In this document: positions 1-64,000 of the stretch, one piece after another
How positions within the stretch are numbered: position 1 is the first letter of the stretch
How the letters are laid out: each line of letters begins with the position of its first letter
Origin: Chloroflexota bacterium
GTDB lineage: Bacteria; Chloroflexota; Limnocylindria; Limnocylindrales; CSP1-4
Length of the DNA stretch: 64,000 bases
Assembly: GCA_045804645.1 (NCBI GenBank)
Contig: JBJMMR010000041.1
Coordinates: 9,474 to 73,473 of the forward strand
Reading direction: 5' to 3'
Program-made: the position numbers and the translations under genes
The notes under the pieces: model-generated
Seen by the model: the letters and a program-made list of their open reading frames with translations, nothing else
What the model was told of the DNA's origin: nothing
Databases searched by the model: none

Positions 1-62
1 ATTAAGAAAGCGAAACCGATCTCGCGCGGGGCCCAGATCGGCATCGCGTGTACGATCGGGCG

Positions 63-1346
63 ATGGATCGAGCCCCGATGCGACCGGTCGTGATCGCCGC
101 GATCGTCGCCCTTCTCGTCGCTGCGTGCGGCTCGCCCACGCCGTCGGTGAGCCCTTCCGCTTCGGCTTCGCTGTCGCCGTCGTCGAGCGCCCCCGCCGTA
201 TCTCCGAGCGCGTCCGGTTCCGGTGGCGATGCAGCCGTGTACGCCGAGATCAACGACCAGGTGCGGGCGATCCGAGGCCTCCAGGAGAAGAAGCCGATCG
301 AGCCGACCATCGTCTCGCCCGACGAGATGACGCAGGTCCTCAAGGATTCCTTCAGCGAGGACTACCCGCCCGAGCAGGTGGCCGCCGACGAGCAGCTCTA
401 CCACGGCCTCGGGTTGTTGCCGAAGGACGACAAGCTGGCTGACGTCTATATCGACCTCCTGTCCAGCCAGGTCGCCGGCCTGTACGACCCGGTCAAGGAG
501 AAGCTGTACGTCGTATCCAAGGCCGGCGGCGTCGGCGCCGTCGAGAAGGTCTACTACTCGCACGAGTACGACCACGTCCTGCAGGACCAGAACTTCGACC
601 TTGAGAAGATGCAGGACGGGCTCGATGACAAGACCGACGAGGCCCTTGCGCGGCAGTCGCTCGTCGAGGGCGACGCCTACCTGACGATGTCGTACTGGCT
701 GCAGCAGAACCTGACTCCCGCAGAGATCGGCGAGGTGATCCAGGCCTCGCAGGACCCCGACGCGCAGCAGGCGCTCAACCGGATCCCGCCGATCGTGCAG
801 GCACAGATCATGTTCTCCGCCATCCAGGGCACCCAGTTCGTCACGGGCATCCAGCTGGGGGGCGGATGGGAAGCGGTCGATAGCGGATTCGGCAAGCCAC
901 CGACGTCGACGGAGCAGATCCTCCATCCGGAGAAGTACACGGCCCACGAGACGCCGATCGCGGTCGACGTCCCCGCCGACCTCGCGAAGAGGATGGGATC
1001 AGGCTGGTCGACCGTGATGGAAGACACGATGGGTGAGCACCAGACAGCGATCTGGCTGGGCTCCGGCGCGGTCGCGGCGGCGACGGACGCGTCAGCCGGC
1101 TGGGGCGGCGACCGGATCACTTATCTGAGCGGCGCGAGGGACAGCTGGGCGATCGGATGGCACACCGTCTGGGACAGCAAGGAGGACGCCGCCGAATTCG
1201 ACGTGACGGCCAAGACCGCCGTAGAGAAGGCCGGTGGTCCCGGTCAGGTACTCCCGGGCGAGGGAGGGACGACCCGGTGGGTCGTGATCGGCAGCGACGA
1301 CGCCGCACTGCAGAAGGTCGCCAACGGGCTCGGGCTGGCGGGCTAG
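63..1346 (+). CDS. Lipoprotein with zinc-metallopeptidase-like (gluzincin) motif
   Basis: Lipobox LVAAC, Ser/Pro linker, HEYDH plus downstream EGDA. TACGAT -10 element 6 nt before ATG 63. Confidence 0.7.
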   Translation: MDRAPMRPVVIAAIVALLVAACGSPTPSVSPSASASLSPSSSAPAVSPSASGSGGDAAVYAEINDQVRAIRGLQEKKPIEPTIVSPDEMTQVLKDSFSEDYPPEQVAADEQLYHGLGLLPKDDKLADVYIDLLSSQVAGLYDPVKEKLYVVSKAGGVGAVEKVYYSHEYDHVLQDQNFDLEKMQDGLDDKTDEALARQSLVEGDAYLTMSYWLQQNLTPAEIGEVIQASQDPDAQQALNRIPPIVQAQIMFSAIQGTQFVTGIQLGGGWEAVDSGFGKPPTSTEQILHPEKYTAHETPIAVDVPADLAKRMGSGWSTVMEDTMGEHQTAIWLGSGAVAAATDASAGWGGDRITYLSGARDSWAIGWHTVWDSKEDAAEFDVTAKTAVEKAGGPGQVLPGEGGTTRWVVIGSDDAALQKVANGLGLAG

Positions 1347-1380
1347 CAGCGGCGGGACGCCGGCCGGGCCCGGCGGGGAC

Positions 1381-3063
1381 CTACATCGACTCCGGCGCCG
1401 AGATGCCCAGGAGCCCGAGCGTGCTCGCCAGCGTGACCTGGGTCGCACGGGCGAGCGCGAGGCGCGAAGCCGACCGCCCAGGATCGTCGGGATCGACGAC
1501 TCGAGCATCGCGATAGAACGCATGGAAGGCGGTCGCGAGCTGGGTCGCGTAGGCGGTGATGCCGTGCGTCTCCTCCGCTGTGACCGCGTCCTCGACGACT
1601 TCGGGCAGCCGGACGACCTCCCGTGCGAGGGCCGCCTCCGGGCCGTCGGCGAGCGTGCCCGCGACCGTCGACGCGGGCACCAAGCCGACTTCGGTCGCCT
1701 TGCGCAGGATCGAGGCGACCCGCGCATGTGCGTACTGGACGTAATAGACGGGGTTCTCGTTCGACTGCTTCTTGGCAAGCTCGATGTCGAAGTCGATCGA
1801 CGAGGTCGCCGCACGGGAGGCGAAGAACCACCGTGCTGCATCGACACCGACCTCGGCCAGCAGCTCGTCGAGCGTGACGAACTCCCCGGCCCGCTTGGAC
1901 ATCGAGATCTCGACCCCGTCGCGGACGAAGCGCACCCACGAGTACAGCAGCATCTGGACGGCGTCGACGTCGTAGCCCATCGCCTTGGCGGCGTTCCGGA
2001 CGCGCGCGACGGTGCCGTGGTGGTCGGCGCCCCAGATGTAGAGCAGGTGGTCGAAGCCGCGGCTGAACTTCTCGGTGACGTACCCGATGTCGGCGGCGAA
2101 GTACGTCGGCTGGCCGTTCGAGCGGTAGATCACGCGGTCCTTGTCGTCGCCGAAATCCGTGCTGCGGAACCAGACGGCGCCGTCCTGCTCGTAGACGTAT
2201 CCGCGCTCACGCAGGCGTTCGACCGCACGCTCGACCCAGCCCTCCTCGTGGAGCGATCGCTCGGTCGTCCAGACGTCGAAATGGACGCCAAGCCGCTCGA
2301 GGCTCGCCTCGATACCGCTCCGGACCTGTGCGGCCGCCCAGCGACCAAGGACGTTGGCCGTGTCGGTCTCCCGCTTCGTCGCCTCGGCCCAGACGTCTGG
2401 AGGGACCGCGGCCGCGAGATCGTCGACATAGTCCCCTCGATACCCCTCCTCCGAGACGGGTTCGCCACGCCGCAAGGCAGCGATCGACGCCCCGAGCTGG
2501 TCGATCTGGCCGCCGGAGTCGTTGAAGTAATACTCGCGAGTCACCTGTTGCCCGCCCGCCTCGAGGACGCGGCTGAGCAGGTCCCCGATGAACGCGCCAC
2601 GGGCGTTGCCGATCGTGAGCGGACCGGTCGGGTTCGCTGACACGAACTCGACGTTCACGCGCCGGGGCGAGATCGGGTCGACGCGACCCCACGCCTCCGG
2701 CTGGGCGAGGATCCCGTCGACGATGGCCTCGAGCGCGGTGGCTTTCAGCCGCACGTTCAGGAAGCCGGGCGGCGCGACTTCGGCGGCCTCGACCGGCGAG
2801 GCGTTCTCGCGCGAGCTGGCGTCGCGGACGAGCTTCGCGGCGAGCAGTGTCGCCAGCTCGAGCGGCGAACGCCGGTAGGGGCGCGCGAGCTTCATCGCGA
2901 GGTTCGTCGAGAAGTCCCCGTGACCAGGGTCGGCGGGTCGCTCCACTTCGATCGCCGGCCGCGCGTCGGGGTCAAGGGTCGCGAGGGAGCCCTCATCGAT
3001 CGCGCGCGCCCAGGCGCGTTCGATGGCAAGGCGTACGTGCGTGCGCAAGGGGGCGGGGGTCAC
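1381..3063 (-). CDS. argS: Arginine--tRNA ligase
   Basis: HGDFSTN, VEFVSANPTGPL, YIWGADHHG, SMSKR and YYVQYAHAR motifs. Confidence 0.96.
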   Translation of the reverse strand: MTPAPLRTHVRLAIERAWARAIDEGSLATLDPDARPAIEVERPADPGHGDFSTNLAMKLARPYRRSPLELATLLAAKLVRDASSRENASPVEAAEVAPPGFLNVRLKATALEAIVDGILAQPEAWGRVDPISPRRVNVEFVSANPTGPLTIGNARGAFIGDLLSRVLEAGGQQVTREYYFNDSGGQIDQLGASIAALRRGEPVSEEGYRGDYVDDLAAAVPPDVWAEATKRETDTANVLGRWAAAQVRSGIEASLERLGVHFDVWTTERSLHEEGWVERAVERLRERGYVYEQDGAVWFRSTDFGDDKDRVIYRSNGQPTYFAADIGYVTEKFSRGFDHLLYIWGADHHGTVARVRNAAKAMGYDVDAVQMLLYSWVRFVRDGVEISMSKRAGEFVTLDELLAEVGVDAARWFFASRAATSSIDFDIELAKKQSNENPVYYVQYAHARVASILRKATEVGLVPASTVAGTLADGPEAALAREVVRLPEVVEDAVTAEETHGITAYATQLATAFHAFYRDARVVDPDDPGRSASRLALARATQVTLASTLGLLGISAPESM

Positions 3064-3356
3064 CGCGGCATCGTACCGGCCGACGCCCCGTGACGTCGGT
3101 ACCGGTGCCGGTCCTGGGTCGTCGGTCCGGGGGTCCTGGGGGACCCTTCGTTGCTGGCCGTCAACGAAATCCCGGGCGCCTGGTCGGTCGAGGTGGGAAT
3201 GGTGTAGTCACCGGTCGCCAGAGGTACTAGACCGGCCAGTACCCCCGTGTGAGTATCGGGTCCTCGTTCGGTGCACGGACAACCCCGCCAGGGGAGAGCG
3301 GCCGTACGGGGGGACCACTCAACCAGAGGCTTCAGCCTCAGCTCGGGGACCGTCAC

Positions 3357-4148
3357 ATGTCGAGTACTCGCTCCGGCGCAAGGTCGCGCCTGGCCCGCCG
3401 CCTCTCATGGCTCGGGGTCATGTCCATGGTCGCCACGGCACTGCTTGCGCCGTCGACCTCATCCGCGCTCGCGGCTGCGCCTGGCAACAACGCCACGGTG
3501 AAGATCGAGGATTCGGTGAACCCGAAGCCCGAGCCGGCGAACGATCCGCACGTCTGCCAGTTCGACATCAAGTTCTTCTTCGCGGATCCAGGGCAGACCG
3601 GCGACTGGCACATCCAGTCGTGGCCTCCGACCGGCGACAAGACGACCGTCCTCGAGGGGACGTACGACACGAACGGCCAGGGCTTCGATCGCCAGCCGAC
3701 GAGCGGCTACTACTCGCTGGCGGACGGCCACTACAAGCTCTTCTGGAAGGGCGACGAGGAAAAGCTCTGGAAGCACAAGGTCTTCTGGGTCGAGTGCCAG
3801 CAGACCGAGCCGACCGAAACGCCGAAGCCCACGGAGACCGCGAAGCCGACCGAGACGCCCAAGCCGACCGAAACGGCGAAGCCGACCGAGACGCCCAAGC
3901 CGACCTACACGCCTGCGCCCACGGAGACCGACAGGGTCGATCCCACGCCGAAGCCCACGGGTGATGTCGGTCCGTCGACCGGCAAGACCAACCCGCCACA
4001 CGCGACGCTGCCGGCGACGGACACGCTTGATGCGGTGTCGACGACTCCGGCAAGCGACAGCTGGCGGATCATCCTCCTGGCGATGGCCGGTCTGCTGACC
4101 GCCGCACTGATGCTGACGCCGGCCCGCGCCGCCCGGAAGCAGGACTAG
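3357..4148 (+). CDS. Secreted/surface protein with PTET(P/A)K repeats and conserved C-terminal LPxTDT-TM tail
   Basis: Signal peptide ending SSALA, small beta-rich domain with 2 Cys, Pro/Thr linker, TLPATDT, WRIILLAMAGLL transmembrane segment and basic tail. GGGGAC RBS-like site before ATG 3357. Confidence 0.8.
   Translation: MSSTRSGARSRLARRLSWLGVMSMVATALLAPSTSSALAAAPGNNATVKIEDSVNPKPEPANDPHVCQFDIKFFFADPGQTGDWHIQSWPPTGDKTTVLEGTYDTNGQGFDRQPTSGYYSLADGHYKLFWKGDEEKLWKHKVFWVECQQTEPTETPKPTETAKPTETPKPTETAKPTETPKPTYTPAPTETDRVDPTPKPTGDVGPSTGKTNPPHATLPATDTLDAVSTTPASDSWRIILLAMAGLLTAALMLTPARAARKQD
3810..3906 (+). repeat. 18-bp coding tandem repeat (PTETPK/PTETAK, about 5 units)
   Basis: Direct repeats of ccgaccga(a/g)acg(c/g)cgaag-like units. 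Confidence 0.85.
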
Positions 4149-4373
4149 CGTTCGCTGACCCGAGCGCCCGATAGCCTCGGTATCCGAGCAGCCGATGACC
4201 GCCGCCCTCACCGGCGGCGGTCATCGTCCACCTGACTCCCCAAGGCTCGAGGCGATCGTCCGGATCGCCACCCTGCGACCGCGCAGGAACACCAGCGCTC
4301 GCTGACCCGGAGTGTCCGAGCCGCTCTGGTCCGAGCACACGACGACCGTCGCCCTTGTCGGCGACGGTCGTCG
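4147..4373. repeat. Two degenerate copies of an ~80-nt element, each ending in a GC-rich hairpin
   Basis: 4147-4226 aligns with 4294-4373. Stems are 4194-4225 (13 bp) and 4340-4373 (14 bp). Confidence 0.75.
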
Positions 4374-4566
4374 CCTTGTGTCTCGCCACGGAAGCGGTGC
4401 GCGACGGCACCAGAAGTGTCAAAGGTTTGACGCTGGCGTTGACCGGAAAGTACTAGACGCCAACGCAGGACCATGGGACTATGCCGGGCCTCGGCCCCAC
4501 GAGTGGGGGCTCCAGGCCGAGCCGTCATGCCTGAGGCCTCGCCTCACCTCTTGGGGACCGTATCGA

Positions 4567-5289
4567 ATGACTGCCCAAACGCGTTCTCGAGCGAGCCGAC
4601 GCCTTGGCTGGCTCGTTGTGGTCGGTATGACCGTCGCCGCCTTGGCCGCTCCGAGTGCAACTTCCCTTGCTGCCGACGCGAAGATCGAAATCACGATCTG
4701 CCACGCCACCGGATCGCAAGGCAATCCCTACATCGTCAATTCACCAGCCATCAACTCGAGCGGTGCGTTCGCCGGAGAACTCGCGGGCGGACACAACGGG
4801 CATACGGGTCCCCTGTGGTTCCCAGGCATCCAGGTCTCGTGGGGCGACATCATCCCGCCCTATGTCTACCCGCCCGCCAACTTCACGTACGCCGGTCTCA
4901 ACTGGACCGCCGAGGGTCAGGCCATCTACGACAACGACTGCAACATCCCTGAGGCGACCGCCACCCCGACCGAGGCGCCCACCGCCACCCCGACCCAGGC
5001 GCCTACAGCTACGCCGACCGACGCTCCGACCGGAACGCCGGCTCCGACCGGCAGCGTCGAGCCGACGCAAACCGTGAATCCCACGGACCCACCCGCCGGG
5101 AGCGTGGACGCGGCGACGGCGACGCCGGCTCGGACCCTGCCATCGACCAGCACGATCGACGGGTCCGGCAATGGGCCGATGAACGATGGGTGGCGCGTCG
5201 TCCTGCTCGCGCTGGCGGGAGTCCTCGCGACTGCGCTGCTGCTGACGCCGGCCACGGCCGTGGTCCGAAAGGACGACCGGCGCCGCTGA
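4567..5289 (+). CDS. Secreted/surface protein (ITICHATGS..NPY domain) with C-terminal LPSTST-TM tail
   Basis: Signal peptide, CHATGS-NPY domain, PTATPT repeats, TLPSTST, WRVVLLALAGVL transmembrane segment, RKDDRRR tail. Confidence 0.8.
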   Translation: MTAQTRSRASRRLGWLVVVGMTVAALAAPSATSLAADAKIEITICHATGSQGNPYIVNSPAINSSGAFAGELAGGHNGHTGPLWFPGIQVSWGDIIPPYVYPPANFTYAGLNWTAEGQAIYDNDCNIPEATATPTEAPTATPTQAPTATPTDAPTGTPAPTGSVEPTQTVNPTDPPAGSVDAATATPARTLPSTSTIDGSGNGPMNDGWRVVLLALAGVLATALLLTPATAVVRKDDRRR

Positions 5290-5321
5290 CGGTCAGCCCG
5301 ACACAGGGGTCCCCGAGACCC

Positions 5322-5358
5322 GGGCGGAGCGCCGCGCTGTCCGTGTGGTGCTCCGCCC
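5322..5358. terminator. Hairpin between convergent genes (probable terminator)
   Basis: gggcggagcgcc...ggtgctccgccc inverted repeat; no U-tract. Confidence 0.5.
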
Positions 5359-5407
5359 ACGTCTCCGCACGGCGGTGACGCGATCGGCTCGAGCTCACGC
5401 CGGGGTG

Positions 5408-6172
5408 TCAGATCGTGAAGGTCGACCCCGGGTAGACCAGCTCGACGGGACCGGTGTAGCGAGCTCGGACGGACGCGACCGTCGCGTCGGGGTCGAAGCC
5501 CATCTGGAGATGCGTCAGCAAGACGCGTCCGACGCGCGCGGTCGTTGCGAGATCGCCGACGGCGGGACCGTCGAGATGCAAGGCGTCCGCGGCGACGGGG
5601 CCGGGCCCGAACGATACTTCCGAGAGAAGCCAGTCTCCGGGCACGATCAGCGGCTGTAGGTCGCTCGCTCGACCGCAATCCCCGGAGTAGACGAGGCCTG
5701 GGCCGTTCCCGAGCGAGATTCGAAAAGCGTGGCTGTCCCGAGTGTGCGTGACCCGGATCGCGCGGATCGCGAGAGGCCCGACGGTCACGTCGTCCGGGAT
5801 GGGTTCGACATCGAGCGTCGCGGCGGTGAACCCGGGTTCGTCATGGAGCGCGTCGATCCGGCCCGCCAGGCCCGTCGGCGCGATGACGCGGACGTGGCGC
5901 TCCGGGTGGAACTGCCAGCGCAGGTAATGGCGCATCGCGACGAGATCGATGAAGTGGTCGGGATGCAAGTGGCTGACGAAGACTGCATCGACGGTGCTCG
6001 GCTCGAGCGTCGCGGCTAGCCGCGGGAACGACCCCTGGCCGAGGTCCAGGACGATCGCCGTCGAGTCGGCGCGGACCAGGTAGGAAGCGCCGGCAGCTCC
6101 GAGCTTATCGGTGTACGCCGGTCCCGCCCCGAGCACGTCGAGACTCATCGGCACGGACGTGTCGGCACCCAC
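5408..6172 (-). CDS. MBL-fold metallohydrolase (RNase Z/BN-like)
   Basis: SHLHPDH motif, YSGD and LLTH. Confidence 0.88.
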   Translation of the reverse strand: MGADTSVPMSLDVLGAGPAYTDKLGAAGASYLVRADSTAIVLDLGQGSFPRLAATLEPSTVDAVFVSHLHPDHFIDLVAMRHYLRWQFHPERHVRVIAPTGLAGRIDALHDEPGFTAATLDVEPIPDDVTVGPLAIRAIRVTHTRDSHAFRISLGNGPGLVYSGDCGRASDLQPLIVPGDWLLSEVSFGPGPVAADALHLDGPAVGDLATTARVGRVLLTHLQMGFDPDATVASVRARYTGPVELVYPGSTFTI

Positions 6173-6204
6173 GATGTGAGCGTAGCCCACCGCCGGTGAG
6201 CGTT

Positions 6205-7200
6205 TCAGTCCTGTCCGTCGTCCTGCGGTCCACCCGGCGCCTCGGCGTTCGGCTTCGGCGTCTTCGTCGGCTTGCGCGTGGCGTCCGGGCGATCGGTGGC
6301 TGTCGGCTTTCCGGCTCCCTCGGGGTGTTCCGGCGGGGCCTTGGTCGGCTTCGGCGTGGCTTCCGGGCCGTTCGTGCTCGATCCCGTTCCGACGCCGCCA
6401 TGGCCGCCGTTCGAGCCGCTCCCGTTGTCGCCCTGGTCGCCGCCAGCGGTCCCGTCGCCGCCAGGGGTCCCGTGGCTCCCGGAGCCCCCAATCGGCGTCG
6501 GGCGTTCGACCGAGCCGACCGAGTCGATCGCGCCCGTGCTTTTCGCGATCGCCCGCGCGACCGCCGCATCGATCGCATCCGCAGCGCGCGATGGCACGCG
6601 ACGCGCCAGTGCTTCGAGGACCTCGACATTGCGCCCGAGACCCGTCTCGAGAGCGGCTGCCGCAACAGCGTCCCCCGCGTGGACGACGGCGATCGATGCC
6701 TCGGTCATGATCCGTTCGTATGCCGCGAGTGCGGCCGCTGCCGCGCCTTCGTCGCCATCTCGGGCGGCCGCGTCAGCCTCGCGCAGACGGTCGCCGAGGC
6801 GGCTGAGCTCGGCCACTGCCCGAGCGGACGGCTCGGACGGTAGGGAGACGTTCTCGATCCAGAGCCGTCCCTCGTAGAGGGCCCCACCCGGACTCGAGGA
6901 CGCTGCCGCGCCACCGACCATCGCCCCGACGAGGATCGCGGCCGCGACGAGGGTGAACGCCGCCCGTCGGCGACCCCGAAGCCCTCGCTCGATCGCGCTG
7001 CGTGACGCCGTCGCTGGCACGATGCTCAACGCGGCGTCGGCTCGCGTGAGATCCGCGCGGCGATGGGCATGCGCGAGGACACGCGCCCGCATCCGCGACG
7101 TAGCGGTGAGGTCGGGCGTCAGACGGTCATCGGCGTACGCCTCCAGGCGCCGCCTAAGACGGATGTCCCCGGCCGCCAAGTCGATCATGTCGTCGTTCAT
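6205..7200 (-). CDS. Putative anti-sigma factor (TM plus DUF5667-like domain, low-complexity tail)
   Basis: Overlaps the ECF sigma stop codon; single TM followed by SSPGGALY..RLWIE; Gly/Pro/Thr-rich tail. Confidence 0.6.
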   Translation of the reverse strand: MNDDMIDLAAGDIRLRRRLEAYADDRLTPDLTATSRMRARVLAHAHRRADLTRADAALSIVPATASRSAIERGLRGRRRAAFTLVAAAILVGAMVGGAAASSSPGGALYEGRLWIENVSLPSEPSARAVAELSRLGDRLREADAAARDGDEGAAAAALAAYERIMTEASIAVVHAGDAVAAAALETGLGRNVEVLEALARRVPSRAADAIDAAVARAIAKSTGAIDSVGSVERPTPIGGSGSHGTPGGDGTAGGDQGDNGSGSNGGHGGVGTGSSTNGPEATPKPTKAPPEHPEGAGKPTATDRPDATRKPTKTPKPNAEAPGGPQDDGQD

Positions 7201-7796
7201 CGACCGACCCGCCCATCGCTCGCGGCATCCTGGCCGCGATCGGTGTCCGGCTCATCGATCCGAAGCTGACGGCGGAGTGCCGCGATCGCCCGGAACTGGA
7301 GCCCGCGGATCGTCCCTTCCTGCTTGCCCATCACCTGAGCGGCTTCGCGTGCCGAGAGGCCGGCGAAGAACCGCAGCGCGATGGCGTCTCGTTGTTCGTC
7401 CGTCAGCGCCGCGAGCGCCGCAGCCACGTCGTCGAGTTCCTGGCGCGCGACCGTGACCTCATCGGGACCCGCGTCGACGCCGGGCTGCTGACTCGCGGAC
7501 TCGAGGTCCACGTGGTCGTGACGCGTCCGGACGTGATCGATGACCGTGTTCCTGGCCAGCCGGAAGAGCCAGCCCCCGAACGGGATGCCTCGCGCTTCGT
7601 ATCGCGGCAGGGCCTCCAGGGCCTTGACGAAGACGAGCTGCGTCAGGTCCTCCGCGTCCGACGGGCGGTGGACGCGGCTGGCGATGTAGCGGTAGACCGG
7701 CAGGTGGTAGTGATCGAACAGAAGTCCGAACGCCCACGCGTCCCCCGAGCGTGCTTCCTGTACCAGCCGCTCGACCGCGGTGTCGTCGAGGGTCAC
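7197..7796 (-). CDS. ECF RNA polymerase sigma factor
   Basis: DAEDLTQLVF, WLFRLARN and a region-4 HTH. Confidence 0.93.
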   Translation of the reverse strand: MTLDDTAVERLVQEARSGDAWAFGLLFDHYHLPVYRYIASRVHRPSDAEDLTQLVFVKALEALPRYEARGIPFGGWLFRLARNTVIDHVRTRHDHVDLESASQQPGVDAGPDEVTVARQELDDVAAALAALTDEQRDAIALRFFAGLSAREAAQVMGKQEGTIRGLQFRAIAALRRQLRIDEPDTDRGQDAASDGRVGR

Positions 7797-8659
7797 AACG
7801 AACGTCCGGCGACGGCGTTAGGCGTGGTGGCCATCGGCACCACCACCCGCCCGTCGCCCCGTCGGAAGCTGAGGGCATCGAATCCGGCGTCTGTCGCGAC
7901 CCGGTATCCGTCGTCAAGCGCCCACGCGAAGGTGTCCGCGCGGTGGGCGTCCGAGCCGATCGTGATCCGTTCGCCTCCGAGCTCACGGAACCGCTCGACG
8001 ATATGCGCGGGCGGGTAGATCTCCCTGGCCTCTTGCCGCAGCCCGCTCGTGTTGATCTCGAGTGCGGTCCCGCTCTCCACGAGTGCACGCAGGAGCGGCT
8101 CGTACAGTTCCGGGGCCGCGGCAAGGTCGGCAGCGGTCACGTGCGGCGCGAGATAGCGCTTTACCACGTCGAGATGTCCGATCGCATCGAAGAGGCCGCT
8201 GCGGATCGCCCGTTCGACCTCGGAGAAGTACGGCTCGATGATCTCAGGGAGCGACCTCCCGGCGACCCAGCTCGCGACATTCGACGCCTCGTACGGCGAA
8301 CCGCGATAGACGTGCGCCGACCCGATCGTGAAGTCGTACTCGTGGTGCCGCAGGTGGTCGCGGATATCGTCGGCCCAACGACTATCCCAGGTGATCTCGG
8401 CACCGAATCGGATCGCAAGACCGCGCTCTCCCCAGCGCTCGGCCGCTTCGCGGACGGTACGCTCCCGCTCATCGAACGAGACGTAGCGATAGGCGGGCGC
8501 GCCGGGTTCGAAGTCGAGATGGTCGGTGATCGCGATCTCGCCGATCCCGCGTTCGACGGCCTGTGAAGCGAAGGTGTCGATCGGCACCTCACTATCGGGC
8601 GACAGGTTCGTGTGGAGATGCGCGTCGAGCGGCAGGTCTCGTGCCTGGCGATCGTTCAT
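7793..8659 (-). CDS. PHP-domain histidinol-phosphatase (HisJ family)
   Basis: DAHLHT, ITDH, GHLD, EINTSG and GSDAH motifs. Confidence 0.85.
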   Translation of the reverse strand: MNDRQARDLPLDAHLHTNLSPDSEVPIDTFASQAVERGIGEIAITDHLDFEPGAPAYRYVSFDERERTVREAAERWGERGLAIRFGAEITWDSRWADDIRDHLRHHEYDFTIGSAHVYRGSPYEASNVASWVAGRSLPEIIEPYFSEVERAIRSGLFDAIGHLDVVKRYLAPHVTAADLAAAPELYEPLLRALVESGTALEINTSGLRQEAREIYPPAHIVERFRELGGERITIGSDAHRADTFAWALDDGYRVATDAGFDALSFRRGDGRVVVPMATTPNAVAGRSL

Positions 8660-8681
8660 CGCCCTTCCCCCGGCGACTGGA

Positions 8682-9908
8682 TCATCCCGAGATCACACCC
8701 AGCTCTCGCCCCACCGCCGAGAACGCCTCCAGAGCGCGGTCCAGCTGCTCGTCGGTGTGCGCCGCGGTGACGATGGTTCGGATCCGGGCCTGGTCGAGCG
8801 CGACGGTCGGGTAGACGACCGGCTGCGCGAACACACCCTCGCCCATCAACTGATCGCTGAAACGCATCGCGGTCTCCGGGTCGCCCATCATCACCGGCGT
8901 GATCGGCGTCTCGGAGCGGCCGGTGTCGAACCCGAGTCGGGCGAGCTCCGACTTGAACCGCCGCGTGTTCGTCCACAGCCGCTCGAGCAGCTCAGGCTCA
9001 TCCTGCATCACCTTGATCGCCTCTCGACACGCGGCGACCACCGCCGGCGGGTGCGAGGTCGAGAACAGGAACGGCCGTGCTCGTTGGGTGAGGATCTCGC
9101 GTAACGACACGCTTCCAGCGACGTAGCCTCCGAGCGCGCCGACGGCCTTGCTCAACGTCCCTACCTGGATCGCGACGCGGCCGTGCAGCCCGAAGTGATC
9201 GACGCTGCCACGGCCGTCCCGCCCCAGGACCCCCGAAGCGTGCGCGTCATCCACGAAGACGGCAGCGCCGGCGGCCTCCGCCGCATCGACGATCCCCGGC
9301 AGCGGCGCGATATCGCCGTCCATCGAGAAGACTCCGTCGGTCACGACGAGGATCGACCGGTACGGCTCGCCGCTACCCTCGCGGCCGTTCTCGACCGCTT
9401 CCGCCAGGACGCGTTTCAACGCTTCGACGTCGGCGTGCGCGTAGACCTTCCGCGGCGCCTTCGAAAGCCGCATCCCGTCGATGATCGACGCGTGGTTGAG
9501 GCTGTCGCTGACGATGAGGTCCGTCTCGCCCGTGATCGTCGGGATGACGCCGGTGTTGGCGGTGAACCCGGACTGGAACGTCAGTACGGCAGGCGTGCCC
9601 TTGAACTCGGCGAGCTCGGCCTCGAGGGCCTCGTGCATCGACATGGTGCCGGCGATCGTGCGGACCGCTCCCGAACCGACGCCGAAGTCGCGCACGGCGG
9701 CGAGGGCCGCATCGCGGAGTCGCGGGTGGTGCGTGAGCCCGAGGTAGTCGTTCGACGACAGGCTGATAAGGCGTTTCCGGTCGACCGAGACGATCGGACC
9801 CTGGGCGGACGACATCACACGAAGCGCCCGATACAGATGGCGTTCCTTGAGCGCCGCGACCTCGTCGTCGAGGTACGCGAGTGGGTCCTTGCGCGGGGTG
9901 GTGGTCAT
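8682..9908 (-). CDS. kbl: Glycine C-acetyltransferase (2-amino-3-ketobutyrate CoA ligase)
   Basis: SSNDYLGL, NHASIIDG, DDAH and GTLSKA (PLP lysine); adjacent to tdh. Confidence 0.9.
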   Translation of the reverse strand: MTTTPRKDPLAYLDDEVAALKERHLYRALRVMSSAQGPIVSVDRKRLISLSSNDYLGLTHHPRLRDAALAAVRDFGVGSGAVRTIAGTMSMHEALEAELAEFKGTPAVLTFQSGFTANTGVIPTITGETDLIVSDSLNHASIIDGMRLSKAPRKVYAHADVEALKRVLAEAVENGREGSGEPYRSILVVTDGVFSMDGDIAPLPGIVDAAEAAGAAVFVDDAHASGVLGRDGRGSVDHFGLHGRVAIQVGTLSKAVGALGGYVAGSVSLREILTQRARPFLFSTSHPPAVVAACREAIKVMQDEPELLERLWTNTRRFKSELARLGFDTGRSETPITPVMMGDPETAMRFSDQLMGEGVFAQPVVYPTVALDQARIRTIVTAAHTDEQLDRALEAFSAVGRELGVISG

Positions 9909-9953
9909 CTGGTCGTTCGTCGCGGGATGGAGGGGGCAGGCATGGTCGTCATC

Positions 9954-10982
9954 TCAACTCGTCCAGTCCATCACCACTTTGCCGGAGGAGCCGGTACGTG
10001 CGGCCGCGAATGCCGCCTCGTAGTCCCGGTAGTCGAAGCGATGGGTGATGACGGGGCTGATGTCCAGCCCCGACTTGAGCATCACCGACATCTTGTACCA
10101 GGTCTCATACATCTCCCGACCATAGATACCGTGAAGGCGTAACTGATCGAAGACGACGTGGCTGATGTCGATCGCGATGTCCTCCGTCGGGATACCAAGG
10201 ATCGCCATCCCCGCTCCATGGGCCATGTTCCCGAGCGCATCCCGGAGCGCGCGTGCGTTGCCGGACATCTCGAAGACCACATCGAATCCTTCGACCATCC
10301 CGAGCTCTCGTTGCGCATCCTGGAGGCTGCGTTCGCGCGGGTCGATGACGAGCGTCGCACCCATCGTCATCGCGAGATCGCGCCGGACCTCGTTCGGTTC
10401 GCTGACGACGATGAACCTCGCGCCCGCGTGCCGCGCGACGCCGGTCGCCATCAGGCCGATCGGGCCGGCACCGACGACCAGCACGTCCTCGCCGAGGACG
10501 GGGAACTCAAGGGCTGTGTGGACCGCGTTCCCGAACGGGTCGAAGATCGCGGCGACCTCCTCGGGGATCCGAGGCCAGTGGTGCCACACGTTGGTGACGG
10601 GCAGGACGACCTGCTCGGCGAAGGCGCCATCGCGCTGGACACCGAGACCGACGGTGTTCGCGCAGAGATGCCAGCGGCCCGCCCGACAGTGACGGCAGCG
10701 GCCGCACACGACGTGCCCCTCGCCGCTTACGACATCGCCCGGCGCGAGATCCCCGACGTTACTGCCGACCTCGAGCACTTCCCCGACGAACTCGTGCCCG
10801 ACGATCAGTGGCGGATGGATCGTCTTCTGGGCCCACGGGTCCCAGTCGGCGATGTGAAGGTCGGTGCCGCAGATGCCGGTCTTGTGCACGCGGATCCGGA
10901 CGTCGTTGATCGACATCTCTGGTTCCGGGACATCACGAAGATCGAGGCCGGGGCCGGCCGTCGATTTCACGAGCGCCTGCAT
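9954..10982 (-). CDS. tdh: L-threonine 3-dehydrogenase
   Basis: GICGTDLH, GHEF, CxxCxxC, DPFGNAVHTA and IYGREMYETWY. Confidence 0.95.
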   Translation of the reverse strand: MQALVKSTAGPGLDLRDVPEPEMSINDVRIRVHKTGICGTDLHIADWDPWAQKTIHPPLIVGHEFVGEVLEVGSNVGDLAPGDVVSGEGHVVCGRCRHCRAGRWHLCANTVGLGVQRDGAFAEQVVLPVTNVWHHWPRIPEEVAAIFDPFGNAVHTALEFPVLGEDVLVVGAGPIGLMATGVARHAGARFIVVSEPNEVRRDLAMTMGATLVIDPRERSLQDAQRELGMVEGFDVVFEMSGNARALRDALGNMAHGAGMAILGIPTEDIAIDISHVVFDQLRLHGIYGREMYETWYKMSVMLKSGLDISPVITHRFDYRDYEAAFAAARTGSSGKVVMDWTS

Positions 10983-11049
10983 CGACCGAGCGTACAGCCA
11001 TGGTCCGGTACCGGACGGAGTGGTCCGAGGTAGTGGTGCGCGCTCGCCC

Positions 11050-11877
11050 CTAGTTCACGTCCGCCCAGTCGATGATCGGGTTCTCGATCGAGCCGATGCC
11101 CTCGACGTCGCAGCGCACCCGATCGCCGGGCTCGAGGAAGACCGGTGGGTCCCGGAAGACGCCGACTCCCGATGGTGTGCCAGTCGCGATCACGTCGCCG
11201 GCCTCGAGCGTGATGGCCGCCGAGATGAACGCGATGAGCGAAGGAACGTCCCAGATCATGTCGGCCGTCGAGCCGTCCTGCATCTGGTGCTCCTCGCCGT
11301 CGCTCGTGATCCGCCAGCTCCGGAGCCGGAGGCCACCCGCCGGGTCGATCTCGTCCGCCGTAACGAACACCGGCCCCATCGGGAGGAACGTGTCGCTGCC
11401 CTTCGCGCGAAGCCACTGGCCATCGCCCTTCTCGCCCTCCCCGAGCGCCGCGGGGATGCCCTGCCAGTCACGAGCGCTGACATCGTTCACGACGACGTAG
11501 CCGGCGACGTGCGCCATCGCTTCCTCGACCGCCACTCGTCGCGCTTGTTTGGCGATCACCACGCCGAGCTCGACCTCGAGATCGAGCGCGTGGGTCCCCT
11601 CTGGACGGACGATCGGTTCCCCGTCTGCGATGACCGTGTTCGCGAACTTCGAGAAGAGCAGGGGGCGATCGGGACCCGGGCGGCCGCCTTCAGCGACGTG
11701 ATCCTGGTAGTTCAGCCCGACGCACACGATCTTCCCGGGCCGGGCCACCGCGGCTGCCGGCGTCAGCTCGGCCGGGTCCGTCGCTATGCCGTCGACGACG
11801 ACCCGGCCATCGCGATCGAGGGTTCCCTGGACGACCTCCTCGCCGAGGGGCCCGGATCGATACGAGAAGAGCCGCAT
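11050..11877 (-). CDS. Fumarylacetoacetate hydrolase family protein
   Basis: KIVCVGLNY, EVELGVVI, NDVSARD and TGTPSGVG. Confidence 0.92.
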   Translation of the reverse strand: MRLFSYRSGPLGEEVVQGTLDRDGRVVVDGIATDPAELTPAAAVARPGKIVCVGLNYQDHVAEGGRPGPDRPLLFSKFANTVIADGEPIVRPEGTHALDLEVELGVVIAKQARRVAVEEAMAHVAGYVVVNDVSARDWQGIPAALGEGEKGDGQWLRAKGSDTFLPMGPVFVTADEIDPAGGLRLRSWRITSDGEEHQMQDGSTADMIWDVPSLIAFISAAITLEAGDVIATGTPSGVGVFRDPPVFLEPGDRVRCDVEGIGSIENPIIDWADVN

Positions 11878-11889
11878 CGCGCCCGCCGA

Positions 11890-12798
11890 TCAGCTCGGCG
11901 AGGGCGACGGAGCGGACGACTCGCCTGGGGCGACGCTCGGGCTCGCCGACGGGTTGCATAGCTTCTCGGGGTTCGTCCGCTCCCCGTAACGGGCGTAGAG
12001 GTCGAGCACCGCTGCCTGATCGAGCGTTTGCATCGGCAGCACGCGATCCCAGACGAGCGCCGCATACGGCCAGGCCATGTCATCGAAGCGGACGACGACC
12101 GGGCCCGGCGAGTTGCCACCCGGCTGGAAGCCGCAGACCGGACTCACGGGAACGGCATCGTAGAGCGCGCGCAGGGCCGCCTGATCGGCCTGGTCGCCCT
12201 TGTACAGGATGACCAGGCCGCCGTGCTCCAGGTTGTGGACCCAGCCCTCGGGGATCACTGTGTCGCTCGGCCCGTACGGGCGGGCGGGGATCGGGCCCTG
12301 ACCCGAGGCGAAGTAGTGGCGCCCGGACGCCGGCGGGCAGTAGGTGTACTTCACCTGGGTCCCGACCGCGACGTGGCTGTTGCCCATATCGGGCTGGACG
12401 TACCCGGGCTGCGGAGACGTCCCTGCCGCGGGACTGGCCGTCGGATCCGGCATCCAGATGTTCGAGCAGGCGAACGCGGGTTTGGTCGCCGAGGCGAACA
12501 CGCCCGCTCCGACGACCGCAACGACCGCGACGACGGCCGCTGCCAGCAGCCAACGGCGGTAGCGCTGGAGGAACGACTGGCGGACCGCGGGACGCGAGTG
12601 CTCGCGTCGGCCGGCACGTTGTGTCCCCGTCGGGCTGCTGGAATGTGGACGGTGGCTCCGCGCAGCCGCGGGATGAGCGGTCGACGCCGCTGCAGACGCG
12701 TTCGTTGGCGCGGCGGAGGCTCGACGATCATTCGCGCCGGGAATGCTCCCCGACGCCTGGCCGGCCGTGCGCTGACGCCGACGGGATTCCTTGCTCAC
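11890..12798 (-). CDS. DUF3105 domain membrane-anchored protein
   Basis: TM segment, PPASGRHY and VHNLEHG motifs. Confidence 0.85.
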   Translation of the reverse strand: MSKESRRRQRTAGQASGSIPGANDRRASAAPTNASAAASTAHPAAARSHRPHSSSPTGTQRAGRREHSRPAVRQSFLQRYRRWLLAAAVVAVVAVVGAGVFASATKPAFACSNIWMPDPTASPAAGTSPQPGYVQPDMGNSHVAVGTQVKYTYCPPASGRHYFASGQGPIPARPYGPSDTVIPEGWVHNLEHGGLVILYKGDQADQAALRALYDAVPVSPVCGFQPGGNSPGPVVVRFDDMAWPYAALVWDRVLPMQTLDQAAVLDLYARYGERTNPEKLCNPSASPSVAPGESSAPSPSPS

Positions 12799-12924
12799 TG
12801 GGTGTCGCCTCTATGCGGTCGATGGGTCGCCGGGTGTGATCGGACCGGCGGCAACGTGGGCCGCGTGCCCGCAGAGGGTACCCGGCCCGCCGGGTTCACG
12901 TGACGGGCGCGGCGATGCCCTTGG

Positions 12925-13359
12925 TCACGATTCCGACAGGTAGGTGCGGACATCCGGTCGAAGGAGCCCGCGGAACAGCAGCAGGCCGAAGGCGGCGAGG
13001 AAGAACGGCGTCGCCGGATGGACGGGGCTGATCGCGAGGAGGAGCACACCAGGGATGACGAGGCTCGCGAGCACGAGCGCGAGTCCGAACCCTGCCTGCT
13101 TGCGCTGGATCACGAGCGTCATCGTGAAGATGGTGTAGGCGAGCAGGATCATCACGACGACGCCGATCGGGCTGATCGGCATGGTCGCTGCCTGGTCGAC
13201 CACGGTCCGCATGCTCAGGGCGATCCCGACGAGGATGACCGCGCCGTAGGCGAGGAACAGCCGGATCCCTAACGGCATCCGGGGGCGCGTGTCACCGGTC
13301 GTCCCCGCGGACGGCGCGGCCTCGTCGTGCGTGTTCACGGGTTCGGGCTGCTCGGTCAC
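12925..13359 (-). CDS. Small integral membrane protein (4 TM)
   Basis: Four hydrophobic segments; TACCAT upstream of GTG 13359. Confidence 0.65.
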   Translation of the reverse strand: MTEQPEPVNTHDEAAPSAGTTGDTRPRMPLGIRLFLAYGAVILVGIALSMRTVVDQAATMPISPIGVVVMILLAYTIFTMTLVIQRKQAGFGLALVLASLVIPGVLLLAISPVHPATPFFLAAFGLLLFRGLLRPDVRTYLSES

Positions 13360-13414
13360 GGCCCATCGATGGTACGACCGATGGCTGACCGCCGAGTGAG
13401 GACGATCCCTGCCG

Positions 13415-13474
13415 TTGACTGTGACCAAGGCCCGCCCATAGAGTCGACTAAACCGGTTTGCTAAACCGGTTTGC
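13415..13474 (+). promoter_or_regulatory. Sigma-70 promoter with tandem LacI-type operators
   Basis: TTGACT (13415) - 18 bp - TAGAGT (13439), followed by CTAAACCGGTTTG twice (13448-13473). Confidence 0.8.
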
Positions 13475-13531
13475 CCGTTAGCAGCTCGGCGCCGTCCCTA
13501 CGGCGCCAGCCTGACACCGGAGTCGAAGCTG

Positions 13532-14587
13532 GTGGAGCCGAGGACCCAGCGACCGCGGATCGCCGACGTCGCGCGCGAGGCCGGCGTCAGCAAGACCGCC
13601 GTGTCGTTCGCCTTCAACGCCCCCGACCGGCTCGCGCCGGAGACGACCCAGAGGATCCGTGGCGTCGCGCAGCGCCTCGGCTATACGCCGCATCCCGTCG
13701 CCCGGATGCTGACGCAGCGTCGAACGCGGACGATCGGCGTGCTGACGCCGCAGGCCCTGAGCGTCGTGTTCGGTAATCCGTTCTTCGCGACATTCAGTGC
13801 GGGCGTGGCGCGCGAAGCCGAGGAGCACGGGTACGGACTCCACTTCATCTCGCCGTTCCGTGGCAGCCTCGTCGGGGCGATGGCACGGGCGACGGTCGAC
13901 GGCGTGGTGGCCATCGGCCTCAGCGAGGCGCACCCCGAGATCGAGGACATCCGCCGCGCCGCGCTCCCGCTCGTGCTCGTCGACTCGCAGGCGCTTCCGG
14001 AGCACGGGTCGGTCGAGGTGGACGATCTCGGCGGCGCTCGGGAAGCTGCCCTCCACCTCACCGAGTTCGGCCACCGCGACGTGCTCGTGCTCGGCGTGGA
14101 GCCTCCGTCACCTGAAGCGCTGCATCCCGATAGCGTCTCGGCCCGGCGGCTGCGGGGCTACCGCCAAGGATTCGCGACCGTAGGCGTAGGGATCGCCGAA
14201 GACGACATCATCCTCGGGCCGGCGACCATCGACGGCGGTGCGGCCGCGCTGCGCCAGGCATGGGCGGCCGGACGTCGACCGACAGCGATCCTCGCCATGT
14301 CCGATGTCATCGCGATCGGGGCGATGCGCGCGGCGCGTGATCTCGGCTTCGAAGTTCCCGGCGATGTGAGCGTCGTCGGTTTCGACGACATCGATCTGGC
14401 GTCGCACGTCGATCCGGCGCTCACGACCGTGCATCAGCCGATCGACCGAAAGGGCGAGGAGGCCGTGCGCATGCTGGTCGCCGTCATCGAACGACCGTCG
14501 AGCGTGCGACCCGAGCATCGACATCTGGACACGCGATTGATCGTGCGCGGATCGACGGGCCCGGTGTCGCGACGGCCACCGGCATGA
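13532..14587 (+). CDS. LacI family transcriptional regulator
   Basis: IADVAREAGVSKTAVS HTH, VVGFDD and LTTVHQP. Confidence 0.95.
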   Translation: MEPRTQRPRIADVAREAGVSKTAVSFAFNAPDRLAPETTQRIRGVAQRLGYTPHPVARMLTQRRTRTIGVLTPQALSVVFGNPFFATFSAGVAREAEEHGYGLHFISPFRGSLVGAMARATVDGVVAIGLSEAHPEIEDIRRAALPLVLVDSQALPEHGSVEVDDLGGAREAALHLTEFGHRDVLVLGVEPPSPEALHPDSVSARRLRGYRQGFATVGVGIAEDDIILGPATIDGGAAALRQAWAAGRRPTAILAMSDVIAIGAMRAARDLGFEVPGDVSVVGFDDIDLASHVDPALTTVHQPIDRKGEEAVRMLVAVIERPSSVRPEHRHLDTRLIVRGSTGPVSRRPPA

Positions 14588-16092
14588 CGGTCGAGACGCC
14601 TGCATGGGTTCGGGACGCGGTCTTCTACCAGCTCTTCCCGGACCGGTTCGCCGGGAGTCCGCGCGTCCCGAAACCCGGCGCGCTCGAACCGTGGGATGCG
14701 CCCCCGACCGTGCACGGCTTCAAGGGCGGCGACCTGCTCGGGATCGTCGAGAAGGTCGACTATCTGCAGGATCTGGGCGTTACCGCGATCTATCTCACGC
14801 CGATCTTCCAGTCGGCCTCGAATCATCGTTACCACACGTACGACTACTTCCACGTCGACCCACTCCTCGGAGGTGACGCCGCTCTCCGGGAGCTCCTGGA
14901 CGTCGCTCATGGCCGAGGTATGCGCGTGATCCTCGACGGCGTCTTCAATCACACCGGGCGCGGCTTCTGGCCGTTCCATCACATCCTCGAGAACGGCGCC
15001 GCGTCGCCATATCGCGACTGGTTCCACATCGATCTCGACGTCCTGGAGGGACGCCGCGAGTTCATCCCCTACCCGCCTCGTGACGCGCCGCCCGGTACGA
15101 CCCTCGGATATCAAGCCTGGTGGGGCCTGCCGGCGCTACCGAAGCTGAACACGGACAACGCCGAGGTCCGGGAGTATCTGCTCTCGGTCGCCGAGCACTG
15201 GCTGCGGTTCGGCATCGATGGGTGGCGACTCGACGTTCCGGCCGAGATCGCCGACCCGGCGTTCTGGGCGGCCTTCCGCCAGCGCTGCCGAGCCGTTCGC
15301 GATGACGCGTACCTCGTCGGCGAGGTCTGGGTCACGGCTCCGGAGTGGGTCGCCGGGGACCGGTTCGACGCGCTGATGGATTACCCGCTCGCTGAGGCGA
15401 TCCTCGGATACGTCGGCGGGCGAAGCCTCGATATGGCTGCCGTCGGATCGCACCACGAGTACAGCCAACACCTCCATGCCCTCGATGGGCCGAGGTTCGG
15501 CGAACGCCTCAATGAATTGCTCGGCGTGTACGACGCGGACGTCGTCGCCGTCCAGCTCAACCTGCTCTCCTCCCACGATGCGCCGCGCGCGCTCACCGTC
15601 CTCGGCGGCGACCGCGCCGCGCTGCGGATGGCGATCCTCCTCCAGTCGATGCTGCCGGGTGCGCCCTGCATCTACTACGGCGACGAGATCGGGCTCGCCG
15701 GGGGGAACGACCCGGCCAACCGGGGCGCGTTCCCGTGGGACGAGGCGGCGTGGGACGGTGAGCTGCGGACCTTCATGCGCGCCGTCCTGGAGCGGCGTGC
15801 TGCTGAACCGGCGATCCGGCATGGAGCGACGGCGGTCGCCGGCTCGTACGCAGCGGCCATCGCGATCGAGCGTCGGCTGGACGATGACCGTCTCATCGTC
15901 GCCCTGAACCCAGGCGACGAACCCTTCGACCTGGAGGTCGCGATCGAGGGCATCGGTCGCGGATGGCTCGCCCCCGTCGCTCTCCCCGGCGATGCCGAAG
16001 CCGACCCGGTCGTGGTGACGGACGCGCGAGCGGTCATCGGGATCCCGGCCCGGACCGGTCGTCTCGTACGGGTGGCTCGCGATGCTCCCTGA
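14584..16092 (+). CDS. GH13 neopullulanase/cyclomaltodextrinase-type glycosidase
   Basis: FYQLFPDRF, DGVFNH, DGWRLDV, GEVW, SSHD and YYGDE. Confidence 0.92.
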   Translation: MTVETPAWVRDAVFYQLFPDRFAGSPRVPKPGALEPWDAPPTVHGFKGGDLLGIVEKVDYLQDLGVTAIYLTPIFQSASNHRYHTYDYFHVDPLLGGDAALRELLDVAHGRGMRVILDGVFNHTGRGFWPFHHILENGAASPYRDWFHIDLDVLEGRREFIPYPPRDAPPGTTLGYQAWWGLPALPKLNTDNAEVREYLLSVAEHWLRFGIDGWRLDVPAEIADPAFWAAFRQRCRAVRDDAYLVGEVWVTAPEWVAGDRFDALMDYPLAEAILGYVGGRSLDMAAVGSHHEYSQHLHALDGPRFGERLNELLGVYDADVVAVQLNLLSSHDAPRALTVLGGDRAALRMAILLQSMLPGAPCIYYGDEIGLAGGNDPANRGAFPWDEAAWDGELRTFMRAVLERRAAEPAIRHGATAVAGSYAAAIAIERRLDDDRLIVALNPGDEPFDLEVAIEGIGRGWLAPVALPGDAEADPVVVTDARAVIGIPARTGRLVRVARDAP

Positions 16093-16130
16093 CCGTCCAC
16101 CGACCGAGGCCCGACCTATACTCGCCGCCA

Positions 16131-16745
16131 GTGGCTGATCTCCCCTTCGAATTGGGGACCGGGCTCGACGAACAACTGGCCCGGATCCTCGATGTCGAGG
16201 GCAAGATCCCGCGGGCGATCGAGGCGCTGGGTCCGGTGGAGGGACGAGACGTCGTCGTCGTCGATGCACCCGAGGGTCTTCGCGCTCGGCAGCTCGAAAC
16301 ACTCGGCGCCCGCGTCACCGTCGTCGACTCGGGTGGTTCGACGCCGTTCGCCGCGCCTGATGCGTCGGCTGATGTCGTCGTCGGCCTGTGGTCGGCGTTC
16401 CGCGGCGCCGTCGCCGACGAGATCGCCCAGGCTGCGCGAGTCCTCCGCCCCGGCGGCCGTCTGCTCGCGGTGCACGACTATGGGCGCGACGATGTATCGG
16501 AGATCCGTGGACCGCAGCCTGAGTACGGGCCGTGGACGCGACGTGATGGACCGTTCCTCGGCGACGGGTTCAAGATCCGCGTCCTTCACTGCTGGTGGAC
16601 GTTCGCCTCGACGGATGAAGCCAGGACGTTCCTCGAGTCGGCGTTCGGTGATGCCGGGCGAGCCGTCGCCGACCGCCTGACCCGGCCTCGGCTGTCCTAC
16701 AACGTCGCGGTCTACCATCGGACCCTCAACGAGGAACCTGCATGA
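16131..16745 (+). CDS. Class I SAM-dependent methyltransferase-like protein
   Basis: DASADVV and RVLRPGGRL motifs; motif I is degenerate. Confidence 0.65.
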   Translation: MADLPFELGTGLDEQLARILDVEGKIPRAIEALGPVEGRDVVVVDAPEGLRARQLETLGARVTVVDSGGSTPFAAPDASADVVVGLWSAFRGAVADEIAQAARVLRPGGRLLAVHDYGRDDVSEIRGPQPEYGPWTRRDGPFLGDGFKIRVLHCWWTFASTDEARTFLESAFGDAGRAVADRLTRPRLSYNVAVYHRTLNEEPA

Positions 16746-17164
16746 CCGATCGTCGCGCGAGTCGCGACCCGTATCCCGCGCCGCCCCGCCGTGCGAATCG
16801 CGAGTACGACGATTCCGGCTACGACGATCGGTACGAGCCCCCCGAGCGCGGCCGTCGGATCTCGCCGGGGGCGGTCTTCCTTGTCATCGCGGTCATCGGG
16901 TCGGTCGCTTTCACAGCCTATTTCCTCACGGTCCGCGAGGCGACCCAGATCCCGCTGCTTGCCGGTGCATCGGTCGTGCTCGCCATCGTCTTCGCGGCCC
17001 TCGCGGTGTACTGCCTCCGTTCCGTCTGGCGCGCGGGGCGTGAACGTGGCAATGGCGGCCGGATGCTCCTCGTCGCGCTCGTCGGCGGCTTCGCCGCGAT
17101 CGCCGCCGCAGGTGCGGCGGCCTGGGCGATCATCCTCTTCCAGCTGGCGACGACCGCGGCCTGA
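16742..17164 (+). CDS. Membrane protein (3 TM)
   Basis: ATGA overlap with the upstream gene; hydrophobic segments. Confidence 0.7.
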   Translation: MTDRRASRDPYPAPPRRANREYDDSGYDDRYEPPERGRRISPGAVFLVIAVIGSVAFTAYFLTVREATQIPLLAGASVVLAIVFAALAVYCLRSVWRAGRERGNGGRMLLVALVGGFAAIAAAGAAAWAIILFQLATTAA

Positions 17165-17196
17165 GCGGGACCCTCTGCTAGACTCGGCCCCCGCCG

Positions 17197-17273
17197 GCCC
17201 CCATCGTCTAGAGGCCTAGGACGCCACCCTTTCAAGGTGGAGATCAGGGGTTCGAATCCCCTTGGGGGCACCA
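17197..17273 (+). tRNA. tRNA-Glu (TTC)
   Basis: Acceptor stem GCCCCCA/TGGGGGC, anticodon arm CCACC-CTTTCAA-GGTGG, T-loop TTCGAAT, encoded CCA. Extended -10 TGCTAGACT at 17176-17184. Confidence 0.97.
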
Positions 17274-17329
17274 CGTCTTCGGGCCGCGATCGATCGAAGT
17301 CACGCATCTCGCGGCGAAGGGGATCCCCG

Positions 17330-17977
17330 ATGTCTCTGGCTCGCGTCCAGTTCTTCTCGGTCTCGCTCGACGGTTTCGGTACCGGCGAGGGGTTGAGTCG
17401 CGACGAGCCATTCGGCCACGCCGGTGAGCGCCTCCACGAATGGATGTTCCGCACACGCTGGTGGCATGAGAGGGTCGGCGAACCGGGCGGCAGCGGAGGG
17501 ATCGACGACGCCTTTCTGCGGCTGCACGATCCAGGGGTCGGGGCCGAGATCATGGGGGCAGGAAAGTTCGGACCACCGGGCTGGCACGACGACGCGGGAT
17601 GGAAGGGCTGGTGGGGCGACGACCCGCCGTTCCACACGCCGGTCTTCGTCCTTACCCACCGTGAACGCGCGTCCATCCAGATGGAGGGCGGCACGACGTT
17701 CCACTTCATGGATGCGTCGCCGGCCCACGCGCTTCAGGCGGCTCGCGAGGCGGCGAATGGACGGGACGTTCGCATCGGCGGAGGCGCCACGACGATCCGC
17801 GAGTTCCTGGCCGCAGGACTCATCGATCACATGGAGGTCGTGGTCGTGCCGATCGTCCTGGGCCGGGGAGTGCGGCTGTGGGACGGGCTCGAAGGTCTCG
17901 AGAAGGACTATCAGATCGAGGCGGTGTCATCGCCCAGCGGGGTCACGCACATCACGTTCGTGCGGGCGGCTCAGTGA
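17330..17977 (+). CDS. Dihydrofolate reductase/RibD C-terminal family protein
   Basis: SVSLDGF, GWWGDDPPFH and IGGGATT. Confidence 0.88.
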   Translation: MSLARVQFFSVSLDGFGTGEGLSRDEPFGHAGERLHEWMFRTRWWHERVGEPGGSGGIDDAFLRLHDPGVGAEIMGAGKFGPPGWHDDAGWKGWWGDDPPFHTPVFVLTHRERASIQMEGGTTFHFMDASPAHALQAAREAANGRDVRIGGGATTIREFLAAGLIDHMEVVVVPIVLGRGVRLWDGLEGLEKDYQIEAVSSPSGVTHITFVRAAQ

Positions 17978-17990
17978 GCCACGCCACGCG

Positions 17991-18491
17991 CTAGTACCCG
18001 AGGTCGAGGTCCTTCCGGAGAAGTGCCGCCTTGGCCGTGACGACGTCGGCGGCGTCATTGGCCGCCGCCGATAGTGAGATCACCTCCGCCAGGCTGCGAG
18101 CGCGGGCCACGGCGCGTGCCCGTTTCTGGAAGGCGGTGTCGGCCCTGATGAGGACATCGGCCTTCTCCTGTAGGTCGGGCGGGAACGCGATCTTCTTGAT
18201 GCCGTCGATGAATGCCTTGTCGGCCTTGGCTAGCAGGCCCCAGTAGCGCTGATGGTCTTCGACCGTGTCCCGGGTCGCGTAACGAGCGTGCGCGGCATCG
18301 ATCGCGGCGTTGTACGGGTCGGCGACCGCGGAGTAGGCGACCGCGGCTCGCTCGACTGTCAGGAAGGATCCGGACGGTGACGCCGCGGACGGTGCTGAGG
18401 CCGACGCCGACGGGGCGGTGCTCGGCGCAGCTGCGCCCGAGCAGCCAAGTAGGAGGATCACGAGCGGGAGCATCGTCAGGGTTCGGCGCAT
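17991..18491 (-). CDS. Hypothetical lipoprotein
   Basis: LLLGC lipobox, Ser/Ala linker, helical domain. Confidence 0.65.
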   Translation of the reverse strand: MRRTLTMLPLVILLLGCSGAAAPSTAPSASASAPSAASPSGSFLTVERAAVAYSAVADPYNAAIDAAHARYATRDTVEDHQRYWGLLAKADKAFIDGIKKIAFPPDLQEKADVLIRADTAFQKRARAVARARSLAEVISLSAAANDAADVVTAKAALLRKDLDLGY

Positions 18492-18541
18492 CGTGAACGC
18501 TGGAGTTGGTGCGGACGCCGAAGCCGATCTTTGCCTGCTGA

Positions 18542-18988
18542 TCAGAGTCCGCCCGATTCCATCAGACGCTTGAGGTTGTCGAGGTCGCGCTGGAACTCCT
18601 TGCGCATCAGCGTCGGCAGGACCGGAGACATCACCCCATAGAGGCCTCGTGGACGTTCGAACGTCCAGGTCCGATCGATGCTCGTTCCGCCTGAAACCTC
18701 ACCGAACTCGATCACCGCCCGCCACACGAAAGGACCTCCGACACTCTTGACCACCATCCTGCGCCTGGGCTCGAATTCGACCATCTCGGCTTCATTCGTC
18801 TGCGTGCCCCCGCCGAAGGTCCTCGAGACAGCTCGTCGTCGCGATCCCACCCGCATGGGCCCGGACGTGAGCGGGGTGACCTCGATCGCGTTCCTGTTCC
18901 ATTTCGGGACGTTCGTGACATCGCTCAGGACACCGAACACGTCTTCGACGTTCCGCGTGATCACGACGCTCGCCTTAGCGACACCCAT
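18542..18988 (-). CDS. SRPBCC (polyketide cyclase) family protein
   Basis: VEDVF..LSD..NVPKW and DLDNLKRLME pattern. Confidence 0.8.
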   Translation of the reverse strand: MGVAKASVVITRNVEDVFGVLSDVTNVPKWNRNAIEVTPLTSGPMRVGSRRRAVSRTFGGGTQTNEAEMVEFEPRRRMVVKSVGGPFVWRAVIEFGEVSGGTSIDRTWTFERPRGLYGVMSPVLPTLMRKEFQRDLDNLKRLMESGGL

Positions 18989-19088
18989 CGACTGCACCGT
19001 CACATAGCCGTCCCCGTCAGGATAGGACCCTTCCCGCGTGCTGACTCGGCGATCCGACCAGACGTGTCCGGCTGATACCATCCCGCCG

Positions 19089-19457
19089 ATGGAGATCATG
19101 GGCATCGACATCCGAACGATCATCAGCGACAACGTCGCGAAGCGATGTGACGGGTGCGGGGAGATCATCGAAGGAACCCCCTGGCGGGTGAACCTGCTCG
19201 ATATCGTCGCGCCCGAGGCCGCCGTGAGCTGGGCGGAGCGCACCGCCATCAACCCGGGGCCGTTCCAGTTCCACGGCGACCCGGACCACGTCCGTCGGTG
19301 GATGGCCGGCAAGGGTTACCTGTTCTGCCGGAAGGGCGAGATCCGCGAGATCATGCGCCCGATCGTGATCCCGACGGCTGCCGACAGCCCTGAGGCGGTC
19401 CGGTACGGGCTGTGCGACGGCGTGCACCGCGACGACCACGAGTTCGTGCCCGCCTGA
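19089..19457 (+). CDS. Small Cys/His-rich hypothetical protein
   Basis: CDGC, HGDPDH, FC and CDGVHRDDH; genome-typical codon usage; TACCAT upstream. Confidence 0.7.
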   Translation: MEIMGIDIRTIISDNVAKRCDGCGEIIEGTPWRVNLLDIVAPEAAVSWAERTAINPGPFQFHGDPDHVRRWMAGKGYLFCRKGEIREIMRPIVIPTAADSPEAVRYGLCDGVHRDDHEFVPA

Positions 19458-19499
19458 CACGCGTCGCGGCGCGCCGAAGCCCTCCCGCGCACATCAGGT

Positions 19500-19571
19500 T
19501 TGACGGCCGTTCTGACCCGCCCTATCCTCACCTCGCCCGGGCACGATCTGGTACCCAGATTTACCCAGGTT
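19500..19571 (+). promoter_or_regulatory. Sigma-70 promoter plus 10-bp direct repeat
   Basis: TTGACG - 17 bp - TATCCT; TACCCAGATT TACCCAGGTT at 19552-19571. Confidence 0.7.
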
Positions 19572-19655
19572 TCATGCCGACGGGTCGCCGGCCGTTTCCC
19601 CCCACGGCTGTGCTGACCCGTCGGCGCCCGATCTCACCTTCGACGAGGTGCCGAT

Positions 19656-20291
19656 TTGAGCGAACCGACGGCGGGTCTCCGGACCGCCGGTTGGCTATCG
19701 CTTGGCCCCGCCAGCGAACTGCTGGGGATCGATCCCGACACGCTTCGCCGGTGGGCCGATGAAGGTCGCGTGGCGGCGTGGACGACACCGGGCGGGCATC
19801 GCCGGTTCGATGCGGAGGCGCTGAACCGTCTCGTCCAGGCCCGGCGCTCGACGACGCGGATGCCACTCACGAGCCTCGGCGCATCGCCGGAGCGCCTGAC
19901 GCGCGTCTATCGGCGCCACTACGCGTCCGATGAGCGTACCGACGAGGCCGAGCGAGAGGCGTATCGCCTTGCGGGCAGGCGACTGATCGCCACGCTCGTC
20001 GCGTACCTGGATGCCGACCCGCAGGACTCGCGACGTCGCCGTCGCCTCGAAGCCAACGCCGGGACCGTCGTCGACGATCAGGCGCGTCGCCTCGCCGACA
20101 GTGGCGCGACGTTGACGGACGCCGTGACCCGCTTCATCGGCGCTCGCCAGCCGTTCGTCGCCGAGCTCGCGGCGATCGGCCGGGGGCGATCGCTCGACCC
20201 GACCCACCTCGCCGAGCTGTACGGCGATGCATGGGCACTGCTCGATCGACTGCTGCTCCGGTTCATCGACACCCACCAGCGGAGCGCCTGA
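19656..20291 (+). CDS. MerR/BldC/excisionase-like HTH regulator with helical C-terminal domain
   Basis: ASELLGIDPDTLRRWADEG..TPGGHRRF. Confidence 0.85.
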   Translation: MSEPTAGLRTAGWLSLGPASELLGIDPDTLRRWADEGRVAAWTTPGGHRRFDAEALNRLVQARRSTTRMPLTSLGASPERLTRVYRRHYASDERTDEAEREAYRLAGRRLIATLVAYLDADPQDSRRRRRLEANAGTVVDDQARRLADSGATLTDAVTRFIGARQPFVAELAAIGRGRSLDPTHLAELYGDAWALLDRLLLRFIDTHQRSA

Positions 20292-20294
20292 CGG

Positions 20295-21386
20295 ATGCAG
20301 ATCGACGTCGTCCTTCCCGCCGTCACCTCGATCCTGGCGCTGATCTTCAGCGTCGCGCTGTTCGACCAGTGGCGCGAGCGCCGCGGCGGATTCCAGCTCA
20401 TCTGGGCGATCGGGATGCTCTTTTATGGCATCGCGTCGGGCTGTGAGGCACTCGCGGGGGCGGGCGGCTGGAACGAGACCCTGTACCGGACGTGGTACCT
20501 GACGGGCGCCGTCTGGACCGCGGGCTGGCTCGGCCTCGGGACGGCGTTCCTCCTCGGTAGGACCAGGTTCGGCTACTGCTTCGCTCTCTGCCTGTTCCTG
20601 GCCGGACTATTCACGTTCCTCGTCCGCAATCGACCCGAGTACGCGGGCGCCGGAGCGCTGCCGTTGCTGTACTTCCTCGCTGCGGGGATCCTCGCCCTCG
20701 CGGTCGCGGTGGAGACGTATTTCCAGAACGAGCGCTGGCCGATGCTCGCGGCCGGGGCCGTCGTCGGGGCGACCCTCCTCAGCCTCGTGCTCATGGCCAC
20801 CACGACGATCGCCGCACCCGGGTATGCCGTCGATCCGACGACCAACATGCCGGTCGCGACGCTATTGCCGCCACAGCTCCGGCTGCTGACGCCGTTCATG
20901 AACGTGACCGGTGCCTTCGCCCTGATCCTCGGCGCCGTCTTCAGCACATACATGTTCATGCCGAAGCGACGCGTGCTGTCCTACTCGCTCGATCCGAACC
21001 AGCCGGGCGACCAGTTCCTCTTCAATCTGCTGATCGCGCCCGTCGCCATCACCGTGAACCTCATCGTGTCGCTACCCGGCGCCGTGAAGGCGCTCCTCAC
21101 GGGTCGGATCCACAGCCGCGTCCCGGCGACGATCCTCATCGCGATAGGGGCCTTCATCCCGACCTTCACCGATTCGCTCAACCGGTTCGGCTCGACCGAG
21201 CTGTTCCAGCTCGGCAAGTTCCTTGGCGTCGTGTTCCTGTTCCTCGGCTTCCTCGTGTCGATCGAGGTGTTCCACGAGATCCGGATCCCCTTCACGGACA
21301 TCCGGCTCGCCACCGCTCGCCGCGAGGCGACGGGGACGCCGGAGCTCGCCGCCGACCCTCCGGCAGAGGGCGCCACCGTACGCTGA
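20295..21386 (+). CDS. Polytopic membrane protein of unknown function
   Basis: About 10 TM segments; begins 3 nt after the HTH gene. Confidence 0.75.
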   Translation: MQIDVVLPAVTSILALIFSVALFDQWRERRGGFQLIWAIGMLFYGIASGCEALAGAGGWNETLYRTWYLTGAVWTAGWLGLGTAFLLGRTRFGYCFALCLFLAGLFTFLVRNRPEYAGAGALPLLYFLAAGILALAVAVETYFQNERWPMLAAGAVVGATLLSLVLMATTTIAAPGYAVDPTTNMPVATLLPPQLRLLTPFMNVTGAFALILGAVFSTYMFMPKRRVLSYSLDPNQPGDQFLFNLLIAPVAITVNLIVSLPGAVKALLTGRIHSRVPATILIAIGAFIPTFTDSLNRFGSTELFQLGKFLGVVFLFLGFLVSIEVFHEIRIPFTDIRLATARREATGTPELAADPPAEGATVR

Positions 21387-21432
21387 GCCGCCGCGACCGA
21401 GCCCCGGCGCTCGCCCGCCCTACCATTCGCCG

Positions 21433-22452
21433 GTGTCCAGTCCGTCACTGACCTCCGAGCGTCCCGCGATCGCGGCCCGAGGCCCGACCCCGGTCCGCGG
21501 CTTCGTGATCGTCATCGTGTCGGCGTCGTTGTTCGGGATGCTCGGCCCGCTGTCGCGGTTCGCCTACGACGCGGGCATGGAACCGCCGGCATTCGTCGCG
21601 TGGCGCGCGGCGTTCGGCTTCCTGGCGCTCGCGACCTACGTCGGCTGGCGCGTCCGTCACGGCACGACCCGACTGATCCGCTTCAGCACCCTGCCCACCC
21701 GTGCCCGCGTCGCGATGCTGGCGGCCGCACTCGCCGGGACCGTCCTGAACCTGTGCATGTTCTTCGCGTTCGACAGGATCACGATCGCGCTGGCACTCCT
21801 TGGCTTCTACACATATCCGGCGCTCGTGGCGATCGCGAATGTCGTGCTCGGTCGCGAGCGACTCGACCGCGCGCGGGTGGCCGCCCTGGCGCTGGCGATC
21901 GCCGGGATGATCGCGGTCGTCGCGTCACAGCTCGACCCGGCTGCCGCTATCCGTCTCGACGCGATCGGCATCGGGCTCGCACTCGGTGCGGCCGTATGCC
22001 AGACGCTCTTCGTGATCCTGGCACGGGACGGTTACCCAGAGGTCCCGACCGAGCAGGCGATGACGACCGTCCTCTTCGTATCGCTCGTCGGTGCCGTCCT
22101 CGTGGCCCTCATCGCGAACGGCCTCGGTGCGCTGGCCCAGCCGATCCTCGATCCGAGCGTCCTACCGCTCCTGATCTTCACGGGCGTCGCTGCCGCGGCC
22201 ATCCCGTCGTTCGGGTTCCTGACCGGGATCAGGCTCATCGGTGGTACGCGAGCGGGAATCCTGATGCTGTTCGAGCCAGTGGTCGGGGTCGCGCTCGCCG
22301 CGTGGCTGCTGTCCGAGGCCCTCGCACCGATCCAGATCGTCGGCGCGGCGGCGATCCTCGGTGCAGCCGTCCTGCTCCAGCGGGCTGCCCATCCCGAGGA
22401 CGAGCCCGAGCCCGAGGCCGAGCGGTCGGTGGTGGTACCCGGCGGTCCGTAG
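21433..22452 (+). CDS. DMT/EamA family transporter
   Basis: Two EamA repeats, YTYPALV and FEPVVGV. Confidence 0.9.
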   Translation: MSSPSLTSERPAIAARGPTPVRGFVIVIVSASLFGMLGPLSRFAYDAGMEPPAFVAWRAAFGFLALATYVGWRVRHGTTRLIRFSTLPTRARVAMLAAALAGTVLNLCMFFAFDRITIALALLGFYTYPALVAIANVVLGRERLDRARVAALALAIAGMIAVVASQLDPAAAIRLDAIGIGLALGAAVCQTLFVILARDGYPEVPTEQAMTTVLFVSLVGAVLVALIANGLGALAQPILDPSVLPLLIFTGVAAAAIPSFGFLTGIRLIGGTRAGILMLFEPVVGVALAAWLLSEALAPIQIVGAAAILGAAVLLQRAAHPEDEPEPEAERSVVVPGGP

Positions 22453-22467
22453 CGTCACACTCCGGTC

Positions 22468-23136
22468 ATGGCCGACGGTCCGATCCGCGTCCTGCTCGTC
22501 GACGACCATGCGATGGTCCGTCGCGGGATGCGCGACTTCCTCTCGCTGCACGACGACATCGAGGTGGTCGGCGAGGCCGCTGACGGTGCCGCGGCCGTCG
22601 AGCTGGCCGGGGAGTTGCGGCCCGACATCGTCGTGATGGACCTGATGATGCCGAACCTCGACGGCATCGAAGCGACGGGCCGGATCAAGGCGGCGCTACC
22701 CGATGTCGAGGTCATCGCGCTGACGAGCTTCATCGAGGAGTCGCGCGTCGTCGCCGCCATCGAAGCGGGCGCGTCCGGCTTCCTGTTGAAGGATGCAGAG
22801 GCCGACGAGTTGGCCGGCGCGATCCGGTCGGCCGCGGCTGGCGAGGTCCACCTCGATCCCGCCGTCGCCTCGATCGTCGCTCGACGGATGCGTGACGGGG
22901 GCCGCGGCTCGCCAGCCGACCGGGCTGACGGGATCGGCACGCTGACGGCTCGTGAGCGCGACGTCCTGGTGCGCGTCGCGCGTGGCTATCCGAACCGCCA
23001 GATCGCGTCCGACCTCGGCATCACCGAGCGGACGGCACGCACTCACGTCTCGAACATCCTCGCGAAGCTCGGACTCGCGAGCCGCACCCAGGCTGCCCTG
23101 CTCGCCGCGCAGCATGGCCTCGATCGCGAGGCCTAG
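22468..23136 (+). CDS. NarL/LuxR family response regulator
   Basis: VDDH receiver domain and LTARERDVL..HVSNIL HTH. Confidence 0.95.
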   Translation: MADGPIRVLLVDDHAMVRRGMRDFLSLHDDIEVVGEAADGAAAVELAGELRPDIVVMDLMMPNLDGIEATGRIKAALPDVEVIALTSFIEESRVVAAIEAGASGFLLKDAEADELAGAIRSAAAGEVHLDPAVASIVARRMRDGGRGSPADRADGIGTLTARERDVLVRVARGYPNRQIASDLGITERTARTHVSNILAKLGLASRTQAALLAAQHGLDREA

Positions 23137-23270
23137 GCGAGCGTCGATCCGTCCTCGGCGGAGCTCGCCACGGCAGGCTCCCGCAAGTGTGGAGACCGCC
23201 TGGGCGAACGGGGCTGAAAGGGGCCGGTGCTAGACTGGCCCGACCCACCCGACCTTCCGTAGAGGTTCCA

Positions 23271-24149
23271 TTGCGCGTCCGAAAAGCCGTTTTCCCCGCG
23301 GCGGGCTGGGGGACCCGGTTCCTGCCAGCGACCAAGGCTCAGCCCAAAGAGATGCTCCCGCTGGTCGACAAGCCGATCATCCAGTACGCGGTGGAAGAGG
23401 CCGTCGCGGCGGGCATCGAGCAGGTCATCATCGTCACCTCCAGCCAGAAGCGCGCGATCGAGGACCATTTCGATCTGTCGTACGAGCTCGAGCACCTGCT
23501 CGAGGAGAAGGGCGACATCGAGATGCTCCGACAGGTCCGCCACATCAGCGATCTCGCGCAGGTGGCGTACGTTCGCCAGAAGGAGCAGCTGGGACTCGGT
23601 CACGCGGTGCTCATGGCCAAGGACCTCATCGGCCATGAGCCGTTCGCGGTGATCTTGCCGGACGACGTCGTGGTCGGCGACCGCCCGTGCATCGGACAGC
23701 TGATCCACGCCTACGAGCAGACCCACGGGTCGGTGGTAGCGGTGATGGAAGTCCCGCACGAGGACACCAGCCGCTACGGCGTCATCGCGGCCGAACCGAG
23801 CGAGGACCCACTCGACCATGGCCGACTCCATAGGGTGACCCAGCTCGTCGAGAAGCCCGAGCCGGCCAAGGCACCGTCGAACCTCGCGATCATCGGCAGG
23901 TATGTCCTTACCCCGAAGATCTTCGACAAGCTCGAGCAGACCCAGCGTGGGGCCGGCGGAGAGATCCAGCTCACGGACGCGATCCAGGCGATGATGGAGG
24001 AGCAGGCGGTCTACGCCTACGAGTTCGAGGGGACGCGCTACGACGCCGGGACGACGATGGGCTGGCTCAAGGCGTCCGTCGAGCTGGCACTCCAGCGGCC
24101 GGAGTTGAGCGGCGAGCTCCGCGCATACCTGGGCGGCCTGCAGCTCTAG
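23271..24149 (+). CDS. galU: UTP--glucose-1-phosphate uridylyltransferase
   Basis: KAVFPAAGWGTRFLPATKAQPKEMLP, VEKP and EIQLTDA. Confidence 0.95.
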   Translation: MRVRKAVFPAAGWGTRFLPATKAQPKEMLPLVDKPIIQYAVEEAVAAGIEQVIIVTSSQKRAIEDHFDLSYELEHLLEEKGDIEMLRQVRHISDLAQVAYVRQKEQLGLGHAVLMAKDLIGHEPFAVILPDDVVVGDRPCIGQLIHAYEQTHGSVVAVMEVPHEDTSRYGVIAAEPSEDPLDHGRLHRVTQLVEKPEPAKAPSNLAIIGRYVLTPKIFDKLEQTQRGAGGEIQLTDAIQAMMEEQAVYAYEFEGTRYDAGTTMGWLKASVELALQRPELSGELRAYLGGLQL

Positions 24150-24282
24150 AGCCCCCGCCGAGGCGCGACGCGACCGCGCCCACGGGGTCGTCCGAACGAG
24201 GGCATGGGGTACCATGCCGGCCGAGCGCGTCGCGAACGTCGGCGGCGCGCGTATCCGTGTCAGGGACATTCGAGGGGCACGT

Positions 24283-25959
24283 TTGGCTGAGATCGGAACG
24301 ATCCTTGGCGGCCGCTACCGGCTCGTGGAGCTGCTCGGACAGGGCGGCATGGCCACGATCTACCGGGCGGCGGACACCCAGCTCGGACGCGATGTCGCCG
24401 TCAAGCTGCTGCGTCCCGAGTACCTGCGCGACCCCGATTTCTCGAGCCGCTTCCGGCAGGAGGCGCAGAACGCCGCGTCGCTGAACCATCCGAACGTGGT
24501 CAGCGTGTACGACTACGGCGAGGACCCGAACGGGCCGTACATCGTCATGGAGCTCATCGACGGGGAGGACCTCGCGACGATCCTCCGCCGGAACGGGGCG
24601 CTCCCCGCCGCGCAAGCCGCACGCATCGCGGCCGCCGTGGCGCGAGCACTCGCGGCGGCGCACGCCCGCGGCATCGTGCATCGCGACGTCAAGCCCGGGA
24701 ACGTGCTCATCGGGCGCGACGGACGCGTCAAGGTCGTCGACTTCGGCATCGCGCGCGCAGTCGCCGAGGCGCAGATGACGTTGCCCGGGACGACGCTCGG
24801 GTCCGTCCACTACTTCAGCCCGGAGCAGGCGCGTGGCGAGACCGCCACGAACGAGTCGGACATCTACTCGCTCGGCATCGTGATGTACGAGATGCTCACC
24901 GGCGTCCGGCCGTGGGAGGGTGACAGCGCCGCGAGCGTCGCCCTGGCACGCCTGAGCGGTCCGGTCCCGGATCCCGCGCTCGTGCGGACCTCCGTGCCGC
25001 CCGATCTCGCCGCGATCACGCGCAAGGCGCTCGCGCCACTCCCGATCGACCGGTTCGCGTCCGCGTCGGCGATGGCCGATGCGATCGAGACGTCGAGGTC
25101 CGCCGCCGGGGATCGGGGCGTCGCGACGGCCGCGGGCGTGGCCGCCGTCGGCGGTGTCGCTGCCTCGGCTGGCGTCGCGCGTTCCAATCCCACCGTCATG
25201 TCGTATCCGAGTGACGCCTACGCCGACGCCGACGACGTCCCGCCGCCCTACCCGCCGTCGCCGCCAGGTCGACGCGCGGCCGTGGAGGACGAAGAGAGCC
25301 GGACGAGCCCCGTCGTCTGGATCAGCGGTATCGCCGCGATCCTGCTTCTGGCGGCCATCGGCTTCATCGTGTTCCAGTTGCTCTCGGGCCCGTCGGCTCC
25401 GGCGACGGAACAGGTCGCCGTGCCCGATTTCGTCGGCAAGCTGCTCGCCGAGGCCACCCGGGAGGCGGAGTCGGTCGGGCTCACGCTGGACGTCACCGAC
25501 CAGACCTCCGACCAGCCGGTCGGGACGATCCTCGATCAGAGCCCCGACGCCGACGCCCTCGTCGATTCGGGGTCGACGGTCCAGGTCACCGTCGCGTCGG
25601 GCGTCGAACAGGTGCCGATGCCCGATCTCCGCAACAAGACCGAGGCGCTCGCGGTGCAGGAGATCGTCACGGCCGGCCTCGTACCCGGGGCCAAGACCGA
25701 GGCGTTCGACCCGGTGGTGCCGGTCGGGCTCGTCGCGTCCCAGAACCCCGCGCCGGGCGTCGTCGTCGCAAAGGGCTCGTCGGTCGATTACGTGATCTCG
25801 AAGGGCCCGGAACCGACGCCATCGCCGACCCCGAGCCCGACGCCGTCGCCGACACCGGAGCCCACGCCGTCGCCGACACCCGCACCGACCGCGACCCCCA
25901 CACCCGTGCCGACCGCGACGCCGGCGCCGACGGTGGAACCGACGCCTACCCCGACCTGA
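24283..25959 (+). CDS. Hanks-type Ser/Thr kinase with two PASTA domains (PknB-like)
   Basis: GQGGMA, VAVK, HRDVKPGN, DFG, SPE, TM segment, PASTA repeats, PT tail. Confidence 0.92.
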   Translation: MAEIGTILGGRYRLVELLGQGGMATIYRAADTQLGRDVAVKLLRPEYLRDPDFSSRFRQEAQNAASLNHPNVVSVYDYGEDPNGPYIVMELIDGEDLATILRRNGALPAAQAARIAAAVARALAAAHARGIVHRDVKPGNVLIGRDGRVKVVDFGIARAVAEAQMTLPGTTLGSVHYFSPEQARGETATNESDIYSLGIVMYEMLTGVRPWEGDSAASVALARLSGPVPDPALVRTSVPPDLAAITRKALAPLPIDRFASASAMADAIETSRSAAGDRGVATAAGVAAVGGVAASAGVARSNPTVMSYPSDAYADADDVPPPYPPSPPGRRAAVEDEESRTSPVVWISGIAAILLLAAIGFIVFQLLSGPSAPATEQVAVPDFVGKLLAEATREAESVGLTLDVTDQTSDQPVGTILDQSPDADALVDSGSTVQVTVASGVEQVPMPDLRNKTEALAVQEIVTAGLVPGAKTEAFDPVVPVGLVASQNPAPGVVVAKGSSVDYVISKGPEPTPSPTPSPTPSPTPEPTPSPTPAPTATPTPVPTATPAPTVEPTPTPT

Positions 25960-25971
25960 CGCGAGCGGGCA

Positions 25972-26385
25972 TCAGGGTTCGAGGTCGCCCCAGAGACTCC
26001 AGCCAGGCTCAGCCGACACCCGCTTGGGCGGCACCAGCGGCGGCTCCTCGACGGTCTGATCAGGACCGTCTGCCGAAGGCACCGGAGCGACCTCCACGAA
26101 TGCGAGTGGCGGCCGTGTGTCCTCGGCTCCAGGAGCGGCGGCGATGGTCAGTGGAACGGACGTTCCGGTGGCGACGCCGTCCGGCCAGCCTTCCCAGCAG
26201 GCGCGGATCTCCTCGCCCGTGAGTGGCTGCCGACTCCGGTCGAGCCCGCAGTACCCGAGCTGACCGGCCACCGAGCGTCGGTAGTGGCGACACGTGCCGC
26301 AGGAGGTGGAGGACCGCCGACACACCCAGCACCGCGCCGTCTCGGCCTGGGGAGTCCCGCAATGCGGACACCGCCACATCGGCAT
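25972..26385 (-). CDS. Cys-rich (zinc-finger-like) hypothetical protein
   Basis: CPHC, CWVC, CGTC plus two further Cys; TACCAT 6 nt before ATG. Confidence 0.7.
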   Translation of the reverse strand: MPMWRCPHCGTPQAETARCWVCRRSSTSCGTCRHYRRSVAGQLGYCGLDRSRQPLTGEEIRACWEGWPDGVATGTSVPLTIAAAPGAEDTRPPLAFVEVAPVPSADGPDQTVEEPPLVPPKRVSAEPGWSLWGDLEP

Positions 26386-26479
26386 GCGGCGATGGTAGCT
26401 GCGACTCGGCCGCCTGTCGATGATCCGCCGCTCGACACCGTTTCTGGCCGATGGCACCGGCGCTCCGATCGCAGCGCCG

Positions 26480-27673
26480 CTAGCGACGGATCGTTATCAC
26501 CGTCTCGTCCGTCGTGCGGCCGAAATCCGTCGTGCGGACGAGGATCCCCGCCGTCCCGACGCCCGGGTCGACGCCCTTCGGGATGCGTGTCGAGAACGAG
26601 GCCTGGCCGTTCGCGTCGGTCGTGACGTCGCCGGTGATCGTCTTGATGCCGGGCACGCTCAGGGTGAAGGTGACGCGTGCCCCCGCGAGTGGGCTGCCAT
26701 CGGGATCGTCGACGTTGGCGACGAGGCGGATCTGCTGCGGGAGCTGCCGTTGACTGATCGAGTAGAACGACAGGCTCACGGACGCCCGGAGGCGGCCGGA
26801 TCCGCGGCGCACCGAAAGCTGGGTCGCTTTCTGGTTGCCAGCCGGGTCGGTGACCGTGAGCCGGATCGGGTTCGTACCCGTGTCGAGCGGCAGGCTGAGT
26901 GAGAAGGTCCCGTCGGCGGCGGCGGTTCCGCCGATCGATTGCCCCGTCTTCATGTTCCGCGCGTTCAGCGTCGAGCGACCTTGGGTCCGTCCCTGGAGCG
27001 TCACCGCCTGCCGGTTGATCATCGCCCCGTCCTTGGGCGAGGTCAGCTTGATGACCGGCGGGGCGACATCGAGCACCCACCGCACGAGCGGCGATGACTC
27101 GGACTCGCCGCCGGGCCCCACGAGGGTGACGCTGAAGTCGTTGATCCCCTTCGTCAGCTTGACCGGGATGATCATCTGCGGGACCGCAGCGAGCGGTTTC
27201 TCATCGATCGGCGTGGGGGCCTGATCCTTGAGCGCGAGGTAGACCCGCACACGGTAATCAGGGTTGCCGGCGAGCCGCGTCGGGACCGTGACGGCAAGGT
27301 CGACCTGGTTCTCGTTCGTGTACGGCTCCGTCGGCGACTCGACCGTCGGCGCGTCCTCGACCACTGCGGGCGTCGTCGACGGCGCTGGCGTGGCGGTGAT
27401 CCCGTTCACGAACGAGGTCAGCGTCCCGCCGACGGCGTTGGCGACGACGCCCAGACCCCCGGCGCCGATGTACAGCACGAAGAGTCCGACGAGCGCGACG
27501 CCGACGCCGAGTGCGACGCGGCCGACAAGGGGGATGCCGCGGCTGCGCCGGACAGGCCCGTGCACCGCGATCCGCCCGGGCGCCGGTGCCCGGGGTCGGG
27601 TCTTGACGGGGGTGGAACGGCCGCCGGACGGGGGGCGGGGCCTGACGTGATCTGCGCGGCGGCGGGTCGCCAT
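26480..27673 (-). CDS. Membrane-anchored protein with bacterial Ig-like domains
   Basis: Basic N-terminus, TM segment, beta-sandwich motifs (VTDPAGN, TTDANGQA). Confidence 0.75.
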   Translation of the reverse strand: MATRRRADHVRPRPPSGGRSTPVKTRPRAPAPGRIAVHGPVRRSRGIPLVGRVALGVGVALVGLFVLYIGAGGLGVVANAVGGTLTSFVNGITATPAPSTTPAVVEDAPTVESPTEPYTNENQVDLAVTVPTRLAGNPDYRVRVYLALKDQAPTPIDEKPLAAVPQMIIPVKLTKGINDFSVTLVGPGGESESSPLVRWVLDVAPPVIKLTSPKDGAMINRQAVTLQGRTQGRSTLNARNMKTGQSIGGTAAADGTFSLSLPLDTGTNPIRLTVTDPAGNQKATQLSVRRGSGRLRASVSLSFYSISQRQLPQQIRLVANVDDPDGSPLAGARVTFTLSVPGIKTITGDVTTDANGQASFSTRIPKGVDPGVGTAGILVRTTDFGRTTDETVITIRR

Positions 27674-27840
27674 CGGCCGCGATTGTCGCACGCTATCGCC
27701 ACTCGGACCGTGGTGGAGCGTTCCAGGTCCCGGAGGGGACGCCGTGTCGCGGCGGCGACGGTCGAAAGGAGGCAGTGCGCTGTACTCTTGCGCGGTCGCG
27801 CGTGCCGACGGTACTGGCGCGCGCAGGTTGGGGAGGTTGC

Positions 27841-28287
27841 GTGCAGGCCCGCGATCCACGGACCGGACGACCGGTCAGCGGCCCAGGACCCGATCGGTCG
27901 GGTCGTCCGGTATCGACGGGGCGCCCCGCGCAGGGGAATGCACCGGGTCGGCCGGCCTTCGGGCTTGGCCCCATCGCTCGCGTGACGCCGTCGCCGCTCG
28001 TCGCCCGCTCTGCGCCCACGACGATGCCCGTCCTGCCCCGACCGGGCTTCGGGCTTCCGAACCTGCGACGCAACGTCTGTCCGCACTTCTATATGACCGG
28101 GTCGCGAGGCGCGATCCCGATCCAGGCGCCGCACCTGCTCAAGGCCCTGATCCGACAGGACACCAACGTCTCGCGCTGTCAGTTGCGCGGCGGCGTCCAT
28201 CTCGACCAGGGCTACGTGAACGACGTCTGCCTGACACCGCGCTTCAACCAGTGCGTCTTCTACGAGGATGAGCTGACGCGCGAGTGA
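27841..28287 (+). CDS. Small 4-Cys hypothetical protein, coupled to folC
   Basis: GGAGG before GTG 27841; CPHF..C..CLT..QCVFY; GTGA overlap with folC. Confidence 0.65.
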   Translation: MQARDPRTGRPVSGPGPDRSGRPVSTGRPAQGNAPGRPAFGLGPIARVTPSPLVARSAPTTMPVLPRPGFGLPNLRRNVCPHFYMTGSRGAIPIQAPHLLKALIRQDTNVSRCQLRGGVHLDQGYVNDVCLTPRFNQCVFYEDELTRE

Positions 28288-29624
28288 GCGCCGCGGCCCC
28301 AGCGATCGAGTATCACGAGGCGCTCGCCGCGCTCGCCGCGCGTGGCCGATTCGGGATCAGGCTGGGGCTCGGACGGACGCGTGCCCTGCTCGCCGCGCTC
28401 GGCGATCCGCAGCGATCGATCCGGGGTGCACTCGTCGGTGGCACGAACGGCAAGGGCAGCGTGCTCGCGCTCGCAGGCTGCGCGCTTCGAGCCGCCGGGC
28501 TCCGGGTCGGCCAGACCCCGAAGCCCCACCTGGTCAGCTACCGCGAGCGCGTGGAGATCGACGGCCATCCCATCGGTGCGCAGGACTTCACACGGCACGT
28601 CGATGCCGTCCTGGCCGTCGCGGACCGCGTCGCGAGACGCCACGGGGAGCCGACCGAGTTCGAGCTTCTGACCGCGGTGGTGTTCCGACACTTCGCCGAG
28701 GCCGGCATCGATGTCGCGCTCGTCGAAGTCGGGCTTGGCGGACGACTCGACGCGACGCATGCCTGGGACGGGGGCGTTGCCGCCGTGACGAATGTCGCCC
28801 TCGATCACATGGATCAGCTCGGGCCGACGATCCACGCGATCGCCCGTGAGAAGGCAGCGATCATCGAGCGCGGAGACCGCGCCGTCACGGGCGCGGAGGG
28901 CGAAGCTCTGGGCATCATCCGCCGCCGCGCGCGGCGGATGGGCGCACCACTGACCGTTGTCTCGCCCGCTCCGATCGTCGACTGGGATCGCGACGGGCTG
29001 ACCGTCGAACTGCCGCGGCTCGGGCGCGCCCGGGTCGGATTGCGTGGCCGACACCAGGCAGCCAACGTGGCAGTCGCCGACGCTGTCCTCGACGCTCTCG
29101 AGGACGGCGGCATCGCCACTGCGGACGACGACGCGCGGCGGCGTGGGTACGCCAGCGCGGTGTGGCCCGGCAGGCTCGAGCTCGTGTCGCGCGCCGACGT
29201 CGACGTCCTGCTCGATGGCGCGCACAACCCGGCCGGCGCATCGGCGCTGGCGCAGGCGATCGACGACCTCCGGCCCCACCTCGCGCCCGGACCCGTGACG
29301 CTGATGATGGCCGCGATGGCCGACAAGGACGTGGACGGGATCATCGACGCGCTGGCCGGCGCAGCCGCCCTCCTCGGCGCGACGGTGATCGCGACGAGCG
29401 TCGACGCAAAACGCGCGATGTCGGCGGACGAACTTGCCGCGCGCTGGCGGGGACGAGCGCCGCGCGTCGCGGAGGTCGCCGCTGTGGCAGATCCGCTCGA
29501 GGCCCTGGACCGCGCGGCCGCGCGCGGAGGCACCGTCGTCGTCGCCGGGTCGCTCTACCTCGTCGGCGCCATCCGTGGACACCTCGTCAACGACCCGGAA
29601 CTGCGTGACCCGCCGGCGCTATGA
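28284..29624 (+). CDS. folC: Folylpolyglutamate synthase/dihydrofolate synthase
   Basis: GTNGKGS, EVGLGGRLDAT, WPGRLE, DGAHN and GSLYLVG. Confidence 0.95.
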   Translation: MSAAAPAIEYHEALAALAARGRFGIRLGLGRTRALLAALGDPQRSIRGALVGGTNGKGSVLALAGCALRAAGLRVGQTPKPHLVSYRERVEIDGHPIGAQDFTRHVDAVLAVADRVARRHGEPTEFELLTAVVFRHFAEAGIDVALVEVGLGGRLDATHAWDGGVAAVTNVALDHMDQLGPTIHAIAREKAAIIERGDRAVTGAEGEALGIIRRRARRMGAPLTVVSPAPIVDWDRDGLTVELPRLGRARVGLRGRHQAANVAVADAVLDALEDGGIATADDDARRRGYASAVWPGRLELVSRADVDVLLDGAHNPAGASALAQAIDDLRPHLAPGPVTLMMAAMADKDVDGIIDALAGAAALLGATVIATSVDAKRAMSADELAARWRGRAPRVAEVAAVADPLEALDRAAARGGTVVVAGSLYLVGAIRGHLVNDPELRDPPAL

Positions 29625-30496
29625 CCTCGCAGAGCCCGGATCCGACGACCATCGGTCCGACGACGTTCCGGTGGGGAGAGCGAACCTACGTGATGGGGAT
29701 CATCAACGTGACCCCCGACTCGTTCTCGGGGGACGGCTTGATCGGGGGTGGCGATCCGCTTCGTGCGGCACTCGACCAGGCGCGACGGATGGTCGATGAG
29801 GGTGCCGACCTGCTCGACATCGGAGGCGAGTCGACCCGACCTGGGCACGCCCCCGTCGACGCGGCCGCGGAGATCGGCCGTGTGATCCCGATCGTGGCCG
29901 CCGTCCATGACGCCCATCCGGACGTCCCGCTGAGCATCGACACCACCAAGGTCGTGGTGGCCGAGGCCGCGCTCGCGGCTGGCGCGGCCCTGCTCAACGA
30001 CATATGGGGCGTCGGCCCCGACCCGGCGATGGCGGAGCTCGCCGCGACCGCTCGCGTCCCGCTGATCGTGATGCACAACCGCACCGAGGCGCGCTATGAC
30101 GATGTCGTCCGCGAGGTCGTCGCCGAGCTGGGCACCGCGCTCGATCGAGCCGAGCGACTGGGCGTCCCCGCCGACGACCTGATCGTCGATCCGGGCATCG
30201 GCTTCGGGAAGACCGCCGACCACAACGTGATACTCCTCCGCCACCTCGATGCGTTGACGTCGCTCGGGCGGCCGATCCTGCTCGGGACGTCGCGCAAGTC
30301 GACGATCGGTCGCATCCTCGACCTGCCGCCTGACGAGCGGCTCGAGGGAACGCTCGCAACGACGGCGCTCGGAGTCGCGTCTCGCGTCGATATCGTTCGA
30401 GTCCATGATGTGAGCGCGAACGTCCGCGCTGCCCGCGTCGCGGACGCGATCGTGCGTGGTCGATGGACGAGCGGACCAGAGGGAGGCCGCGCCTGA
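29621..30496 (+). CDS. folP: Dihydropteroate synthase
   Basis: MGIINVTPDSFS, GGESTRPG, DPGIGFGK, SRKS and RVHDV. Confidence 0.96.
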   Translation: MTSQSPDPTTIGPTTFRWGERTYVMGIINVTPDSFSGDGLIGGGDPLRAALDQARRMVDEGADLLDIGGESTRPGHAPVDAAAEIGRVIPIVAAVHDAHPDVPLSIDTTKVVVAEAALAAGAALLNDIWGVGPDPAMAELAATARVPLIVMHNRTEARYDDVVREVVAELGTALDRAERLGVPADDLIVDPGIGFGKTADHNVILLRHLDALTSLGRPILLGTSRKSTIGRILDLPPDERLEGTLATTALGVASRVDIVRVHDVSANVRAARVADAIVRGRWTSGPEGGRA

Positions 30497-30882
30497 GCGA
30501 TCGGATCGTGCTCGCGAACATGCGGTTCGAGGGCAAGCACGGTTACTACGACTGGGAGCTGCAGTCGACCCAGCCGTTCGAGGTGGATGTGGAGTTGGTC
30601 CGCAACCTCCAGCCGGCCGGCGTCGATGACGACCTGACCAAGACCGTTGACTACGGGCGCGTCTACGACATCGCGAAACAGGTCGTGGAATCGACCTCGT
30701 TCCGGCTGCTCGAGGCGATCGCCGAGGCCATCAGTCACGAGGTCCTCGTCGCCTTCGAGGTCGATGAGGTCGGCGTCCGTGTCCGCAAGCCGGCGGTCAA
30801 GCTCGGCGGACCCCTGGACCACGCCTCGGTCGAGATATGGCGACGACCGTCCGGGAAGGGCCCGAACGGTCGCCGTCGCTAA
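30493..30882 (+). CDS. folB: Dihydroneopterin aldolase (probable CTG start)
   Basis: DRIVL..F.GKHG, DDLTKTVDY, LLEAIA and RKP. Confidence 0.92.
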   Translation: MSDRIVLANMRFEGKHGYYDWELQSTQPFEVDVELVRNLQPAGVDDDLTKTVDYGRVYDIAKQVVESTSFRLLEAIAEAISHEVLVAFEVDEVGVRVRKPAVKLGGPLDHASVEIWRRPSGKGPNGRRR

Positions 30883-30910
30883 GGTGGCTTCGGCACGGGG
30901 TCGCCCCGGG

Positions 30911-32302
30911 TCAGCTGGCGGGGCGCGTCCCGAGCTTGACCTGGGCGGTCGTCTCCTGACCGTCGCGCAGGATCGTCAAGGTGACGGTGTCACCGGGTGC
31001 ATACATGCTGAGGGTCGCATCGAGCGGATGGTCGCCATCGATCGCCTGGTCGTTGATCTTGGTGATGATGTCGCCCTCCCGGATGCCCGCTTGATCAGCC
31101 GGACTGCCCGAGACGACCGCCGGGGCCGTCGCGTTGCCGCCCGCGGACCGCTGGACGAGCGCGCCCTCCTTGACGGGGAGGTTGTTCGCGTCGGCGAACT
31201 GCCGGTCGATCGAGCGGTACACGACGCCCATGTACGGGCGCGCCAGTTCCTTGCCCGCCACGGCCTGGTCCATGATCGGCCGGGCGATGTCGATCGGGAT
31301 CGCGAACCCGATGCCGTTCGAGTCGGCCGCGATGGCCGTGTTGATGCCGACGACGTTGGCGCCAGCGTCGAGCAGTGGACCGCCCGAGTTCCCCGGGTTG
31401 ATCGCGGCGTCGGTCTGGATCAGGTTGTTCAGGCTCTGATTACCGTCGGTCGTGATCTGGCGGCCCTTGGCCGACACGATCCCGCTTGTGACCGAGTTCG
31501 TATAGGTCCCGAGCGGGCTGCCGATCGCGACCACCAGCTGGCCAACCTTGAGCTCGCTTGACCGGCCGATATCCGCGACCGGGAGGTCGTTCCCATCGAT
31601 CTTCACGATGGCGAGGTCCGTCAGCGTGTCGATACCGTAGACGCGGCCCTGGAACACGCGTCCGTCGTTGAGCTCGACCTGCAGCCTGTCGTTGCCCTCG
31701 ACGACATGGTGGTTCGTCAGGATCCACCCGTGCGCCTCGTAGATCACACCGGAGCCGACACCGGTCTCGGGGATGACGCCCTGTGACGTGTCGACATTCC
31801 CGCTGACCGTGATGCGAACGACCGCCGGACTCGCCTTCGATGCCACGTCGACGGTCGCGGAGGACTCGTCGATCGTGACCGGCTGGTTCGTCGCGCCGAT
31901 GGTCGCTCCGGTCGGCGTCGTCGCGGTCGTCGCCGCCGGCTTGTCCAACGCGCCCGAAGCGTTCAGGGCGACGACCGTCCCACCTGACGCGAGGACGGCC
32001 GACAACAGTGCGGCACCGAGGATGGTGCCCATGCCGCGGTTCGTGCCGGAGCCACCCTTGACGGGGCCGTCGTGGACGGGACTGGCGGGAACTGTCGCGG
32101 CGGGTTCGTACCACCGCTCGGGCGTGGCGCCCGGTGTCGAGGCGGTGTCCTGGCCCGTCCATCCGGGCCGGGCCTCGGCCGGCGGAGGGGAGTAGCGCTC
32201 AGGCTCGCCCGAGGTCCGGATGACCGGCGGTCGTGCCGGCTCCGAGGGGACCTCGTGGCGCTGCGTGCTCTCCGGATCGTTCGATCGGGGATCTGTCATC
32301 AC
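30911..32302 (-). CDS. HtrA/DegP-like serine protease with PDZ domain
   Basis: TM segment, TNHHV, DLA, GNSGGPL and C-terminal PDZ domain. Confidence 0.94.
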   Translation of the reverse strand: MMTDPRSNDPESTQRHEVPSEPARPPVIRTSGEPERYSPPPAEARPGWTGQDTASTPGATPERWYEPAATVPASPVHDGPVKGGSGTNRGMGTILGAALLSAVLASGGTVVALNASGALDKPAATTATTPTGATIGATNQPVTIDESSATVDVASKASPAVVRITVSGNVDTSQGVIPETGVGSGVIYEAHGWILTNHHVVEGNDRLQVELNDGRVFQGRVYGIDTLTDLAIVKIDGNDLPVADIGRSSELKVGQLVVAIGSPLGTYTNSVTSGIVSAKGRQITTDGNQSLNNLIQTDAAINPGNSGGPLLDAGANVVGINTAIAADSNGIGFAIPIDIARPIMDQAVAGKELARPYMGVVYRSIDRQFADANNLPVKEGALVQRSAGGNATAPAVVSGSPADQAGIREGDIITKINDQAIDGDHPLDATLSMYAPGDTVTLTILRDGQETTAQVKLGTRPAS

Positions 32303-32370
32303 GTCCTTGGCTTCCTTGGCCCACCGTTCCTCTGGCCGGTGAGCGGCCAGTCACGGTTCGGTGTCGTTCT

Positions 32371-34077
32371 CTAGGGTGCCGACGCCGGGTTCACCTGCGG
32401 AGCGTCGGACGGTGAAGTTTCCGTCACGATGCGCTCGCCATCGTGAGAGGCGTCTGAGGGTCCGAGGGCCTCGTCGGTCGAGGTTGCGCCGGCCATCCGG
32501 CGCGTCCCTTCCGCGGCCGTCGCGACATCGGCCTGTTCGGCGGCAGGCGTCCCCTTCACGTTCCGCGGATCCAACGGGAGCCGCACCGTGAATCGGCTGC
32601 CGCTGCCCGGTCCGCTCTCGACGCTGACGCTGCCGCCATGGATATCGACGATCGAGCGGACGATCGCCAACCCCAGCCCGCTGCCCGAACCGCGTGCCTC
32701 GTTCGCGCGCGACCCACGGTAGAAGCGCTCGAAGATGTGCGGAAGCTCGTTGGCGTCGATGCCGACGCCTGTGTCGACGACATCGATCCGGGCACCGTCG
32801 GTCGTCGGTTCCACTGACACGCGCACGAGGCCGCCCCGGGGCGTGAACTTGACCGCGTTTCCGACGAGATTTGCGACGACCTGCCCGATCCGCGGTGGAT
32901 CGTGCCGGATGCGCACGGGCCGCGCCGGCAGGTCGAGTCGGATGTTGACGCCGCGCCGCTCGGCGAGCGCGTCGTGCTGATGCGTGGCCGATTCGACGGC
33001 CGCGCGGAGGTCGTCGGGCCGGAGATCGAGCAGGACGAGGCCCGAGTCGAGCTTCGAGAGCTCGAGCAGGTTCTGGGCGAGCCAGTCGAGCCGCTCGATC
33101 TGTCCGGCGCTCGACTCGAGGAATTCGCTCCGCGCGTCGGGGTCCTCGGCGGCGCCTTCCATGAGCAGCTGGTTGAAGGTGCGGAGCGCGGAGAGTGGGG
33201 TCCGGAGCTCGTGTGAGACGTCGGCGAGGAAATCGCGGCTCCGATCGCGGTCCCGCCGGATCAAATCGACGCTCTCGGCGAGGCGGTCGGCCATCGTGTT
33301 GAACTGGACCGCGAGCTCGCCGATCTCCGACGAGCCTTCGCTGAACTGCGCGGCGGGCACGCGCCTGGTGAGGTCGCCCTCTGCAAGGGCACGCGACGCG
33401 TCGGTCAGTTGGCGGATCGGGTTGGTGAAGCGTCGTGCGAGAGCCGCCGAAACGACGACCGCCAGACCCAGAGCGAACAACCCGATCGCGATGAGGAGCC
33501 CGGTCACGTTGTTGATCGCGGTCACGCGATACGTGTAGGGATCCGCGATCGTGATCTCCATCGTGTACCGCGCGTTCTCGGGTCCATCGGTCACCAGACC
33601 AACGACCGACGTGCGCTCGCGCGCTTGCCCGGGTCTTGGTGGCGCCTGGCGCTGCAGCACCACGGTGCCGTCCTCGGTCGGCACGAAACTCGTGTCGACA
33701 CCCGACCCCGTTGTCAGCCCGAAGCGAACGATGACATCCGCCTGCGCCGTTTGATCGGCGATCAGCTTCCGGACGAATTCGCTGTTGAACGCGCGCAGGA
33801 CGGTCGGGTTCACCGTGCCGTCGGGGAAGACCACGGCATGGCCACGATCAGCGGTGTCGGCCACGGACCGTACGAAGGCGCTGACGGTGGCGTGGCGCTC
33901 CTCGAGATCGGTCCGCTGCTGCCGGGTGAAGTAGTCATCGAGGCGGTTCAGGACGAAGACCGACACGAGCCCCAGCGTCAGGGCGATGACCATCGCGAAC
34001 GCAAGGCTGAGGCGCGCCTGGAGCGTGCGCGGCATCGCTCGGCGGAGACGGCGCAGCACGGAGAACCGCCGGGTCAC
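32371..34077 (-). CDS. HAMP-domain sensor histidine kinase
   Basis: Two TM segments, HAMP, SHELRTPL, NAVKFT, DTGVG and GSGLGL. Confidence 0.95.
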   Translation of the reverse strand: MTRRFSVLRRLRRAMPRTLQARLSLAFAMVIALTLGLVSVFVLNRLDDYFTRQQRTDLEERHATVSAFVRSVADTADRGHAVVFPDGTVNPTVLRAFNSEFVRKLIADQTAQADVIVRFGLTTGSGVDTSFVPTEDGTVVLQRQAPPRPGQARERTSVVGLVTDGPENARYTMEITIADPYTYRVTAINNVTGLLIAIGLFALGLAVVVSAALARRFTNPIRQLTDASRALAEGDLTRRVPAAQFSEGSSEIGELAVQFNTMADRLAESVDLIRRDRDRSRDFLADVSHELRTPLSALRTFNQLLMEGAAEDPDARSEFLESSAGQIERLDWLAQNLLELSKLDSGLVLLDLRPDDLRAAVESATHQHDALAERRGVNIRLDLPARPVRIRHDPPRIGQVVANLVGNAVKFTPRGGLVRVSVEPTTDGARIDVVDTGVGIDANELPHIFERFYRGSRANEARGSGSGLGLAIVRSIVDIHGGSVSVESGPGSGSRFTVRLPLDPRNVKGTPAAEQADVATAAEGTRRMAGATSTDEALGPSDASHDGERIVTETSPSDAPQVNPASAP

Positions 34078-34084
34078 CCGCGCC

Positions 34085-34783
34085 TCAGCGTTCCGCGAAG
34101 GCGTACCCGACGCCCCGGACCGTCAGGACGAAGGCGGGGGTCGCCGGGTCGTCCTCGATCTTCTCGCGGAGGTGGCTCACGTGGACGTTGATCGTCTTCT
34201 CGTCCTGGTCGAGCGCTTCGTAGTCGCGCAGCAGCTCGAGCAGTTCGCCGCGCGTGTAGACCCGACCAGGTCGTGACGCGAGATGACGCAGGATCTCGAA
34301 CTCCGTCGGGGTGAGGCTGACCCGGCGGTCGCCGCGTTGGACGCGGCGCCGCTCGAGGTCGATGACGAGATCGCGATGGCGCAGCACCCGCCCGCCCGCA
34401 GCATCGGCGAGATCCCCGTACGCGCGGCGGAGCAGCGCCTTGATCCGACTCAATAGCTCGCGAAGGCTGTACGGCTTGGTCAGGTAGTCGTCCGCCCCGA
34501 GCTCCAGCCCGATCACCTTGTCGACCTCGTCGTCCCGTGCCGTCAGCACGAGGATCGGCATCTTGCCGCTGGCTGCGCGGATCCGTCGCAGCACCTCGAA
34601 CCCATCGATGCCGGGAAGGCGGACGTCGAGTACGACGAGGTCCGGTGCTTCGCGCGTCGCGATCTCCAGGCCCTCTTCGCCGGAGCGCGCCACCCCGACG
34701 TCGTAGCCCTCCTGCTGGAGCGCGTACTGGATCCCGCGCGCGACCGCGTATTCGTCCTCGACGATCAGGATGGTCGCACTCAC
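34085..34783 (-). CDS. OmpR/PhoB family response regulator
   Basis: IVEDE, GADDYLTKP and TVRGVGY. Confidence 0.95.
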   Translation of the reverse strand: MSATILIVEDEYAVARGIQYALQQEGYDVGVARSGEEGLEIATREAPDLVVLDVRLPGIDGFEVLRRIRAASGKMPILVLTARDDEVDKVIGLELGADDYLTKPYSLRELLSRIKALLRRAYGDLADAAGGRVLRHRDLVIDLERRRVQRGDRRVSLTPTEFEILRHLASRPGRVYTRGELLELLRDYEALDQDEKTINVHVSHLREKIEDDPATPAFVLTVRGVGYAFAER

Positions 34784-34935
34784 CCCGGGGATGCTACGCC
34801 ACGGGAGTGATTCGGGCGGCAGCCTCGCCCGTGGTATCCTGCGGGCCGCTCCGGGCGCCTCGCCACACCGGCCCCGCCGGCGAGTCGCAGCCCGTATCGC
34901 TGAACCATCAACAGTCATCCCGAGGTCCGAAGTCC

Positions 34936-35643
34936 ATGGCAACCGCCCGCCCGACGTTGGCCGCCGAACCCCGCGAAGTGACCGGCAAGGCCGTCAAGAA
35001 GCTCCGCACCGCCGGCCGTCTTCCCGCGGTCGTCTACGGACACGGCGTCGACTCCAGCAACGTGACGATCGACGCCCACGAGTTCGACCTGCTCCGGAAG
35101 CGCGTCGGACCGAACGCGCTGATCGACCTGTCGGTCGACGGCAAGAAGTCGGACCCGGTCCTCATCAATGGCGTCCAGATCCACCCGGTGAGCCGGCGAC
35201 CGCTCCACGCGGACCTATTCCTCGTCCGGATGACCGAGGAGCTGACCGTCGACGTTCGACTCGTCCCGCAGGGCGAGGCGACGGCCGTGACACAGCTCGG
35301 CGGAACGCTGCTCCATCCGACCGAGACCGTGCGGGTCAAGGCGCTGCCGGACCACCTCCCGCAGTCGATCGAGTATTCGATCGAGGCGCTCGTCGACTTC
35401 GACGCGGCCATCCACGTGCGGGATCTCCCCATCCCGGACGACGTGACGCTCCTGACCGACCCTGACGAGGTCATCGCCAAGGTCCAGCAGCCGCGCGTCG
35501 AGGTCGAGGAGGAGCCCGTCGTCGCCGAAGGCGAAGAGGTCGCCGAAGGCGAAGAGGGTGCAGACGCGGCGGAAGGTGCCGCCTCGGGCGAGGCGCCGGC
35601 GGGCCAGTCCGGCTCCGAGGAGGGCTCCTCGCAAGGGGGCTGA
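34936..35643 (+). CDS. rplY: 50S ribosomal protein L25/Ctc
   Basis: GKAVKKLR..GRLPAVVYG, QIHPV..PLHADL and an acidic tail. Confidence 0.93.
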   Translation: MATARPTLAAEPREVTGKAVKKLRTAGRLPAVVYGHGVDSSNVTIDAHEFDLLRKRVGPNALIDLSVDGKKSDPVLINGVQIHPVSRRPLHADLFLVRMTEELTVDVRLVPQGEATAVTQLGGTLLHPTETVRVKALPDHLPQSIEYSIEALVDFDAAIHVRDLPIPDDVTLLTDPDEVIAKVQQPRVEVEEEPVVAEGEEVAEGEEGADAAEGAASGEAPAGQSGSEEGSSQGG

Positions 35644-35667
35644 AACGGCTCCCGCTACGAAGATCAA

Positions 35668-35698
35668 GGGCCCCCGGACCCCTTGGGTTCGGGGGTTC
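35668..35698 (+). terminator. Hairpin downstream of rplY
   Basis: gggcccccggaccc/gggttcgggggttc stem. Confidence 0.55.
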
Positions 35699-35821
35699 GT
35701 GGTCCTACGCAGCCGGGCCGCTCTCATGACGCTCTCAGCCACGGTCGGGACCATCTCCGACGAGGGATGACCACCAGACCGAAGACGGCGGCTCCGAGCC
35801 CACGGGTCCGCGAGGGCTCCC

Positions 35822-36838
35822 ATGACCGAATCCCGTGCACTTCACCCCCTTGCCGATCCCACCGATGGGCGGACGACCAGCGAGGCCGTCCTGTTCGAGA
35901 TCCGTCGGGTCATCGTCGGGCAGGACGCGATGCTGGAGCGAGTGCTCGTCGCGCTGCTCGCCGGCGGTCACCTTCTTCTCGAGGGCGTTCCGGGCCTGGC
36001 GAAGACGCTCACCGTCAAGACGCTGGCCGACGTCCTCGAAGCGTCGTTCCACCGCATCCAGTTCACGCCTGACCTGGTCCCGGCCGACCTCGTCGGGACC
36101 CGCATCTACCGCCCGGACAAGAGCACGTTCGATACGGAGCTCGGGCCGGTGTTCTGCAACTTCTTGCTGGCCGACGAGATCAACCGCGCTCCCGCGAAGG
36201 TCCAGTCCGCGCTCCTCGAGGTGATGCAGGAGCGACAGGTCACGATCGGTCCCGAGACCTTTCCCGTCCCGCGGCCGTTCCTCGTCATGGCAACGCAGAA
36301 CCCGATCGAAGCCGAGGGCACGTACCCGCTGCCTGAGGCGCAGGTCGACCGCTTCATGATGAAAGTCCGCGTCGATTACCCGACCGCGGTCGAGGAGTCC
36401 GTCGTCGTCCAGCGTTCGCTCGGCGCCGCCGCGGACGTCACCCCGATCCTCACGGCCGAGACGCTTGCCGCCCTCCAGAAGCTCACCGAGCAGGTCTATG
36501 TCGACCGGTCGATCGTCGACTACGCCGTCGCCCTGACCCGCGCGACCCGCGAGCCGGCGAGCATCGGTCTGCCAGGGGTGACGCCGTACATCTCGTACGG
36601 GGCGAGCCCGCGAGGGTCGATCTACCTGATCCACGCGGCACGCGCCTTGGCCGTCGTCCGGGGCCGCCGCTACGTCCTCCCGATCGACGTGACTGACCTG
36701 TCGCGGGACGTCCTTCGCCACCGGATCGTGCCGAGCTTCACGGCGCTCGCGGAAGAAGTGACCTCCGACATGATCCTCGACCGCCTCCTTCCCGCGGTGC
36801 CCGTGCCCCAGCTCGTCTCGACCGAGCAGACGGCATGA
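35822..36838 (+). CDS. MoxR family AAA+ ATPase
   Basis: EGVPGLAKT, RIQFTPDL, DEINRA and YPLPEAQVDRF. Confidence 0.95.
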   Translation: MTESRALHPLADPTDGRTTSEAVLFEIRRVIVGQDAMLERVLVALLAGGHLLLEGVPGLAKTLTVKTLADVLEASFHRIQFTPDLVPADLVGTRIYRPDKSTFDTELGPVFCNFLLADEINRAPAKVQSALLEVMQERQVTIGPETFPVPRPFLVMATQNPIEAEGTYPLPEAQVDRFMMKVRVDYPTAVEESVVVQRSLGAAADVTPILTAETLAALQKLTEQVYVDRSIVDYAVALTRATREPASIGLPGVTPYISYGASPRGSIYLIHAARALAVVRGRRYVLPIDVTDLSRDVLRHRIVPSFTALAEEVTSDMILDRLLPAVPVPQLVSTEQTA

Positions 36839-37779
36839 CGGCGGCATTCACGACCGACCGCCCGAAGGAGCGACCCGGGCCGGGCCCGACTCCCGTCGCG
36901 CTGCTCCGCGCGCTCGACCTGACCATCGGACGCCGCATCCACGGCGTCCTTCCCGGGGAATTCCGGGCGCACGACCTGGGCGGCGGACTCGAGCTCGCCC
37001 AGATCCGGCCCTACCAACCGGGCGACGACGTTCGCCGGATCGACTGGAACGTCACGGCGCGAACGACCGTCCCGCATGTGCGCGTCCACGTCCCGGAACG
37101 AGCCCTCACGACCTGGCTCGTCCTCGACCTCTCCCCGTCGATGACCTTCGGCACGGCGCTTCGCCGTAAGGCGGATGTCGCCGAAGGCGTCGCGCTCGCC
37201 GTCGGCCACCTTGCGACGCAACGCGGCAACCGGCTCGGGATCGTCACCTTCGGCGATGGCGCCGATCGACGCGTTCCGCCGCGCGTCGGCCGAGATGGCC
37301 TGTTGGCCACGCTGCTGGTCGCTCGCGGTGCGACGGGGGCGACCCACGAGCCGGCACCATCCGTGCTCGGCGTCAGCTCGCCGGCCGCGGCACTCCGGTT
37401 CGTCGCGGCGACCGCACCGCGCGGTGGCCTGGTGGTCGTCGTGTCGGACTTCCGTGGTCCGCGGGACTGGCTTCGGCCACTCGCCGCGGTCTCGGCGCGC
37501 CACGAGGTCGTCGCCGTCGAGATCGACGACCCGCGCGAGAGCGACCTGCCCGACGTCGGTGAGCTGACCCTCATAGACGCGGAAAGTGGTCGCGAGGTCC
37601 GGGTGGACACGTCGTCAGCCGCGCTTCGCGCGCGCTTCGCGGAAGCGGCCACGGCCGAACGTGCCGAGGTCACCCTGGAGCTGCGTCGCCTCGGCGTCGG
37701 CCACATCGTCCTCTCCACCGCGACGAGTTGGCTGCCTAGCCTCGCTGCGCAACTGCGCGTGCAGGGGAGGGCGTCATGA
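36835..37779 (+). CDS. DUF58 domain protein
   Basis: RPYQPGDDVRRIDWNVTAR and VVSDF. Confidence 0.92.
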   Translation: MTAAFTTDRPKERPGPGPTPVALLRALDLTIGRRIHGVLPGEFRAHDLGGGLELAQIRPYQPGDDVRRIDWNVTARTTVPHVRVHVPERALTTWLVLDLSPSMTFGTALRRKADVAEGVALAVGHLATQRGNRLGIVTFGDGADRRVPPRVGRDGLLATLLVARGATGATHEPAPSVLGVSSPAAALRFVAATAPRGGLVVVVSDFRGPRDWLRPLAAVSARHEVVAVEIDDPRESDLPDVGELTLIDAESGREVRVDTSSAALRARFAEAATAERAEVTLELRRLGVGHIVLSTATSWLPSLAAQLRVQGRAS

Positions 37780-38864
37780 CGTTCGCTGAGCCGCTCCTTC
37801 TGATCGCGCTGCTCGGCGTCCCGCTGGCGGTGCTCGGGTACCTGTACGTCCAGCGACGCCGGTCGCGCTACGCGGTGCGCTTCACGAACGTGGACCTTCT
37901 CGCGAACCTCGTCCCGAAGACGCCGGCCTGGCGGCGACATGTCCCGCCGGCGCTGTATGTGGCAGCGATGGCGGCCCTCGTGATCGCTCTCGCTCGACCG
38001 TCAGCGATGGTCGCCGTCCCGCGGGAGGACGCGACGATCATCCTCGCGATGGACACGTCGGGCTCGATGATGGCGACCGACGTCGCGCCGTCGCGGCTGG
38101 CAAGCGCGAAGCAGGCCGCCGCCACCTTCGTCGACGCATTGCCGCCGGCGTTCCAGGTCGGCCTCGTGACCTTCTCGACGTCCGCGCAGGTCGCGGTGCG
38201 ACCGACCAACGATCGCGCCGAGATCCACGCGGCGCTCGACTCGCTCGTCGCTGAGGGCGGCACAGCGCTCGGCGACGCGATCGGAACGTCGACCGATCTG
38301 GCCCGCGAGGTGATCGATACCGCCGCAGTGGCGGGCGGCTCGACCGGCGCGTCGGCTGCACCGTCGCCGGATCCGAGCGCGTCGAGCCAGCCCTCGGTCT
38401 CACCGGATCCCAGCGGCTCCCCCTCAGCGTCGACATCGCCGTCGAACGACGGGGAGCCGCCGCTGGTCGCGACGGTCCTGCTCTCCGACGGCTCCAATTC
38501 GACAGGGACGCTCGAGCCTGACGCGGCCGCCCGGGAGGCGGCGTCGATCGGGATGCCCGTCTACACGATCGCGCTTGGCACGGCCGACGGCGTCGTGACC
38601 GTCCAGGACGAGTTCGGGATGCCCCACACCGTCGAAGTACCACCCGATACGGACACCCTGGCGGCGATCGCCGAGACGACCGGCGCCCGGTCATTCCAGG
38701 CACCGACGGCCAGCGACCTCCAGCAGATCTACGAGAGCCTCGGCTCACGCGTCGGCACACGCGACGAACCGCAAGAGGTGACCCAATGGTTCGCCGCCGC
38801 AGGCCTCGCGCTGATGGTCGGCGGGGCCGCGCTTGCCGCTCATTGGTTCAACCGGTTCCCGTGA
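37776..38864 (+). CDS. VWA domain membrane protein (BatA-like)
   Basis: N-terminal TMs, MIDAS DTSGS, GTALGD, LLSDG and a C-terminal TM. Confidence 0.92.
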   Translation: MTFAEPLLLIALLGVPLAVLGYLYVQRRRSRYAVRFTNVDLLANLVPKTPAWRRHVPPALYVAAMAALVIALARPSAMVAVPREDATIILAMDTSGSMMATDVAPSRLASAKQAAATFVDALPPAFQVGLVTFSTSAQVAVRPTNDRAEIHAALDSLVAEGGTALGDAIGTSTDLAREVIDTAAVAGGSTGASAAPSPDPSASSQPSVSPDPSGSPSASTSPSNDGEPPLVATVLLSDGSNSTGTLEPDAAAREAASIGMPVYTIALGTADGVVTVQDEFGMPHTVEVPPDTDTLAAIAETTGARSFQAPTASDLQQIYESLGSRVGTRDEPQEVTQWFAAAGLALMVGGAALAAHWFNRFP

Positions 38865-38978
38865 TCCTCACGACCGTGACGCCCGGAAACGAGGTGGGAA
38901 TGACCTGACCCGCCGTTGAGCGCCCACACGATCTTCGATCTCCGACCGACCCATCGTGCATCACAAGGAGACAAACCT

Positions 38979-39371
38979 ATGGCCTGGGAAGATCTCGAGA
39001 CGCGGGCGCCCGCGACGTCCGCGCCGACCGCTCCAACCGTGTCGCGTGTGCGACGACCGGAGGGTCTGCGGCGCGCGCTCCTCACCGCCGGGATCGCGGG
39101 TGCGCTGCTCGTGACCGGCGGCGTCGCCGTCGTGTTCGCGGCGAGCCCTGATCCTTCGGCGCCACCACCGTCGGCGACCATGCCGGACGCGTCGAGCGGT
39201 GGTAGCACGGCCCCGGCTGGTGGTACGAGCGCTCCGTCACAGGGTCGTCAGGGTCATGGCGGCCAGCCCTGCCCGGACGGCGGGAACGGTTCGAGCGGTT
39301 CCAAGGGCTCGGGTGGGTCCGGCGATCAGTCGGGGCAGCCGGCGCCGGACACGACAGCGCCCGCCACCTAG
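38979..39371 (+). CDS. Small secreted/membrane low-complexity protein
   Basis: AAGGAG RBS, hydrophobic segment, Gly/Ser/Pro-rich region with HGGQPCP. Confidence 0.65.
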   Translation: MAWEDLETRAPATSAPTAPTVSRVRRPEGLRRALLTAGIAGALLVTGGVAVVFAASPDPSAPPPSATMPDASSGGSTAPAGGTSAPSQGRQGHGGQPCPDGGNGSSGSKGSGGSGDQSGQPAPDTTAPAT

Positions 39372-40336
39372 TCGAGCGGCGCGGCGCCGGGCGGCCGATC
39401 GGAACGACCGCCCGGCGTCTTCATGTCATGGACCGGCGACGGCGGCAGGACCTCGGCGACCCGCCCGAGGACATCGAGGAAGCCGGCGACCGGTCCTGAC
39501 GGCGGGCCGATATCGCGCCGGCGGATGGCGACGATGCGCCGGCGGATCGGTGCGGCGCCCTCGATGTCGATGGCGCGCAATCGACCGTCAAGAAGCTCCG
39601 ACGCGACGGACGTATGCGGCAGGAGCGCCACACCCAAGCCCTGGCCGACCATCTGCTTCGCGGCGTCGATGTTGTCGAGCTCCATGATCCCGCTCGGCGC
39701 GACGCCGGCCTCGCGGAAGAACGCGTTGGTGAGCTCGTAGTAGCTCGACGTCCTGTCGAAGAGGATGAGGCGCGCACTCTCCAGCTCGTGGACGCCGACC
39801 GTCGACCGTTCGCCGAGGTGGTGGCTGCCCGCAGCGACGAGCACCAGTTCGTCCTCGTACAGCGGGACCGCGTCGATGTCAGGGTGACGCAGCTCCCGGA
39901 CGAGCCCGAGGTCGATCTCGCGCCGAACGGCGAGGTCGAGGATCTCCTCCGAGTGGCCGGTGCGGACGACGAGCCGCACGTTGGGAAAGTCGCGTGCGTA
40001 GCGGACCAGGAGTAGCGGCAAGACGTACGTGCTCACCGCGGGAGCCGCGCCGAGGACCAATTCGCCGGTGCCGCCACGTCGGAGCTCCGTGAGCAGGTTG
40101 GCGCCCGCGTCGAGCGCGCTCATCGCCCGCTCGGCGTAGGGCAGGAATGCGCGCCCCGCGTCGGTCAGGTCCATCCCGTGTCGGGCGCGCACGAAAAGCG
40201 CCGTCCCGAGCTCGGATTCGAGCGCCTGGATCCGTGCGGTGAGCGCGGGCTGCGTCACGTGCAGCGCGTCCGCGGCCCGGCTCATGTTTCGATGCCGGGC
40301 CGTCTCCAGGAACCCCTCGATCTGACTGAGTAGCAC
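39368..40336 (-). CDS. LysR family transcriptional regulator
   Basis: SRAADALHVTQPALTARIQALE HTH followed by a substrate-binding domain. Confidence 0.95.
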   Translation of the reverse strand: MLLSQIEGFLETARHRNMSRAADALHVTQPALTARIQALESELGTALFVRARHGMDLTDAGRAFLPYAERAMSALDAGANLLTELRRGGTGELVLGAAPAVSTYVLPLLLVRYARDFPNVRLVVRTGHSEEILDLAVRREIDLGLVRELRHPDIDAVPLYEDELVLVAAGSHHLGERSTVGVHELESARLILFDRTSSYYELTNAFFREAGVAPSGIMELDNIDAAKQMVGQGLGVALLPHTSVASELLDGRLRAIDIEGAAPIRRRIVAIRRRDIGPPSGPVAGFLDVLGRVAEVLPPSPVHDMKTPGGRSDRPPGAAPLD

Positions 40337-40354
40337 CGGTTCATGCTACGGCAG

Positions 40355-40373
40355 ATATCAATGCTTTTGATAT
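40355..40373. promoter_or_regulatory. LysR-type recognition site
   Basis: Palindrome ATATCAA-N5-TTGATAT (contains T-N11-A) in the divergent intergenic region. Confidence 0.7.
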
Positions 40374-40468
40374 ACGACATCACATCATTCGATTGGACTG
40401 ATGGCTGACGGGCGTCTAGCCTTGCCGCCTCGCCAGCCCCCGGTGGCGTCGAAGCGGGAGACACAGGT

Positions 40469-40729
40469 ATGAATCCGACCGCAGTCCCGAGCCGGATCAC
40501 GATCGACTTCCGGGACGCTGCGTTGCCATCGCGAACGTGGATCCTCGGGGTCGACGAAGCCGCGACGGCTCGCATGGAGCTGATCGCCTTCGAGGACCGG
40601 GCGGGCCGGGACGAGGTCCCGCAGCCGCCCTCCGTGGCGGCTCAGGTGCCCGCGAGCGTCACGCCATCGGCGCTGACGGCGGACTGCCTGTGCCCCGAGT
40701 TCTGCGAACGCGATCACGCGAACGAGTAA
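40469..40729 (+). CDS. Small protein with C-terminal CxCPxFCxRDH motif
   Basis: GGGAG RBS, 86 aa, ends 12 nt before the isocitrate lyase gene. Confidence 0.65.
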   Translation: MNPTAVPSRITIDFRDAALPSRTWILGVDEAATARMELIAFEDRAGRDEVPQPPSVAAQVPASVTPSALTADCLCPEFCERDHANE

Positions 40730-40741
40730 GCGAGGCCCAGC

Positions 40742-41905
40742 ATGACCGCCCTCGAGCCCCGCGTCGTACGAGGTCAGCCCGACATCGTCCCCACGCCGCT
40801 TCTGCCACCCGGGTTCGGCGTCCCACCGACCCGCTGGATCCACCCGTCGGTCCGGATGCGCGAGCTTCTCCGCACCGAGCCGTATCTGTTCGGCCCGGGT
40901 GTGTACGACCCGATGGGTGCTCAGCTCGTGATGCATCACGGCTTCAAAGCCGTGTACTTCTCGGGCTACTCATTCGCGATCGGGCATCTCGGGACGACTG
41001 ACATGGATCTGTACAGTGGGCCGGAGATCGCCGACGGCGCCCGACGGACCGTCTCTGCCCTGCGCAAATACCAGCTGACGGCGGCGGTCGGCGACCCGGA
41101 GAAGGGCGTCGCCCCGCGTCATCTCGACATCCCACCCGTCATCGTCGACATGGACGCGGGCTACGGGAACATCTTCAACGTCCAGCGGCAGACAGAGCTC
41201 CTCGTCAACGGGGGCGTGGCCGCGGCGCATCTCGAGGACCAGGTCTTGCCGAAGCGCTGCGGGCACATCGGTGGGAAGGCACTCGTCCCTGCCACGGAGA
41301 TGATCGGCAAGCTCCGGATGATGCGCGCCGTCGCCGACGACCTCGGCAACCCCGAGTTCGTCGTCATCGCCCGGACCGACGGCCTCTCCGCGGTCGATGC
41401 GCCGCAGTCGGAGCGTGGCATGGACCTTGCCATCGACCGCGGCCTGCGCTACCTCGATAGCGGTGTGCCGGATCTGCTGTGGTGCGAGTTCCCCACGTCG
41501 GACCGAGGGCCCGTCGAGACGTTCTCGACCGAGATCCGGAAGCGCTACCCAGAGGCACGCTTCGCGTTCAACTACTCGAGCTCGTTCAAGTGGTTCAACG
41601 ACCCGGAGCCGATGACGTTCGCGGAGCTGGGCGAGATGGGCGTGGGGTTCATCTTCATCACGCTCGGCGGGCAGCACGCGACGGGCCACGGCCTCTCGAC
41701 GCTCCTGTCCGCGATGGCCGAGCGCCAGGAACAGGGCTACATCGAGCTCCAGCGACGCGAGTGGGAGCCAGGCGCCGACATCCCGACGCGTTCGCACCAC
41801 CAGTTCAGCGGCGTTCCGTACCACCACCTCGTCGGCACGGCCTACGACGCGGCCCGCCTCGGGACGGAGTTCGTCGAAGCGCTGCCTGACGAAAAGGTCG
41901 TCTAG
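40742..41905 (+). CDS. aceA: Isocitrate lyase (ICL/PEP mutase family, short haloarchaeal-like type)
   Basis: EDQ..PKRCGH, ARTD, AFNYSSSF.W and FITL.G.H. Confidence 0.75.
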   Translation: MTALEPRVVRGQPDIVPTPLLPPGFGVPPTRWIHPSVRMRELLRTEPYLFGPGVYDPMGAQLVMHHGFKAVYFSGYSFAIGHLGTTDMDLYSGPEIADGARRTVSALRKYQLTAAVGDPEKGVAPRHLDIPPVIVDMDAGYGNIFNVQRQTELLVNGGVAAAHLEDQVLPKRCGHIGGKALVPATEMIGKLRMMRAVADDLGNPEFVVIARTDGLSAVDAPQSERGMDLAIDRGLRYLDSGVPDLLWCEFPTSDRGPVETFSTEIRKRYPEARFAFNYSSSFKWFNDPEPMTFAELGEMGVGFIFITLGGQHATGHGLSTLLSAMAERQEQGYIELQRREWEPGADIPTRSHHQFSGVPYHHLVGTAYDAARLGTEFVEALPDEKVV

Positions 41906-42744
41906 CGGGAACGGATCCCGGACGCGTACACGATCGCGACTGTGAACCGCAGCTCCTCCGGATCGAGGCCCATGAGACGCTCGCGGAGGAGCACGAGGAA
42001 CCGCCGGCGCTCGCGGCGGTCCATCTCGTCAAAGAGCGATACCTCGTCGAAGTCGGTCAGGAACGCCATGTAGCTCTCGACCGTGTATGTGTAGTCGAGC
42101 ATGGCGCGCGACCCATCGACGTCGCGGAACCCTGCCCGGCGCAGCTCCCCGATCGCCCGCTCGACGGACGGGATGTCGCCGGTCCGCGGGCGATCCTCCT
42201 CGTCCTCGAACCCGAACTCATCGAGGAGGCCGTCGAAGATCCTGTCGGGCTTGAAGGCGCGCTCGTCGACCAGCCAGGTGACGTAGGCGAAACGGCCGCC
42301 CGGACGAAGGACACGTCGGACCTCGCGGAGGACCTTCGCCCGGTTCGGGACGAGCTGCAGGACGAACGACGACATCGCCACGTCAAAGGATCCGTCCGGG
42401 TAGGGCATGTCGCCCGCGAAGGAGACCGTTCCAGTGAACCGGCGGCGCCGGTCACCACCCTCGTCCGCGACTAGCGCTTCGACCGCGCCGATCATCTCGC
42501 GCGAGGCATCGAGACCCGTTACGCGGATGTGCGGCCAGCGGGCCAGGGCGGGCCGCGTCAGGTTGCCCGTACCGACGCCGATATCGAGGACATCGACGGC
42601 GCCGGCGTCGATGGTCGGCGCGAGCTGGTCGAGCAGGACGTGGGCGCTCGGCGCAAGGACGGGCGCCCACCACCGGTCATATCCCGCGGCCCACTCGTCG
42701 AATCTGCGGGCCTGGGCCTCTTCCTGCTCGATGGGGTCGGTCAT
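41902..42744 (-). CDS. Class I SAM-dependent methyltransferase
   Basis: VLDIGVGTG, FDVA and RVLRPGG. Confidence 0.9.
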   Translation of the reverse strand: MTDPIEQEEAQARRFDEWAAGYDRWWAPVLAPSAHVLLDQLAPTIDAGAVDVLDIGVGTGNLTRPALARWPHIRVTGLDASREMIGAVEALVADEGGDRRRRFTGTVSFAGDMPYPDGSFDVAMSSFVLQLVPNRAKVLREVRRVLRPGGRFAYVTWLVDERAFKPDRIFDGLLDEFGFEDEEDRPRTGDIPSVERAIGELRRAGFRDVDGSRAMLDYTYTVESYMAFLTDFDEVSLFDEMDRRERRRFLVLLRERLMGLDPEELRFTVAIVYASGIRSR

Positions 42745-42813
42745 GACCACATCGTGCCATGACCCGGTCGGCGCTCCGCGGGAGGCGAGCCCTCGCGGTG
42801 CGCCGGACCGCCG

Positions 42814-43770
42814 TTACCCGGCGGCCGCCGCGTCCCCCGGTCGGCGGCCGATCCGGATGCCGAATCGACGGAGGACGACGACGCTCGTGACCGTGATAGC
42901 GCCGATCAGGAGCAGGACCGGTAGCCAGACGATCGCGAACCAGATACCCGCTGTCGTCAGTGCCTGGGCGATGTCCACCAAGCTGGCGGTGGCCTCGTCG
43001 ACGACCTTCGCCGGCTCCCACCGATCGGTCGCGACCTGGACCGCGACGACCGGGGTGGCATAGCTCGCGGTCAGGGTCGCGTAGGACGCCTGATCGTTCA
43101 GCTGCTTCAGCTGGGCCGAGAGCTGCTCGATCTGCCCTCGGACGTTCGTCAGCTGACCCTCGACCTCGAGGACGTCGGAGATCCTCGTCGCGCGGGCGGA
43201 GATCGCCTGCAGTGCGGCCTCGCTGGCCTGCAGGTTCTTGATCCGTGCCTCGAGGTCGACCACGGCGCCCGTGACCTCGACGGCGTCCGTGTTCTCCGAC
43301 ACGACCTTGCCGCCGTCGCCCGTCAGGCCTCTCAGCAGATCGAGCGCGTCCTCCCAACGGTCGACGGGGACGCGGTACGTCACGCTCGCGATCGGGCTGT
43401 CGCCGACAGACTGTGTCTGCGAGGCGCCGATGTAACCGCCCATCGCTCGGATACCGTTCCGCGCCGCGGTCAACGCGGTCGGGACATCGGTGACCTGGAG
43501 ATCGATCGTCCCGGTCCGGACGATCTTCGCGTCGTCGACGAGCTGGCCGACCTGGTCCGGGTCGGTCTGTTCGCCGTTCGGTGCCTGGTCCGGTTGCCCT
43601 GCGGCGGCGCTCGGGGCCGCGCTCGGCGCCCCGCCGTATCCCGTCCCGTCGCCGGGTGGGACGGGGTTGCCCACGGTCGCCGCGCCGCCGGCTGATGCGC
43701 AGCCGACGAGGGTGACGATGGAGAGGGCGAGGAGGGGGCCGAGGATCAAGGATGTTCGGTTGGCACGCAT
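42814..43770 (-). CDS. DUF4349 domain lipoprotein
   Basis: LVGC lipobox, KIVRTG..L.V, YRVP, coiled coil and a C-terminal TM. Confidence 0.85.
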   Translation of the reverse strand: MRANRTSLILGPLLALSIVTLVGCASAGGAATVGNPVPPGDGTGYGGAPSAAPSAAAGQPDQAPNGEQTDPDQVGQLVDDAKIVRTGTIDLQVTDVPTALTAARNGIRAMGGYIGASQTQSVGDSPIASVTYRVPVDRWEDALDLLRGLTGDGGKVVSENTDAVEVTGAVVDLEARIKNLQASEAALQAISARATRISDVLEVEGQLTNVRGQIEQLSAQLKQLNDQASYATLTASYATPVVAVQVATDRWEPAKVVDEATASLVDIAQALTTAGIWFAIVWLPVLLLIGAITVTSVVVLRRFGIRIGRRPGDAAAAG

Positions 43771-43935
43771 CGCGCGTCCTCCGTGCAGTACGCCCGCGGC
43801 CTGATGGTCGCGGGCGGCACCCGCCGGACGTCCCTGCCTCGTCGGCGGTTCCGCGGGCGGCGACTCGGTCGGGTCCGCCGACGGCCCGGGCGCTCGGCGC
43901 CGACCGTCAGCGGGTGCCTCGCCTACACTCGCCGC

Positions 43936-45030
43936 ATGGCACTCGATCTGCCCGTCACCCCGCCCGTCGAGCCGATGCTGGCGAAGGCGATCGACGGACT
44001 GCCTGACGGTGACGGCTGGCTCTACGAGCCCAAGTGGGACGGGTTCCGAGCGATCGTCTTCCGCGACGGCGATGAGGTGTACACACAGTCGCGCGACCTG
44101 AAGCCCCTCGACCGCTACTTCCCGGAGCTCGCCGATCCGCTCCGTGCAGCCCTCCCGAAGCGCGCCGTCGTCGACGGCGAGGTGGTCATCGCACGTGACG
44201 GGTCGCTGGATTTCGAGGCGTTGCTGCTGCGGATCCATCCAGCGGCCTCGCGCGTGAACATGCTGGCGGCGGAGTCGCCGGCGAGCTTCGTCGCGTGGGA
44301 CCTCCTTGCTCTCGACGACGAAGACCTGCGCGACGTTCCGCAGGGCGAGCGCCGATCACGGCTCGAGACGGTGCTAAAGGCCGTCCAGCCGCCCGTCCAC
44401 CTGACGCCGGCAACGACCGACAGGACAACGGCGGGCGACTGGTTCGAACGGTTCGAGGGTGCCGGTCTCGATGGCGTCGTGGCAAAGCGACTCGAAGCCG
44501 GCTACCAGCCGGGCAAGCGGGCGATGCTCAAGATCAAGCATCAGCGCACGGCCGATTGCGTCGTCGCCGGGTTCCGGTGGCACAAGAACGGCCCCGGTAC
44601 GCATGTCGGGTCGCTGCTTCTGGGACTGTACGACGACGCCGGCAAGCTGAATCATGTCGGCATCACGTCGTCGTTCTCATGGGACCGACGCGCCGCCCTC
44701 GCCGAGGAACTGGCACCCCTCCGCAAGGACGCCGTCGACGGCCACCCCTGGCGGGAGTGGGCAGAGTGGGCAGGCTGGGGTGATGCCGAGGCGTCGGGAC
44801 AGCGCCTCCCGGGCGCCACGTCCCGTTGGAACCGGGGCAAGGACCTGTCCTGGGAGCCGCTACGCGCGGAACGGGTCGTCGAGGTCGCTTACGACCACCT
44901 CCAGGGGAGCCGCTTCCGCCACGGGACGACGTTCAAGCGCTGGCGGCCGGACAAGCCGCCCGAGGCGTGCCGCTACGACCAGCTCGAGACGACCGTGCCG
45001 TTCGAGCTCGAGGCGATCTTCGGGAGTTGA
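43936..45030 (+). CDS. ligC: ATP-dependent DNA ligase (LigC type)
   Basis: YEPKWDGFR, DGEVV, DGVVAK and RFRHG..RWRPDK. Confidence 0.88.
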   Translation: MALDLPVTPPVEPMLAKAIDGLPDGDGWLYEPKWDGFRAIVFRDGDEVYTQSRDLKPLDRYFPELADPLRAALPKRAVVDGEVVIARDGSLDFEALLLRIHPAASRVNMLAAESPASFVAWDLLALDDEDLRDVPQGERRSRLETVLKAVQPPVHLTPATTDRTTAGDWFERFEGAGLDGVVAKRLEAGYQPGKRAMLKIKHQRTADCVVAGFRWHKNGPGTHVGSLLLGLYDDAGKLNHVGITSSFSWDRRAALAEELAPLRKDAVDGHPWREWAEWAGWGDAEASGQRLPGATSRWNRGKDLSWEPLRAERVVEVAYDHLQGSRFRHGTTFKRWRPDKPPEACRYDQLETTVPFELEAIFGS

Positions 45031-45683
45031 CGGTGGATGCCTGCGGCTGCGACGGTGGCTTCGAGATCTTCGACGAACAGAGCGCCGAGGAGGACCTCGA
45101 GCGCTATCGAGGACACGGACCGGACGACACGACGGCGATGCTTGTCGCCATGATCCGCGAACGCGGCGTCGACGGCTCCACCGTGCTCGACATCGGCGGC
45201 GGGATCGGCGTCATCGATCATGAGCTGCTCGGCGCCGGCGCCGGGCACGCCGTTCTCGTCGACGCATCGCCGCCAGCCGTGCAGGCCGCCCGTGGCGAGG
45301 CACGACGGCGGGGCACGCTCGACCGCCTCGAGTGCGTGGACGGTGATTTCGTATCACGCGCGGCGACTGTCGACGTGGCGGACATCGTGACCCTCGATCG
45401 CGTCATCTGCTGCTATCCGGACGTCGAGTCGCTGGTCCGTTTGTCGGCGACGCGAGCTCGTTCGCTGTACGGGCTGGTGCTCCCGCGCGATCGACGCGTG
45501 CTGCGATGGGCGTTGCCGCTGCTCAACGTCTGGTTCCGTATCCGCGGGTTCCGGTACCGGACCTTCCTCCACTCGAACGCCAGGGTGGACAAGCTCGTCG
45601 CGGAGGCTGGTTTGAGACCCGTCCGCGAGCAGGGAACGTTCGTCTGGCGGGTCGTCTTGTACGAGCGGCCGGCCGCCGTCTGA
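45027..45683 (+). CDS. SAM-dependent methyltransferase
   Basis: VLDIGGGIG and LDRVICCYPD; TTGA overlap with the ligase gene. Confidence 0.85.
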   Translation: MTVDACGCDGGFEIFDEQSAEEDLERYRGHGPDDTTAMLVAMIRERGVDGSTVLDIGGGIGVIDHELLGAGAGHAVLVDASPPAVQAARGEARRRGTLDRLECVDGDFVSRAATVDVADIVTLDRVICCYPDVESLVRLSATRARSLYGLVLPRDRRVLRWALPLLNVWFRIRGFRYRTFLHSNARVDKLVAEAGLRPVREQGTFVWRVVLYERPAAV

Positions 45684-45851
45684 TCGCAAAGCGGCGGCGA
45701 GCCCCTGCGTCCGGCGTTTTCGCGGTGCGTCGCGACCACATCCGTGCTCAGCGACGTCCGCGTACCGGACCTTCGTCCCATGGGGTCCCGCCCATCGCCG
45801 TGCCTAGAGTCCGACGCACTCACACCCCTTCGCGTCGAGGTTCCGAGACAG

Positions 45852-47681
45852 TTGTTCGGCACTCGGGTGCGGGCCCCACGGCCCGTCCTTCTGATCCTGG
45901 TCTACGGCGCCTTCCTGGCAGTCGTCGGGGCGGCCGCGACGGCGCAGTCGATCCTGGTCGGCGCGCACTTCAACTCGGCGACGCTGACCGGTCTCGTCGG
46001 CAGTGACGCGGCGACCGTCCGCGCCTTCGTCAACGCCTACGTCCCACCCGCTGACCTGACATCGGCGCGCTCGCTGACGGACGCTGAGGTCGGCCGTCTC
46101 GAGGCCCAGCTTGCGACATTGCCACGTGCCGGAGAGATCCTCCGCGTCGAGATCCGACGTGCTGACGGCACGATCGTCGCCTCGACCGAGCCCGGCCTCT
46201 CCGGGAGGGCTGTCCTGCAGAACGCCGAGACTCGAGCCGCGCTAACAGGCCAGGCCCAGGCGGCCATCGGCGCCGCGGCAGACGCAGGCGCCGGATCGGC
46301 TACCTTCGCGTCGCCGACGGTGCTTCGCGAGCTGCTGCCCCTCAAGGTCGGTGACGATGTGCTTGGCGTGGTCGGGGTGTGGCGTGACGCCGTCCCGATC
46401 CTCGCCCGCCTCGAGGACATGCGCCGCGCGATCCTGCTGGTCACCGTCTCGGCGGGGATCGTCGCAGCCGCGCTGCTCTTCCTCGTGTTCCGCTCGGCGC
46501 AGGCGCGCCTGACTCGCCAGACCGAGGCCCTCCTCGACTCGACGCGCCGCGACCCGCTCACGGACACCCTCAATCACGGTGCGCTCGTCGGGCTGGTCGC
46601 CCAGGCCATCGAGCGTGGGCGCGCCGACGTCCGCCCGATCGGCATCGCGCTCATCGACATCGACAACTTCCGACTGCTCAACGACAACCACGGTCACGCC
46701 GCAGGTGATGAGGCCCTCCTGGCCGTCGCGAGCACGCTCCGCACCCACATCGATGCTGCGATCGAGTTCGGCCGCTACGGGCCGGACGAGTTCCTGCTGA
46801 TCGCACCCCCGGTCGCCGTCGCGCAGCTCGAGCGCGTCATCGAACGACTGCGCGGGGCGCTCCTCGACCTGAGCCTGCGGTTCGACGAGACCGAACGCCT
46901 GCCGATCACCGTGAGCGTCGGCATCGCGACGTATCCGGACCATGCGTCATCCGCGACGGGCCTCCTCGCGTCGGCGGCGGGGGTCCTCGAGGAAGCCAAG
47001 GCGAGCGGCGGTGACACGGTGCGGTTCGCGGGCACAGAGCGGGACGAGGCGACCACGAGCCCGAGCTTCGATGTCCTGCAGGGCCTGGTGACCGCGATCG
47101 ATACCAAGGACCGCTACACGAAGCGGCACTCGGAGGACGTGGCGCGCTACGCGACGTTCATCGGCCGACGTCTGGGGCTCGCTCCCGAGGAGCTGCATAC
47201 GATCGAAGTCGCCGGTCGCCTGCACGACATCGGGAAGATCGGCATCCCCGACGTGATCCTCCGCAAGCCCGGGAGCCTCACCGAAGCCGAGTACGCCATC
47301 GTCCAGCAACACGTGGCGCTCGGCGACATGATCGTCCGCGACCTGCCAGACATCGAGGCCGTTCGCGCCGGGATCCGCCATCACCACGAGCGGTGGGATG
47401 GCAAGGGCTACCTCGACCGTCTGGAAGGCGAGCGGATCCCTCGGATCGCCCGGATCCTCGCCGTCGCCGACGCGTTCTCGGCGATGACGACGACGCGCCC
47501 CTATCGGAAGGCGCTCGACGTCCGAGAGGCGCTGGGGCGTCTCGGCGACGCCGCCGGGACACAGCTCGACGAGGCCCTCGTCGCCGCATTCGTCGACGGG
47601 ATCGAGCACGATGTCAACCCGCCGCTGCCGGGCGAAGTCACCGGGGCCACGGTCATCGCACATCCGCGTCGGGTCGCGTGA
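45852..47681 (+). CDS. Membrane GGDEF plus HD-GYP protein (c-di-GMP turnover)
   Basis: Two TM segments; DPLT, DIDNF..NDNHGH, RYGPDEF; LHDIGK and HHERWDGKGY. Confidence 0.92.
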   Translation: MFGTRVRAPRPVLLILVYGAFLAVVGAAATAQSILVGAHFNSATLTGLVGSDAATVRAFVNAYVPPADLTSARSLTDAEVGRLEAQLATLPRAGEILRVEIRRADGTIVASTEPGLSGRAVLQNAETRAALTGQAQAAIGAAADAGAGSATFASPTVLRELLPLKVGDDVLGVVGVWRDAVPILARLEDMRRAILLVTVSAGIVAAALLFLVFRSAQARLTRQTEALLDSTRRDPLTDTLNHGALVGLVAQAIERGRADVRPIGIALIDIDNFRLLNDNHGHAAGDEALLAVASTLRTHIDAAIEFGRYGPDEFLLIAPPVAVAQLERVIERLRGALLDLSLRFDETERLPITVSVGIATYPDHASSATGLLASAAGVLEEAKASGGDTVRFAGTERDEATTSPSFDVLQGLVTAIDTKDRYTKRHSEDVARYATFIGRRLGLAPEELHTIEVAGRLHDIGKIGIPDVILRKPGSLTEAEYAIVQQHVALGDMIVRDLPDIEAVRAGIRHHHERWDGKGYLDRLEGERIPRIARILAVADAFSAMTTTRPYRKALDVREALGRLGDAAGTQLDEALVAAFVDGIEHDVNPPLPGEVTGATVIAHPRRVA

Positions 47682-48913
47682 TGAGCCGGTCCCTCGCGGC
47701 GCTGGGCATCGCCGTCGCTCTGGTCGCGACGGGCGCTCTCGCCGCCGAGCCCGTGTCGGCGGGCCTGCTCCCGGTCGCCGTGAACGACAGCTACACGGCC
47801 GTTCACGGCAAGCTTCGGACGGTCGCCGCGCCTGGCGTCCTTGGCAACGACCTCCAGCTCGGCTCCGGGTTCACCGCGAAGCTGGTGAACGGCGTCGACC
47901 ACGGAAGCCTTCACCTCAACGCGAACGGCAGCTTCACCTACACCCCGAACGCCAAGTACACCGGTGCGGACACGTTCACGTATAAGGTCGACGGTGGCGC
48001 TCTCGGCATCTCGAACGTCGCCACGGTCACGATCACCGTGACCAACGCCGCCCCCGTCGCTCATCCCGATGCGTACTCAGCGATCGCCGACGTCGACAAG
48101 TCCGTGAAGCCTCCGGGAGTGCTGTCCAACGACGACGACGCCGACGGGGACCATCTGACGATCGCTGTCGTCCAGAAGCCGGCGCATGGCAACCTCGACG
48201 CCCACAGCGACGGAAGCTTCAAATACAAGGCTGACAAGGGCTTCTCGGGCACCGACACCTGGACGTACAGGGTCTGGGACGGCGTCGCCTGGTCGAACGT
48301 CGTCACTGTCACGATGAACGTGTCGCTCTCTGCGTCGCCGTCACCGACGGCCTCGCCGACACCGCGGCCGACGCCTCGGCCCACCCCGACTCCGACGCCG
48401 CGACCGACACCAAGGCCGACACCCAAGCCGCTGATCAGCATCCCGCCGCTCCCATCGATCGTGCCGCTGCCGACGCCCGTCCGGACCGCCAGCCCGACCC
48501 CACGGCCGACGCCATCGCCGAGCGCTCGACCGGCCGCGACACCTCCGCCGACGCCGGTACCGACCGGGACAGCCGGGGCAGGCGTCCTCGTGGGCGGCCC
48601 CGTTGCGACGCCGAGCGACGGACCGACGGCCCGTCCGCCGACGGGTTCGGCCTCGTCCGGCGTGGCGGGGGAGCCGGCATTCACCGTCCCCGAGGTCGAT
48701 CGCCCCGATGGGCTCGTTCTGGACACCGCTGACGTGACGTTCGCAGGCTTCGAATGGGCGGTGCCGGCGCTCGTCCTGACCGTCCCGGGCATCCTCATCG
48801 TCATCGCCGTGCTGGCCCAGACGCTCATCGGGCTTGCGTGGCTGCCGGTCGCGCGCCGGTGGCTCGGCGGCGATGAGCACGGGCGTTCGCGCGCGAGGGT
48901 CGGCGCGCGCTGA
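47681..48913 (+). CDS. Surface protein with two Ig/cadherin-like (tandem-95/Big_9) repeats, PT linker and C-terminal anchor
   Basis: Two repeats of PVA..D.Y..APGVL.ND..GSF.Y..F.G.D; signal peptide; C-terminal TM. Confidence 0.85.
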   Translation: MSRSLAALGIAVALVATGALAAEPVSAGLLPVAVNDSYTAVHGKLRTVAAPGVLGNDLQLGSGFTAKLVNGVDHGSLHLNANGSFTYTPNAKYTGADTFTYKVDGGALGISNVATVTITVTNAAPVAHPDAYSAIADVDKSVKPPGVLSNDDDADGDHLTIAVVQKPAHGNLDAHSDGSFKYKADKGFSGTDTWTYRVWDGVAWSNVVTVTMNVSLSASPSPTASPTPRPTPRPTPTPTPRPTPRPTPKPLISIPPLPSIVPLPTPVRTASPTPRPTPSPSARPAATPPPTPVPTGTAGAGVLVGGPVATPSDGPTARPPTGSASSGVAGEPAFTVPEVDRPDGLVLDTADVTFAGFEWAVPALVLTVPGILIVIAVLAQTLIGLAWLPVARRWLGGDEHGRSRARVGAR

Positions 48914-48930
48914 CCTCCCTCAGTGACGGG

Positions 48931-50394
48931 TCAGGAGCTCGTCCTCTTTCTCGGCGATCGCTCGAGCTGGCCTGACCGGTCGGGCCACTCGAAGCCCGCC
49001 CACGGGTCGTAGTCGGGGTCCAGCTTCTCCTGCGCGGGCCGGTCGCTGTCCGGCACGTGCGTAAGGTTGACGCGGACCCGGTACCAGAGCGACGAGCGGC
49101 CGCGCATGCCGTCGATCAGGACATCCGCCGGCTGGAGCGCGTTCGCTGCCTCCGGATGGCGGTCCTTCCATCGCTCGAATCCCTCGAGCGCTTCTGCCTT
49201 CGTCGCCGCCCGCGAGATCTCGATGATCGGCACGTTCGTCTTCCGCCGACCGGTGGGTGTCGGGCGCGACCCTTCCCACTCCGTCGGGAGGCCGGCGTTC
49301 CGGTCGCCTGCCGCCACAGCGGCCGCTCGCTCGGCTGCGACGTCGGGCGACGGGCCGCCGGCCTCACCCCGACCCGCGTCATATTCGGAATCGGGTCGGC
49401 GTTTTCGCGAGGGCTGGACCCGCGGCGGCTCACCGGCCTGCTTGGCGTAGTTGGGCGGCCACGGGGCGTCGCGCAGACCCTCCGCTTCGTGCCGTCGGGA
49501 CAGCTCGAGCAACGCGTCGAGGGAGCCAACGGCCTCATCGATCCCGCCGCCGGGATCACCGACCTCGGCGAACCGCTTCGGGACCGTCGCGATCGTGAAG
49601 GCCGCCGGGTCCGAGGTCGGCACCTCCTCCCAGGACAACGGTGTCGAGACCCGTGCGTCGGGCAGCGGCCGCACGGAGTACGCGGACGCGACGGTCCGGT
49701 CCTTGGCGTTCTGGTTGTAGTCGAGGAACACGCCGACGCGCTCCTCCTTCCACCACTTCGAGGTCGCCTTCCCGGGCATGCGCGCCTCGACGTCCCGTGC
49801 CAGCGCCAGCGCCGCGCGTCGGACCTCGGGGTACGTCCACCGTCGCTCGATCCGGACGTTGATGTGGATCCCGCGCGAACCCGACGTCTTGGGCCAACCG
49901 ACCAAGCCGACCGCCTCGAGCGCCTCTTTGCACGCCATCGCCACGTCGCGGATCTGTGGCCACTCGATGCCCGGGATCGGATCGAGGTCGACCCGCAGCT
50001 CGTCGGGATGGTCGAGGTCGTCGGCACGGACGGGGTGCGGATTGAGATCGATGCAGCCGAGGTTGACGACCCACGCCAGCGCGGCAGCCTCATCGACCAC
50101 GATCTCGTCGGCGGTTCGGCCTGACGGGAAGGTCAGCTCGGCGGTGCGGATCCAATCCGGGGTGTTGTCGGGCGCGCGCTTCTGGAAGAAGGGCTCCTTG
50201 GTGATGCCATCGACGAACCGCTTCAGGGCCATCGGTCGTCCCCTGACGCCCGTCAGCGCTCCGTCGGCGACGGCGAGGTAGTACTGGACGAGATCGAGCT
50301 TCGTGTAGCCGGTGTCGGGGAAATAGACCTTCTGCGGGTTCGATATGGTCACCTCGCGGCCACCGATCTCGAGGATCTCCTTGGGCGTCGCCAT
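48931..50394 (-). CDS. LigD-type primase-polymerase domain protein (PrimPol-C-like)
   Basis: FFQKRAP, DELRVDLDP, KTSGSRGIH and DYNQNA..T.ASAYSVR. Confidence 0.9.
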   Translation of the reverse strand: MATPKEILEIGGREVTISNPQKVYFPDTGYTKLDLVQYYLAVADGALTGVRGRPMALKRFVDGITKEPFFQKRAPDNTPDWIRTAELTFPSGRTADEIVVDEAAALAWVVNLGCIDLNPHPVRADDLDHPDELRVDLDPIPGIEWPQIRDVAMACKEALEAVGLVGWPKTSGSRGIHINVRIERRWTYPEVRRAALALARDVEARMPGKATSKWWKEERVGVFLDYNQNAKDRTVASAYSVRPLPDARVSTPLSWEEVPTSDPAAFTIATVPKRFAEVGDPGGGIDEAVGSLDALLELSRRHEAEGLRDAPWPPNYAKQAGEPPRVQPSRKRRPDSEYDAGRGEAGGPSPDVAAERAAAVAAGDRNAGLPTEWEGSRPTPTGRRKTNVPIIEISRAATKAEALEGFERWKDRHPEAANALQPADVLIDGMRGRSSLWYRVRVNLTHVPDSDRPAQEKLDPDYDPWAGFEWPDRSGQLERSPRKRTSS

Positions 50395-50449
50395 GCCGCC
50401 ACGATACCGGCGTCCATCGACGCGCGCGCTAGATTCCGCTGACGGAGCG

Positions 50450-50476
50450 TGTCGATTCGGGCCGCGCCCGTTCGTC
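50450..50476 (+). promoter_or_regulatory. Putative ECF promoter of the yciI-sigma operon
   Basis: TGTCGAT...GTTCGTC upstream of yciI. Confidence 0.55.
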
Positions 50477-50532
50477 GGGCTGATGAAGGCGACGATCTGC
50501 GCCGGACCCCGCGCACGCAGGAGGTAGGCCCC

Positions 50533-50934
50533 ATGCAATACCTGATCCTTATCTACGACGAGGAGACGGCCAACCCGTCGCCCGACCCGACCGATCCGGC
50601 GGTGATGGGCGAGATCCTTGGTCAGTACAACGGCTACACGCAGATGCTGCGCGACAGCGGTGCCTTCATCGCCGGCGAGGCGCTGCAGCCCGTGACCACG
50701 GCCACGACGCTTCGGCAGCAGGACGGCCAGACGATCACGACGGACGGGCCGTTCGCCGAGACGAAGGAGGGCCTCGGCGGGTTCTACCTGGTCGAGGCAC
50801 CCGATCTCGACGCCGCCCTGAAGTTGGCCGAACAGTGTCCGGGCATCCGCTTCGGCTCGATCGAGGTCCGTCCGGTCGTCGATTTCGGCGCCGCCGATGG
50901 CTCCATGTCGGCCGGAGCCGTGGCCGCGAACTGA
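50533..50934 (+). CDS. YciI/DGPF family protein
   Basis: TDGPFAETKE.LGGFY and IEVRP. Confidence 0.92.
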   Translation: MQYLILIYDEETANPSPDPTDPAVMGEILGQYNGYTQMLRDSGAFIAGEALQPVTTATTLRQQDGQTITTDGPFAETKEGLGGFYLVEAPDLDAALKLAEQCPGIRFGSIEVRPVVDFGAADGSMSAGAVAAN

Positions 50935-52244
50935 GCGACCCGACTCCGACCCGAGACCTCGTCGACCGCCTGTTCCGCGAGGAGCAGGGACGCGCGGTCG
51001 CGACGCTGATCCGCGTCCTCGGCGACTTCGACCTCGCCGAGGAGGCGGTCCAGGACGCGTTCATCGCGGCGCTCGAGATCTGGCCCGACCGTGGCATACC
51101 GGCGAACCCGGGGGCGTGGATCACGACGACCGCGCGCAACCGCGCGATCGACCGTCTGCGCCGCCGGCGCCGGTTGCGGGAGAAGACCGACGAGCTCGCG
51201 CGCGACGTGGCGATCGAGGCGGGGCTCGCGGCGGTCGAACCTGGCGACAGCGGCTACGCGGGAACGGACATGACCATCCCCGACGACCGGCTGCGGCTGG
51301 TCTTCACGTGCTGCCACCCGGCCCTGCCGATGGACGCCCGCGTCGCGCTGACGCTGCGGACGCTCGGCGGGCTGACGACGCCCGAGATCGCCCGCGCGTT
51401 CCTCGTCCCGGAACCGACGCTCGCCCAGCGGCTGGTCCGGGCCAAGCGGAAGATCCGTGACGCCGGCATCCCGTACCGGGTGCCGCCTCGTGAACTGCTG
51501 CCGGAACGTCTGGGCGGTGTCCTCAGGGTGCTGTATCTCGTCTATAACGAGGGCTATTCAGCGACGTCGGGCGATTCGGTCGTCCGGCGCGAGCTCAGCG
51601 CGGAGGCGATCCGTCTGACCCAGGTCGTCGCATCGTTGCTGCCCGCTGAGCCCGAGGCGCTCGGGCTGCTCGCGCTCATGCTTCTGCACGATGCGCGCCG
51701 AGAGACGCGCGTCGATCCGGCTGGCGACATCGTGCTGCTCGAGGACCAGGACCGCTCGCGTTGGGACGCGGGCCGGATCGCCGATGGGCGCGACCTCATC
51801 GAGCGCGCGATGTCGATGCGCCGTCCCGGTCCGTATCAGGTCCAGGCCGCCATCGCGGCGTTGCACGACGAGGCGCCTTCGTGGGCTGCGACCGATTGGC
51901 GCCAGATCATCGCGCTGTATCGCACACTCATCGCGATCGAGCCGTCACCCGTCGCGGAGCTGAACCTGGCGGTCGCCGTCGCGATGGCCGAGGGACCCGC
52001 GGTAGGACTCGCGATGATCGACGGGCTCGCCGGCGGTGGCGTCCTCGTCGACTACCCCTACCTCCACGCCGCGCGGGCCGACCTGCTCAGGCGACTCGAG
52101 CGGTGGTCTGAGGCGGGCGTCGCCTACCGCCGGGCCGCCGACCTCACCTCCAACCACGCCGAGCTGGCATTCCTCGAGCGCCGCCTGGCCGCGGTCGAGA
52201 CTGCCGGGACCGGCGGAGGTCCCCGCCGAGCCCGGCTCGCCTGA
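50931..52244 (+). CDS. ECF sigma factor with C-terminal TPR-like extension (YciI-associated; probable CTG start)
   Basis: AEEAVQDAF, DDRLRLVFTCCHPAL and PYQVQAAIAALH. Confidence 0.9.
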   Translation: MSDPTPTRDLVDRLFREEQGRAVATLIRVLGDFDLAEEAVQDAFIAALEIWPDRGIPANPGAWITTTARNRAIDRLRRRRRLREKTDELARDVAIEAGLAAVEPGDSGYAGTDMTIPDDRLRLVFTCCHPALPMDARVALTLRTLGGLTTPEIARAFLVPEPTLAQRLVRAKRKIRDAGIPYRVPPRELLPERLGGVLRVLYLVYNEGYSATSGDSVVRRELSAEAIRLTQVVASLLPAEPEALGLLALMLLHDARRETRVDPAGDIVLLEDQDRSRWDAGRIADGRDLIERAMSMRRPGPYQVQAAIAALHDEAPSWAATDWRQIIALYRTLIAIEPSPVAELNLAVAVAMAEGPAVGLAMIDGLAGGGVLVDYPYLHAARADLLRRLERWSEAGVAYRRAADLTSNHAELAFLERRLAAVETAGTGGGPRRARLA

Positions 52245-52265
52245 CCCGCCGCAGGGCGGCGCGCG

Positions 52266-53477
52266 TTACACGGCCCGTACCGAGGCTCCCTCACCGTCCA
52301 TCGACATGCCAGGCTTGAGGAGGACCTTCACGCAGTCATCGAGCTTGTTCTTGAAGAGGTCGTAGCCCGTCGCCACCTCGCTGAGCGGCATCTCGTGGGT
52401 GATGACGAAGCTTGGATCGAGCTGCCCGTTCTGGATCTTCTCAAGCAGCGGCCGCATGTACCGCTGCACGTGACACTGCGCCGAGCGGATCGTCAGTGAG
52501 CGGTTCATGACGGCACCCATCGGGAACTTGTCCACGAACCCGCCATACACTCCGATGACCGACACGATCCCGCCGCTCCGGCAGGCCATGATCGCCTCGC
52601 GCAGCGCCATGGGCCGGTCCGTCTCCATGCGTACGGCCTGCTTTGCGCGGTCATACGGCCACTGGATGTCGTTCGAATGGGCCTCCATCCCGACGGCGTC
52701 GATGCACTTGTCCGGGCCCCGTCCGCCGGTCATCTCGTTGAGGGCCTCGAGCACCGGGACCTGCTCGTAGTCGATCGTGTCGGTCGCCCCGGCGCGCTCG
52801 CGCGCCATGTCGAGGCGATAGTCGAACCGGTCGATGGCGATGATCCGCTCCGCGCCCATCGCCTTCGCGCTATGGATCGCGAACTGGCCGACCGGGCCGC
52901 AGCCCCAGATCGCGACCACGTCACCCGGCTTCACTTCGGCGAACTCGGCACCCATCCACGCAGTCGGCAGGATGTCGCCGAGGAACAGCGCCTGCTCGTC
53001 AGGCACGCCGTCGACCTTGAGGGCGTTGACGTCGGCGAAGGGCGTCCGTACGTACTCCGCCTGGCCGCCCGGATACCCGCCCGTCAGGTGGGAGTAGCCG
53101 TAGACGCCGGCCGTCGGATGACCGAAGAACTTCTCGGCCATCCAGCCGTTCGGGTTCGTGTTCTCGCAGACCGAGTACAGCTCGTGCTGGCACGACCAGC
53201 ACTTCCCGCACGCGATCGCGAACGGGACGACGACCCTGTCCCCGGTCTTGATCTTCGTCACGTTGGGGCCCGTCTCGACGACCTCGCCCATGAACTCGTG
53301 GCCGATGACGTCACCGTCGACCATCGACGGGACATACCCATCGACGAGGTGCAGATCGGACCCGCAGATGGCTGCGGTCGTCACGCGGATGATGGCGTCG
53401 CCGTCGTTGAGGATCTCCGGATCGGGAACATCGCCGTAGCGGATCTTGTTCCGACCCGCGAAAGTCGTTGCCTTCAT
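52266..53477 (-). CDS. Zinc-dependent alcohol/formaldehyde dehydrogenase
   Basis: ICGSDLH, GHEFMG, CGKCWSC and GCGPVG. Confidence 0.92.
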   Translation of the reverse strand: MKATTFAGRNKIRYGDVPDPEILNDGDAIIRVTTAAICGSDLHLVDGYVPSMVDGDVIGHEFMGEVVETGPNVTKIKTGDRVVVPFAIACGKCWSCQHELYSVCENTNPNGWMAEKFFGHPTAGVYGYSHLTGGYPGGQAEYVRTPFADVNALKVDGVPDEQALFLGDILPTAWMGAEFAEVKPGDVVAIWGCGPVGQFAIHSAKAMGAERIIAIDRFDYRLDMARERAGATDTIDYEQVPVLEALNEMTGGRGPDKCIDAVGMEAHSNDIQWPYDRAKQAVRMETDRPMALREAIMACRSGGIVSVIGVYGGFVDKFPMGAVMNRSLTIRSAQCHVQRYMRPLLEKIQNGQLDPSFVITHEMPLSEVATGYDLFKNKLDDCVKVLLKPGMSMDGEGASVRAV

Positions 53478-53487
53478 CGTGATCTCC

Positions 53488-54429
53488 TCAGGCTGCCTTG
53501 CCGAGTGGTCGAGCCGGGCGCTGCCGCCGCGAGCGGCCTTCGGCCACCGAGTCGGAGACGATCACGTTGCCGGTCTCGATCACCTGCTTGAGGCGACGGA
53601 GATCGCCCTTGATCTGGTTCTTGGGTTCCTCGCCGAGTAGCCGCGCGACCGCCGCTCCGACGGCGCCACCAGGCGGCGCGTACTCGAGGCGAACGTGGAC
53701 CTCGGTGCCCCGGTCGCCCGGCGCACGCTCGAACGTCACCTCACCGCTGTTCCAGATCTCGGACCCCTCGGTGGAGGTCCACGCGATGCGCTCGCCGGGC
53801 ACGTCGTCGGTGATCTCGGCGTCCCACTCGACGTGCGTGCCGAGCGGCGCGCGAGCGACCCAGTGCGACCGGCTGCCGTCGTATTCCTCGACCCGCTCGA
53901 GGTGCTTCATGAAGCGCGGCAGGTTCTCGAGCCTCCGCCAGTAGTCGTAGACCGCTCGCCGGTCGGCGCCGATCGTCACGGCTCCGTGGACGGCGCCGTC
54001 GGCCAGGGCCATGGCACGCTCGCTGCTCCCAGTCGGCTGATCGAGATCCGCGCCGCTCCGCTCGGTCTGGCTCGCCATGAATGTCGCGATCGCGTCGGCA
54101 GCGGTGATCGTGGCCCAGGCCCCCCACGCGAGGGACATCCGGTCGCGGTGGACGTCGCGGGCGCGCCATGCCAGCGCGAGCATGGCGCCGTGCAGGACGT
54201 CACCGACAAGGCGAGTCGTCAGCCACGGACCGGCTCGACCATCCATGAAAAGCGCACTTCCGACGCCCATCTCCTGCGCTCCGACGAGCCGAGCGACGGC
54301 GATCCGCTGCGGTGTCGGTGGCGCACCGATGGTCTCCAAGAAGTGCTCGGGTGCCACGACATACCACGCACCGATGCCGGTGCTCATGCCGCCGAATATG
54401 GTGGCCAGCGTTCGGGCCTTTGCCATCAC
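53488..54429 (-). CDS. SRPBCC/cyclase-dehydrase family protein with N-terminal membrane domain
   Basis: WRRLENLPRFMKHL, WDAEI and DLRRLKQVIETG. Confidence 0.88.
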   Translation of the reverse strand: MMAKARTLATIFGGMSTGIGAWYVVAPEHFLETIGAPPTPQRIAVARLVGAQEMGVGSALFMDGRAGPWLTTRLVGDVLHGAMLALAWRARDVHRDRMSLAWGAWATITAADAIATFMASQTERSGADLDQPTGSSERAMALADGAVHGAVTIGADRRAVYDYWRRLENLPRFMKHLERVEEYDGSRSHWVARAPLGTHVEWDAEITDDVPGERIAWTSTEGSEIWNSGEVTFERAPGDRGTEVHVRLEYAPPGGAVGAAVARLLGEEPKNQIKGDLRRLKQVIETGNVIVSDSVAEGRSRRQRPARPLGKAA

Positions 54430-54606
54430 TCACCTCGCGAACTGCCAACTCCGGCACAGGGCGTGCGGTCCGTCGTGCCGGTCCTCCCAGGCACGGGTCG
54501 TCAGTGGACGTCGCGCTCCGTTGCCGCGGGGGGAACCGCGTCCGGACGACCCTTGCGGCGCCCTTTCATCGGTCGCCGCGGAGCACCGAGCCGCTACGCT
54601 TCGAGC

Positions 54607-55371
54607 GTGTCGATGCGTCCCGCCGTCGGCGTTCGTCGCGCGAGCCGCGCCGACGTCCTTGCCGCCCTCGATCGGCCGCGCGTCGCGCTCGCCCTCGTCG
54701 CGGCGACCGTCCTGTTGCCGATCCTGTTCGTCGTCGTCACGAACGCCCCGCTCGACCAACCGTTCGGCAAGGACGTCCAGCTCTACATCGACGCCGCTGC
54801 CCGATGGCTCGACGGTGGCCCGTTCTATGACCCCCGTCAGCTCGCCGGCCCATACGAGGTCGCCCACGGCGACGTCCTCTATCCGCCAGTCGGCCTCTGG
54901 CTGTTCGTCCCGACGGCCGTTCTGCCGCGAGCGCTCGCCTTCGTGTCGTGGTGGGGGATCCCGGCCGCGATCACGATCGTAGCGATCGCCCGGGTCGCCC
55001 CACGGCCCGCGGTTTGGCCGCTCATCGCCCTGTGCCTCGCATGGCCCACGACGCCCCTCAAGATCTGGACCGGCAATCCGGTGATCTGGTGCATCGCCGC
55101 GATGAGCGTCTCGATCGTGTGGCGCGGCGGCGCGCCGTTCGCCCTGCTGAAGCCCAGCCTGTTCCCGTTCGCCTTCTTCGGGATCCGGCAGCGGTCGTGG
55201 TGGCTCGGCCTGGCGATCTTCGTCGCGATGTGCGTCCCGTTCGGTCCGCTGTGGGCCGACTGGGCGACGAGCGTCATCAACTCGCGCGGTGCAGGGCTCC
55301 TGTACTCCGTCCTCGAGGCCCCGATGCTGGCGATACCGCTCGTCGCGTGGGCGGGACGTCGACGGGCCTGA
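54607..55371 (+). CDS. GT87-like polytopic glycosyltransferase
   Basis: D..LY..AA.RWL.G..FY, LYPP, GN and LLKP; multiple TM segments. Confidence 0.7.
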   Translation: MSMRPAVGVRRASRADVLAALDRPRVALALVAATVLLPILFVVVTNAPLDQPFGKDVQLYIDAAARWLDGGPFYDPRQLAGPYEVAHGDVLYPPVGLWLFVPTAVLPRALAFVSWWGIPAAITIVAIARVAPRPAVWPLIALCLAWPTTPLKIWTGNPVIWCIAAMSVSIVWRGGAPFALLKPSLFPFAFFGIRQRSWWLGLAIFVAMCVPFGPLWADWATSVINSRGAGLLYSVLEAPMLAIPLVAWAGRRRA

Positions 55372-55437
55372 TCGCACCGGAAACGCTGGATATGCCATCC
55401 TCGACGGCATGATCCCCGACTCGTCCGGGCGTCCGCG

Positions 55438-56526
55438 ATGACGGACGTCCTCATCCTGCTCGTCAGCCTCGTCGTCATCCTGTTCGCGGCGGAGCTCTTC
55501 ACCAATGGCATCGAATGGATGGGCCGCAAGCTCGGACTCGGCGAAGGTGCGGTCGGTTCCGTGCTTGCGGCGGTCGGCACCGCACTGCCCGAAACGCTCA
55601 TCCCCATCATCGCGATCATCTTCGCGACCGGCGAAGGCGCGCATGAGGTCGGTGTCGGCGCCATCCTCGGCGCCCCGTTCATGCTTTCGACACTGGCGAT
55701 GTTCGTGACCGGAGTCGGCGTACTCGCTTTCCGGGCCCGCCGAGCCACCGGCACGACCCTCGCAGTCGACACGGGTGTGCTGTCACACGACCTGCGGTAC
55801 TTCTTCGTCGGCTACACGCTAGCCATCGGCGCCGCGTTCCTGCCGTCGGACCTCCTGATCGGGCGGTGGATCATCGCGGTCATCCTGATCGGCTTGTACG
55901 CCTGGTATGTCAAGGGCCATCTCACCGGCGAGGCCAGTGACCATTCCGCGGACCTCGCGCCGCTGCGGATGCACCGCCTCGATCGGAACGCACATCGCCT
56001 CGACCCGAGCGATCCACGGCTGCGCGTGATCGTCGTCCAGGTCCTCGCATCCATCGGGCTGATCATCGTGGGTGCCGTGTTCTTCATCGACGGCGTGAAT
56101 TCCCTCGCGCACGCGCTTGGCGTCAGCGAGGTCCTGCTGGCCCTCGTCATCGCCCCGATCGCCACGGAGCTACCCGAGAAGTTCAACTCGATCATCTGGG
56201 TCCGCCAGAACAAGGACACGCTTGCCCTCGGCAACATCACCGGCGCGATGGTGTTCCAGTCGGCGATCCCGACCGTGGTCGGGCTCGTGTTTGCGGCCGA
56301 CACGTGGGTCGTCGGGGAGGGCTCCTACGTTGCGTTCGGCTCTGCCGCCCTCGCCCTCATCGCGACCGCCGTCATCTTCATCCCGGCGCGCCGCCGCGGT
56401 GGTCTCGATGGCAAGCACCTCATGATCGGCGGTGTCTTCTACCTAGGCTACCTGCTGTTCGTGATCGGCCTGATCACCGGGGTCTTCGGCGGCGGGACCG
56501 TCAGCGACGGGACCGCGACCGCGTAA
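55438..56526 (+). CDS. Sodium:calcium antiporter family protein
   Basis: Alpha repeats GTALPE and ATELPE, and GNITG. Confidence 0.92.
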   Translation: MTDVLILLVSLVVILFAAELFTNGIEWMGRKLGLGEGAVGSVLAAVGTALPETLIPIIAIIFATGEGAHEVGVGAILGAPFMLSTLAMFVTGVGVLAFRARRATGTTLAVDTGVLSHDLRYFFVGYTLAIGAAFLPSDLLIGRWIIAVILIGLYAWYVKGHLTGEASDHSADLAPLRMHRLDRNAHRLDPSDPRLRVIVVQVLASIGLIIVGAVFFIDGVNSLAHALGVSEVLLALVIAPIATELPEKFNSIIWVRQNKDTLALGNITGAMVFQSAIPTVVGLVFAADTWVVGEGSYVAFGSAALALIATAVIFIPARRRGGLDGKHLMIGGVFYLGYLLFVIGLITGVFGGGTVSDGTATA

Positions 56527-57661
56527 GGCGAGCAGCCTGAAGGACGGCGTCCACCGCGATGACCGCCGCGGTGCCCAAGGCGATGACCCGGTCGGCGACG
56601 GGCGCGCGCTGGTCCGGCTGCGGCGCGGCAGTCTGTGCGGCCGCAGGGGCGGCGGGCTCGTTCGTCTCTCCGACCAGGAGGTCACGCTCGACCTGCAGCC
56701 GCTGCCGATAGACCGTCTCCCACTCGTCGAACGGTACGGTCAGCCGCGCGAGGACGATGTCCATCGCGCGCAATCGCGCGACCCTCGACCGGACCGACTG
56801 TGCATCGCGATCGTCGGCGTTTCCAGCCGCGTCCCGGATCAGGTCCTCGACGTGCTGCGACTCCGCACTCGTGGTCATGTATGCCGGCGTGTCCGTGAGC
56901 CGACTCGCGATCGCCGCCCGCGCTCGCGCCGTCGCGGTCTTGGTCCCGGAGATCGCGACGTCGGACGGATAGACGAGGACTTCCAGTTCGCTGCCGGACA
57001 GCAGCATCAGTCGGTCCGGGACGAGGCCGCCAAGGGCTCGTCCGGCGACCTTGTCGAGGAGCCGCGGCGGGAGCGAGACGACGGCCGGCGCGGGCTTCGG
57101 CCTGACGTCGAGCCCGGCCCGATCGAGGACGCCCTCGAGCGCCGCGAGAACAGCGTCGTATCCGCCGGGCATCACGACGACCGGCACGTGCGCGTCCTCC
57201 CAGCGCTTCGACAGGCTACGCAGCTTGCGGGCCAGCGCAACGCCGCCGAGCACGACGATCGTCAGCGCAAGGACGAACGTGAATGGATAGCCGCGGAGCA
57301 CGCCGACGACGAGACCGCCGCGCTTCGGCCGCCGCTCGGCCTCGGTGAGGAAGATCGCCGCGGCGCCGATGGCGAGTGGGATGACGACCGCGAGCGCGAG
57401 CATCGCCAGGCGGACCCAGTTCTCATCGACGAAGTCCGGGACGGGCACGAACGCGAGCATGAACGTCCCGATATCGGGGATGAGGATCCCGAGGATCGTC
57501 ACCACCCACAGCAGCGAGCCGAGGGCGACGACGAGCAATACCGTCTGCTTCGAACCCGAGACCTTGCCGAACAGGAGCAGCGTCGCCCATCCCAGGACGG
57601 CGTTGAGGAACCGCCCCGCGAACCGGCCGACGACCGCGAAGAGCGAGCCGATCAGTGCCAC
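56501..57661 (-). CDS. Hypothetical membrane protein
   Basis: N-terminal TM segments and a soluble C-domain; CATCAT 6 nt before GTG. Confidence 0.7.
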   Translation of the reverse strand: MALIGSLFAVVGRFAGRFLNAVLGWATLLLFGKVSGSKQTVLLVVALGSLLWVVTILGILIPDIGTFMLAFVPVPDFVDENWVRLAMLALAVVIPLAIGAAAIFLTEAERRPKRGGLVVGVLRGYPFTFVLALTIVVLGGVALARKLRSLSKRWEDAHVPVVVMPGGYDAVLAALEGVLDRAGLDVRPKPAPAVVSLPPRLLDKVAGRALGGLVPDRLMLLSGSELEVLVYPSDVAISGTKTATARARAAIASRLTDTPAYMTTSAESQHVEDLIRDAAGNADDRDAQSVRSRVARLRAMDIVLARLTVPFDEWETVYRQRLQVERDLLVGETNEPAAPAAAQTAAPQPDQRAPVADRVIALGTAAVIAVDAVLQAARLTRSRSRR

Positions 57662-57720
57662 GTGCCGATGATGGACGCGTCTCCCGCTACGCCAGATGGG
57701 ATCAGCGGCAAGACGGGGTT

Positions 57721-58449
57721 TCAGCGGCCTTTCGATCGAGCCTCGGGTGGTTCGGCACGATGACGATGGTCCGGCCGGTCGCCTGTGGGGCTCGCAGCCC
57801 ACGCCGCGGCGTTCGCGATCACGCGGCGGACGCCCGGGTGCCGATATGACGGATGCGTCTCGTGACCCGGCCGGAAATAGAAGATCCGGCCGCGGCCGCG
57901 TTCGTAGCAGCAGCCGCTCCGGAACACCTCCCCGCCCGAGAACCAGCTGATCAGCACGAGGCGGTCCGGAGCCGGGACGTCGAAATGCTCGCCGTACATC
58001 TCCTCGGCGTCGAGCGTGAAGCCTTCTCCGAGTCCCTCCGCGATCGGATGCGCCGGGTCGACGACCCACACCCGCTCGTGGTCGCCGCCCTCGCGCCAGT
58101 TCAGGTCGCAGGTCGTTCCCATGAGCCGCTTGAAGATCTTCGAGTGATGCGCCGAGTGCAGGACGATGAGACCCATCCCGTCGAGGACGCGGCGATGGAC
58201 GCGCTCGACGATCGCGTCGTCCACCTCGCGATGCGCGGTATGGCCCCACCAGGTGAGCACGTCCGTCTCCGCGAGTACGTCTTCGCTGAGTCCGTGCTCG
58301 GACTCGTCGAGCGTCGCCGTCCGCACGTCGAACCCGGCGTCGCGCAAGCCCTCCGCGATGACGGCGTGGATGCCGTCGGGGTAGACCTCTGCGACCGGCG
58401 GGTCGCGTCGCTCCTGGCGGTACTCCGCCCAGACCGTGACCCGCGTCAT
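57721..58449 (-). CDS. ThuA (trehalose utilisation) domain protein
   Basis: VYPDGIH, WWGH, LHSAH, EEMYGE and FRPGHET. Confidence 0.92.
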
Positions 58450-59525
58450 GACGCCGCCTGCGTCAGCGAGTTCGCCGCCCCGACGGCCCCGGCTCGCCCC
58501 GTCGAGATCGGCACCGCGCTGCCGAGCGTCACGACGGCGCCCCCATTCTGGGCTGACAAGCGGATCGCATCCCAGAGTCGAGCCATCCGGAGTCCCACCT
58601 CGGCGGGGTTCGGATTCGGCGCCCCCCCCGCGCGTACCTGGCTGAAGCGTTCCCACACCGACGCGGGCCCCTCGGACGAGACACGACGGAAACGGCGGCG
58701 GCCGGCGCGCTGGAGCTCGAGCAGGTCGCCGTAGATCCCGGTACGGAGGATCGCCTTGGTCGTGAAGAACCGGACCTCGGAGTCCAACGACGGGATCGCC
58801 CGGCCACAGCCGTTCATCGTCACGAGCGCACCGGAGGTGAGCCGGCCCATCACCACCGTTCGAACGTCGACGGGGTACCCGTCGTCGGCCTGCCACGCGG
58901 CGACGTCGACGAAATCCTCGCCGGCAAGATCCGTGACCGTGTTGAGCATGTGCGCGCCCGTGTCGAACATGAATCCGCCGCCTGATGCCTCGGGCTGCTG
59001 GCGCCACGACCCCGCGGTGTTCGTCGCCCAGTCCTGCCAGACGACCGCGCTGATGTTGAGGATCGCGCCGAGTTCACCCGACCGAAGTAGCCGGCGTGCC
59101 TCGGTACCCCGCGTCGACGCCGTGCCCTGGAACGCCACCATGAGGGTCCGTCCGGTCCGGTCGCGCGTCTCGATCAGTGCCTCAGCCTCAGCCGCGGTCA
59201 TCACCATGGGCTTCTCGAGGATCACGTCGAGGCCGGCTTCCATGCAAGCCGTCGCCTGGGCGTGGTGCAGGACGTGCGGCGTGACGATGACGACGGCGTC
59301 GAGCTGAGCCGCGTAGGTCTCGATGAAGCGCGGCCAGTCCGGTTCGTTCGGCGGAAGCCGTAGGCCTCGCTCGCGAAAGAGCTTCTCGGCGAATGCGTAC
59401 GCTGTCTCCGACGGCTCGCAGACGGCGACCACCCGGCCACCGTGATCGAGGACGTCTCGAGCGTGGCCGCGGGCCATCATCCCGAGGCCGATGAATCCGA
59501 CACGGGCGGCGGTCGGTCGTTGCAT
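58446..59525 (-). CDS. Gfo/Idh/MocA oxidoreductase
   Basis: GFIGLG, TPHVLH, EKPM and [11 protein letters not shown]. Confidence 0.92.
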
Positions 59526-59667
59526 GCGACTAAGCATCCCCTCATACCTGCGCCGACCCCTCCGGCGCGTCCGGGAAAGGCTAGTCCACGCTCGGCCAGA
59601 AGCGCAGCTTCTCCGCGCGCCTGCGGTCGATCGCGATCCTTTTGCAGCTGTGGCGTCGGAGAAGTAG

Positions 59668-59725
59668 TTGACGCGGCAACGACAATCGGAGTACGGTACG
59701 AGCGCTGACAACAAATCTAGTTGGC
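59668..59725 (+). promoter_or_regulatory. Promoter and AT-rich operator upstream of doxX
   Basis: TTGACG - 18 bp - TACGGT, then CAAC-aaatcta-GTTG. Confidence 0.5.
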
Positions 59726-59752
59726 CGTAAACAAACCGGTCACGAGGAACGA

Positions 59753-60268
59753 ATGGATACCCTGGATCTCGCGTTGTTCATCCTTCAGGTCGCGGTCGGC
59801 CTCACCTTCGCGGCGCACGGCGCACAAAAGCTGTTCGGCTGGTGGGAAGGCCCGGGTATCGCGGGCTGGGAAGGCGCGATGCACCACATGGGGTTCCGCC
59901 CGCCGCGCGTCTTCGCCTGGATCTCGGCGATGGTCGAGTTCGCCGGAGGGCTGATGTTGGCGATCGGCCTGCTGTCGCCGTTCGTTGCGGCGGCACTCGT
60001 CGCCCAGGCGGTCGTGATCATCGGACGCGCCCACTGGACGAACGGCTTCTTCAACCAGCGGTCGGGCATCGAATACCCGCTCCTGCTCGGCGCGGGGGCA
60101 GCGGCCCTCGGGCTTGCCGGCCCGAGCGCGCTCAGCATCGACGCCGCCCTTGGCTTCGTCGTGGATCCGACGATGCGCGCCGCGCTGGTGATCGCCGGGA
60201 TCGTGGCGGGGCTCGTCGTCCTGACGATCCCGCGCCTCGGTACGCACACCCGGCCGACGAGCGCCTGA
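59753..60268 (+). CDS. DoxX family membrane protein
   Basis: AHGAQKLFGW..GPG, EFAGG, GIEYP and GPS.LSID. Confidence 0.92.
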   Translation: MDTLDLALFILQVAVGLTFAAHGAQKLFGWWEGPGIAGWEGAMHHMGFRPPRVFAWISAMVEFAGGLMLAIGLLSPFVAAALVAQAVVIIGRAHWTNGFFNQRSGIEYPLLLGAGAAALGLAGPSALSIDAALGFVVDPTMRAALVIAGIVAGLVVLTIPRLGTHTRPTSA

Positions 60269-60351
60269 CCTCGGCCGATCGCCGGCCTGAGCCGCGGTGG
60301 ACCACACGCGGTGTCGACTGCCGTCTGTCATCCTCTGCCCGAGAGGGGACG

Positions 60352-61578
60352 ATGGCATCGACGACGACTCCGACCTACTCGGCCGCGGAGGTTGCACAGC
60401 GCTCTGGCCTCGATGAGGCGTACATCGATCGCCTCATCGCGCTAGGGATCCTTGCCCCCGTCGACCAGGACGGCATGCAGTTTCGCGCGACCGACGTCCG
60501 CCGGGTCGCCGTCATCCGTGCGCTCGACGAGGGCGGCGTGAGCCTCGACGGGATCGGCGAGGCATTTCGCAGCGGCTCCGTGAACCTCGAATTCATGGAG
60601 CAGTCGAGTTATCACCGCTTCGGTTCGGTGGCCGATGAGACATTCGAGCAACTTGCGACGAGGACGCACGTCCCCATCGAGATCGTCCTCGCGATCCGCG
60701 AGGCGTGCGGCGGCGCCCGAGCCGAGCCGTCCGATCGCATCCGCGAGCTGGAGACGCAGGTCGTCCCCATGCTGCAGGCGCAGCTCGAAGGCGGGGTCCG
60801 CCCCGCGGTCGTCGAGCAGGCGCTCCGCGGGTACGGCGACAGCCTGAGGCGCATCTCCGACATCGAGAGCGCGTGGTGGCGATCCGACATGCTCGGCCCG
60901 TTGCTCGCCGCGGGCTTCGACATGGGCAAAGCTGGCGCGGCGACAGCCGAATGGTCGGACCGTCTCGCGGACGAGACCGACGCAGCCGTGCTGGCCATCC
61001 TGCACAGCCACGAGGCCAGCGGCTGGCAGCGCAACATCCTCGAAGGCTTCGAGTCGGCGCTCGTGCAGGCGGGACTGCACGAGCGGGTCGAGCGGCCGCC
61101 GGCGATCTGCTTCCTCGACCTGACGGGCTACACCCGGCTCACCGATAAGTTCGGCGACGAAGCCGCGGCCGAGATGGCCGGTCGTCTGTCACGGATGGTG
61201 CAGGCCGCGTCCGGCAAGCACGGTGGCAGGGCGGTGAAGTGGCTGGGTGACGGGGTCATGTTCGTGTTCCCGGAGCCGGCCGGTGGCATCCGGGCCGCGC
61301 TGGAGATGGTCGCAGATGCGCGCGTCGCCGAACTGCCACCCGCACACGTAGGACTGCACGCCGGTCCCGTCCTGTTCCAGGAAGGCGATTACTTCGGCCG
61401 TACCGTCAACCTCGCGGCGCGGATCGCCGACTATGCGCGACAGGGCGAGGTTCTCGTCAGCCAGGACGTCGTCGACGCGTCGCTCCACTCCGGACTCGGG
61501 TTTCGCGAGATCGGACCCGTCGAGCTGAAGGGGATCCCGGAGCCAGTCCGTCTCCACGTGGCGCTTCCAGCGGGATGA
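60352..61578 (+). CDS. Class III adenylate cyclase with N-terminal MerR-like HTH/regulatory domain
   Basis: FLDLTGYT, KWLGDG, DYFGRTVNLAARI and LKG. Confidence 0.9.
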   Translation: MASTTTPTYSAAEVAQRSGLDEAYIDRLIALGILAPVDQDGMQFRATDVRRVAVIRALDEGGVSLDGIGEAFRSGSVNLEFMEQSSYHRFGSVADETFEQLATRTHVPIEIVLAIREACGGARAEPSDRIRELETQVVPMLQAQLEGGVRPAVVEQALRGYGDSLRRISDIESAWWRSDMLGPLLAAGFDMGKAGAATAEWSDRLADETDAAVLAILHSHEASGWQRNILEGFESALVQAGLHERVERPPAICFLDLTGYTRLTDKFGDEAAAEMAGRLSRMVQAASGKHGGRAVKWLGDGVMFVFPEPAGGIRAALEMVADARVAELPPAHVGLHAGPVLFQEGDYFGRTVNLAARIADYARQGEVLVSQDVVDASLHSGLGFREIGPVELKGIPEPVRLHVALPAG

Positions 61579-61599
61579 CCGCTCCGCCGCTGAGCTCCG

Positions 61600-62061
61600 C
61601 TACGCGACGCGTGTCAGTTCGAAGACCGGACGACCTTCCGCGGCGGTCGTCGGATCGTCGAGGTCCACCCTGTCGACGAGCTTGATGAACTGGATCCCGA
61701 GGGGCATGTCATGCGCGACGCGTCGCAAGACGTCGCGGAAGAAGGCAAGGCGTTCAGAGTCGTCGAGCTCGGTCGCGCGAACCTCCTCCGTTCGTCCGCG
61801 GATGGTGATGGTCGCGCGGCCCGCGGCGCGCAGGTTCTGTACCCAATGGACCTCGCCGAACGGCGCCCACACCCAGCGGCGCCCATCGACGTCGATGATG
61901 GCGATCGGCGTCGTCCGCGGCACGCCGCTCTTGCGACCACGGATCGTCAGCAGGGCGTTGTAGCCGAGGGGCACCCCGGCGCCGAGTAGGGTCTTCGCGA
62001 TCGGGTTGAAGACCGTCACCCAGCGTGGCGCGGGGACGGCAGTGCGGGGTGAGCTGGTCAT
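61600..62061 (-). CDS. Deazaflavin (F420)-dependent nitroreductase family protein
   Basis: LLTIRGRKSG.PR.TP, WVQNLRA and PVFEL. Confidence 0.85.
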   Translation of the reverse strand: MTSSPRTAVPAPRWVTVFNPIAKTLLGAGVPLGYNALLTIRGRKSGVPRTTPIAIIDVDGRRWVWAPFGEVHWVQNLRAAGRATITIRGRTEEVRATELDDSERLAFFRDVLRRVAHDMPLGIQFIKLVDRVDLDDPTTAAEGRPVFELTRVA

Positions 62062-62107
62062 CACAAGACTCCTTGGTGCTTCGGCCATCGAGGCCATGAC
62101 ACAAGGG

Positions 62108-62135
62108 AGACCCCGCCCGAGGCTTGAACGTGACC
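62108..62135 (-). promoter_or_regulatory. Putative ECF41 promoter
   Basis: Minus strand GGTCAC...GTCT upstream of the nitroreductase gene. Confidence 0.5.
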
Positions 62136-62175
62136 GGCGTCGCTAGTGACGAGAGCGTCGGCTGGCGACGACCCC

Positions 62176-63087
62176 TCAGCTCGCGGCGAACGTGAGGTCC
62201 AGGCGCGCGAGGCGCTCGGGGTCGGCCAGCACGTCGATCGCCAGGATCTGTCCGCCGCGCACGGTGAGTGACAGGACCGCGTACGGCGCGCCGTCGGGTG
62301 ACCACGCGACGCCACCGGGGACCCCGTTCACAAGGACACGTGTCGCCGTCGCGGCAAACCGGCGGAAGCTCAGCGCTTGCTTCGCGACGGCCTCGGCGCC
62401 GCGCGTCTCGGCGATCAGCTGCGGGCGGGTCTCGCCGCCGTCCGCACGGACCACTACGTCGGGGTCGAGCACGGCCAGCAGCCGCTCGAAGTCGCCAGCC
62501 CGTGCCGCCGCGAGGAACGCGTCGACGACGACCCATTGACGCTCGAGGCTGCCATCCGGGACCGGTGCGCCGCGGACCCGCCGACGAGCGCGGCTCGCAA
62601 GCTGCCGAGTCGCCGTCGGCGTCCGGCCGACGATCGGCGCGATCTCGTCGAACGGCACCGCGAAGACGTCATGGAGCACGAACGCGACCCGCTCGCTCGG
62701 TGTCAGCGACCCGAGGACGACGAGCAGCGCGAGCCCGACCGAGTCGCCCAGCAGCGCCTCCTGCTCGGGGTCGACGCCCGCTTCGGAGCTCACGATCGGA
62801 TCGGGAAGGTGCGGCTCCAGCGACGCCTCGCGACGCGTCTTGCGCGACCGGAGCATGTTGAGTGCCACCCGGGCCACGACCGTCGTGAGCCAGGCCCGCA
62901 GGTCGTTGACGCCACTCGTATCCGTTCGACTCAGGCGAAGCCATGTCTCCTGGACCGCGTCGTCAGCCTCGGTCAGCGACCCGAGCATGCGATAGGCGAC
63001 GCCCCGCAGGTACGGGCGATCCGCCTCGAATCGATCCGCGAGCCACTCCTGGTCGCCCATGTCTCCGTCCATGCGTGTGGTGGTCAC
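62176..63087 (-). CDS. ECF41 (SigJ-like) sigma factor with SnoaL-like extension
   Basis: AYRMLGS..EADDAVQE, LPDP, FVLHDVF, DGG and DPERL. Confidence 0.92.
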   Translation of the reverse strand: MTTTRMDGDMGDQEWLADRFEADRPYLRGVAYRMLGSLTEADDAVQETWLRLSRTDTSGVNDLRAWLTTVVARVALNMLRSRKTRREASLEPHLPDPIVSSEAGVDPEQEALLGDSVGLALLVVLGSLTPSERVAFVLHDVFAVPFDEIAPIVGRTPTATRQLASRARRRVRGAPVPDGSLERQWVVVDAFLAAARAGDFERLLAVLDPDVVVRADGGETRPQLIAETRGAEAVAKQALSFRRFAATATRVLVNGVPGGVAWSPDGAPYAVLSLTVRGGQILAIDVLADPERLARLDLTFAAS

Positions 63088-63093
63088 CTCGTG

Positions 63094-63120
63094 GACCCGC
63101 CGGCGGCCTCCGATGTGACC
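63094..63120 (-). promoter_or_regulatory. Putative ECF41 autoregulatory promoter
   Basis: Minus strand GGTCACA-N16-GGTC just before the GTG start. Confidence 0.55.
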
Positions 63121-63150
63121 GACGCCCTGCGCGGGCGCCGATCGCGAGGT

Positions 63151-63618
63151 TCACGCCTGCGACGTGCTCGAGGGAGATGTCGCGAGTCCGCGGGCGTACG
63201 CCTCGAGGCGCTGCAGCTCGTCGTCGTAGACCGGACGAAGCAGCCGAGGGGCGAACAGGCGCGTCATGACGCCACGCAGTCCGGGTTCATCGATCACTGT
63301 GTCGAAGCGCACCAACGCGCCGCCGCCCGACGGCTCGACGGTGAACGTCGTGACCACGGTTGGGGATGTCTCGACGAGGATGTGACCGGGATCGGGCTCC
63401 GTGATGGTCGCCGTGGTGGTCTCGCGACGTCCCCCGAGATCCATTGCCCAGGTGACGACCGTTCCCGCCCCGACGCCGCCCTCGATGACGCGCATGTCCG
63501 AGAACGTCGGCGGCAGGAAGCCCTCGGGCCGATGGTGATGCTCGTAGTCCGCGATGCATCGGTAGACCGCGTCCGGCGGGACATCCATCACCCGCTGTGC
63601 CGAGAACGTCGTCCGCAT
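63151..63618 (-). CDS. SRPBCC family protein
   Basis: VYRCIADY..HH..FLPP and GGVGAGT; GGAG RBS. Confidence 0.85.
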   Translation of the reverse strand: MRTTFSAQRVMDVPPDAVYRCIADYEHHHRPEGFLPPTFSDMRVIEGGVGAGTVVTWAMDLGGRRETTTATITEPDPGHILVETSPTVVTTFTVEPSGGGALVRFDTVIDEPGLRGVMTRLFAPRLLRPVYDDELQRLEAYARGLATSPSSTSQA

Positions 63619-63732
63619 CGAGGCTCCTTCCGACTGCTGATGAGCACGCGACGAGCCAGCGTACTGCCGCCGATACGGCCGTGGAGCAGTATCAGCATCT
63701 CGATCCGATCGCGAACGAACGGAGGCGACCCC

Positions 63733-64000
63733 ATGCACGACGAGACCACCGCGCCGACCGCCGCGCCTGCCCGCCCGGGTCTGCTCCGCACGCTCGCGCA
63801 TCGACCGGCGGGCGACGAAGCCACCCTGCCGGTCGAGGGGCATCTCCCTCCGTTCGTCGGCGCGACGGGATGGCTCAACAGCGAACCGCTCACGCCTGAC
63901 GGCCTTCGTGGTGGCGTCGTCCTCGTCGACTTCTGGACCTACACGTGCATCAATTGGCTGCGGACCTTCCCCTATGTCCGAGCCTGGGCGACGAAGTACG
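63733..64000 (+). CDS. DipZ-like thioredoxin/redoxin domain protein (5' part, runs off the window)
   Basis: Absent from the ORF track because it has no stop in the window. GGAGG RBS; translates to ...GWLNSEPLT..LRGGVVLVDFWTYTCINWLRT. Confidence 0.85.
   Translation, partial: MHDETTAPTAAPARPGLLRTLAHRPAGDEATLPVEGHLPPFVGATGWLNSEPLTPDGLRGGVVLVDFWTYTCINWLRTFPYVRAWATKY

What the first reader, a model, noticed from the sequence alone, without database searches (positions are those of the whole stretch)
3357..5289. Candidate undescribed protein-sorting system: modular secreted proteins with a conserved TLPxT(D/S)T...WR-TM-basic tail
Seen: the two tandem proteins have unrelated passenger domains but matching ends. 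N-termini are RSRLARRLSWLGVMSM..ALLAPS..SALA and RSRASRRLGWLVVVGM..ALAAPS..SLA. C-termini are TLPATDTLD..P.SDSWRIILLAMAGLL.AALMLTPA..ARKQD (4005-4148) and TLPSTSTID..P.NDGWRVVLLALAGVL..ALLLTPA..VRKDD (5134-5289). Each tail follows a Pro/Thr stalk. Known: motif + TM + basic tail is the tripartite layout of sortase (LPxTG), exosortase (PEP-CTERM) and rhombosortase (GlyGly-CTERM) substrates. Here the Gly of LPxTG is replaced by D/S, and the TM itself is conserved (WR...LTPA). Inference: a lineage-specific C-terminal sorting signal with a dedicated transpeptidase encoded elsewhere, displaying interchangeable domains.
Basis: partly seen in the sequence, partly recalled or inferred. Interest (0 to 1): 0.85.

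Follow-up and report, generated by a model that had tools for sequence, protein, structure and literature searches.

The report
Variant sortase anchor tail, soil Chloroflexota
Two neighbouring surface-protein genes of an uncultured soil bacterium end in the same uncatalogued anchoring tail, which looks like a local variant of the sortase signal that Gram-positive bacteria use to fix proteins to their cell wall.

Summary
Genes A (3357-4148) and B (4567-5289) have matching leaders, Pro/Thr stalks and ~50-aa tails (TLPxT[DS]T, spacer, WR-TM-LTPA, basic end) around unrelated passenger domains.

The tail is not confined to these two paralogs. 349 cluster representatives match its profile. It matches no curated CTERM or LPXTG model. 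Among 300 sampled Chloroflexota genomes it occurs in one Limnocylindrales family only.

It reads best as a derived sortase-type sorting signal, not a new kind of system. Four results support this:
- Homologues of passenger A carry canonical LPXTG signals elsewhere, including Actinobacteria-labelled records.
- In related genomes, sortase genes sit directly beside genes ending in LP[NR]T[SD][TA]-TM-basic (9 of 12 loci).
- A divergent Cys sortase with invariant His/Cys/Arg, encoded outside the window, is restricted to the same family. It shares the tail's genome distribution (both 27, tail only 11, sortase only 3, neither 19).
- A complex model places LPAT in that sortase's active site (0.62 against 0.00 for controls).

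Cleavage is unproven. The long spacer and the conserved TM are atypical for sortase signals. This scan found the same tail earlier in two other genomes.

In passing: most sortase homologues of this class carry Ser in place of the catalytic Cys.

The parts
3357..4148 (+). Gene A (263 aa, P0001): leader, Ig-like beta-sandwich passenger, PT stalk, sorting tail
   Evidence: orthologues of the same length (P0076 and others)
3357..3479 (+). Gene A leader: basic n-region RSRLARRLSW, hydrophobic core, SALA-AA cleavage-like site
   Evidence: Read from the sequence. Modelled as a helix over residues 8-30. In this genome the motif R..RRL.WL followed by a hydrophobic core occurs only in genes A and B.
3495..3791 (+). 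Passenger A: seven-strand beta sandwich (residues 47-145)
   Evidence: AF2 pLDDT is above 90 over most of it. Foldseek finds only generic Ig-like matches, best E 9e-5. 201 homologues; of the 120 listed, 23 end in LPxTG.
3801..3995 (+). Pro/Thr stalk of A (TEPTETPKPTETAKPTE...), 18-nt periodic DNA repeat
   Evidence: family D1
3996..4145 (+). Tail A: PHATLPATDTLDAVSTTPASDSWR-IILLAMAGLLTAALMLTPA-RAARKQD; LPATD is at 4008-4022
   Evidence: 85.8 bits; tail residues 2-13 lie in the modelled sortase groove
4340..4373 (+). Terminator-like hairpin (14-bp stem) between genes A and B
   Evidence: consensus scan only
4567..5289 (+). Gene B (240 aa, P0002): leader, small Cys/His-containing passenger (ICHATGS..NPY), PT stalk, sorting tail
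   Evidence: orthologues start at the same MTAQTRSR; metatranscriptome contigs cover 4498-5185 with 0 differences
4567..4674 (+). Gene B leader: RSRASRRLGWLVVVGM..SLAA
   Evidence: Residues 1-18 are identical in P0013, which carries a different passenger.
4675..4947 (+). Passenger B (residues 37-127), unrelated in sequence to passenger A
   Evidence: E 2.4; AF2 model is poor (mean pLDDT 57.6); no Pfam family
4948..5124 (+). Pro/Thr stalk of B
5125..5286 (+). Tail B: PARTLPSTSTIDGSGNGPMNDGWR-VVLLALAGVLATALLLTPA-TAVVRKDDRRR; LPSTS is at 5137-5151
   Evidence: 105.8 bits

Best explanation
Genes A and B encode exported surface proteins. Each has a conserved basic leader, a passenger domain, a Pro/Thr stalk and a C-terminal tail. 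The tail is a lineage-specific variant of the sortase cell-wall sorting signal: (L/P)-P-x-T-(D/S), then about 13-16 variable residues, then W-R, a conserved transmembrane helix ending in L-T-P, and a basic end.

Proposed mechanism, all steps inferred:
1. After export, the helix and basic end hold the protein in the membrane.
2. A membrane-anchored sortase cleaves after the Thr and transfers the protein to an envelope acceptor. The stalk then holds the passenger away from the cell.

The best candidate enzyme is the divergent Cys sortase at G000:C37:6569-7321(-), outside the window. Shown here: the anatomy, the distribution, the modular passengers, the lack of a curated model, the sortase gene context in relatives and the co-distribution. 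Not shown: cleavage, the acceptor, and which sortase acts.
For: 1. Recurrence and position.
- The tail profile A1 finds 349 cluster representatives at E<=1e-3 and 72 at E<=1e-10 among 1.84 billion proteins.
- Of the 150 listed, 144 end in a TM, 136 have W[RQK], and 128 have an xPxT-x box upstream of it.
- In those 128, P1' is D 110, S 10, N 3, G 3, A 2. The median T-to-W distance is 13.5.

2. Diverse surface-type passengers.
- Of 115 tail proteins scanned, 12 have SpaA. 3 each have DUF7507, DUF5979, DUF11 and DUF7601, and 2 have SdrD_B.
- Member 1 (P0001) hit no family. These counts show that most members lack each listed family.
- A syntenic 1659-aa neighbour in G026 has 8 DUF11 stretches.

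3. Cassette behaviour. P0013 has a tail 89% identical to B's over 83 aa and an identical leader (residues 1-18), but an unrelated middle.

4. Same passenger on canonical signals.
- Of the 120 listed homologues of passenger A, the last [LP]PxT-x box is LPxTG in 23, LPxTD in 13, LPxTA in 9 and LPxTS in 7.
- 55 have none, many of them fragments.
- Three LPxTG-ending rows carry NCBI names: Nocardiopsaceae, Streptosporangiales and Streptosporangiaceae.

5. Gene context in relatives. 9 of 12 'operon-type' sortase loci have a directly adjacent gene ending in LP[NR]T[SD][TA], then 9-14 aa, a TM and an R-rich end. The order is Big_1 protein, sortase, DUF4012 protein.

6. The own genome.
- It has two sortase-fold ORFs.
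- It has no exosortase.
- It has no Gram_pos_anchor match over the cut-off; the best is 15.9 bits against 20.
- Its only motif+TM+basic candidates are A, B and two further (L/V)PPTDT proteins on C62 and C27.

7. The candidate enzyme.
- The C37 ORF scores 38.6 bits on PF04203, over the cut-off of 26.6.
- Its LTLQTC aligns with the LTLVTC of a solved streptococcal SrtA.
- H170, C235 and R243 are invariant in 46 orthologues.

8. Co-distribution.
- Class draw of 200 genomes: the tail is in f1 38/60 and in 0/140 of the other families. The type-1 sortase is in f1 30/60 and 0/140 elsewhere.
- Within f1: both 27, tail only 11, sortase only 3, neither 19.
- Phylum draw of 300 genomes: the tail is in f1 9/15 and in 0/285 elsewhere. 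Strong sortase orthologues are in f1 only; weak ones (30-39% identity) are in f19 6/6.

9. P1' Asp tracks the sortase. Of tails recovered from type-1-positive genomes, 14 of 19 have T-D. From type-1-negative genomes, 2 of 13 do.

10. Complex model of the type-1 sortase with tail A.
- Score 0.62, best of 3 controls 0.00. The mark was reached by 58 of 80 solved complexes and 2 of 110 mismatched pairs.
- The runs agree in at least 98% of contacts, and the partner's pLDDT is at least 71.
- Leu5 touches R243 and Q233. Thr8 touches H170, C235 and R243.

11. Precedents, from passages read.
- S. pyogenes SrtA accepts LPXTS and LPXTA in vitro (PMC9520033).
- C. difficile SrtB cleaves PPKTG (PMC4155245).
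Against: - No curated LPXTG or CTERM model matches. Gram_pos_anchor hits 1 of 15 tails at E 0.44.
- Gly at P1' is replaced by D/S. Outside the window's genus the P4 Leu is mostly Pro: L in only 3 of 19 tails from type-1-positive genomes of other genera.
- The box lies about 13-16 residues from the helix, further than I recall for usual LPXTG signals.
- The helix itself is conserved (WR..AG..LTP). That is unusual for sortase substrates and could mean a membrane-embedded reader.
- 11 of 38 tail-positive genomes lack the type-1 sortase, including all 5 tail-positive genomes of genus g4. 3 genomes have the sortase without the tail.
- The genomes are kin, so the 2x2 table overstates the association.
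- With PF04203 as the query the link is weak: sortase in 33/38 tail-positive against 14/22 tail-negative genomes. Families f3 and f4 have sortase homologues (58/66, 62/66) but no tail.
- No sortase gene lies beside the tail genes in the window. The recurrent neighbours across 56 related stretches are housekeeping genes: ArgRS in 19, an MBL-fold hydrolase in 14.
- The sortase matches none of NCBIfam's class A-F models.
- Sortase-LPXT peptide complexes have been solved, so the complex pass may reflect likeness only.
- There are no proteomic data.
Confidence: 0.6

Rival explanations
1. The tail is an uncleaved membrane anchor. A and B are type I membrane proteins held by the conserved helix. The TLPxT(D/S)T box and the stalk serve something else, for example O-glycosylation or spacing. 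The two ends are conserved because a common cassette (promoter, leader, tail) is reused by recombination.
For: - The helix is more conserved than the box: W, R, A, L, T, P and A are invariant in 15 tails.
- The leader, the tail and an upstream box are shared while the middle is swapped.
- The spacer between the box and the helix is long.
- 11 of 38 tail-positive genomes lack the type-1 sortase.
- There is no adjacent processing gene.
Against: - The P-x-T-(D/S) box is kept across tails whose helix differs. Examples are C62 in this genome and the large DUF11 proteins.
- The same box ends genes that sit directly beside sortase genes.
- Homologous passengers carry true LPXTG signals elsewhere.
- The genome would otherwise hold a catalytically intact sortase with no candidate substrate.
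Confidence: 0.22
2. The tail is a sorting signal read by a different, membrane-embedded enzyme. This could be a rhomboid-type or a still unknown protease or transpeptidase that recognises the conserved WR-helix-LTP segment, as exosortases, archaeosortases and rhombosortases recognise their CTERM domains.
For: - The conserved helix with a small-residue A-G pair and the L-T-P end resembles CTERM domains more than LPXTG signals.
- The genome has two rhomboid genes.
- The nearest, non-significant, NCBIfam hits are Synerg-CTERM (E 0.33) and PGF-CTERM (E 6.1), each for 1 of 15 tails.
Against: - No exosortase or archaeosortase is found in the genome at 87% completeness.
- Rhomboids ring in all 14 control genomes, so they are not informative.
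- There is no PEP, PGF or Gly-Gly box.
- No conserved candidate gene lies next to the tail loci.
- The sortase-related evidence listed above has no counterpart for this reading.
Confidence: 0.13
3. The resemblance is only a local tandem duplication of one gene, with no wider meaning.
For: The two genes are adjacent and share both ends.
Against: - The passengers are unrelated.
- The tail DNA is only 70% identical.
- The tail occurs on hundreds of protein clusters and in 38 of 60 family genomes.
Confidence: 0.01

Closest known systems
LPXTG cell-wall sorting signal and sortases of monoderm bacteria (PF00746 / TIGR01167; PF04203)
   Same: - Signal peptide, then a C-terminal x-P-x-T-x box, a hydrophobic helix and a basic end.
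- Surface-adhesin-type passengers such as SpaA, DUF11 and SdrD_B.
- Sortase homologues in the genome.
- The same passenger family carries true LPXTG elsewhere.
   Different: - P1' is Asp or Ser, not Gly, and P4 is often Pro.
- The box is about 13-16 residues from the helix.
- The helix is conserved (WR..LTP).
- The curated HMMs do not match.
- The candidate sortase fits no class A-F model.
Sortase motif variants with non-canonical P4 or P1': C. difficile SrtB (S/P)PXTG, and S. pyogenes SrtA with LPXTS/LPXTA
   Same: - Pro at P4 is cleaved by a real sortase (PMC4155245, passages).
- Ser at P1' is accepted by a class A sortase in vitro (PMC9520033, passages).
   Different: - Those enzymes' natural substrates keep Gly at P1'.
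- I found no report of Asp as the natural P1' residue. The searches were made, on open-access text only.
Exosortase/archaeosortase and rhombosortase CTERM domains (PEP-CTERM, PGF-CTERM, GlyGly-CTERM)
   Same: Tripartite layout, a conserved helix, and lineage-restricted families on varied passengers.
   Different: - No PEP, PGF or GG box.
- No exosortase-family gene in the genome.
- HMM matches are not significant.
YSIRK/GS-type dedicated signal peptides of LPXTG proteins (recalled; seen only as the title and abstract listing of PMC7644249)
   Same: A conserved leader motif goes together with a C-terminal sorting signal. Here R..RRL.WL occurs only on genes A and B in this genome.
   Different: The motif is unrelated, its role here is untested, and the twin arginines leave Tat export open.

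Membership tests
LPXTG-type cell-wall sorting signal (PF00746 / TIGR01167) | N-terminal signal peptide | tested here: met
   Basic n-region, hydrophobic core and an A-x-A-like site, read. Modelled as a helix over residues 8-30. No dedicated predictor was available.
LPXTG-type cell-wall sorting signal (PF00746 / TIGR01167) | LPXTG pentapeptide (Gly at P1') close to the helix | tested here: not met
   The boxes are LPATD and LPSTS. Family-wide, P1' is D in 110, S in 10 and G in 3 of 128. The median T-to-W distance is 13.5.
LPXTG-type cell-wall sorting signal (PF00746 / TIGR01167) | Hydrophobic helix followed by a positively charged end | tested here: met
   144 of 150 listed relatives end in a TM. 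Modelled as a helix over residues 235-253.
LPXTG-type cell-wall sorting signal (PF00746 / TIGR01167) | Match to the curated profile above its cut-off | tested here: not met
   There is no TIGR01167 hit at E<=10. PF00746 hits 1 of 15 tails at E 0.44. The best PF00746 score in the genome is 15.9 bits against a cut-off of 20.
LPXTG-type cell-wall sorting signal (PF00746 / TIGR01167) | Cognate sortase encoded in the genome | tested here: met
   Two PF04203 ORFs. One has invariant His, Cys and Arg. Which one acts on the tail, if either, is inferred.
LPXTG-type cell-wall sorting signal (PF00746 / TIGR01167) | Cleavage after Thr and covalent transfer to the wall | not testable with these tools
   This needs proteomics or an enzyme assay.
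Sortase family (the candidate enzyme, G000:C37:6569-7321) | Sortase domain above the Pfam cut-off with the catalytic His-Cys-Arg | tested here: met
   PF04203 scores 38.6 bits against 26.6. LTLQTC aligns with SrtA LTLVTC. H170, C235 and R243 are invariant in 46 sequences.
Sortase family (the candidate enzyme, G000:C37:6569-7321) | Assignment to a described class (A-F) | tested here: not met
   No class model matches. The only hit is TIGR01076 at 12.1 bits against a cut-off of 39.35.
Exosortase/archaeosortase CTERM systems (PEP-CTERM, PGF-CTERM) | Exosortase-family enzyme in the genome, and a PEP or PGF box | tested here: not met
   PF09721 gives 0 matches at E<=0.01 in a genome that is 87% complete. 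PGF-CTERM reaches only E 1.5-6.1 in 1-2 of 15 tails.
Rhombosortase / GlyGly-CTERM | Gly-Gly box before the helix, and a rhombosortase-subfamily enzyme | tested here: inconclusive
   The tails have no GG box. Two rhomboid genes are present, but the rhombosortase-specific model was not run.

The most novel reading that the evidence does not exclude
The signal is bipartite. A dedicated, lineage-specific sortase reads an x-P-x-T|D box with an acidic P1' residue. The conserved WR-helix-LTP segment is a second recognition element inside the membrane. In parallel, the many sortase homologues of this class that carry Ser in place of the catalytic Cys are active serine transpeptidases acting on LPxT(S/A) signals. 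That would be a new catalytic type of sortase.
Probability: 0.15. Interest if true: 0.8.

Novelty: new variant of a known kind. Interest (0 to 1): 0.55.

Why it matters
- Annotation pipelines leave these abundant soil-bacterial surface proteins without a sorting-signal call. No curated profile in NCBIfam or Pfam matches the tail. A profile for it would flag the displayed proteins of a widespread uncultured Chloroflexota family.
- It would extend known natural sortase specificity to Asp or Ser at P1' and Pro at P4. That is of interest for sortase-based protein ligation.
- It gives a concrete enzyme-substrate pair to test in a lineage with no cultured model.
- The Ser-for-Cys sortase homologues seen along the way raise a separate, testable question about sortase chemistry.

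Tried and rejected
- A strict regex for the tail and a two-sequence HMM found only A and B in the genome. A broader HMM and a looser scan added C62 and C27.
- The search for related loci with alignment A1 failed because it had no conserved 7-10 column stretch. I re-ran it with the narrower alignment A2.
- I looked for a conserved processing gene around the tail loci. The recurrent neighbours are ArgRS, an MBL-fold hydrolase, a 357-432 aa lipoprotein, a PHP-type phosphoesterase and KBL. This is ordinary synteny.
- The sortase-like ORF 4 kb from a tail gene in G143 is missing from the orthologous region of G026.
- PF04203 proved a poor marker. It missed the type-1 sortase in G062, G107 and G146, which the direct protein search found.
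- ESM Atlas for passenger B gave a best score of 0.80 (hypothetical protein, Actinomycetota). That is below the level of a usable lead.
- The AF2 model of B is too poor to search. The fold of A is generic.
- No sigma-70-like promoter was found in 3000-5500.
- Literature: no paper links Limnocylindria and sortase. No report of natural Ser-type sortases turned up under the phrases tried. These searches cover open-access text only, and supplements were not read.
- Read laying: the parts of A and B without RNA contigs say nothing.
Full report
**1. The observation**

The window's first 6 kb holds two tandem + strand genes. Gene A is 3357-4148 (263 aa) and gene B is 4567-5289 (240 aa). Each has:
- a basic leader (RSRLARRLSWLGV.. 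and RSRASRRLGWLVV..),
- a passenger domain,
- a Pro/Thr stalk,
- a tail starting at TLPATDT (4005) or TLPSTST (5134), running through D(S/G)WR, a hydrophobic helix ending in LTPA, and a basic end.

BLASTP of A against B gives E 2e-30, carried by the two ends. The passengers alone give E 2.4. The tails are 70% identical in DNA over 77 nt, so this is not a fresh duplication. A terminator-like hairpin lies between the genes at 4340-4373. The window is G000:C41:9474-73473, in a 3.05-Mb, 77-contig assembly that is 87% complete.

**2. How far the tail reaches**

*Own genome.* A two-tail HMM scores 115 and 101 bits on A and B and 11.6 bits on the next ORF. Two looser searches add two more proteins with a different helix:
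- C62:24009-24969 ends in TLPPTDT, then 12 aa, a TM and RRR.
- A protein on C27 ends in TVPPTDT..TM..RR.

*Protein databases.* A search with tail B found 47 proteins carrying several different N-terminal domains. The profile of 15 tails (A1) found 349 cluster representatives at E<=1e-3 and 72 at E<=1e-10 among 1.84 billion proteins. Of the 150 listed:
- 144 end in a TM.
- 136 have W[RQK].
- 128 have an xPxT-x box upstream of it.
- In those 128, P4 is L in 89 and P in 25. P1' is D in 110, S in 10 and G in 3.
- The median distance from the Thr to the Trp is 13.5 residues.

The family consensus is therefore G-(A/E)-T-G-T-P..T-(L/P)-P-x-T-D-T, a spacer, then WR, the helix, LTP and a basic end.

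*Names.* A scan of GTDB species genomes returned 25 loci. 24 are titled uncultured Chloroflexia, Candidatus Limnocylindrales or Chloroflexota MAGs. One lies on a 1.9-kb contig of an 'Acidimicrobiales' MAG.

*Genome tallies.*

| Draw | Own family f1 | Other families |
|---|---|---|
| Relatives, n=60 | same genus 30/36 (1-7 copies) | f2 0/24 |
| Class, n=200 | 38/60 | f2 0/7, f3 0/66, f4 0/66, f5 0/1 |
| Phylum, n=300 | 9/15 | 0/285 |

In the same-genus genomes the copies are often tandem and sit on frames of up to 1905 aa. The class tallies for f3 and f4 include eight genomes flagged as unpublished. No other claim here rests on those genomes.

**3. No catalogued model matches**

NCBIfam and Pfam scans of the whole proteins gave only low-complexity hits. 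Scans of the 15 tails gave:
- Synerg-CTERM in 1 of 15, E 0.33.
- PGF-CTERM, E 1.5-6.1.
- Gram_pos_anchor in 1 of 15, E 0.44.
- Smim3 in 13 of 15. Neither whole protein reaches its cut-off on this family: P0002 scores 20 bits against 25 and P0001 has no hit. I read it as helix composition.

This scan met the same tail before on two other genomes (e1-3536638, e1-4585332). Those follow-ups also called it an uncatalogued sortase-like tail and left the enzyme unknown. My reading was formed before I saw them, and I tested it independently here.

**4. What the proteins are**

Of 115 tail proteins, 12 carry SpaA. Smaller numbers carry DUF7507, DUF5979, DUF11, DUF7601, SdrD_B, InlJ_IG and CarboxypepD_reg. 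Each listed family is found in only a minority. A 1659-aa protein at the syntenic locus of G026 has eight DUF11 stretches plus DUF7507 and CARDB. These are surface-adhesin-type domains.

Passenger A folds with high confidence as a seven-strand beta sandwich. Its structural matches are generic Ig-like folds. The model of passenger B is poor.

The ends behave as a cassette. P0013 has B's leader (residues 1-18 identical) and B's tail (89% identity over 83 aa) around an unrelated middle. In this genome the leader motif R..RRL.WL followed by a hydrophobic core occurs only on A and B.

Soil metatranscriptome contigs from four studies cover B from 4498-4507 to 5113-5185 with no differences. They also cover three pieces of A. 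This shows the sequence is present in RNA libraries. It does not prove transcription.

**5. Why I read it as a sortase signal**

(a) *Same passenger, canonical signal.* Passenger A has 201 homologues. Among the 120 listed, the last [LP]PxT-x box in the final 62 residues is LPxTG in 23, LPxTD in 13, LPxTA in 9 and LPxTS in 7. 55 have none, many of them fragments. A 'Candidatus Limnocylindria' homologue ends in LPDTA-TM-RSRR. So the same domain sits in front of a true LPXTG signal elsewhere (three named cases are Actinobacteria) and in front of this tail here.

(b) *Gene context in relatives.* I inspected 53 loci around PF04203 hits in class genomes. Twelve hold an 'operon-type' sortase with the signature EQLT[LIV]QT[SC]TS..PRF.VIA.P. 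Nine of those twelve have a directly adjacent gene ending in LP[NR]T[SD][TA], then 9-14 aa, a TM and an R-rich end. The gene order is Big_1 protein, sortase, DUF4012 protein. This shows that in this class a box with S or D after the Thr goes with sortase genes.

(c) *The own genome.* It has two sortase-fold ORFs. It has no exosortase and only rhomboids, which every control genome also has. It has no canonical LPXTG anchor. The four (L/V)PxT(D/S) proteins are its only candidate substrates.

(d) *The candidate enzyme.* The ORF at C37:6569-7321 (251 aa) passes the Pfam cut-off. Its LTLQTC aligns with the LTLVTC of a solved streptococcal SrtA. H170, C235 and R243 are invariant in 46 orthologues. 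It fits no class A-F model. NCBI names its orthologues simply 'sortase'.

(e) *Co-distribution.* In the class draw this sortase is found in f1 30/60 and in 0/140 elsewhere. By genus it parallels the tail:

| Genus | Sortase | Tail |
|---|---|---|
| g1 | 11/12 | 12/12 |
| g3 | 6/7 | 7/7 |
| g5 | 0/9 | 0/9 |
| g6 | 0/2 | 0/2 |
| g7 | 4/6 | 5/6 |
| g9 | 3/3 | 3/3 |
| g10 | 3/3 | 2/3 |
| g4 (discordant) | 0/7 | 5/7 |
| g8 (discordant) | 0/1 | 1/1 |
| g12 (discordant) | 0/1 | 1/1 |
| g17 (discordant) | 1/2 | 0/2 |

Per genome in f1: both 27, tail only 11, sortase only 3, neither 19. In the phylum draw, strong orthologues are in f1 only. Weak homologues (30-39% identity) are in family f19, 6 of 6 genomes.

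(f) *Asp tracks the sortase.* Of tails fetched from type-1-positive genomes outside the window's genus, 14 of 19 have T-D. From type-1-negative genomes, 2 of 13 have T-D, and most have T-S or T-A. Three of the 35 stretches gave no tail.

(g) *Complex model.* The type-1 sortase with tail A scores 0.62, and the best of 3 controls scores 0.00.
- The mark was reached by 58 of 80 solved complexes and 2 of 110 mismatched pairs.
- The runs agree in at least 98% of contacts, and the partner's pLDDT is at least 71.
- Only tail residues 2-13 (HATLPATDTLDA) touch the enzyme. The Leu lies against R243 and Q233. The Thr lies against H170, C235 and R243.
- Sortase-LPXT complexes are solved, so this shows likeness to them. 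It does not show that this pair binds.

(h) *Precedents, from passages read.* S. pyogenes SrtA accepts LPXTS and LPXTA in vitro (PMC9520033). C. difficile SrtB cleaves PPKTG (PMC4155245).

**6. What speaks against it**

- Outside the window's genus the P4 Leu is mostly Pro.
- The box lies unusually far from the helix.
- The helix itself is conserved, which is not typical of sortase substrates. It leaves room for a membrane-embedded reader.
- 11 of 38 tail-positive genomes lack the type-1 sortase. In genus g4 another sortase would have to act.
- The genomes are kin, so the 2x2 table is not a statistical test.
- With the general Pfam model the link is weak: 33/38 against 14/22. Families f3 and f4 have sortase homologues but no tail.
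- No sortase lies next to the tail genes. Their recurrent neighbours are housekeeping genes in conserved synteny.
- Nothing shows cleavage.

I therefore put the sortase-substrate reading at about 0.6, an uncleaved anchor at about 0.2, and another membrane enzyme at about 0.13.

**7. Comparison and novelty**

The tail works like an LPXTG-type sorting signal but fails two of that family's defining features: Gly at P1' and a profile match. I file it as a new variant of a known kind, not as a member of the catalogued family and not as a new system. I found nothing in print on it. The searches were made, on open-access text only, and supplements were not read.

**8. Seen in passing**

In 38 of the 43 loci where I could read the sortase active-site region, a Ser stands where sortases have the catalytic Cys (TLQTS against TLQTC). 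The flanks are otherwise near-identical to those of the 5 Cys forms. In 10 further loci my pattern found no sortase signature. The window genome's second homologue is of the Ser kind. I did not find this described.

Noticed in passing
Outside the window: G000:C42 (L002:1390-2112, - strand) and loci L058, L067-L116 of related genomes: Most sortase homologues of this class carry Ser where sortases have the catalytic Cys (LTLQTS against LTLQTC). Among 53 loci inspected, 38 have Ser and 5 have Cys; my pattern resolved nothing in the other 10. Ser and Cys forms of the operon type are otherwise near-identical around the site. The CorA-adjacent subtype also lacks the usual Arg. They could be serine transpeptidases or inactive paralogues. 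The literature phrases I tried found nothing.
   Followed up: partly
L069, L071, L072, L074, L076, L078, L079, L081, L088 (related genomes): A conserved three-gene cluster. It holds a Big_1-domain protein ending in LP[NR]T[SD][TA]-TM-basic, then a sortase homologue, then a 657-726 aa DUF4012 protein.
   Followed up: partly
G000:C62:24009-24969 (+) and G000:C27:22299-23220 (-), outside the window: Two further proteins of this genome end in TLPPTDT or TVPPTDT, then a spacer, a TM and a basic end, but with an unrelated helix. The box is therefore conserved independently of the WR..LTPA helix.
   Followed up: partly
window 3230-3242 and 4441-4453 (+): The box GACCGGNNAGTAC lies 114-127 nt upstream of both start codons, with two exact copies in the 64-kb window. 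Allowing one mismatch gives 4 matches against 1.29 expected, and 4 of 100 shuffles reach 4. GGGGACCGT lies just before both starts. This may be a shared promoter or regulatory element.
   Followed up: partly
window 4498-5185: RNA-library contigs from four soil metatranscriptome studies all begin at 4498-4507, 60-69 nt upstream of gene B's ATG. Two end at 5183-5185, inside the helix-coding part. Contigs cannot show true transcript ends.
   Followed up: no
window 48-1346 (+): A 432-aa predicted lipoprotein (LVAAC lipobox-like site) with an HEYDH (HExxH) motif and no Pfam family. It is syntenic with the tail locus in 13 related stretches. It may be a secreted metalloprotease of unknown role.
   Followed up: no
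window 6205-7796 (-): A sigma-70-like factor gene (7197-7796) is followed by a 331-aa gene with a Pro/Thr/Gly-rich C-terminal half (6205-7200). I read the pair from the sequence as an ECF sigma/anti-sigma pair and ran no family scan. It lies just downstream of the MBL-fold hydrolase gene (5408-6190) and recurs near the tail locus in a few relatives.
   Followed up: no
L058:4182-5492 (G143): One 436-aa frame holds two tandem Ser-type sortase domains. It lies 4 kb from a tail-bearing gene. The orthologous region of G026 lacks it.
   Followed up: partly
window 3805-3948 (+): The stalk of gene A is encoded by an 18-nt periodic DNA repeat of 6 registers. Such a repeat can change the stalk's length by slippage.
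   Followed up: no
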